In this document: one piece after another, positions 1 to 64,000 of the stretch
Numbering within the stretch: the stretch's first letter is position 1
How the letters are laid out: every line of letters starts with the position of its first letter
Origin: the human T2T-CHM13v2.0 reference genome, Homo sapiens
Length of the DNA stretch: 64,000 nucleotides
Strand: one strand, 5' to 3'
Assembly: GCF_009914755.1 (NCBI RefSeq)
Contig: NC_060947.1
Position numbers and translations under genes: made by a program
The notes under the pieces: generated by a model
Seen by the model: only the letters and a program-made list of their open reading frames with translations
What the model was told of the DNA's origin: nothing
The model's database searches: none

Positions 1-886
1 TTTGTTTGCTTTTCAAATTCTCCCTAGCCAAAATGAGGCTTTAGTTAAAGTACCCAGAAAATCTAGGAGGCAGTGTGTTTGTTTAGTTTTAAAATAAAAC
101 TGAGTGTTGCTAGAGAAATCAACTTTAAAACATTTTCCCTCAAAACACAAGTTCCTGCTGCAAGCCAGCATAGAGGCCATGGATGGGGAACTGGAAGTTA
201 CTTGTTTTTTTTTTGTTTTTGTTTTTGTTTTTTTTTTGTGTGTGTCTCCTCTCTCAGGCTTGCCTCTCTCAGATGCTGTTTAGTGACACCTTGGCCACAA
301 TTTTGCAGGTGTAGATGAAACCACCTGATTGGATTTATTCAAATCACCAAAATAACAAATTGATTACCATTTGTAAAATCTACTCAGATAAAGCCACCTT
401 TGTTAGTCAGTCCTGGCCCTTGTGCATAGAAGGTGATAGGGATTCACAAAAGAGCAAGACCAATGCAGGAAGAAAATAATCTGCCTTGGTCTGTATAGAA
501 GTATCTGCTGAGTGGTGGTTTTAGTGATGGAATTATAGCCAGTGAAAATGGAGAAAAAAATATTTTTAAACCATAGCACTCCTATTCAGCTACCCCCTTA
601 TTCGATTCTGAACATGTATAGCTCACATAATTCACCCAATATTTATTTATAACTATGAGGAAGTCAGGAAAAAGAAGAGGTGGACAGATAATCAGGATTT
701 AGGATTAAATTGGACTACTCGCAGCATTTATTAAGTCCCAACTGAATATAAAGCATTGTATTAAGTGCTGAACAGGCCAAAAGAAAAATAGAAAACATAA
801 TCCTTCGGCTTCATGGCCTATCTAATTAAATAGCACGGGAGAGGAAATAAAGATAGTAGAAATCTACCACAGAAATTACTAAACTT

Positions 887-1578
<692 letters not shown>

Positions 1579-2199
1579 AATAGACTGAGGATCTTAAAGG
1601 AAGGGAAAGACTTAGTTCGAAGTGATTATTTTCTGATATAAAATATTTGTTTTTGAGTGATGATGGATTGGAATGAAATGAGACTGTTTTCCTTATTGTT
1701 CTTATGTCCCATGTATATTTTCAGCCCAATATATAATATTTACTAAAACAGTCAATACTGTCAGACTATTCAGTTGTTTAGTTTGTCTTTTCCCACTTTA
1801 TAAGTATAAATGGATAAGTAAATCAAGTATTATTACATAGAATTTTTCAAATTTATAGTTGTGACAAAATCTCTTCAGCTATAAAGAAATCTGTTAAAAC
1901 GTTGCAAAATATATAATTATTTTATTGTAGTTTCTATCCTAAGATTTCTATGAGTTTAAAAGAATCTAGGGGAAAAAAAAGAATTAGGGACTTTCTTTCT
2001 GACTGAAATGATCATTAAAGCTATCGTTTAGCCCAAAATATGAGTGCTCCTGTCTTGTAAATTTTGCATGCTTATTCTAGATGATAAAAGAATTGCTCAG
2101 AATCATTAATAATAAAAATTATAGCTCTTGCTAGCATGATCACATATTATTAAATAATACAGTATTTTAATTATAATCATGTTTTGAATATTTTCATAA

Positions 2200-2442
<243 letters not shown>

Positions 2443-2475
2443 TAGAGTTCTACTATGATTTTTTATAGAAGATGA

Positions 2476-3192
<717 letters not shown>

Positions 3193-3448
3193 GTTTAGTT
3201 AACTGTTAAAGAAATACACTGTTTTCTCAACTCATACTTAAAGAATAACATAACTGCTTCATGATTAAGAATTTTTAAAAAATTTATTCTGTGAAACATA
3301 TGCTTTAATATATCTTTAAATATATATCATATGTAAAATATGTAATAAGTTTTTCTTCTTACTGAAAAAAATGTTAATGTGATGGTGTTACTATAAATAG
3401 CTGTGGGTGTGGCTATAAATTTTACATACGTTACACTGTTGTCTATGA

Positions 3449-3792
<344 letters not shown>

Positions 3793-5173
3793 CTATTTAC
3801 TGTACTTTTAACATATATATTGAAATCTTACTGACATTAAATCCTGTTGGCTTGAAAAAGTAGAGTGCAAACTGTATGGATTTAGAAAACTCTAATTTAC
3901 TTCCACGGTATCATAAATCACTCTAGGAAACATAATATTGTTTCATAATAAATAATTTATCCTTTTCTTTTTACATTCCAATATAAATAAAATTATGATG
4001 TCATTTATCATCGGTCATTTTGGAAGGCTGACTTGGAGCTTTTATTCTTTTTCTACGGTATTCCCATTTGTCCTTTTTAAACAGAAAATGCCTGCCAGTG
4101 ACATCTGCTCACATTCCTTTAATTACAGTGATTTTCATACATGTAAATCTTGCTAGTTTTCTTCATGTGATTGTATCCTAAAGTAGATTTAACTCCTTTG
4201 CTTTAAGATGTAATTTATTGCTTACTGCAGTTTGCTTTGTTTTTGACACATTATAACATACCTCCACTTAGTGTAGTTGGCTCAGTTATGTGCCATTTTC
4301 ACTTTTTGTGAATGTTGATATTGACTTCACACAAATTAACTGGTATAATATATCCAAATAAAAAGATATCTTAAAAGTCCTCCAGTCCAATCAAGCTTGG
4401 TCAAGCCTTTAAAAATGCATTATCGCTGGGTTCTGGCTAACTACTTGCTTATGCCTGTAAGTGGGGAAAAGGATCTTATGCCACGTGGAGGAAAATGTCT
4501 TTAGCCATGATTTTAAATGATTCACTGGAAAAGTACAAAATGAACTTCCCCTCTCTGAAGCAAAAAGTTGTATATTTCTCCACTGCCTTTTCACATGAAA
4601 GAGAAAGAAAATTGGATTTTGCCAGTGGGATTCTCACCACCTAGAGGCAGAATTAAATATTTTATATCACAAATTTGGACACTTTTAACTTACTTTTTAA
4701 ATTCTTAGAGCAGTGTGTGTACACACGCAGGTATTGTTACCTGTAAATAAGTTAGACACTCTTTGAGTGTTTGAGGTTTTAAACTACAGGAAAGATTGAA
4801 ATGCCAAGCCTTATTACTCTTTCAATGACTTCTGAAGCTCTTTCCTCTTTGTTCAGAGGCTTCATACAGGCATTAAATGACGATAGAGTTTTCTCCATAA
4901 GAAGTTTGTTTACTTCGTGGGCTTGGTTAACCAAAGTTTCAATTCTAGAGTATTGGATGAGGATATAAAAGGTCCTTTGTCTGTTTTGTGCAGTTTCCAG
5001 GCAGCCTGTGTAAGAGTTCATTTATCAAATACATCCAAGTAGAGCATGTTTCCTATTAATGATGACACCAAGGTGAGGGATTGGAGGGAGCCTTAAGCCC
5101 TCATATTTTCCATCAGTTCTCTAAAGGGACCCCAAAGTAATAAACCAAAAAAAGAAAAGAATGTTTCCTATGA

Positions 5174-5610
<437 letters not shown>

Positions 5611-6526
5611 AGCAATGTCTCTTGTTATAATTACCATGAGACATTTTTCCTTTTCAGAACAAGAATGTTCAATATCTAACATTTACCCTGGGGCCTGTAT
5701 AGTTCTTGTACCCACTACAAGTAATGTTCATACCTAAGAGAACTGCAGATTCTACTTCTAGTTCGGCTGTGGGCAAATCCTTTTTCCTTTTTTGAAAAAG
5801 TAATCCACGTGCATGGTGAAAAACAAAAATCAAAATGCCTGTCTCCCATTCCTTACCTCCACTTACCAATTCATCTTTCCAGAAGCAACTACTCTTGTGA
5901 GTTTATTTATACTTCTATTTTATATAAGCACAAGCCTATATGACATATATGTATAAAATATAACAGAAACCATTATACATTTTTCTTTTTTCACTTAACA
6001 ATACAGCCTGAAGGTTAGATCTACCGCATTTTAAAAAGTAGCTGCATAGTATTCTATCATATGGATATACTTTATTTTATTTATCTAACTAGTCTTCTAT
6101 TAATAGATACTTAGGTTATATTCTCTGTTGTGCAGGCAAAATTTTTAACATATTTGGCAATGACTGTATGTTTTCCTGTGTTCCTGCTTCCCTGAGAGAA
6201 TTGTAATTTCTCTTCCCCTAGAGATCACTCATTATCAGAACTAAAATGGACTCCTATTTAGAAGCCATAATATTAATAATAGCAGCTAAAATTTATTGAG
6301 GACTCACTATATGCCGAACACTATTTTAAATACCTCACATTAATTGATATCATTATTATTACCCCCATTTTACCAAAGAGAAAACTGTAGTTAAGTGACT
6401 TGATTGTAATCAAGTAGCTAGTAATGGGAGAGCTGGGTTTTGCGCATGTCTCTAACTGCAAAATCTGTGCTGTCAGCCACTAGCTATACTGCCTTTTAAA
6501 TCTCAACTTGGGACATTGAAAAATTA

Positions 6527-6922
<396 letters not shown>

Positions 6923-8216
6923 TCATGGTAACTGTATTCACATATTTAAAGGGTTGCCATGCAAAAGTAGAAATAGACTTATTCTTTGTAGCTCCAAAGG
7001 GCAGAGCTATACCTAGGAGGTAGAACTTAGGAGGAGTGTATTTCAGATAAAGGACCTTCCTAATAGAACCCATGAAACGGCTTGAGTTTTAAAGAAGTTT
7101 AAAAAACTATTTGTCAAGGATACATGTAAGGGCCATTCATTCCTGCCTTCAGCAGGAAGTTGGACTAGGTTAGTGGTTCTGAAACATTTATGCACATCAG
7201 CATCATCTGGACCAGTCCAGACCTGGTAAATCAGAATCTTCTGGTGGTAGAGACTATTACTGACGGGGTACTATGTTGGAAGAAAGTCTGTTAAGAAGGG
7301 AAGGGTTTTTGAAATTCACAAATGAAGTGCAAATGGCCAATTAACACGTGACAAATTGTTCAACCTCAATAGTAAATGCAAACTAAAACAATAGTAAGAG
7401 ACCAGTAATCTTCTACATTCTACATATTGACCATTTTGCCCTAGAGGGCCTTATCTAATTCTCCAGAAAAACCTCCTAAAGTCATGAAAGATAGAGGGCA
7501 ATGCTTGTGCTACCACAGCCACTATTTTCTCTGATTTGAGTGTATATACATATCTGGCGAGGAATGTCTATAAGCTGAGGAAAGAAATAAATTTGTATAA
7601 GAGGTACCACATTAATTAAGAGCCCTGGTGGCCAGTTTTATTTACATATTTACAAATATATCAATCTCCCAAGTCTTAAAATTGACTTAGGGGACCAAGT
7701 TCATATTATTGTAATTGTAGCTTTAATGGAAGCAAAAAATGTTTCCTGAATGAATACAGTAACTTACCATTTTTTCACTTCTTCCACTTACTCATTCATT
7801 CCTTCAGCTAATATGTATTGACCATCTGCTATGTGCCCAGGCATTGGGGATGAAGCAGTGAACAAGACAGACACTGTCCCTGCTCTCATGAAGCTCAACG
7901 CTCACTGGAGCTGAAAAACAGGAATAATATCATCTGCTTTATAGGCCAACTTCTATTTTTTACAAAAACCTTTTACTTCATGTCATTATGTTTGAGGGAT
8001 GTAATTTGAGTCTGTATCATGGATAAATCCAAAGGCCAACAAAGTTCTGTGGTAATTAGTTTTCAGACTATAAGTATAAAGAGATTCATGCTTCAGTAAT
8101 TTGTTATGGATGTTAGCCTACTTTTTAGTCTTTAAATTGATATATGAAGCCAACTCCATTTATTTGTAATATATACATATTATATACGTATTAAGCTTTC
8201 AATAATTATTTTTCAG

Positions 8217-8333
8217 AACCAACAAGCCAAAATAGCACAATTGTACCTCCCCTTTGTTGGACTACTTTTGGAAAATATACAGCGATTAGCAGGTCGAGAT
8301 ACCTTGTATTCTTGTGCAGCCATGCCTAATTCT
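8217..8333 (+). CDS. DOCK11: DOCK11 exon ([24 protein letters not shown]...AAMPNS)
   Basis: tttttcag acceptor, gtaagt donor; 117 nt, phase 0->0. Confidence 0.93.
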
Positions 8334-8432
8334 GTAAGTAGTAATGTGTTTCTGTTGGAGTTTTATCCTATTTTATTGAATGCATTTGGAATTGGGGTCA
8401 TATGCTATATGATCTCAACCTTAAGAGTTCAC

Positions 8433-9133
8433 TTTTTTTTTTTTTTTTTTTTTTGAGCCAGAGTCTCGCTCTATCACCCAGGCTGGAGTGTAGTGGCACA
8501 ATCATAGTTCACTGTAGTCTCAAACTCCTGTGCTCAAGTGATCCTCCTGCTTTGGCCTCCCGAGTGGCTGGGACTACAGGCATACGCCACCATGCCCAGC
8601 TAATGTTTTTCATTTTTAGCAGAGACAGGGTCTCACTGTGCAGCCCAGGCTGATCTCAAACTCCTGAGCTCAAGGAATCCTCCCCTCTCAGCCCCGTGAA
8701 GTGCTGGGATTACAGGCATGAGCCACCGTGCCCAGCCAAGAGTTCAGTTTTTACTCCATGTACACTGTTTTTCCTAATACAGTGCTTTGCAAACTTTAAT
8801 CTGCATATGAATCACCTGGGGAATTTGTTAAAACAGGTTTTTTTTTTTTTGAGACAGAGTCTCGCTCTGTCGCCCAGGCTGGAGTGCAGTGGCGTGATCT
8901 CGGCTCACTGCAACCTCCGCCTCCTGTGTTCAAGGGATTCTCCTGCCTCAGCCTCCTGAATAGCTGGGACTACAGGTGCCCGCCACCATGCCTGGCTAAT
9001 TTTTTTGTATATTTAGTAGAGACGGTGTTTCACCATGTTAGCCAGGCTGGTCTGGAACATCTGACCTCAGGTGATCTACCCACCACGGCCCCCAAAGTGC
9101 TAGGATTACAGGCGTGAGGCACCACACCTAGCC
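8433..9133 (-). mobile_element. Two Alus (8433-8737 AluJ-like; 8838-9133 AluS, inserted into a MER5A spanning ~8780-9230)
   Basis: Alu consensus; MER5A-like gcatatgaatcacctgggga...gcatttctaacaagct on either side. Confidence 0.8.
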
Positions 9134-9743
9134 AACAGATTTTAATTCAATAGACCTGGGGTGGGACTTGAGAGCATGCATTTCTAACAAGCTTTTGGCT
9201 GCTTCTGGTCCAAAGATTGCACTTTGGAAAACAAATTCCAAGAGAACACCACAAATCCTTTGAACGCTGTGTTTTCGTTCTTAACATTTTCTGTTGTTGT
9301 ATGGCTTCATACATTTATTCAACTTAAACTGAACAAAAGATTCTCTACTTCCAAGATATTAGGCACTGGGGACTAAACTGTATTCCTTTGCTTCTCCTTT
9401 CCCTTAGTAGTCTCCTTCAGCACTTCTTGGTGAGACTCTTTTAGTTTATCACAATTGGTCTGTGCTTTTTTTGCTCCCCTTAGAATTTTAAGAATTAGAA
9501 GGAACTTTGGAGGTGATCAGTCTCCTATTTGGCAAAACAACCTTTTGCCATTGTAATAATTTAAACATTCCTTCTCACATTAGACCTAAAAGGTTTTCTA
9601 TCCACTGGTCTTACTTTTGTCTTCTAGAGACACATGAAACACATCTGTTCCCACCTCCAAATGTACCCTTTCCACTTGTGCCTTCTAAATTTTTCTCCAA
9701 GCCACCAAATATCTCCACTAATCTGTCATTCCAAATCCTTTAC

Positions 9744-10048
9744 TTTTTTTTTTTTTTTTTTGAGACAGAGTCTAAGTCTGTCACCCAGGCTAAAGTGCAG
9801 TGGCATGATCTCAGCTCACTGCAATCTCTGCCTCCTGGGTTCAAGTGATTCTCCTGCCTCAGCCTCCTGAGTAGCTGGGACTACAGGCATGCGCCACCAC
9901 GCCCGGCTAATTTTTTTTGTACTTTTAGTAGAGACGGGGGGTTTCACCATGTTGGCCAGGCTGGTCTTGAAATCCTGACCTCAAGTGATCTGCCTGCCTC
10001 AGCCTCCCAAAGTGCTGGAATTATAGGCATGAGCCACTGTGCCCGGTC
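9744..10048 (-). mobile_element. AluS
   Basis: Reverse Alu consensus. Confidence 0.9.
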
Positions 10049-10625
10049 CCCAAAACCCTTTGCTTTCGTGGTCACCCCTTTTCCAAATATGCTTCAGTTT
10101 ACCAGTAACCCTATTAAAATACAATGTCCAAATTATACACTTTATAGTCTGCCCAGTGGACTGTTAACTTCTGCCCCCATCCATGTTCTGTATGGCCCAA
10201 GATCACCTTTGCACTTTGGCTGGCCACGTAATATTGTTGGGTAGCAGGTTAAACTGTGTCATTTACAGCTTCCTCTGCAAATTCCCCCTATGAAATGCTA
10301 CAGCCAATTTGTCATGCCTGTCCTGTGTTCCTGAGGACGTTGCTTTTAAGCTTTTCTAGTGGCTTGCTTCCCTGTGACTCCCAGTCATGTCAACTGGCTG
10401 AATGTGGATACTACACCTACCTGAGTGTCAGGCTGGTCTCACTTTACAAATACAGTATCTCATGCTTATGCTCCCTCCACATAGATTTGACAGCATTATT
10501 TGGAAATATTTCACTTCTCTGTATTCTTTGCAGCTCAAGTTTCCCTAGGGCTTCTGGTCACACACCTTCTTCTAGCATTGCCCTGGTTCTAAGGAGGAGA
10601 ACTGAATCATGTTAAGACTTTACCA

Positions 10626-10924
10626 GGCTGGGCGCCGTGGCACATGCCTGTAATCCCAGCACTTGGGGAGGCCAAGGCAGGAGGATCACTTGAGTCCAGG
10701 AGTTTGAGACCAACCTAGGCAACATGGGAAAACCCCATCTCTAAAAAAATGAAAAATTAGCTGGGTGTGGTGGTGTATACCTGTAGTCCTGGCTAATCTG
10801 GAGGCTGAAGTGAGAGGGTCACTTGAGCCCAGGAGGTTGAGGCTACAGTGAGCTATGATCATGCCACCGCACTCTAGCCTGGACTACACAGCAAGACCCT
10901 GTCTCAGAAAACGAAAACAAAAAA
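10626..10924 (+). mobile_element. AluJ-like
   Basis: Alu consensus with J-type gaggatcacttgag. Confidence 0.85.
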
Positions 10925-11157
10925 GACTGTACCAGTTGCAGCTGTACCAGTTGCAGCTATCTAGAATTATGTCACTTGGCTAGAGGTCATGGTTACAACA
11001 GTATGCTAGTAGCTTTTTTTTTTTAAAAAAGAGTCACCTAAATACTAATTACTAGTATCTGATTTAGACTTTCACAGTGAGCTTTGTTTAAAATCAATGT
11101 AACATTTTATTCTGTTAATTCAGATTTCTTATCCTATATACGAATTTGTTTAAATGA

Positions 11158-11262
<105 letters not shown>

Positions 11263-11840
11263 TAAACCTTTTGGAGATGATACATTGCGTGGGTGTTTAG
11301 ACATGTACCCTCTACTTCTCAGTATTTTTGATATATTTCATAATAAAGACCATACATAGCTTGATCTCTACTAAAGTTTAATTAAAATCTGACTTATACT
11401 TGCAGTCAAATTTATTTGCCTAGGTTTCCTTGTCTAAGCTTATTTAGAACATAGCTTGGCATACTGAGAAAATAGAGGATAATGAGAAAAATACTGGTTT
11501 CCACTCTTCTTATCTGTCACCAGTTTTAAGCCAGATACTCCCATCTATGGGCTCAAGTTTCCTTGTCTATAAAATTGTCTTTTAAATTGTGTGGCTTTAT
11601 TTTACGGCTTCCAAGGAATTTCTTGTCATTTTGTACATGCTAAAGTGTTTTGAAAGGTGAAAAGTTGCTTCACTTTTACATGGTTTCTTATGGTGTTTTG
11701 ATATAATAAACTTCACATTTTAGATGTCCAAGATCTATTCCCTACATTAATGTCTCTACTTAAATTAGTTCCGTACTTTTTAAATATTTCTGACAGTTCC
11801 CCCTCTTGCCAACAAGGGCTTGACTTTTTTTTTTCCCCAG

Positions 11841-11950
11841 CTTATGGGTCTTTTCAAAATGGACATGGAATTAAGAGAGAAGATTCAAGAGGTTCCCTCA
11901 TCCCAGAAGGAGCAACAGGATTTCCAGATCAGGGCAACACTGGTGAAAAT
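11841..11950 (+). CDS. DOCK11: DOCK11 exon ([20 protein letters not shown]...NTGEN)
   Basis: Long pyrimidine tract plus ccccag acceptor, gtaaga donor; 110 nt, phase 1->0. Confidence 0.9.
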
Positions 11951-12679
11951 GTAAGAACTTAAATATATAGGATGACCCTAGTGACACATTAGCCTGCAAC
12001 AATTTTTTTATAGTATAAATATGAGCATCTGTACTCACCTGTAGTCCATCCTGGCTCTGCGAAAAGCATCCCATAATTCTTAGATATTTTAGCAGTATCT
12101 TCCTATAGTGGCAGCTGCTACTTCAATGTCTTAAACTATTTATAGAGAATAAGGCATTCATCCTCAAGAGTTCTAACTCTGAATATCTCCTTTAACCCTA
12201 GCACGCTATTTTAGTGAGGAGAAATTCAAGTTTAAAATATCTAATGTGCCTTGTTATTTAAAACGAAGCACATCCTGGCAGGATTAATGCAGTCTTTCAT
12301 TCTTTTGTAATAGAGTAATGATATTAATTTGGGAGGAAAAAATATAGGTCCCAAAATTGACAATCTTAGGGTCCCAGCATCACTTAATCAGAATATATCC
12401 TCCCAACTCTTCTATCAAGTCGTTTCACGCCTACCATTAAAGTTTGAGATGTGACTGCCTTAAGGCAGAAAGACCTCATTTTAGACGAGTAAAGTTTTGC
12501 CATGTTGTTATGTAAAATCATTGAATCGTATAAAATTATATTAGAAGGGACTATAAGAACAATAAATTCCAACTCTCAATTTACAAATGAAAATTGGGAT
12601 TATGACTTAGAACAACCAGCTATGGCAGGACCATACTCGAACCCAGATTTTCTAATATGAGCACTTTGTCTCCTATATC

Positions 12680-12855
12680 ATGGTGCTCTTAGTGTACATC
12701 AGCATCACCTGGAGGGCTTAAAAAATAGATGTCTGGGCCTCACCCCAGGGTGAGATTCAGTAAGTCTGGAATAGGGCCTGCTAACATGTATTTCTAAGTT
12801 CCCAGGTGATGTTGATGCTGCTGGTTGGGTATTGTTACCCTTGAGAACCAGTGGA
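12680..12855. mobile_element. MER5A hAT MITE
   Basis: catcagcatcacctggagggctt...ttcccaggtgatgttgatgctgctgg...ttgagaacca. Confidence 0.7.
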
Positions 12856-13334
12856 CTATACTTCCACTGGTTCCTTGAGCCTTTGGGTAAACAGTAATTT
12901 ATTCACAAATGTTTCTCTTTTACACCATTTAGAAATTGTGACAACAGGTACTGTCATAGCTAAGGCAAATAAAGGTCAGAGAGGTTGAATGACTTGCTAG
13001 TAGTCACATAGTAGCTAGGCAAGCAATCAGAACCTAGGTCTGTTTGCTCCAAGTAAAAGTTCTTCCTTAGTAAATTCCACCCTAGTCAATGGTGCATCCC
13101 CAGTTTAGCTCAACTGAAAGTATTAGTTTTTAAATTTTTTAGATTATTGTTATTCTATTCATATAAATCCCCAAATAAGTCAGATCTTGTCATGCTTAAT
13201 TTCTGATATTTTTTAAAAAGTCATTAAATAATAGGAACACATCAGTACTTTGTAGAGGTACTAATTTTGAAGTATTATTGGGTACTCCTAAGTGTAATTA
13301 TCGTAATATAATTAGCCCATTTTTTAATTTATTT

Positions 13335-13629
13335 ATAGTTTTTAGAAATAGGGTCTTGCTCTGTCACCCAGGCTGGAGTGCAGTGACACGATCAGTGCTC
13401 ACTGCAGCCTTGAACTCCTGGGCTCAAGCAGTCTTCCTGCCTCAGCCTCCTGAGTAGCTAGGACTACAGGCATGCACCATCACACCCAGCTAAATTTTTT
13501 TTTTTTTTTTTTTGTAGAGACAGGTTTTGCTATATTGCCCAGGCTGGTATTAAACTCCTGGCCTCAAGTGATCCTCCCACCTGAGCGTCCCAAAACGCTG
13601 GGTCTACAGGTGTGGGCTACTGCGCCTGG
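13335..13629 (-). mobile_element. AluJ-like
   Basis: Reverse Alu consensus. Confidence 0.85.
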
Positions 13630-14025
13630 TTTTATTAGCCCTTAAGATAGATTTTCTAATGTATGATTTGGAGGTTGGATTTTAATAAACTCTAAGGAAA
13701 GATTCAAATGAAAAAGTTTAAGATGTTTCTTATGCTTTCACTCCATGTAAAAGCTATCTTTCCTTAAATAGCCATGATTATTTTAAAATTTTACCACTAA
13801 AACACATGGCATATGAGAATGAAACACAGTATTCATGGCTATATCTTTGTGAAGACTCCAAGGTAATTTCTAGTGATATTACTAGCTATTACTAGGAAAG
13901 AAAGATTCAGCCCATTCACCTTCAAGTTGTGATATAAAATTTAGATTTATGTTTAGAATTTTCCCAAACAGATCTAATGATAAAAAAAGAGTTACTGAGT
14001 TAAAGGCTGTGGAAAATTGTACTGA

Positions 14026-14184
<159 letters not shown>

Positions 14185-15639
14185 TAAGCATGGACTGTAC
14201 TAGACATACACCCTCACAGGTTCACAAATTCATGCAACAATATTTGATCATCATCTGGAGGCAGAGCACATGCACATTATAAACAGTTATTTGGAGACTC
14301 TGACTTTAAAATGTTTCTTAAATTGAACTTCAAAATAGGTTCATGTCAGTCACACAAGTTCGAGTCTTTGAAATAATTTTAACATAATTTTGCAAATGAA
14401 TTTCTAAAATGAGGCAATGGTTTTAGAAGTGCTAAACATTTTGTTTTCATGCAGAGCATTTAATTCATTAAATGACCAATGTAACTGAAAGGAAATAATA
14501 ACCACCAGAATTCATATTTAATACTTCAGCTTTTATTTAACCCAGGATTTGACAAATAAGAAACAAAAAGACAGGAAGAGTTCTTGAAGGGTAGGGAATG
14601 TCATCATTATCTTTGCAGCAACACTGTATGATATTGTCTGGTATCGCGTTCTTTGTCGGGCTCTGTTTTTTCTCCTTGGTATAGAGCCGTATTTACTAGT
14701 GTCACCAGTTCCTCTTTACACTATATGATGGAATACAACCGAAGGACTTTCATAAACTGCATGTCCTCGGGAAGTAAAAGCAGGTTATTTCCAAATACCA
14801 CATTTACTTAGACAGTTCCCTCCCTTCTCTTCCTTTTCGCAATACTTTTGCTTAAAAAAAAAAAATGCAAAAATGGAAAACATAAAAGCACCTGGGATCA
14901 TCATAGTGATTGCTATCTTTTACTCATTTTCTATTTTTTTATTTTTAGTAATTATTTCGTTTTAAATATTTTATAATAATGCAGGATGTAAAGACATAAA
15001 ATAAGTTGATATCTAAGTAGCTATAGAAACATTAAAATAAATAGCTAGATATGAGTAAATTCTAAAGTTCATTAATAAAATAAAAATAACTGGAATATTC
15101 AAGTTCTAGGAATGTACGATTTAGCATAAATATCAAACATTATGTTGTGGAATCTGGAAATTGCTAACATTTATGGAGTTTCTTCTTAAGGCAATGAAAA
15201 TGTTCTAAAACTGTGGTGAAGGTTTCCTTAGTCTTTGAATAAACTATAAACTATTGTAATATTGTGGGCTATTTATGTGGGCATTTTTATGATAAATGAA
15301 TCTCTCAGTAAATGTTTTTTTTTAAAAAGAGGCCCAATCTTTATCTGTTCTCCACTCCCATTGCCACTTGACTAGCCTTAAAAAAAATAGGTCCAAGAGA
15401 TACATTAGAAAAAAAGCAGAAGTGAACAAAAAAGCGGTTGAATACCACCACAGCCCAAAGAATGAGGGAAAGAGAGAGAAGGTAGGAGGAGGGGAAAAGC
15501 TGCATTGCTGACTAGTTCTCTCCCCTCCTCCACTGTAGGTCTCACACACACATACACACACATATACATCACATTCTATACTAACCAGAGACAAGTCTCT
15601 GGTTGTTATTTTTAATGTCATGGGTAAAACCATGACTGT

Positions 15640-15930
<291 letters not shown>

Positions 15931-16438
15931 ATGACTGTTTTATTTCTTGTGAACTTGATAGTTCCTCTTATTCTTGCAAATGTTGACCATGCTTGCTCAG
16001 TGGCAGTACTCTGTGCCGAATATTCAGTCTTTGTTAATTAGGTTTTGTAGTCTTCTGCTCTTGCTTTTTGATTTTAAAAAGCACATTTTCAATAACTAGT
16101 ATACAGTCTATGTCACATCTGTTTATCTTTTATATGTATAAAGTCATGCTGTATATCTGTAAAGTCATATTCATTTTGTTCTAAGAAATGTCTTCTAGAT
16201 CCTTCTCAATGGATGTATTCTAATTACTTTGTCTTGTCCGGTAAATATTGTTTTAGTTACTCTATATGCATTTAAATATTTATCTCTTTCAAGTCCACAA
16301 TCTTGAGGTCCTCTCTTGGCTTTCTTTTTTATTGAGTCATAAACAGTAGCAACTTTAATGTCAATGAAAAGATGTTCTATCTCTACACTTTTATATGGAT
16401 TCTGGAGAATAAATTTCATTCTCTACTTATAGCTGCAT

Positions 16439-16520
16439 TTTATTAATTGACAAAAATTTGCTATTTCAAAGTCTTAGATTCATTTGCCAAACATTTTCAG
16501 GCCTTACTGCTTAGTTTATT
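16439..16520 (-). terminator. Two AATAAA poly(A) signals for the - strand ORF (16515-16520, 16439-16444)
   Basis: TTTATT on the + strand about 165 and 240 nt past the stop codon. The hexamer is common in AT-rich DNA. Confidence 0.35.
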
Positions 16521-16630
16521 ATATCGTGAGAAAAGGAATAAGAGTCAGGAGTTACCAGTTACGAAGTCTGAATTGACAAGAAGACTGTTCTGTTGGAAAA
16601 GTAAAACATTGTTGCTTCCTTAAGAGAGAA

Positions 16631-16680
16631 GGTGGTGGGGGGCGGTGGGGGGGGGGGTGAGGGGGGTGGGGGGGATGGGG
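16631..16680 (+). repeat. G-rich low-complexity tract, potential G-quadruplex
   Basis: ggtggtggggggcggtgggggggggggtgaggggggtgggggggatgggg; five runs of four or more G. Confidence 0.8.
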
Positions 16681-16683
16681 AAG

Positions 16684-17991
16684 CTACTTCCTCTTTCTTT
16701 GTGACTGTGTCTTCACTTTTCTCTTTAGCCCAGACTCCAAAAAGACACTCTCAGTATCACATTGAGGCTTATCGGCACCATACCCTGCACTTGTAGATTC
16801 ATTAATATTCTCCGAAGCAGACTGTTCATTGGAAGGTATCTGGTTAGAGCTATCTCTCACTGCAAATTTGGTGTTAGAAGGAATAGCAACCACTGCTCTT
16901 CTTTTTGTACTAGATTTTAAAGTAGAGTCTAAAGGCAAGACATTCAAAGGGATTATTTTCTTTTCCTTTGCAAGAGGGCTATATGAGGTTATAGAATAAT
17001 CCTCTAAAGTTTCCAGTAAACTTTCAGATACATGAGTTGGGTATTCTCCTGGGGAGATAGCGGAAGGGTTCCATGATGTGCCAATCTGAGTTTCTTTTTG
17101 CGGGGAGACCTTTGTTTCAAGTGTCCCTTTTGGCTGGCCAATCTTGTCTTCATGAAGATTGAAAAAATCTTGAAATTCATACCTCTTTTGAGGACTAAGT
17201 GAAGTTGTTAAAAGAGAACTTGCCAGTGGCTTCTGGCTGGCAGGGTCTTCTATGTTAGGCTTAGTGTCATTAGAGGAACTTTTCGCAAAAGAGGTCTCTG
17301 GCACTTCAAAGAGGCCTTGACTAAAAGATGGAGCTGGAAACTCTGAACTTTGTTGCAGTTCCTTTGTGCTCGTAGGTTTCATCTGCTTACTTTGTGACTG
17401 GCTTATCGATTTGATAGGCACATGCCTCTGCCTTCCTTGTGCAGGCTCCCTGACTGAAAAATCTGACATAGTCATTTGACTACCAGAAACGAAGTCATCA
17501 CTACCAGAAGTCTGAAATTGTTGTTGCCTCATTATTATTTTAGAAAGCCTTTTATTTTCTTCTCGTAATTTATTTGTTTCTTTAGTGAGTTCCGCAATAA
17601 AGAAAAGATTTTGTTGTTGGATTTCATAATAGTCTTTCTCTAGCGCAAGCCTGTATGTTTCTGTCATTGAACAGCAGTCACAGGTTTTTGCCTTTAACTG
17701 ATCTTTCAAGTCATTAATGGTGCTCTGCAGGACTCTCTGCTGTTTAGTCAACTCTTTAATTTTGGCTGTGGAGCCCGTCCGCCTCCCGTCTGACAATCGC
17801 TGTTTCCTCAGACTTGTTAATTTTGCCTGTAGACGCCGCAGCTCTTTATCATGGAGCTCTTTTAGCGCCAGCCATGTTTTTTTAAAATTGTCAGATTCCA
17901 AATCACATACACTAAGCCGTGATGATTCTCTTCCTGAAGATTTCTTACAACCTCTCCTCCCTCCTACACCCTCGTTCCCTGCCTGCATCAT
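16684..17991 (-). CDS. Intronless RBBP8/CtIP-derived ORF, 435 aa (CtIP N-terminal coiled-coil/oligomerisation domain plus low-complexity region), nested antisense in a DOCK11 intron
   Basis: By far the longest ORF in the window and free of repeats. FKKTWLALKELHDKELRRLQAKLTSLRKQRLSDGRR...LKAKTCDCC...IQQQNLFFIAELTKETNKLREENKRLS aligns to recalled CtIP [36 protein letters not shown]...LRAGLCDRC...[27 protein letters not shown]. ATG context aacATG has A at -3. Homology is confident; expression is not shown. Confidence 0.75.
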   Translation of the reverse strand: MMQAGNEGVGGRRGCKKSSGRESSRLSVCDLESDNFKKTWLALKELHDKELRRLQAKLTSLRKQRLSDGRRTGSTAKIKELTKQQRVLQSTINDLKDQLKAKTCDCCSMTETYRLALEKDYYEIQQQNLFFIAELTKETNKLREENKRLSKIIMRQQQFQTSGSDDFVSGSQMTMSDFSVREPAQGRQRHVPIKSISQSQSKQMKPTSTKELQQSSEFPAPSFSQGLFEVPETSFAKSSSNDTKPNIEDPASQKPLASSLLTTSLSPQKRYEFQDFFNLHEDKIGQPKGTLETKVSPQKETQIGTSWNPSAISPGEYPTHVSESLLETLEDYSITSYSPLAKEKKIIPLNVLPLDSTLKSSTKRRAVVAIPSNTKFAVRDSSNQIPSNEQSASENINESTSAGYGADKPQCDTESVFLESGLKRKVKTQSQRKRK

Positions 17992-18700
<709 letters not shown>

Positions 18701-19244
18701 TAATTTTTAAAACAAGTCAAATTTTGAGTCTATTTTCAGTTTTATTCTTGATGATTAGCATTTTGTAATAATTGAAACCTAGCAATATTCGTGGTCTTAT
18801 AAAACAATTGGAAAATTGGAAGTAACTAAGTCGACCTCCCCTGTTCCCTCATCCTCCTTGCCCCTCCATAAAGCCAACATTGTCTTGTCTTCCATCTTTA
18901 TCATTGAGAGGTTCTAGCTCAGTTGGGAATTAAGTCATTTGCCTGCTTTTGTGACACCTATGCGATTTTTACAGTTAGAGGAGGGTCTGCTGACACCATT
19001 AGCTCCATCAAAGTAGGATAAAAAAGGAGTGGAAAGTCAAGTGGTGGCACTGTTTGTTTTGTTTTGTTTTGTTTTAAATCTCACTAAGTAGGTGTGTTGG
19101 GGAAGAAATGGGTAAGAAAGAGAAGTATATGTGATAGATTTAAGAGACTTTTGTGTCTGAAATAGTTGTTCCACAGATAGATAGGACATCAGAATTTATA
19201 ATGCAAAGGCAGAGAGAAAAAGGAAAGTTATCTGTCTCTCCTGA

Positions 19245-19562
<318 letters not shown>

Positions 19563-19934
19563 CTGAAGTTTAAAATTCTTAAACCTTTTTATTCACAGAG
19601 CCCTCTGAGTAGCAGGCAACGGCATTTGACCTTCTCAGAAAAATGCACATAAACACACCATCTGGCATAAAATTTTAGGGAGTTCATTCAAAACACCTCA
19701 TCTAAAGTAAAAACACAGCAACTTCCCTTACTCTGTCTTCAGAAATGATACGAAGATTGGGATAAGCGACCCAAAAGGACATACACAAAGCACATAAAAA
19801 GGATCATTGATGCTGAACTAATTACCAATTAAATGATATATTTGGAATTAATTCAAAAGAATACAGAGTGTATACTGCGCAGTGGGAGGGGAGAGGAGAA
19901 TATAGATGAAACAAGATTCACCTTGAGTTGATAG

Positions 19935-20090
<156 letters not shown>

Positions 20091-20503
20091 TAAGTTATAT
20101 TAATTTATCTTCATATACTTTCCCCTTATTTGGGGAGAATTCAACTGTTACAATTTTTTCTGTTTTTAATAGCTTATTTGCTAATAATGTAGAAAATGTT
20201 AAATTATTTTGATAATATAGAGCCTGACATAGAGGTTCTTTACCTGCAGACAGAAGAAAAATGTGAACGTGGAATACTTTGTATACTGCTGAAACTCTAG
20301 CTAATAATAAACCATCTTTAAAGCCCAGCAAAAGGCTTTCTGTGATCTGAAAAACTAGAAGTAGTATCATCTGTCGTGCATCATTCATTTGGAACAGATG
20401 CTGGATTAGTGGAGCAGTGTAAATGATTGGAATTTAGAATTTGTACTTTCATGTAGAGCTGAGTAATTCTACCCACTGCAGAAATGTGTCTGTGTATTTG
20501 TGT

Positions 20504-20505
<2 letters not shown>

Positions 20506-20540
<35 letters not shown>
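20506..20540. repeat. (CA)n microsatellite
   Basis: About 17 AC units. Confidence 0.95.
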
Positions 20541-20543
<3 letters not shown>

Positions 20544-21150
20544 GTATATGTATGTATTCCAAGACTCTTGGGGGGAAACCTAGTCTGGACATGGGAAGTT
20601 GTCCTATATTTCATCCTGAGCTATTTTTATATGATTATTGGAAGCTAAAAGAAAAATTAGAGATAGAATGAAATGCAATAAATTTTTAAATAAATAGTAC
20701 ACGTATATGATTTGTATGTGCATGTCTACAAAAACAAAGCATATCAATACAAAACCCTTGGATTAAAGTCTTACAAACTTTTACGGAAAATGTCAGAAGA
20801 ATAAACAGCAGTTAAGATTTTTTTTTAACTACTGTAATTGTACTGAAATATTTACTAATGAAAATATCTGATGTTGGGGATTTGCTTTAGAAACACAGGG
20901 GTAGGGAGGGTGGAGGGATATCAGGGGACCTATTCAGGGCAGAGGTCAAACAAGAATAGCCATGAGTTCAATCATTGTTGAATCTGGGGGATGATTGGGT
21001 ATGTAGGAGTTAACTATGGTACTCTCCCTACTTTTGTACGCGTTTGAAATTTTTAATAATATAAAGTATTTTAATGCTATTATTTAAAATGTAGAAATTG
21101 CCCCAATTTTTAGTGTGGAAGAACCTTTTAGAGATATTATTGACTATGCT

Positions 21151-21450
21151 GGCGGGCCAGGCGTGGTGGCTCACGCCTGTAATCCCAGCACTTTGGGAAG
21201 CTGAGGCAGGAGGATCACTTGAGCCCAGGAGTTTGAGAGCAGCCTGGGCAACATAGTGAGACCTGATCTCTACAAAAAATAAAACATTAGCTGGGCATGG
21301 TGATGTGCACCTGTGGTTCCAGGTACTTGGGAGGCAGAGGTGAGAGAATAATTTGAGCCTGGGAGGTCGAGGCTGCAGTGAGCCGCGCATGATCATTCCA
21401 CTGCCTTCCAGCATGGGTGACAGAGCGAGGTCCTGTGTCAAAAATAAAAA
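21151..21450 (+). mobile_element. AluJ-like
   Basis: Alu consensus. Confidence 0.85.
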
Positions 21451-21756
21451 ATGACTGATGGAGACCTTTGCTATGATAAGTTACAGAGCATAAAGGGTGA
21501 TTTGCATTGACAGGTTTTTTAAACCTGTCATTAAAATTGTATATGAAAACATGATGTAATTGTAGCAAATAAATGTAGAAAGAGAATATGGCAAGCCCGC
21601 AATTAATTATCTATGTATTTCTGTATAGCAAAACACTTATCATTATAATATGATTTAAATAGGCTATTCTTTGTAACTTATGACTTTTAAAATATCACTT
21701 GTTAATCTGTAGAGGATGTTAATATATTACTAACATGCTATTGTTTTTCTTTCTAG

Positions 21757-21804
21757 AGTATGCTTGTTTCACTTTAGATATATGGGGAAAAGAAACATAG
21801 CAAG
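21757..21804 (+). CDS. DOCK11: DOCK11 exon (EVCLFHFRYMGKRNIAR)
   Basis: ttctag acceptor, gtaatt donor; 48 nt, phase 2->2; conserved DOCK-D FxYxGKR motif. Confidence 0.9.
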
Positions 21805-23076
21805 GTAATTCCCATAGCACTGCAATTTCTACTTTTTCCTTCTCTTCCAACAGAGGGCAATCTTAGTCATGCCATGTAAAACCTAGGTTGCATACTTTGA
21901 GTTAACATTGGGATACCGGTGATTTAGTTAACATGTCCCAATTGAAAGTTTAAACGAATGGGAACTTTTACATTTTCAAGCTTCCCAAGGAGTGATGATT
22001 AAAGTGATATACAGAGTTTCTACCTTGTGAGATGCTTATCTTTTCTAAAGGAATCCAGAAGAGGCTAGATCCAGGGGAAGGCAGGAAATCATAAAGTGAG
22101 GACAACTGTAAGGTCTGTATTTTTGTCTGAAAACTATCAATACTCACCTCAGTTACTAAAGCAAATAGAAATCCCCAACAGCAATTGGGACATAAATGAT
22201 ACATTATCTATTTCCTCTTTTTGCCATGTAAGTCCTAGTGAAATAAATACTTAAGGAAATATTTGAGAGATTCTAAGGTGAAGAAGGTTACTTGCTTATT
22301 TCAATGAGATGTATTTTAGGGGTAGAGTTAGTCATTAAAGGAGCTCAAAAACAGTTTTAAAAAATGTTTAATTTTTAAGAGGCTGTGTGGATGGGGATTA
22401 CTGTTCAGTCTCTGGAACGTCCTAAGGATAGGTAGTTTGGGTGGTGAGGGTTCCAATTTCAACCATGTTTTCCCATAAGTTGGAGCTGGTATGGCCATTG
22501 TTACCATGAACCTCAGTCTCTAGGATTCTGTCAACTCTCCCACTACGTTTACTAGAGGATAAACAAACTATTTCTTCCTTAGTCCATGTATGACCCAGTT
22601 GTAATTTTTTAAATGGAAACAACATTAAAGTAAAACAAAGAAAAGTTTGTTCATCTTAGCAATGGACATGCTTACAGAGTAAAAATTTCTAATCCAAACT
22701 TACCTCAGGTTCAGAAACAGATTAGATTGGCATTCATTCTTGAACATCTGGCTCTAGGAGTTTCCCCTCTCATTTCAACTCTTAGTGAACCTCTGGCTGT
22801 CTTCTTCCCACTCTTGCCCTTCCTCACCTCCTGTGAAAAGATTAAATCTTATTGGAGTGTTGGCCACTTATCTCTGATGTTTTTGAGAAGAAGGAGGGAA
22901 GTGGAAGCTCTTTCTAAATTCCTTAATTATATTCATATATGCTATTTTAAAGATACATTAAAACTTCATCCAGTTTCTAGTGACACTTCATTTAATCCTT
23001 GAGTGTACTACTATGTTTATGTGGAAACCTAATTTTTTTTAGTTAAAAAGATGATAACATTGAGATATGTTATTAG

Positions 23077-23259
<183 letters not shown>

Positions 23260-23310
23260 TGAAAATGTGTGTGTGGTACCCATTTGACCTTAAAGAAGTC
23301 CTGGTTTAAA

Positions 23311-23412
23311 TAATAAAAACTGAAGGTGATGGATACCATAAATACCTTGATCATTACACATTATATGCATGTAACAAAATATCACCTGTATCCCTTAAAT
23401 ATGTATGAAGAA
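23311..23412 (+). mobile_element. Very short 5'-truncated L1MA-like 3' end with intact TSDs
   Basis: ggtgatggatac...gatcattacacattatatgcatgtaacaaaatatcac; flanked by aaagaagtcctggtttaaa on both sides. Confidence 0.7.
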
Positions 23413-24466
23413 AAGAAGTCCTGGTTTAAATTGCCAATATGATGGGAAATGATTTCCCATACATGTGTTTGCATCTCTCTGCTATGTATATAATCAATTT
23501 CATCATACATGACTATAAAATGATAAAATACACATGGATTTTTGAACAATTTTAGGTCATGATGTTTTCTTCTTAGTGTTAAAGAAACTAAATTTTTCCC
23601 ATGGAATTGCTATTCTCATAATATTTTTATATTGAGTATTCTTCATTCCTACTGTTAGACTTCAATGCAAATATTGACATCTTAATATAATAGTATATGT
23701 AATATTTGTTTAGTTACTTTTGGTCATTTAATGATTAGGGAATGAACATGCTGAGTTGACTGCAGAAATCGGTGAATCCTAAATACTAGTTTGGCAAAGG
23801 TGTATTTCAGACAGGTTGAAGTATTGACAAGGCAAATAGGGCAAGGAGAGAAATCTTGCCCAACTGCGGAAGCTAGAGGGTTATATAAATGGAAGCTATC
23901 CTATGAAAAGCAAATATTAATAACAACTCAAAGAGTGAGAATGTTTTGTTTCCACACAGTCCTCTGAAGGTTTCAGAAAAGGAAGCCAGCAAAACTGGCT
24001 TTGTGGTAAGACCTAGTAATAAAAAATAATGTTTTGCTAGACCCTGAACTAATAGACTCAGGACCTTTAAATCTGCATGTTTTAAAGCCTTCAGCTTCTT
24101 GTAAAAATATGATGAACCACTTCCTTCAGTTGCCTCCAAGATACCTTGTTTTCCTTCTGATTTAGAAACAAATGTCATATAATTGGCATAATTGAAAATG
24201 TCTGACCATAGGGCACTACTGTTTATCTGTAGCTGAATTTCTATTTAGTGGTTTCTCATTTTTACCCACATAATTAGTGGCATGACTTAGAAGGCCTCCC
24301 ACATTATTTCCTAGTTACATCGCCAGAGTTCATCACTGAAACCTTGTCTCCAAAGAGGTGGGCACCTAATTATGTCCTGCAGAGCTGTTGATACAGAACT
24401 GTAATGAAAACTAATGAAATTGATTAACCCAGACTATATTTGATGAAGGAGTTAAATACAGTATGA

Positions 24467-24770
<304 letters not shown>

Positions 24771-24870
24771 AGCCCCCTTTCTTGTCTTAAGTCTTTGGGT
24801 AGAAAGTCATTCAACACCATTATGTGCATCTTCGTGTTGGGAAAAGTTTAATTTACTTTTTTAATCCTAG

Positions 24871-24986
24871 GTTCTACAACAACTGAAGCAGACATTTTCC
24901 ACCAGGCACTTCTTGAAGGCAATACAGCTACTGAAGTTTCCCTAACAGTACTAGACACCATATCATTTTTCACTCAGTGCTTCAAG
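24871..24986 (+). CDS. DOCK11: DOCK11 exon ([39 protein letters not shown])
   Basis: cctag acceptor, gtaaaa donor; 116 nt, phase 1->0; conserved LEGNxATEV motif. Confidence 0.92.
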
Positions 24987-25909
24987 GTAAAAATGAAGAG
25001 TTATAATTCAGTTGGTACCATTGCAAAGTAACATTATGCAGAAATTACCTAGTCAATGTGGGGTAGTACACTGAAAAAGGCTGGCATGAATAGTCAGGAA
25101 ATGTGGATGGCAGTTCTAGTTTGGTTATCATGTGACCCTGGAAGTCACTGAGACTCACTTGTGTCATCCATAAAGGGAAGGGAGTGGACTAACTTGCCCT
25201 TAAGCTCTCTTCTACCTCTTAAATTCTATTAGATTTTCGTATTTAAAAACAAAGTTTCCATACTTTAAGTAGCCAGCAATTTTTAGCCCAAAATATGATT
25301 GGATCTGTTTGCCCAAATACCCATTGTGATGAGATGTCCTGTCAGGGTAGATGATGTCCGGGCAGTCTGGCTGGCTTCCCTAGGCGCGCACTTAGTGTTT
25401 TTTCTCAGATGTTTGCCTCTCAGTGCAAATCATCATTGCTATGATTTTAAAAAGAAGGTAAAAGCAGTTATCTAGCAGGATTATTGGAGGGGGAAATGGG
25501 ATAATGGACGTGAGAGTGCTTTGAAAAGTAAAAACGGTGTGACCATAATGTAAGAACTCAAAGGTGAAAATCTTGCTTGCTTTCACTTCAGTTATACAGA
25601 TTTTTTTTTTCCTTTTTCCCCTCTTCTCTAAGTAATTAAGTTAATTGCTTCAGACCTCGAGATTTTCTATGGAAACCTGGCCTGTGCTTTTCAAAGAGGC
25701 TTATAAAGGAAAATTGAATTAGATACTAATATAAAATAGGCTGCAGAATACCTTTAATAAATAGGCTACAGATCCCTTTATGAAGTATTAGGTTTGTTCT
25801 ATATTAAAATGCAACACAACTCCATGTTTCATCGTGCCAATAACTAAGAAAGCCATTAGATCTCATGATGTACATTGTATTCCTTCCTCCTATTCTGATA
25901 CCTCTAATT

Positions 25910-26355
25910 TATTTAACAAACATTTATATAGTCTCTTGGTAGATATCAGGCACTGTCCTAAGTGCTTTACAAATATTAACTCACTTTTTCATTGTGAGGC
26001 TGGGAATGAGAAAGGGGAGTGATCTTTTTGAAACAATGGAAATGTTCTAAAATTGGATTGCGGTGGTCACCCAACTCTGTTGCCGAATTTACTAAATGTA
26101 ATTTAATTGTATACCTGAAACTGGTGAATTTTATGGTTTGTAAATTATATCTCAATAACTTAAAAATACAAATATGAACTCACTTTTAATCCTCATAATA
26201 GCCTTATGATGTAGATACTGTTATTATTCCCTTTTGATAATGGGGAAACTGGGGCCCACAGGAGGTTAATGTCAAATAGCTGGGCAGTGGCAGAATCAGG
26301 ATTGAGATCTAGGCCAGTTATAAGAGACCATGATTCTAGCCACTATACCATGCCT
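25910..26355. mobile_element. MIR interrupted by an L1 3' fragment (~25990-26165)
   Basis: aggcactgtcctaagtgctttaca...tttaatcctcataatagccttatga...gaaactg; L1-like aatgttctaaaattggattg...gtaaattatatctcaataa. Confidence 0.6.
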
Positions 26356-27137
26356 TGAAATATACTAAGGAAAGTGCCAGAAAAATCAAACACCATTCAG
26401 GGATTCTGGCTGTCAGTATTATCATTAGATTGTTGTTGTTTTGGGTTTTGTTGGTTTTGGCCAAGCTGTAACCTGCTGGTTACTTTCTTGAGGGTTAGCA
26501 GGATAGGGCTGGAGAAATTAACCATTGCTGATTAAAACAAAGTTGACAAACTAAAAGGTATTTCTCTACAATTTGTTGTTTCTTTGCAAGGGACATTTAA
26601 ACAATTTACATAGTCTGTTCAATTGTGATACCTGTTAATTATCTCTACTCATAGAGGGCTTATTTTTTCACAAATGGCTAACCATATACTAAACATACTT
26701 TTAAAGTAAATTAGATCATAATCTAATAAAATAGAACTGGTATTTTCCTTCATTCATACATTACAATATTTAGTCTCTCAGAAATACAAAGGCTGATTTG
26801 CTTGTATTCATTATTAATTTATTGATTTCTTAATTGAGAAGCAATATGGTATAGGTTAATAGAAAATACTCTTCCCATACTAGTCCTGTATATTGCTGTG
26901 TTGCATTGAAAAAAAATCTACCTGTTTAAAATGTTGGGATTAAATATTTTAGATATCATGTATGTAGTAGTTGTTTGAGATTTCCAAGTTGAAAGATGGC
27001 ACAAATATTTTGAAATTATATGCAAGAGCCTTTTATTTTCCTGAAACTTCCAAACAGTGGTTTCATAAACAGGTATTGGTGAAATCAGTTCTGTCATTCT
27101 CAGTGGGGCATAAACCATATTTTTTAATGTTTTATAG

Positions 27138-27377
<240 letters not shown>

Positions 27378-28179
27378 TGAAGCCATTAAGTACTGCCTTT
27401 GTAAATAGAAATACAGAACAACAAAGCACACACAGAGGGCCTACCATGAACCCCCTCAAATCAGAAGCTACTTTTTATTTCACCCCATCATACCTTCCCT
27501 TTTCCATTAAGCTCCTTTGAAGAATATCGTTTTAAAATTACCAAACCTGCCAGTTCTCTATTTTGCTTCTTTTTAAAAGTATTGTCATGTTGGAGGTATA
27601 TAAGCCATGAGTGCACTCATGTCTAAACACTTTGAAAGGATCCAACTTTTGTAATCCCAGGGTCTTGTATAATATCTTGGAAATGGTAAGCACTCAGTAC
27701 ATGTTCAAATGGATGAATCCTGCCTTTCAATGCTAGCCATAACTGAGGGCCCTAAATGTGCAGTCCACTTACCTCAGCTAAACAATAACCTCAGACTTGG
27801 CTTTTAGGAAGAAATATGACTGAAACAGACAGCAAAGATTTATTTTCTGTGCTCAGGGGCTTTTTAAACTTAAGAATAAACATAATTAACCAAGATAGAG
27901 CCAAGGTTATGGAAAGGCACAGTCCAGATCTTCCACTGGTTTATGTAACTACAATAAGACAAAGAAATTCAGTTTCTTTATTTGTGTAATAGGCTAGCTA
28001 AGCTTTGAAAACTTTTTGCCATCCTCATTATTTAGATAGCAGCCAATTGTGTTTAATAGATACAGAAATTAGATGAATTTGAAGCTTTTTATTGCCATTC
28101 TTTAATATAATTTATGAATTAATCTATGGGAAGCCAAGTTCAACACAAGCATGTTACAAAAACTAAGGGAAAGAGATTC

Positions 28180-30310
<2,131 letters not shown>

Positions 30311-30820
30311 GAAGACTTAGTGTAGTGATGAGCTACACTATAGCTATGATCTCCCTTAAATGTTTATTTTCATACCAGAGTATCTGCTTCATCCAGAGTT
30401 AGTTTAGTTTGGTGAAATTATTAGCGAGATTTCCCAATTCCCAATCAGAAAACATTTATTAAGCATTCATTATCTGCATAGAATTACACTTGGTATTAAG
30501 GTGAAATAAAGGGTAGATTCCTATATGTGGGTCTAAATTCAAGGTTCCTAAGAAATAATTTTTAAAAGATGTCCCTCTAGCTTCACTCTCTGAAAAACAT
30601 CTATTGTGTATCCTGAAGCAGCTTGTTATTTGCTTGCCTAGACCTAAAAGCATGGGAAATTGTAACAAGTCTGTTACCTGTATATTGTGTCTTCCACAAA
30701 GCAGACTGAATACATTCTTAAAGGAACAGGCCACTTGTCTCTTTTGATAATTAGTCACTTTCTTACTCCTTTTCTATGCTAAAATGTATCTTAACTATCA
30801 GTGTTTATGTGAAGAGGATA

Positions 30821-30845
30821 TGTGTGTGTGTGTGTGTGTGTGTGT
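30821..30845. repeat. (TG)n microsatellite
   Basis: About 12 TG units just left of the palindrome. Confidence 0.9.
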
Positions 30846-31067
30846 ATCTCCTATATCCCATTTGTTAAAAGATGAACTTCACTTGCTGAGTAGATTTTAG
30901 CTATAATTTTCTCAGCACGTTGATGTTCACAATAAAGGAACTGTTGAAATATAAAGCAAAAGAGTAAGTAATGAAAATTGACCTTCCCATTTTTAAGCCC
31001 CCATTTGAGACCCATCATTCATCATTTCAGGCATTCTTTCAAAACATATTGAGAACCTGCTTACTGT

Positions 31068-31133
31068 ATTATGGCGGTGCAAAAGTAATTGCTACTATAT
31101 CACTATATAGTGGCAAAAACCGCAATTACTTTT
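31068..31133 (+). mobile_element. MADE1 (Hsmar1 mariner MITE), truncated, left arm
   Basis: ggtgcaaaagtaattgc...tggcaaaaaccgcaattactttt matches the MADE1 terminal inverted repeat. Confidence 0.8.
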
Positions 31134-31987
31134 ATATATATTATATTATTATATAATATATTATATAATAATATAATATATAATATTATATATTATATAT
31201 GTTATTATATATTAATATAATATATTAACATATAATATATCTTATATATTAATATATAAATATAATATATAAGATATATTATATGTTAATATATTATATG
31301 TTTATATATTATATATTAATAATTATTATATAATATTATATTATAATATAATATATAATAATATAATATATAATAATTAATATAATATAATATGATATAT
31401 AATAATATATAATATATTATAATATATAATAATATATAATATATTATAATATATATAATAATATATAATATATTATTATAATATAATATTTAATATATAT
31501 TATAATATAATATTTAATAACATGTAATATATAATATTTAATAATATATCATGTATTATATATTATAATATAATATATAATAAATAATATATTTTATAAT
31601 ATATAATAATATATAATATATTATTATATATAATATATAATAATATATAATATATTATTATATATAATATATAATAATATATAATATATTATTATATATA
31701 ATATATAATAATATATAATATATTATTATAATATATAATATAAATTATAATATTATATAATAATATAATATATAATATATAATATAAATTGTAATATATA
31801 TAATATAAATTGTAATATTATACAATATAATATATAAATTGTAATATTATACAATATAATATATAAATTGTAATATTATATAATATAATATATAAATTAA
31901 TATATAATAATATAATATATAATATAATAGTAATATATAATAATATAATATATAATATAATATTATATAATAATATAATATATATAT

Positions 31988-32053
31988 AAAAGTAATTGCG
32001 GTTTTTGCCACTATATAGTGATATAGTGGCAATTACTTTTGCACCGCCATAAT
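31988..32053 (-). mobile_element. MADE1 (Hsmar1 mariner MITE), truncated, right arm
   Basis: aaaagtaattgcggtttttgcca...gcaattacttttgcacc. Confidence 0.8.
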
Positions 32054-32211
32054 ACAGTAAGCAGGTTCTCAATATGTTTTGAAAGAATGCCTGAAATGAT
32101 GAATGATGGGTCTCAAATGGGGGCTTAAAAATGGGAAGGTCAATTTTCATTACTTACTCTTTTGCTTTATATTTCAACAGTTCCTTTATTGTGAACATCA
32201 ACGTGCTGAGA

Positions 32212-32412
32212 CAATATATTATTATATAATAATATATTATATTGATATGTTAATATATTAATATGTAATATATATATATTTATATATTTATATATAACAT
32301 AAATTATATATATTATATACATATATATAAATATATAATATATATAATATATTAATATATAATATATAATACATATATAATATATAATAGATATAATATA
32401 ATACTATAATAT
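32212..32412. repeat. AT-rich (TA)n-like low-complexity tract flanking the palindrome
   Basis: Almost exclusively A/T. Confidence 0.85.
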
Positions 32413-32692
32413 GTTGCAGACTCTCGAGCTCTTCTCAGATCTATAGCATTTATATTCAGTACTTCTACATCTTTGTAATAACTTATATACTGACTTAAGT
32501 TCTATTATTATCACATGCTGGTGTTTATGTTAACTAGTTCAGGCTCTCTGGAGAGCAGAGCCTGCCTTATGTTGATTTTGTATCCTCAAAGCCCCCAGCA
32601 TAGTTTTAGGTGAGGATATAGAGGGCACTTGATATTCTATTGATTTTATGATTGGATTTTAAATACTTATTTCTGTTTTCCCTGTTCTTTAG

Positions 32693-32929
<237 letters not shown>

Positions 32930-32939
32930 TAGATCAAGA

Positions 32940-33560
<621 letters not shown>

Positions 33561-33579
33561 TCTCTAGTTTAAATTTGAG

Positions 33580-34800
33580 GACTGCCACATACTATGTGAC
33601 CTGGAGCAAGTTACTTCCTTAGCCTCTCAGTGCCTCAGTTTCTGCAAATCTGGTGGAGTAAATATTGTTACCTAGCTCATAGGATTTTTATGAGGATTAA
33701 ATGAGATGATTAAATAACAAGCTTGTTAGATTTTACAGAACAGATAACACAGTTTATGTTTTTCATGCTCCAGTATGCCCACTTATTTTAAAAATGAGAG
33801 ATGTGTCAAGGTTTAGTGGAAAGCATTGACTTTGGAATCAGGCCTACCTGCACTTAAATCATAGCTTAAATCCTTACATGCCCTGTGACCCTAAGCAAGT
33901 CACTCAATCTGACTGAACCTGTTCCCTTATTTGTGAAATGAGACTGAGTATTTCACTTTGCAGAGTTACCCTGAGGATTAAAATAAGGCGTGTATAGTGC
34001 CTATAGTGCCTGACACAATGTGTAGCACAAGATAGATACTTCCTACATGATAGTTATTATTCAACATCTCCATACTTTTGGGTTTATTGGATGAAATAGC
34101 TCTGAACTAAACCACAATTGGGACTGCTTGACTCAGTAGCCTTCATTGTAATATGGGAAATCCTTGGTCCTATTTATATCTTTACTGTCATGGTCTGTCC
34201 CATTAGAGTTGTTTACTGGAGATAAGATTATTAGTGGGGAAACAACCATAAGCAGCTTGTTGAAAAATGTCATCAATAATGTGAAAATCTAATAGGAATA
34301 CTGTGTATGCTTCCTGTAAAAGTCTGCTATATAATTACTTTTGCATGTTAGAGTCAGCCATCATTACACATTAGGTCCTTTACTATTTGCTTTTATATGA
34401 GATGGCATTTGGAAACCCACCTTCCCCCAGAACATTGTTCTAATTTGTGTGCCAATATACCTGAAATTCCCCCATTGGTATTGATTCTTCTGGGTCAAAG
34501 CATCCGTTTTCTTTAAGTCTTTTATTCAAATATAGACAAATTAATAAATATGAAGACTTAGAACACTGTCTGGCACATAATAAGTGCTCAATAAAGGATT
34601 AACTAGTACTCTAATGGTTATGATCTCTTTCATCCTCTACAAAGTAGGGATTTTTATCATAGGCATTTTACAGATGAGAAACATGAGGCACAGAAAGGTT
34701 AAATAGCTTTTCCAAAGCCACACAGTGAATTATTGATAAAGTCAAGATTTGTATCTAAGGCATTCAACTCTAGAGCCCATACACATGGCTATTACTGTAT
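33580..34800. mobile_element. Cluster of MIR fragments
   Basis: tgtgacc...caagttactt...gcctcagtttc...tgaggattaaatgaga; ttttacagatgagaaacatgaggcacagaaaggttaaa. Confidence 0.65.
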
Positions 34801-34904
34801 CTTGCTTCCTAGGACCAGTGGTAAAGCATCCAGCCATTAACATCTTAGTATGAATTGTTTTGGCATTCACCCAAGGGAGACTGAGAGATTTAAAAGTCCC
34901 ATCA

Positions 34905-35197
34905 AAGACAGTGGTTCATGCCTGTAATCCTAGCACTTTGGGCGGCATAAGTGGGTGGATCACTTGAGCCCAGGAGCTCGAGACCAGCCTAGGCAACATG
35001 GCAAAATCCTGTCCCTACAAAAATATAAAAAATTAGTTAGGTGTGGTGGCACACATCTGTAGTCCCAGCTACTTGGGAGGCTGAGGTGGGAGGATCACCT
35101 GAGCCTGGGAGGTCGAGGCTGCAGTGAACCAGTGAACCAAGACCGTACCACTGCATTCCAGCCTGGGCAATAGAGTGAGACCCTGTCCCAAAAAATA
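34905..35197 (+). mobile_element. AluJ-like
   Basis: Alu consensus. Confidence 0.85.
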
Positions 35198-35645
35198 AGA
35201 AGTACCATCAAAGTCCATTCCATAAACTTCTGTTAAACTAGGTAAACCCTGGTCAAAAACAAAGAAAGTTGCTGAGGCACTGGACTTGGAAGTCCAGCCA
35301 ACTAAAATAGACTAGTGAAAAGGAATGAGAAATCATCAAAGAAAAACATGATTTATTCTCACCTTTGCCACAGCTACAACCTAGAAAGCATATTTAAAAT
35401 GGAGACCTGACTACCATTGTATCAGTTCACTATTATGAAAATAGTTTTAGATCTGGCTATGCTATGAGTTTTGAAAAATTGTTTACGTCTAACCAAGAAA
35501 GATCCTTTAAAATTTGAAATAGGGCCTTTCAAGTTACTATTTCAGCAGAAGAATGTAAACCCCTCATGTATGAAGGGTACATTATGATGGTACAGTGTAG
35601 AATCTTTAAAAGAAGCATTTCATGTGAGTGCTTATATACTTATAA

Positions 35646-35843
<198 letters not shown>

Positions 35844-37120
35844 TAATAAATTAGAACCACCTTTGCTATCAGGGAAGTTTAAACTCTTAAACTGTCATTG
35901 GATTCACAACTTTTGTTAGTATAGAATGTACGGAATGTGAGTTTTATGAGTTAAGGGCTTTGTCTTATACATCACTATATCTCTAGTACCTAGAACACTG
36001 CCTGGTACATAGCATATATTCAATATCAGTTTAGTGGATGGATGAATGAATATACTATGTATTCATAGTTGTTATGGCAAGTCGAATCTGAATTTTTTTT
36101 TTCTGGGCTTCATTTCCAAACTTGCTCAGAAAATACATAGATCCTTTATTTCTTAACAATTGTCACCACTTTTAATATTGGTTAAAAAAGCACTGAATTT
36201 GAAATTTCACAAAATTTCACTTAGAATAGCTAACAGTTGCCTGATCCATTGCCAATGGATGAGAAATGGCACAGAAGGGATTCATTATTTGATGGTTTTG
36301 TGAGTTTTGAAAATTATCTGTTAACACCAAGGCTGTCACTCTTAAGCACCATTTTGCTGAGGCCAAACCCAAGACTCTGACCACTGTTCCACTTTCTTTC
36401 CTATATGCTTAAAACTTATAGCACTGTAAAAATTCATCTGTTGCTTTGTTGCGTAGAGTGCAGGTTCTGATCTTCAGTGACACATGTATACAAGGGAAGA
36501 AGAATCCTTTGCCAATAGGACTTTTCCTCCCAGAAGAATGAATCATCCCCATTCTTGGGAAAGGTCATCTTCCAGCACAGTTTGACAACATTGTGTAAAA
36601 TCTGAAAAAGATTAAAAGCTCATAGTCACAGCATATTTGATGTTTGGATGTGTAGAATCTAAGTACCAAAAAATATTCCCATAGGAATGTTGCTTGTACT
36701 GAAAAATAACAGCGTGTAGTGCCAGCCGCTCTCAGGCTGGGAAAGTTTGCTTTCCAGCCAGTTCTACTAGTTCCGCAGGGGATCAGTATATGCTCCAGCT
36801 AATCTTGTGAGCATAGAAACAAGTTACACCACTTATGCTTATACTCTAAGGAATTGTTTTTACCAGTTGTTACCATCCTTAGTACTATGTTATATAGGTA
36901 GATTGGTAAGTTTTTCTAGGTAAATGGGGCTTGTATATTCTCTCCTTGATAGGAAATCTTTTTCTTTTCCATATCTCATTTATGAAATGACTTAGTTTTA
37001 TTCTGTTATGGCAGTCATTACCAACAAACCCTATTACGAAAAGATACAGCTTTCCCCTGGTAAATGGGATCTCTATTAATGTATAGAAAGGAACTTTATG
37101 TATATAATTATTATTTTTAA

Positions 37121-37566
<446 letters not shown>

Positions 37567-38349
37567 TAATTGTGATTACTCCTGTGGGGGTTAAGAGGAT
37601 GCAATAGGACTTCCTTAGCAGTGGCTAGGGTAAAGAGGAAACTCTGGTATTCTTGGTGCCAAAAACAAACTTTGAAAGCTTAATGATCTCTCTAAACTTT
37701 CTGGAACGTTCTGTGATTCATGACCTCCCATTTGTGTAAACAGAAATTTCTGCAGTATGGTTTTCACCTTAGTGTATGTGGTAGTTAGTGGATGGAGTAG
37801 GCATGCTTATCAGAATGGAAGAGTGGCCAAGAGCACCAGCTCTAGGGCCAGACTGCCTGGGTGAAAATCCTGTCTCTAACATTTACCAATTTTGAGACTT
37901 TGGTCGAGCATTTAAACACTTTTTTATAATAGTGCTTAACTCATAGGGTTATCGTAAAAATTAAAACATGTAAAGAACCCAGACTAGTGCTTGGCACATA
38001 GTAAGCTATTAGTTTTTAGTTACTGTTACAAGAAAACGGCAAACAAAGATCACTCCCATGGCTGTGCAATTCACAATGGAGGATCTGGGATTCAAAACCA
38101 GGTAGTCTGGCTCCAGAGCTAATGCTTTTATGTCCTGTGAATGTACTGCCACCAAGGTTAGAGCCTTTGAAGCCTGGGCTAGTTACATATTTAAAAAATA
38201 ATTTATTTAAAATTATTTCAGTGTACTATATGCAATACCAAGAACTGTAACAGGAAGTGAAAATCATATGTCCTCAGCATTGGATGACAAGCCTTAGAGC
38301 ACATCGATATTGTTGTTCAACTTGTCTTTTTTGTTTGTTTTGAAATTAG

Positions 38350-38574
<225 letters not shown>

Positions 38575-38651
38575 TAAAGTTTTGTTCTAAACAGCCCTTC
38601 AAAACACCTTGAGCATGTTCTGACAGTTCTTTCTCTGTCATCCTTTTTCAG

Positions 38652-38709
38652 GCTGCGATGTGTTATGTCCATGTAGCAGCTCTAGTTGCAGAGTTTCTTC
38701 ATCGAAAAA
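38652..38709 (+). CDS. DOCK11: DOCK11 exon (AAMCYVHVAALVAEFLHRK)
   Basis: Follows an 86-nt intron; ttttcag acceptor, gtaaga donor; 58 nt, phase 0->1. Confidence 0.93.
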
Positions 38710-38931
38710 GTAAGATATTTCTGTTTTTAGAGATGGGGGGATTTTCATTTAGCATAATAGTTTTTTATCTTTGTAGTTTAGCTATGAATATGATATAATA
38801 GAACACTGAAAAATATGTTCACCCTTGGCCTTATTCAGTGTTAAAAATAAGCTGTTATAAAAGAAGACTGGATTGTTTGTTGTCCCTTCTGCTTTCATTA
38901 GAGATTACAAGAAAAGTTAAATAGTACAGGG

Positions 38932-39080
38932 TGGCCAGGTGCAGTGGCTCTTGCCTGTAATCCCAGTGCTTTGGGAGGCCAAGGCTGGAGGATTGCTTGA
39001 GGCCAGGAGTTTGAGACCAGCCTGGGCAACAGAGTGTGATCCTGTACCTATTTTAAAATAAAATATAAAATATAAAAAAA
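38932..39080 (+). mobile_element. Alu left monomer (FLAM-like)
   Basis: Single monomer with A-rich tail; TSD aaatagtacaggg. Confidence 0.8.
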
Positions 39081-39754
39081 AATAGTACAGGGCCAGGCCT
39101 GATGCCCAGTGTTTATTTTCCAAGACTGTCCCTCCCTGGAAGACTGCCACAAATTAAACTCTTCTCAAGGCTCAAGTCGGGATAACACAGATTATTTGTT
39201 TCCCCGTCATGTGTCTTAACATCACCAAACTGCCCATAGACTATGTCTCTCCAGCCACTTTAGTGCAGTGATACCTGGGTACTAAAAGGGAGTCATACTC
39301 TTGAAGGGCTTTAGGTCCAGCAGCCCTGGATTCCTAATTTAAGATTCCTAATTCAGGAAATCTACTTGGAAGTGTCCCTTTCCATAAACAGTATTGTTGG
39401 CTACTGCTCAACAGTATTGTTGAACAAACTGCATCTGCTCAAATAGTAACCCAGTTGAGTTAGGTTTAAACATTGATTGGCAATGGAGCTGGCAACCAAG
39501 AAATCTCTATCTCAATGTCCAAGCTACTTCCTTTAAGGCAGTGGAATGAGTAACAATACGGCAAAATGAAACCAACTTATTAAAGGAGTCATATCACTCT
39601 GGCTTCAGCTGTACGAACACAACCATATTTTGTTTTATTTTTTAATTACAGAATTCCTACAGTTAACTGTATATCTATCATTTCACACTGAGGCTCAGTG
39701 TTTGATTGCCTCATATAACACCCATGTGGAGAATCTTTTTCTAAAAAGATTCTT

Positions 39755-40690
39755 GGCCGAGTGTGGTGACTCAGACCTGTAATGTCAACACTTTGGGAGG
39801 CATGGGTAGGTGGATCACTTGAGCCCAGGAATTTGAGACCAGCCTTGGCAGGAATGGTGAAACCCCATCTCTACAAAAAATACAAAAATTAGCTGGGCAT
39901 GGTGTCACATGCCTGTGGTTCCAGCTACGAAGGAGGGTGAGGTAGGATCATAGCTTGAGCCCAGGACACTGCACTTCAACCTGGGTGACAGGACAAGACC
40001 CTGTCTCAAAAAATAATAAATAAATAAATAAATAAATAAATGAATAAATAAATTTTTTAAAAAAGATTCTTCTTAAGTAAAATGTAGATTCATTTTACTT
40101 ATATTTTAAATTAACACTTTCTGTCTGACTCTGGAATTCTTTTGAATAATCTATGTGTTTGATATACTTTAGTTTTCTCCTTTTAGTATACATATGTGAG
40201 TTTTAAACAGAGAAGGAGATTAATTACCAAAATAAGGCCCCATTTGAGGGTTTTTTTAAAAATCACTGGTATGCATATGAAATCACAGTATAAGTAAATA
40301 TTGAAATTACACACCTGAAATTCCAAATAAACTGACAAGATATGAGAACCTTAAACGGAGTACCGTGATTTCAAGTATGTCTTCAGAGAAATAGATTAAT
40401 ATTATCTCATCTTTTTAATTAGAAATCTGGCCAGGCATGGTGGCTCACGCCTATAATCCCAGCACTTTGGGAGGCCAAGGTAGGTGATCACCTGAGGTCA
40501 GGAGTTCAAGACCACCCTAGACAACATGGTGAAACTCCGGACGTTGTGGCACACACGTGTAATCCCAACTACTCAGAAGGCTGAGGCAGGAGCGCTTGAA
40601 CCCAGGAGGCGGAGGTTGCAGTGAGCCAAGATCACGCCACTGCACTCCAGCCTGGGCAATGAGAACAAAACTCCATCTAAATAATAATAA
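39755..40690 (+). mobile_element. Two Alus (39755-40050 with (TAAA)n tail; 40429-40690 internally deleted)
   Basis: Alu consensus. Confidence 0.85.
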
Positions 40691-41154
40691 TAGCAGTAGA
40701 AATCTGAAGATTTTTATGTCCACTAAGTCTAAAACTGTACTTTTTAGACTTTGAAAATAGTTAATTATATTAAAACTATTTCCTGGAATGTTTTTGTTTT
40801 TTTCACAAGTGCAGAGACATTAAAGCTAAGCAAAAATCAAGAATTATTTGTCTTTATTATCAGTCCTTAAGCTTTAGAAATATAATTTCTTGCTATGGTT
40901 TTTCTGGATATTAGCATGGGGCAGCTAGCATAAACACCAAACTGATACATTTCAGGAAGTGGAAATAATATTTTCAACTAGCCATTTATATATTTCATAA
41001 TACCCTCAAGGTTTCTTAGAATTTATTCTTCATAGAAATCAAAGCACTCTTCACTAATGAGGAGAAAATGTTGTTTTGAATGTTAAAAAAAATGATGTTT
41101 AAGAGAATTTACATATTTATTTATAGGTGTCATCTATTTTTAAATTTCTTTTAA

Positions 41155-41720
41155 TTAAATTTTATTTTATTTTAAGTTCTGGGATACATGTGCAGGATGT
41201 GCAGGTTTGTTACATAGGTAAACATGTGCCATGGTGGTTTGCTGATGCCATCTATTTTTAAACCTGGAAAATTCTATTTGCCTAAATTAGAAAACCTTAT
41301 TCTAAAATAGTGGTAGTAGTAAAAGTCCTCAGGGTTTTCCCCACTTAGCTTCAGTGATCCAAAACACCTTTTTTTTCTTAATTAGCTGATTCAACTATGC
41401 TAGCTATACCGAGGTCGACTACCAATTTAAAACACAAGTTAAAAACGTAAACTGAGTATTATTCTAAGTGAACTAACTCAGGAATGGAAACCAAATATTG
41501 TATGTTCTTGCTTATAAGTGGGAGCTAAGCTATGAGGATTTAAAGGCATAAGAATGATATAATGGACTTTGGGGACTGGGGGTGGGGACCAGGGAGGAAT
41601 TAAAGACTACACATTGGGTACTGCTCGGGTGACAGGTACACCAAAATCTCAGAAATTACTGCTAAAGGACTTATCCATGTAACAAAAAATCACCTCTTCC
41701 TCCAAAACTATTTTTTTTAA
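41155..41720. mobile_element. Short primate L1 3'-end fragments (- 41155-41245; + 41455-41720)
   Basis: aagttctgggatacatgtgcaggatgtgcaggtttgttacatagg; gttcttgcttataagtgggagctaagctatgagga. Confidence 0.75.
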
Positions 41721-44145
41721 AAAACCTGTAATCTGTTAATCTCCCATCCATTCTGAGAAAGCATTAGTGAGCTTTTTGAAGTCTAGATAAGACCCGGCAG
41801 TTGACAGAGTAAATGAAAATACATTTGAGTGCAGAACTGAAAAAAAATCATTGAATTTACACTTAAGACCAACGTATTTGACAAAGATAATTGGGCACCT
41901 TTAGAACTCTTTGTTTTCTATCATTAAGTGCCCTTTGATAATGAAGCCAAGAGGGAAGGAGCATTAGAGTATATTTTAAATCCCTGATACATATCCATTG
42001 CCAAAAATGTTTTGTTTTCTCTAATTCCTAACCAGTTTCTCTTGAAGTACATTATAAAACATTTTTAAATCAAGATGGAATAAAATACTACTCATCAGTT
42101 GACACATTGGAAGCAGATGTTCTACTGTGTAGCGTTTTTAAGGAAAAAAAATACTTTGCCCTATTGGATCATTGCCTAAGCAGGGAAGGGCTTAGGGGCC
42201 CTTGCCCCTCAAAGGTGACTACACAGCACCCACAAGGGACCATTTCCAGATCCTTTTCTTCACTGTGTCAGGCACTGAATTGACAGGAAAAGGGAAAGGA
42301 GGTATGCAGTACTCCCTGCCCCCACCCTCACCCTACCCTCAAACTTCTTTCAGGCAGCCTGAGCTCTTGCTTGTTCTACCAAAGAGACTTAAGGATCACT
42401 ATTCTCTTCCCTTTATTGAAGGCACCTCAAAGTGATAATACTGAGTGTCAGCTATTCTCCTTCCTCCCAAAAAATATAAAATAAAAAATGTCAGAATTTG
42501 CTTATTTTTATTTTGTTTGAGAACCTCAAATTTTCTAGATCACATTCTCCCTTTTTTCTTTTCCTAAGAGAGGGTACAACTGTTTTCCCCAGGGAAGACA
42601 AGAGTCAAGTCTCTGCATTCTTTCACCACCAAATAGCATCCTAGGTTCAGCAAAGCTTCAGGCCTGCAAGGATTCACCCATCAACCCAGAAAAAGGAATT
42701 TCCTTTCCCATAGAATCTGGTTTTTTTCATTCCTTACAGGGTAATGTTGCTCTCTTTCCCAAGACGTGGTATCCAGGATCTGATAGCTTGAGTTTCATGA
42801 AGCTTTTTATTCCCTCATTCTTTCCTAGTCATAGCTTTTCCCCTTCTTATCCTCCCCTCAGGACTCTTAGCTCTTATCCTTCTTCTGACTGGCCATCCTT
42901 TTTAATCAAGGGTTGCACTGCTATCCCATCTTCCACACCCCTTCCCACTTTTTTTCACGGGATAACTTGGATTCAGGGTTATGGTCTCTATCTGAACAGT
43001 TTCCATCTTGCTTTCCCTAGAACAGCAGTCAGGAATACAGAAGTTACAGCTATAAACAGCAAGGTCAAGAGTCCTGGTCAAATACCAGAGAAACTGATAG
43101 CAGACTCTCCAGGACCACCTTCTACAGGGCTGCATAGGTCTACATGAGATCCCTCAAACAGATGCATCCTTCTGTTGGGATATGTACATTGGCCAATTCT
43201 AGACTCAGCAACTTGTTTCATCTGAAAATCTTTCTAGAACTAAGAGGAATCAGGATTTTCTCCAAGCATTTTAAAGATTCTAACAAAGGGTCGTGATGTA
43301 ATTGGATATTGATGGGTGTTGATAACTTTAGCAAAAAGGGGGAGGAATATAGTCATCTCTGGGTAGAGATCCATTATCAGGCAGATGCATTAAGATAACA
43401 CACTTAGCAAGAATATTGGACTCTGAAGCTGAAAATTCACAATAGTAGTCTTTGCACTAGATAACCCAGACACGACTTTCAAAAGTGGGTGTTTATGTCT
43501 TTGTTCCTGAGATAAAACATAATTTTCCCTACTTCTACTTAAGATACACCGGAAGACTCTAGCAAGATGCTTTTAGCCTCATCTCATCTGGCATAGGAGT
43601 GTGCCTTTCTTCATCCTCCCTTAAATCCCAGCATTCTAGAAAAGCCCTACATTTGGAAATGACTTAAAGTAATAATCTCTTTTGAACAGATGGGAATTTT
43701 TTTTCTCCCAGTCATGGACCTAGCTGCCTGAGGCCTTCAGGGATTCACTATCTTCTTCAATAAAGGCTATGTTCTTTGTCTCTTCACTCAAGTCTTGGGC
43801 CCTCTTCTTTACGGCCTGGCTCTTGACCTGATAGTGCTGATCAAGTGGGATGGTTTCTTCTACATTTCAAAAAGTTCTCCTAATGCGCTACTACACAAAG
43901 AGTATCCCACAGACCAGCTGCTAGTCTGAGAACTATTTATCACATGTTTACAACAAGATAAGGAGTATTGTCCTGAATGTAAATTAACCATGTCACTAAA
44001 CACTCTGTTTGTTCAACTGACTTGTTCCTTTTAATAGAAAGACTTTGTTGAAGAAGGAAATGAGGAATTGATTTACATTCTGGTGAAAGTTCCTTATCTT
44101 TTTATGGTCCAGTACTTTGAATAGAACTCTCTAGAGGTCTTGTAA

Positions 44146-44972
<827 letters not shown>

Positions 44973-46401
44973 AGTATTTCAAAATAATCCTATCTTCCCC
45001 TAGCAGACTTTCATCTTTCTCTCAAAGAAGTGTGGTTCCTACTTCTGTGTGTGGTTCCTACCCATGTTCTGTTAAGCAGCTTACCCAGAAGATACATGTC
45101 TAGTGATTAGGTTTCATTTAGACAAGAAGAGTTGGAAAAATCCAAGCCCTGATATATAACCTCTTTTCCACCAGAATTCTGAGAAATCTCTTCAACATGA
45201 GGTCTGATTTTTTTTTTAAACCTTCCTTCTTCCTTCCCCAACCTCTAACAGGAAGATTACCAGATACTTAATTGTAAGTAAAGGTCATTATTTGTAAGTA
45301 TCACTGTTAGGTTGTAGAACAGTAGATTGCAACAGCCATTTTTTTGTGTCTGTGTGACTAGCTCCTATCGGAAGGAAACTTTTTCATTGAAACGTTTTCA
45401 ATGGTTATGTTATAAAGAGGCAGAATTTTCCTTGAACTCTAAAATTACAGCCCACTTAGATAAAGGTAAAGGCAGACACAGTAGGAATGTTTACACATGT
45501 TCCCCTGTCTAGAATCTATAGGGGAACCATGTGGCCTTTACACCTCGACTGTTGCTTGACAGTAACAATTTGGTCCAGAAGCCTACAGCAGGTGTTCTCA
45601 GCTTGAGTTCACTTCCTACTTCCCAGGAGTCCAGCTGGCAGCCATTATTTTATTCTACCTTGAGAAGGCTAGTTTATTTATTGGTAGGCTTATTTGCTAG
45701 TAATAATTCATTGAGTACTTATTTACTAGGCTCCATTCTAAACACTTTACATTTCATTTAATTCTCATAGCATAGTTATTTATTATCCCTGTTTTACAGA
45801 TGATAAAACTTTTTATAGTCCCAGGGAGATAAACATTAGCACAAAATCACACAGTTAGTGATAGAGCTGAGTCTATGTAACTCCAAAAGTGGTGGTTCTT
45901 CCAGTGCCCCATCCTGTTTTCTCTAGGATGCTTCATCCCTGCCATCTGTTTTATTTCCTGACTCTCTTAAAAGTCCTAGGCCAGACCTTCTCCAACATCT
46001 CACTTCCTCTCCCAAATCTCAGTGAAATTAGGCACTAGACATGGTTACCAAAGATCACTTAGTGGTTACCTGAAAAGTGCCTGCCCTCTTGTTTAGATGA
46101 TAGAACACAAATGTATACAGGATCAAAGTTTAAATAAAAATGTTTAGATTGCACTAGGTAAACATCTATCCTAGCCATTGAAGATGATACATAGTCAAAG
46201 AATAAAAGTTATTCATAACTAACTTAAGCTCACTTTGTAGGGGGAGAAACTAATAAAATATGTAGCAAATGGAAACAAATTTAAAAATTTTTGTAAGTGA
46301 AAATTGTACTTAAGACTTTGATTCTTACAAAAATAATGTGTTTATTTTAAATAGCCCATCTCTGTAAGGCTCACTGTTATTTACTAAATGCTTTCTCATA
46401 A

Positions 46402-46572
<171 letters not shown>

Positions 46573-46934
46573 TAAATTTCACTTCTTAAAATTCATATAT
46601 ATTAAACAATTATTACAGCTAACCTAATTTTGAAGGTAACTAAGGGTTAATGAACTTTAAGTATTAAAACTGTCCAGGGCAAAGATGTTCCTGTTTAGAG
46701 GGCCCTGTCTCTTGAACTGGTCCCATTGTCTAGTTTCAGAAATACAGCATTTGCCGTCCTCAAGTCACCATTCCAATAACTAGATAAGAGTCAACACATG
46801 TTGGAAATTTTTCCATAAAAAATAGAGTTAACATTGCTCTTTACTTCAACTAAGACAGACTATGCACAAAAGTATTTTTAAATGGAAAATTTCTGCTCTA
46901 AACACCACATGGATAGAAAACAGCTTTGGCTGTC

Positions 46935-48560
<1,626 letters not shown>

Positions 48561-49663
48561 GTTCACAAAGAGTGTGAACGTAGAAAACAAGAAAGAAACA
48601 CAGAAAAGAGATTGAAGTTACAGTCCCATAAAATTACATTTCTTAAAAAAATTGTATTAAACAATGAGATGAAAATTACAGTGACACACTTCATAAACAC
48701 TTTATGAATTGATTTTTTAAAATACACAAATCTCAACTTAGCTCTGGCTTATTTAGTTAAATTAATGATACACCTAGAAGCTTTACCTACTATTTCTACA
48801 TAGTCTGTCTCCCTATCAGTAAAATAAGGACAATAATACTATCGTGGTCACTTCACAATACATGCGAAAACTTAAAAAGTCATGAAGTGTGAGAATAATG
48901 TCAGGTTTTATCATTGACCTACTTGGCAGTGAGATTTCTTAAAAGCAAGTTGGTGTCCTTTTACCCTCAGAACCTACAAGGATAGATACTTAAAATATGT
49001 TTGTTGAATTGATTGATCATAACAGAGATGCAAGATACTTGAATTTTTATTCCAGCTTAATTTTTGACTGTATAGCCTTGGACAAGTTAATTCATGTTTC
49101 TGGATATTAGTTAGATGATTTCCCAGAGACCTGCAGGTTTTACAGGCTGACAGCAGGAAGATTCAGAGGATTTCATGGGGCTTAACTGGTTCAGTACAAC
49201 TGAACTTATATCCTTGCCTTCTAAACAGCAGCTTCAGTGTATTCATAGAAATGGCTTTGAGCTTGACCCTTTTTTATACTCTTAAGGAGAGCAATAACTT
49301 TTCTTAATAATCAAAAACTGTAATTAGTTTTCTGTATAAACACATTTGTTGGAAATCTTTTGGGTTCTACAAGTAATTTATACATACTTCTATTTGATAT
49401 ATACAGGTAGAATCATGTTTTACCAAGTGCCACTTTATTTTTCAGTTTGCATAATAAGGCTTCTTCCTTAAACCCTAGCCAATTAAAAAAACTGACACTG
49501 ATTTAGAAGTTACATTGAAATGAAAAATACAAACAGTTGTCCATTTAGTGCTTGTATTTAAATATGTGAGTTAAACCGGTAATAACGCAATGTAACTTGT
49601 TTCCAAAAATGTATTTCTGACTTGATTTGCAACAGTTTTTTTTTTCTGCATGACACCACCTCA

Positions 49664-52200
<2,537 letters not shown>

Positions 52201-53084
52201 TAAGTGTGCACCTTATTTTTAATTCCCCCAATGTTTGTCCCAAAATTGCTGGAAATTTTAATTTGGCTAGCAGATGTTAATATACAGATGTTTTATTCAA
52301 GTAGCAACATTTATTTCACATATACTATCCAGTGACACTAAAATAATTACTGGAAAAGCCAATGTAAGTAAAATATTGTCCCTACTCTCAAAGAATCACA
52401 GCCTATTGGAAAAGTCAGATATGTAGATAATACGTAAATAATGTACAAATATAGTGATAAATCTTTGCCAAAAAAGTAGTGAAATAGAAAAAAAGATGTG
52501 TAGTGTCTTGCCTACCCTATATTGATAAGGAGAAGGATCCTGGAAAAGGTGATACCTAAAGTGTTTTAAAGAGATTAACCAAGTAGAAGGGATTAAAGGG
52601 AGGAGGGGCACAGCCTGAACAAAGACATAAAGCTAAGACACACCATTGTGCTTCAGGGAAACTGCTAGTAGTTCGCTGTTGTTATAACATAAAGTACAAA
52701 GTTTGGTATGATGAATGATGAGATTATGGAAGTATCAGCCACATCATTGCAAGCTTTATGTGCCACATGAAGGAGCGTGTCCGTTGTTCTGTGAGTGATG
52801 CGGAGCCATTGCCAGATTTTAAGAAAGGGAGAGTGGCACGCTCAGGTTTGCATTTTAATCAGAACCCTATGGCAGATGTGTGGAAGATGTATTTGAAAGG
52901 GCTAAGACTGGAGGCAGGAAGATAAATTAAGAAAAAACAATAGTGAAATTTTGCACCTTAGCAATGAGAGAAATGGAGAGAAAGGGTCAGATTTGAGAAA
53001 TATTTAGGAAATAAAACTGGCAGGACTTGGTGATGAACTCATTAGAGAATGAGTAAAGAAAGAGGGTGTAATAGTTGCGTAGAT

Positions 53085-53866
53085 ATCTGAGCCTATTTGG
53101 GCTTCTATAACAAAATACCAGAGACTGGGTAGGTTATAAACAACAGAAATGTATTTTTCACTATACTGGAAGCTGAGTAGGTGAAGATAAAGGTGTTAGC
53201 CGACTTGGTGTCTGGTGAGGATCGACTTCCTAGTTCATAGATGGTATCTTCTCACTGTGCCCTTACGTGATGGAAGGGGGTGAGCTAACTCTCTTTTTAT
53301 TAGGGTACTAATCCCATTCATGAGGGCTCTGCCCTCATGACTTAGTCATCTCCCAAAGTCTCCACCTCCTAATACCATCCCCTTGGGGGTTAGGATTTTA
53401 ACATACGCATTCTGAGTACACAGAAACATTCAGGCTGTAGCACTAAGACTGCAATATCAAAGTACCACAAATTGGGTGGCTTAGAACAAGAGAAATTTAT
53501 TGTCTCACAGTTCTAGAGTCTAGAAATATGCAGTCAAATTGTTTTCAGGGCCATGCTCCCTCTAAGACTCTGGGTAGAAGCCTTCTTTGTCTTCTGGTGG
53601 TAAGAGTTGTTCCTTGACTTCCCCTGACTTGTGGCTGCATCACTCCAGTCTCTGCCTCTGTAGTCTCATGGTGTTTTCCCTGTGTGTCTCTGTCTTCATA
53701 TAAAGATACCAGTCATATTGGATTGGGGCCCACCCTACTCCAGTATTGCTTCATCATAAATGATCATATCTGCAATGACTTTATTTTCAAATAAGTTCAC
53801 ATTCTGAGGTACTTGGGGTTACAACTTCAACTTATCTTTTTAGGAGACACAATTCAACCCATAACA
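53085..53866. mobile_element. Adjacent or nested MLT1 (MaLR) LTRs within L2 remnants
   Basis: ataacaaaataccagagactggg...actaatcccattcatgagggctctgccctcatgac; cacaaattgggtggcttag...acacaattcaacccataaca. Confidence 0.75.
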
Positions 53867-54618
53867 GACAATAAAGTCAAAACTGTGCTTAGTTTACTAC
53901 CTAAGGGTCTATAGGATATTGCCACTGGTGAGATAGGAAACACAGGTATAAGAGCTAGAAGATGAATTCGATTTTCTAAAGGACATACAGGAAGAGCTGT
54001 TTTAGGAATCAGTTCTACAGGTTTGAAGTGCATCTCTTTAAGATAGAAACAAGCTGTTATGACTTACGGGTAGCATCAGTAATTGGCTTCATGTTTTCAT
54101 CGTTGAGAACATGAGATGAAGGTTCACAAAAGAGTTTTATAGCAACTGTTATTCTGGCAGCGCTGGTGATCTCTATTTTGAGCTGTTATCCTATCATTCT
54201 CAGTAATTTTAGAACCATCAGTCGGGAAGTGTTCTTTATCAAAACTGAGTCATTTTAATACCAACCCACAAAAATAAAAACTAAAAAAATTTAAAAAAAC
54301 ATCGAATCATTATAATAAACACCTAAACCACCAACACAATAGCTTGAAAAAGTTGTCAAATTTTCTTAAGACTAATATGGGTAAATATTGTTTTAATATA
54401 AAAAATAATAGATGTTAGACATTCAGACATCCTCAATTTGGAACAAACAATATATTCCCTTTTTAAAAATATTCTTTCTCGATGTGTTAACGTTTACAAC
54501 TATAGTTAACATCTTCATTATGTGAATAAACAAAATAATCATAGTTTACTATTGTTAACATCAATTTTATATTTTTAAGAATGTTTTTAACTTTAAATAT
54601 TTTAAATATTTGATTTAG

Positions 54619-54945
<327 letters not shown>

Positions 54946-55427
54946 TAGGGAAAACAGTAATATAGTTCTGTCACTATTATTCGACTTGTGTCCTCTGAAG
55001 AATATAAGGTTCATTACATTATGACTTTTGCATTTTATCATAGAGTATAGTCTATCATTTTGACACATTTGTCCAATTTCAAAGTGACAATTCCTAAAAA
55101 TGCTATTAAATCCTGAGATTTTTTAATGTTTTCACCACAAAGGAATGATAAATGTTTGAGATGATACATTTACTAATTACCCTGTTTTGATCATTACACA
55201 ATGTTGGCATGTATGGAAACAACATTTCCCCATAAATTGTACCCCATAAATATGTACAGTTATTATGTGTCAATTAAAGACAACATAAAACTTCCTCTGG
55301 TCCTGCTTATGAAAATAAAGTAAAACTTAAAACATCCTACCTTATATTCATTTATGTTTTCCAAATGAAATTAAGGGTAAAAGATCCAAAATAGAAATTG
55401 AGATTTAAATTAGACCAGTGGTTCTGA

Positions 55428-56503
<1,076 letters not shown>

Positions 56504-57399
56504 TTAAATAAAGCAGTTAGGCCTTTCCTTGTTGACGTGGTTTCTGAGAGTGAACACACATAGATTTAATATAATCTGAGTAGTGTTTTCATCTCTCCTC
56601 CAAACTAGCTCTGATCAAATTCACTTTTTCTTCCCAGATTCTAGGTCTTCCTCTCTCTGCCATACTTTTGGTGTATATGGGGCATGCCTGAAAACTCATA
56701 GTAGAATTCAAGTGAATATATTAATAAGCTGAAGTATAGGTCATACAGATGGCAAAGAATAGCCTATGAGACAAAACCAGATTTGCCATTACCCCTCCTA
56801 TCAAAGCATTACATCTGAAGAACCTTTGTAGTAATTTCAAAATAAAGTCCCCATTTTTTGACTCTTAGGATGAAGGAAGTTCTGGCTGTTAGAAACCCAG
56901 GGAGCCTTTTGCTACTTAGCCAACCAACAGGGAAGAAAGAAAAATATATCTTCTTTATACATTAAAGGAAATGATGTTTTCTACAGGGGAACTACTCCTA
57001 TTTCCTTGGAGGGGTGTAAGGGTCTGTATAAATCCCCTAGAACTCTGTATAGATGAAGTAATTGTGTTTAAGACTGATGTAGCTGGAGCATGGTATACAC
57101 GCCTGTGATTCCGGCCACTTGGGAGACTGAGGTAGGAGGATTGCTTAAGTCCAGGAGATTGAGGCTTCAGTGAGCTATGATTGAGACACTGCACTCCAGC
57201 CTTGGCTACAGAACAAGATCCAATCTCAAAACAAAACCAAAAAGTAGAACACTGATGCATACTTTTTCAGTGTATCTCTATGGAACGGGCTGAAAACTAT
57301 CAGAGATAGCAGCCAAAGTAAGGAAGATTTCCCTCCAATTGAGCTCAATTATAAAAGATAATATGGGAGGAATTTTAGAGAAAGAAGCTTGTGTGTTTT

Positions 57400-58920
<1,521 letters not shown>

Positions 58921-59234
58921 CTTTTTCTGGAAGTGCGGAAAAACATATCCTTTGGAAATATCTGTGAACTTGCATAAAAGCAGTCCTCACTGCAGCTTAC
59001 ACCATTGCTTATTTTTATATTTGCATTTTATTTTCCTTTTTAAATACATGGATTGTTTATTCTCATAGCTCTCTACCTGAGGGCTCAAGCAAAGCATTTG
59101 GCTGCCCTTTCAGTTAAAAATATTCCGATCCTGTAGAAAATAGTAGTTGATAATACAGTATTTCAAAATTTAAAATTTCCATTGAGATGTGAATGAAATG
59201 AAGCATGATATTAAGAAATACATTGTCATTGAGG

Positions 59235-59460
59235 AACAGAAAACCACATACCGCGTGTTCTCACTCAAGTGGGAGCTGAACAATGAGAACCCATGGACAC
59301 AGAGAGGGGAACAACTCACACAGGGCTTGTTGTGGGGTGGGGGGTGAGGGGAGGGAACTTAGAGGATGGGCCAATAGGTGCAGCAAACCACGATGACACA
59401 CATCTATCTATGTAACAAACCTGCATATTCTGCACATGTATCCCCCCTTTTTTTTTTAGA
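59235..59460 (+). mobile_element. L1PA 3' end fragment
   Basis: gttctcactcaagtgggagctgaacaatgagaac...gtaacaaacctgcatattctgcacatgtatccc. Confidence 0.8.
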
Positions 59461-59652
59461 AGAAATTTCTTTTAAAAAGAAATACAGTGTTATTTTACCA
59501 TTTTAAGTTCTACCCTTAGACCTAAAGTTGTTGAGGACTTTGATTGTTACAAAGGGAGATGAGTATGAATGGCCCCACCAAGACCATTTTGAAAAGAATA
59601 TACTGGTGCTTTTTATTTTTGTACATTCATCTTGAAGACATTTAGTAATTAA

Positions 59653-59853
<201 letters not shown>

Positions 59854-60346
59854 TGAATTACTAGTTTACTATAGCAGCTAGGAGTCTATCCAGATAGAGT
59901 GCCTATTACAACAGCAGGGAGCCTCTTTTGTATGTATAAAGTTCACTTTGGTTCTCATATCTAAACCCTTCAGGTCAGAATACAACAGAAAAGGTTTTGA
60001 TTTCTGTCAGTTTCATTTTCTGTTAAGCTTTTTAAAGTACATATTAAATATATAGTAGTTAAAACTTTTAAATAAAAAACAGGTAAGTGTACAGGGAAGG
60101 AAAAAACCTAGTTTGGAAATCTTCCTCAGGCCATATGTTTATGTGATTATAAATTTGAAAATTACCAGGAATTTAAAAATTCTCATGTATTTGAAATTAA
60201 AAGGGTAAATACAAGCATGGGACTTTTAGTAATATTATTCAAAATTTATTTCAAATATATTATTACTAGTTATTTAGTAGATTTTCTTTAAATGTTGTGT
60301 TTGCTCATATTATTTATAAGTTATTATTTGTTTAACTTTATAATAG

Positions 60347-60493
60347 TCTTTTTTTGAAGAAGAAGATGGAAAGGAGTACATCTATAAAGAACCAAAGCTC
60401 ACTGGCCTCTCAGAAATTTCCTTGAGACTTGTTAAACTTTATGGTGAAAAGTTTGGTACGGAGAATGTCAAAATAATTCAGGATTCAGACAAG
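60347..60493 (+). CDS. DOCK11: DOCK11 exon ([28 protein letters not shown]...IIQDSDK)
   Basis: aatag acceptor, gtaaca donor; 147 nt; DHR2 motif. Confidence 0.94.
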
Positions 60494-62169
60494 GTAACAC
60501 ATACCCTACATGTTGAAATCATTATTTGTAAGTTCCAGGCATTGTACATTGCTCCTGACTTTTTCCTTTTTTAACTGGTAGAGAAGCATGAAAACAGAGC
60601 TTTCCAGATAATAAAAGAAAGAACAGGGGCTTTGGAGTCAGAGATACCAAGCTTCAAATCTCTACTCTCTGCCACTCACTAGCTGTGTGACCATGGGGAA
60701 GGTACTTAACTCTCTGTGCTTCATCGTTCTTAGTAATAAAATGGAGATAATAATAGTAGTATTTTCCTCATGAGGTTGTTGTATGGATTAAATGAGTTAA
60801 TATATGGAAAGTATAATCACTTTCCTGGTACATAAAAAGCATTCACTAATAATAGCAAGCTAGCATGCTCACTAAAGGTTAGATATTATTGTAAATGCTA
60901 TTGTACATCATGATTCTCCGTTACATCATGATTAAAATCACCTTGGGGCACACATTTTATTCTAAGATATCCTTAGTTCAGTAATAGTGACTGTAGTTAA
61001 CATTTGCAATGAAATAGGTTTAGGAGAGATCCTTGAGCCTTGCTCTAAAGGTTATCCATCCCACTAGGCCCTGCCAAGGCATAGTGAGAAGGCTTATATT
61101 ATAGCAAGAGAGGCCCTTTCCTAGGAAATGCATAGTTCCCTATAGACAGGATTTGGGGGAAGCACTGTAGGAATGCCTGACTGTCCTTAGTTGCCTTGGG
61201 TGTGCCCAGACTTAGAGCTGATTTTTAAGGGTAGGAAGTTCATATAAAGTTCAAGATTTGTATCCACAGTGATATTTACTGAGTGACTATGATATGCGCA
61301 GTGCTATGCAGAACACTTAAAAGCTAGCAGGAAGCATTACCAGAGTGAAAAAGCCCATGGCTATTGTAAAGACACTTCATTGTCTACCACGAAAATAATC
61401 TCTTCACTTTGTATACTTACATATATCTCTTGGAGATGACTTTATCTTAAACACATGCCTAAGACATTTAAAAATAGATTTGGTGGTAGTTTCAACGTAA
61501 TATATGGCAAACACTCTCTACTTCTTTCCTTATCAGTTTCACTATTTTGTGTTGTTTCGTTGAATTGAGACAACAGAAGATTTTCTCCCCTTGCAGCCAG
61601 ATAGTGTAAGACTTGTTCCCACAATATTGATTACTGTATAAATGGAAAGGTAATGAAAAGTCAGACTTTCTGTGCAACATGCAGTTTTCTACCTTATTCT
61701 GCCTCTGAAAACTGGGCCAAAGAATGCTAGCGACAAACCACTACAGGTGGCTGGACTCCTGATGTTTGTTATGTATCATATTTTAGTAGTTCCCCACAGG
61801 CAACAGACATAATAAGCAGTTCTGGCTTTTAAAATATATTTATTGTTTTCTCAATTTGTGAAAATAAAAATTAAAAATATTCTTTTCCCTTGCCAAAGAA
61901 CAAAATCTGCTTAAGGGCAAAGGCAATTTGAAGAGGAGTTTGGCAATATCTTCCAATATTTTAAATGTATGTGTCCTTGGACCCAACAATTTCACATTTA
62001 ACATTTTATCTTGTAGATGTACACATATAAATGTATATGTTTAAAGTTGTTCACTGCCACAAAATTTATATAGCAAAAACCTGGAAGCAGTCTAAATGTC
62101 CATATGGTTAAAGAAATGGCGGTATTACCCATATAATGGATATAACCACCTAGACATTAAAAAGCATGA

Positions 62170-63978
<1,809 letters not shown>

Positions 63979-64000
63979 CAATTACAGTAATTTTTAATTT

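What the first reader, a model, noticed from the sequence alone, without database searches (positions are those of the whole stretch)
16684..17991. Intact 435-aa CtIP (RBBP8) N-terminal retrogene hidden antisense in a DOCK11 intron
Seen in sequence: a 1308-nt stop-free, intronless, repeat-free ORF on the - strand, in AT-rich intron DNA where other ORFs are short. Established knowledge: residues ~36-150 match the CtIP N-terminal domain. Patchy colinear similarity continues to the end (KVSPQKE~KTPPQEE, ITSYSP..LNVLP~NTSLSP..LKTLP, SSNQI..GYGAD~SSNKQI..EYGKD, RKRK*~SKRKK), so it corresponds to roughly the first 440 aa of CtIP. RBBP8 has many introns, so an intronless copy implies retroposition. 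Inference: protein divergence is large, so the copy is old, and an old neutral copy should not keep 435 open codons. This looks like a maintained, neofunctionalised X-linked CtIP paralogue, distinct from the multi-exon RBBP8NL. It may be annotated only as a pseudogene, if at all.
Basis: partly seen in the sequence, partly recalled or inferred. Interest (0 to 1): 0.92.

Follow-up and report, generated by a model that had tools for sequence, protein, structure and literature searches.

The report
Conserved X-linked CtIP retrogene labelled pseudogene
A gene copy on the human X chromosome that is catalogued as a dead copy of the DNA-repair gene CtIP still has an intact 435-codon reading frame that many other mammals also keep, so it probably encodes a real, fast-evolving protein that nobody has studied.

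Summary
Window 16684-17991 (- strand) is a 435-codon open frame, the longest in the window (next longest 202 codons). It carries a CtIP_N domain (Pfam E 1.8e-21). It is an intronless copy of RBBP8/CtIP spanning at least 8 parental exon junctions, and is annotated as pseudogene RBBP8P1.

New here:
- 63 protein clusters with the same architecture exist, 58 of them 400-470 aa. Named records are tamarin, marmoset, dog, clouded leopard, desman, sheep, goat and reindeer. Some are annotated as the protein 'RBBP8-like'.
- They form one clade beside eutherian CtIP, away from RBBP8NL.
- The family evolves very fast (human-dog 55% identity; CtIP 82-91% in comparable pairs), yet stays open with in-frame indels only. 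Neutral simulation gave 0 of 4000 open frames at that divergence.
- The 3' half of the same retrocopy (window 16037-16398) is decayed and frame-broken. It serves as an internal neutral control.
- Tetramerisation-core and zinc-hinge residues are invariant. The Sae2-like C-terminal domain and the CtBP motif are absent.

Best reading: a maintained, truncated CtIP paralogue consisting of an oligomerisation domain, a disordered tail and a basic C-terminus. Human expression, translation and orthologue dN/dS could not be tested.

The parts
16684..17991 (-). 435-codon ORF plus TAG stop (16684-16686); product P0001. Lies within the annotated pseudogene RBBP8P1.
   Evidence: hub annotation
17995..17997 (-). 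In-frame TGA two codons upstream of the first ATG. No longer N-terminus is possible.
17539..17886 (-). CtIP_N domain (residues 36-151): tetramerisation motif plus parallel coiled coil.
17851..17892 (-). Equivalent of the CtIP tetramerisation motif (residues 34-47). F36, W40 and L43 correspond to CtIP F20, W24 and L27 and are kept in 63 of 63 homologues. T39 replaces CtIP L23.
   Evidence: motif definition from PMC7895427
17671..17682 (-). CxxC (C104, C107), equivalent to the CtIP zinc-hinge cysteines C89 and C92.
   Evidence: PMC8205527
16687..16725 (-). Basic C-terminus (KRKVKTQSQRKRK); looks like a nuclear localisation signal. A similar basic stretch ends most of the 19 aligned homologues.
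   Evidence: the localisation role is inferred
16631..16680 (.). G-rich (+ strand) / C-rich (- strand) low-complexity tract directly 3' of the stop. Shorter in marmoset, where the stop is lost.
16228..16398 (-). Decayed relic of CtIP residues about 590-654, downstream of the ORF stop (31-43% identity).
16037..16114 (-). Decayed relic of CtIP residues 687-715, in a different frame from the first relic. 67% amino-acid identity (E 6e-7); 81% DNA identity over 63 nt to the RBBP8 exon (E 3e-12).
17998..18387 (-). 5' flank up to the Alu. GC 0.51-0.58 and CpG observed/expected 0.47-0.63, higher than the surroundings. No match to the RBBP8 locus. Candidate promoter or 5'UTR, untested.

Best explanation
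RBBP8P1 is an ancient retrocopy of the CtIP (RBBP8) mRNA inserted antisense in a DOCK11 intron. Before the radiation of primates, carnivores, ruminants and eulipotyphlans it was cut down by a stop codon at about CtIP residue 445. Since then the 5' part has been kept as a protein-coding gene while the 3' half decayed.

The product has four parts: a family-specific N-terminal extension of 29 residues; the CtIP tetramerisation motif and zinc-hinged parallel coiled coil; a disordered tail of about 280 residues that evolves very fast but holds a few conserved short motifs, including two conserved S/T-Q sites; and a basic C-terminus that looks like a nuclear localisation signal. It lacks the Sae2-like C-terminal domain and the CtBP-binding motif.

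Inferred mechanism: a nuclear protein that oligomerises like the CtIP N-terminal domain, with itself and possibly with CtIP. Lacking the MRN-activating end, it would act as a scaffold for, or modulator of, CtIP-dependent break processing. By analogy with other fast-evolving X-linked retrogenes, this would most plausibly be in the germ line.

Shown: the retrocopy origin, the anatomy, the conservation of the frame and the key residues. Inferred: oligomerisation, nuclear localisation, interplay with CtIP, tissue, and that the human copy is still in use.
For: Origin:
- The CtIP_N hit is continuous on X but split over exons on chr18 (RBBP8) and chr20 (RBBP8NL).
- CtIP maps to at least 16 exon pieces on chr18.
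- In the tree, 20 of 20 X-type sequences form one clade (support 100/100) joined to 11 eutherian CtIP (100/99). Non-mammal CtIP and RBBP8NL fall outside.

Maintenance:
- 63 homologue clusters were found. 58 of 63 are 400-470 aa, and pairwise identity ranges down to 34%.
- Named records are tamarin, marmoset, dog, clouded leopard, desman, sheep, goat and reindeer.
- Neutral substitution simulation from the human ORF gives these chances of staying open: 0.07 at 90% amino-acid identity, 0.001 at 72%, and 0 of 4000 at 55% (mean 10.9 stops).
- All 1-15 gap events against human are in frame.
- The domain is more conserved than the tail: 0.67 against 0.45 among 16 non-primate sequences, and 0.72 against 0.46 for human-dog.
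- Codon-position asymmetry of the ORF is chi2 38.4. It exceeds 2000 of 2000 stop-free random intronic codon strings and 410 of 410 intron windows, and is close to an RBBP8 coding stretch (35.4). The relic scores 2.9-3.1.
- Internal control: the 733 bases 3' of the stop (window 15951-16683) hold CtIP relics in two different frames and carry 16-18 stops per 244 codons.

Mechanism:
- F36, W40, L43, K44 and C104 are kept in 63 of 63 homologues, and C107 in 60 of 63.
- These correspond to CtIP F20, W24, L27 and C89/C92, which are defined as the tetramer core and zinc hinge in PMC7895427 and PMC8205527 (passages read).
- A peptide of CtIP residues 18-28 binds CtIP tetramers and inhibits CtIP (PMC7895427), so hetero-association through this motif is plausible.
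- PLDLS, RHR and LxCxE each occur in 0 of 19 aligned homologues. S/T-Q is conserved at residue 171 (17 of 19) and residue 224 (16 of 19).
Against: - No evidence of human transcription, translation or depletion of loss-of-function alleles could be obtained.
- The only paper naming RBBP8P1 uses it as a transcript feature. Those reads could be DOCK11 intronic RNA.
- Overall amino-acid divergence is about what neutral DNA would give. Constraint on most tail residues is therefore weak or absent.
- Primates depart from the family consensus at several tail motifs. Human differs at 21 of 91 columns conserved in non-primates; the other sequences differ at 4-37.
- CtIP L23, one of four tetramer-core residues, is Thr in the family. 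This could change or abolish tetramerisation or pairing with CtIP.
- The protein databases hold only open frames, so lineages with broken copies are invisible.
- No rodent, bat or afrotherian record is named among the hits.
Confidence: 0.6

Rival explanations
1. The gene is or was functional in other mammals, but the human or ape copy is a recently silenced unitary pseudogene whose frame has not yet been hit.
For: The human annotation is 'pseudogene' (hub table). Primates have lost or changed family motifs such as the acidic SDSDDD patch and SETSEENMPDY. Against an unnamed record of 90% identity, the domain is 0.93 identical and the tail 0.90, which is little differential constraint. At that divergence a neutral frame stays open 7 times in 100 by substitutions alone.
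Against: Human, the 90% record, tamarin and marmoset all keep the frame, with 1-4 in-frame gap events only. Human keeps all 12 key residues checked. The ORF tail keeps strong codon periodicity (chi2 41.6) while the relic has none. The cluster of sequences at least 90% identical to the human protein has 6 member sequences on 31 contigs.
Confidence: 0.25
2. The locus acts as RNA, either as an antisense regulator of DOCK11 or as a CtIP-related decoy transcript, and the open frame is incidental.
For: It lies antisense inside a DOCK11 intron. One study counts RBBP8P1 reads.
Against: An RNA function does not explain any of the following: 63 of 63 homologues with open frames; in-frame indels only; invariant protein-interface residues; a domain more conserved than the tail; or codon periodicity. 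No Rfam family was found in 15500-18800.
Confidence: 0.05
3. It is an ordinary neutral processed pseudogene, and the long frame is chance.
For: The annotation says pseudogene. Overall amino-acid divergence is close to neutral expectation.
Against: The chance of one 436-codon open run is about 1.7e-12. 0 of 4000 neutral simulations stay open at human-dog divergence. Many diverged open homologues exist. The 3' half of the same insert is riddled with stops.
Confidence: 0.02

Closest known systems
CtIP / RBBP8 (DNA endonuclease RBBP8; Sae2/Ctp1 family)
   Same: Shares the N-terminal CtIP_N domain: the tetramerisation motif with the F, W and L core, a parallel coiled coil, and the CxxC zinc hinge. 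Weak colinear similarity runs to about CtIP residue 445. It derives from the mammalian RBBP8 mRNA.
   Different: 435 aa against about 897 aa, and intronless. No Sae2-like C-terminal domain (Pfam finds only CtIP_N). RHR, PLDLS and LxCxE each occur in 0 of 19. The L23 equivalent is Thr. It has a 29-residue N-terminal extension. It evolves far faster: dog-cat family pair 62% against 91% for the CtIP N-terminal half.
RBBP8NL (RBBP8 N-terminal like, chr20)
   Same: A second vertebrate protein that keeps only the CtIP_N domain of CtIP.
   Different: RBBP8NL is multi-exon. It is an old paralogue that falls outside the CtIP plus X-family clade (outgroup branch 100/100). The X family is a later retrocopy of RBBP8 itself.
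Processed pseudogene (the current label, RBBP8P1)
   Same: An intronless copy of a spliced mRNA. Its 3' half is decayed and frame-broken.
   Different: The 5' 435 codons are open, conserved as a frame across orders, and show domain-specific constraint.
Fast-evolving X-linked retrogenes with germ-line roles (a general class, recalled, not tested here)
   Same: X-linked, intronless, rapid protein evolution with a preserved frame. Lineage-specific extra copies exist: 3 on one sheep contig.
   Different: No expression data were seen here. The germ-line role is an analogy only.

Membership tests
CtIP_N domain family (Pfam PF10482) | Match to the CtIP_N profile above the curated cut-off | tested here: met
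   76.7 bits against a cut-off of 27, residues 36-151. 19 of 19 aligned homologues match.
CtIP_N domain family (Pfam PF10482) | Tetramerisation-core residues F20, L23, W24 and L27 (defined in PMC7895427) | tested here: inconclusive
   The F, W and L27 equivalents (F36, W40, L43) are kept in 63 of 63 homologues. The L23 equivalent is a near-invariant Thr, T39.
CtIP_N domain family (Pfam PF10482) | C89xxC92 zinc-hinge cysteines (PMC8205527) | tested here: met
   C104 and C107 align to the two mutated positions of 7bgf_A and to rat CtIP C89/C92. C104 is kept in 63 of 63 and C107 in 60 of 63.
CtIP/RBBP8 orthologue (DNA endonuclease RBBP8) | Sae2-like C-terminal domain (PF08573) with a second CxxC and the RHR motif | tested here: not met
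   Pfam finds only CtIP_N. RHR occurs in 0 of 19 and there is one CxxC, against 17 of 17 and two CxxC in CtIP. Downstream DNA holds only decayed relics of CtIP residues 590-715.
CtIP/RBBP8 orthologue (DNA endonuclease RBBP8) | CtBP-binding PLDLS motif (the role is recalled) | tested here: not met
   0 of 19 X-family sequences against 17 of 17 CtIP.
CtIP/RBBP8 orthologue (DNA endonuclease RBBP8) | Multi-exon gene at the RBBP8 locus | tested here: not met
   The X copy is continuous, while RBBP8 on chr18 is split into at least 16 coding pieces.
RBBP8NL | Groups with RBBP8NL sequences; multi-exon chr20 gene | tested here: not met
   The tree puts the 4 RBBP8NL-like rows on the far side of a 100/100 branch. 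The chr20 hits are split over exons.
Processed pseudogene (non-functional) | Intronless copy of a spliced parent | tested here: met
Processed pseudogene (non-functional) | Reading frame disabled, and not conserved as a frame between species | tested here: not met
   The 5' 435 codons are open in human and in 63 homologue clusters. Neutral simulations reject chance. Only the 3' half is disabled.
Processed pseudogene (non-functional) | Poly(A) tail and target-site duplications | tested here: inconclusive
   None is obvious by eye in 15900-18450. The 3' end runs into an Alu at about 15950. At this age they are expected to be eroded. No dedicated search was made.
Expressed protein-coding retrogene | Own transcript and translated product in human | not testable with these tools
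   No RNA-seq, CAGE, Ribo-seq or proteomics is available here. Only one paper names RBBP8P1.
Expressed protein-coding retrogene | dN/dS below 1 or PhyloCSF signal on orthologous codon alignments | not testable with these tools
   No orthologue DNA was found in genome contigs or viral contigs. Protein-level proxies only.

The most novel reading that the evidence does not exclude
Human RBBP8P1 encodes a positively selected nuclear 'CtIP N-terminal domain only' protein, probably expressed in the germ line. Through the conserved F-W-L tetramerisation head it would co-assemble with CtIP and tune or antagonise MRN-CtIP end resection, for example at meiotic breaks. Its faster-than-neutral tail would reflect an evolutionary conflict. 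It would be an unrecognised natural regulator of a core DNA-repair factor, hidden under a pseudogene label.
Probability: 0.2. Interest if true: 0.85.

Novelty: new member of a known kind. Interest (0 to 1): 0.7.

Why it matters
CtIP tetramerisation is essential for DNA-end resection and homologous recombination, and a short mimic of its tetramerisation motif is enough to inhibit it (PMC7895427, passages read). A natural, conserved protein made of just that oligomerisation module plus a rapidly evolving tail would be a candidate endogenous regulator of break repair or meiotic recombination. It is missing from human protein catalogues because of a pseudogene label. It also shows cleanly how one retrocopy can be half gene and half fossil. 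If the human copy is expressed, it becomes relevant to X-linked infertility, to cancer-testis expression, and to interpreting CtIP-directed therapies. The claim can be tested directly with existing public RNA, ribosome-profiling, proteomic and population-variant data.

Tried and rejected
- A homologue search restricted to longer proteins (763-2175 aa) found nothing. CtIP-length relatives came from the exhaustive representative search instead.
- Searching the own genome with the protein found only the ORF itself. The Pfam profile was needed to find the RBBP8 and RBBP8NL exons.
- My first blastn of the X region against the chr18 locus was swamped by Alu matches. I repeated it against exon pieces only.
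- The 5' flank 17992-18392 has no match to the fetched 140 kb of the RBBP8 locus; the best hit was 17 nt at E 0.55. Whether it is old 5'UTR or host DNA is open.
- The sigma-70 promoter and terminator scan is meant for bacteria and says nothing here.
- Rfam found no family in 15500-18800.
dN/dS therefore could not be computed.
No fold, oligomer or CtIP-pairing model was obtained.
- The ESM Atlas's own model of this protein has mean pLDDT 0.49 and its nearest clusters are RBBP8. It added nothing beyond the sequence evidence.
- Literature searches: 'RBBP8P1' gave 1 paper; 'RBBP8 pseudogene' gave 0; 'RBBP8-like' gave 1 paper, on ants; 'RBBP8'+'retrogene' gave 2 irrelevant papers; 'CtIP'+'retrocopy' gave 1 listed, irrelevant paper. 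Supplements were not searched.
- P0196 (897 aa, unnamed) was considered as human CtIP, but it is not identical to the chr18 exons. It was used only as a close eutherian CtIP.
Full report
OBSERVATION

Window 16684-17991 on the minus strand reads as 435 codons plus TAG. The stop-to-stop run is 436 codons, bounded upstream by an in-frame TGA two codons before the first ATG. It is the longest open run in any frame of the 64-kb window. The next longest are 202, 176 and 150 codons, and the 7 other ORFs of at least 140 aa look like Alu or other repeat read-throughs. Stops make up 0.060 of codons across the six frames, so one 436-codon open run has a chance of about 1.7e-12.

Pfam CtIP_N matches residues 36-151 (E 1.8e-21; 76.7 bits against a cut-off of 27). 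The solved human CtIP coiled coil 7bgf_A matches residues 47-155 (E 1.6e-16), and the tetramerisation peptide 4d2h matches residues 34-68. By the hub's table, the ORF sits antisense between two DOCK11 exons, inside the span annotated as pseudogene RBBP8P1 (16040-17907). That span omits the first 28 codons.

ORIGIN

The Pfam profile was searched over the window's own genome. The CtIP_N domain is one continuous hit on X. It is split over exons on chr18 (RBBP8) and on chr20 (RBBP8NL), and no further copy reaches the cut-off.

Rat CtIP (P0072) and a close eutherian CtIP (P0196) map to at least 16 coding pieces across about 90 kb of chr18. At least 8 of those junctions fall within the part that the X ORF covers without interruption. 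It is therefore a retrocopy.

A maximum-likelihood tree was built on the N-terminal region, about 165 columns and 44 rows. All 20 X-type sequences form one clade (100/100) on a stem of 1.51 changes per column. That clade joins 11 eutherian CtIP sequences (100/99). Non-mammal CtIP and the four RBBP8NL-like rows used as outgroup fall outside it. No marsupial CtIP was in the set, so the insertion cannot be placed more finely than 'mammalian CtIP'.

THE RETROCOPY WAS ONCE LONGER

Downstream of the stop, still on the minus strand and in CtIP order, lie two relics. One corresponds to CtIP residues about 590-654 (window 16228-16398; 31-43% identity). The other corresponds to residues 687-715 (window 16037-16114; 67% identity over 24 residues, E 6e-7; 81% DNA identity over 63 nt to the RBBP8 exon, E 3e-12). 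The two are in different frames. The 733 bases between the stop and the next Alu carry 16-18 stops per 244 codons in every frame.

One insertion therefore supplies its own control. Its 3' half decayed as neutral DNA does, while its 5' 435 codons stayed open. The ORF DNA gives only two short significant matches to RBBP8 exons (73% over 66 nt and 78% over 45 nt). The coding part has thus diverged from the parent at least as far as the relic has.

CONSERVATION ELSEWHERE

A search of about 5.8 billion proteins returned 63 clusters at E of 0.001 or better, all carrying CtIP_N. Of these, 58 of 63 are 400-470 aa (median 437), and pairwise identity runs from 34% upward.

Named records are Saguinus (72% to human), Callithrix ('RBBP8 pseudogene 1', 71%), dog and clouded leopard (both named 'DNA endonuclease RBBP8-like'), Galemys, sheep (three copies on one contig), goat and reindeer. 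The remaining records are unnamed, and I did not try to place them.

Almost all homologues end at the same basic stretch. The truncating stop therefore predates the split of these orders. The marmoset protein has lost the stop and reads on into sequence that matches the human 3' flank at 24 of 26 residues. This shows that the two loci are orthologous.

The exhaustive representative search gave 96 hits. It shows that CtIP-length proteins match only about residues 20-220 of the query.

IS THE FRAME KEPT BY SELECTION?

Five results bear on this.

1. I evolved the human ORF in silico by substitutions alone. The table gives the chance of staying open at each level of divergence.

| Amino-acid identity | Substitutions per site | Chance of staying open |
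|---|---|---|
| 90% | 0.05 | 0.07 |
| 72% (the tamarin level) | 0.16 | 0.001 |
| 55% (the dog level) | 0.30 | 0 of 4000 (mean 10.9 stops) |

2. Gap events against human number 1 (the 90% record), 4 (tamarin) and 7-15 (the others). All are in frame.

3. The CtIP_N domain is more conserved than the tail. Among 16 non-primate sequences the values are 0.67 against 0.45, and for human-dog 0.72 against 0.46. Neutral decay would not produce that difference.

4. Codon-position base asymmetry of the human ORF is chi2 38.4. This is above all 2000 stop-free random strings of intronic codons (maximum 36.2) and all 410 intron windows (maximum 23.6). It is close to an RBBP8 coding stretch (35.4). The relic scores 2.9-3.1.

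5. Twelve key positions are close to invariant. F36, W40, L43, K44 and C104 are kept in 63 of 63, and C107 in 60 of 63.

One caveat applies to the homologue count. The databases list only open frames, so lineages with broken copies cannot be seen.

THE PROTEIN EVOLVES VERY FAST

The table compares identity in X-family pairs with identity over the first 445 residues of CtIP in comparable pairs.

| Pair | X family | CtIP first 445 aa |
|---|---|---|
| tamarin - marmoset | 90% | not compared |
| goat - reindeer | 82% | not compared |
| dog - clouded leopard (CtIP: dog - leopard) | 62% | 91% |
| human - dog (CtIP: capuchin - dog) | 55% | 82% |

Set against my simulation scale and recalled neutral distances for these pairs, overall replacement is at about the neutral rate or above it. 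Those neutral distances were not measured here.

Between human and marmoset the ORF differs at 125 of 433 residues. The 3' flank, read in the same frame, differs at 2 of 26 (one-sided Fisher p = 0.011). That sample is small, and the flank may itself be constrained.

The overall pattern is a frame, a domain and a few short motifs held fixed, with everything else changing rapidly. That fits a mix of purifying and positive selection. A formal dN/dS could not be run because no orthologue DNA was reachable.

Human departs from the consensus at 21 of 91 columns conserved in non-primates. The other sequences depart at 4-37 such columns. Primates are therefore on the fast side of the range but not outside it.

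ANATOMY AND LIKELY MECHANISM

The CtIP tetramerisation motif (residues 18-31) packs F20, L23, W24 and L27, and the L27E mutation abolishes tetramers and function (PMC7895427, passages read). C89 and C92 form a zinc hinge in a parallel coiled coil spanning residues 31-136 (PMC8205527, passages read).

In the X family the equivalents of F20, W24, L27, C89 and C92 are invariant or nearly so. The equivalent of L23 is a near-invariant Thr.

The family lacks the Sae2-like C-terminal domain: Pfam finds only CtIP_N, and RHR occurs in 0 of 19. It also lacks PLDLS (0 of 19) and LxCxE (0 of 19). It keeps S/T-Q at residues 171 (17 of 19) and 224 (16 of 19), a conserved island at residues 224-233, and a basic KRK...KR.K end. 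The Atlas's own model of this protein is mostly low-confidence (mean pLDDT 0.49), which is consistent with a disordered tail.

From this I infer a nuclear protein that oligomerises through a CtIP-type head and coiled coil but cannot activate MRN. It could act as a separate scaffold, or it could co-assemble with CtIP and so modulate it. Co-assembly is plausible because an 11-residue mimic of the motif already binds CtIP tetramers and inhibits them. It is not shown. The L23-to-Thr change could redirect the specificity of the interface.

COMPARISON WITH WHAT IS KNOWN, AND NOVELTY

The protein is a member of the CtIP_N family. It is not a CtIP orthologue, because the C-terminal domain and partner motifs were tested and are absent. 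It is not RBBP8NL (tree). It also fails the defining feature of a dead processed pseudogene over its 5' 435 codons.

The open library gave no paper describing it. 'RBBP8P1' appears in one paper, as a transcript feature only. 'RBBP8 pseudogene' gave 0 papers. 'RBBP8-like' gave one paper, on ants. 'RBBP8'+'retrogene' and 'CtIP'+'retrocopy' returned nothing relevant. Supplements were not searched. Other species' annotations already call it a protein, so its existence is in databases, but it is uncharacterised.

VERDICT

My confidence levels are:
- about 0.9 that the family is a selected protein-coding gene in boreoeutherian mammals;
- about 0.6-0.7 that the human copy is still functional;
- about 0.3 for any specific mechanism involving CtIP.

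Interest is 0.7.

Noticed in passing
window 16631-16680: A G-rich (+ strand) tract with period about 9-21 directly abuts the ORF stop. It lies on the DOCK11 sense strand and could form G-quadruplexes in the pre-mRNA. Marmoset has a 12-residue-shorter version and has lost the stop, giving a 468-aa protein.
   Followed up: partly
proteins P0034, P0054, P0056 (sheep hybrid, one 145.9-Mb contig): Sheep has three copies on one contig. Two of them (P0054, P0056) have lost the second zinc-hinge cysteine (C to S) and end early. The third (P0034) is fused at its C-terminus to an NADH-dehydrogenase-like segment (PF00146), which may be a mitochondrial insert or a gene-model artefact. Many further 410-440-aa clusters of 43-46% identity suggest lineage-specific amplification.
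   Followed up: partly
PMC13740305 (sections 10, 11): A 2026 multi-omics paper uses RBBP8P1 RNA as a prognostic feature and states that it regulates cell cycle and DNA damage responses. No evidence for that statement appears in the passages I read. The reads could be DOCK11 intronic RNA if the libraries were unstranded.
   Followed up: no
alignment A1, human residues 160-170, 285-292 and 322-331: Primates have deleted or rewritten motifs that are conserved in other orders: the acidic SDSDDD patch before FIPCTQ, a KRK-containing stretch, and SETSEENMPDY. This may reflect relaxed or redirected selection in primates.
   Followed up: partly
L017-L018 (own genome C18:23186008-23187117): The 1110-nt stretch that tblastn aligned as one 'large exon' of RBBP8 (CtIP residues 306-648) contains 3 in-frame stops and 28 extra residues. 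It probably spans a short intron read through in frame. Not checked.
   Followed up: no
window 21028-21480, 37141-37569, 49661-50191, 62170-62613 and others: The other long open frames of the window (142-202 codons) translate to typical Alu-derived peptides or low-complexity sequence. None looks like a gene.
   Followed up: no
window 16330-16530, - strand: Several AATAAA hexamers lie 160-350 nt downstream of the stop and could serve as poly(A) signals for an ORF transcript. The region is AT-rich, so they may be chance (read by eye).
   Followed up: no
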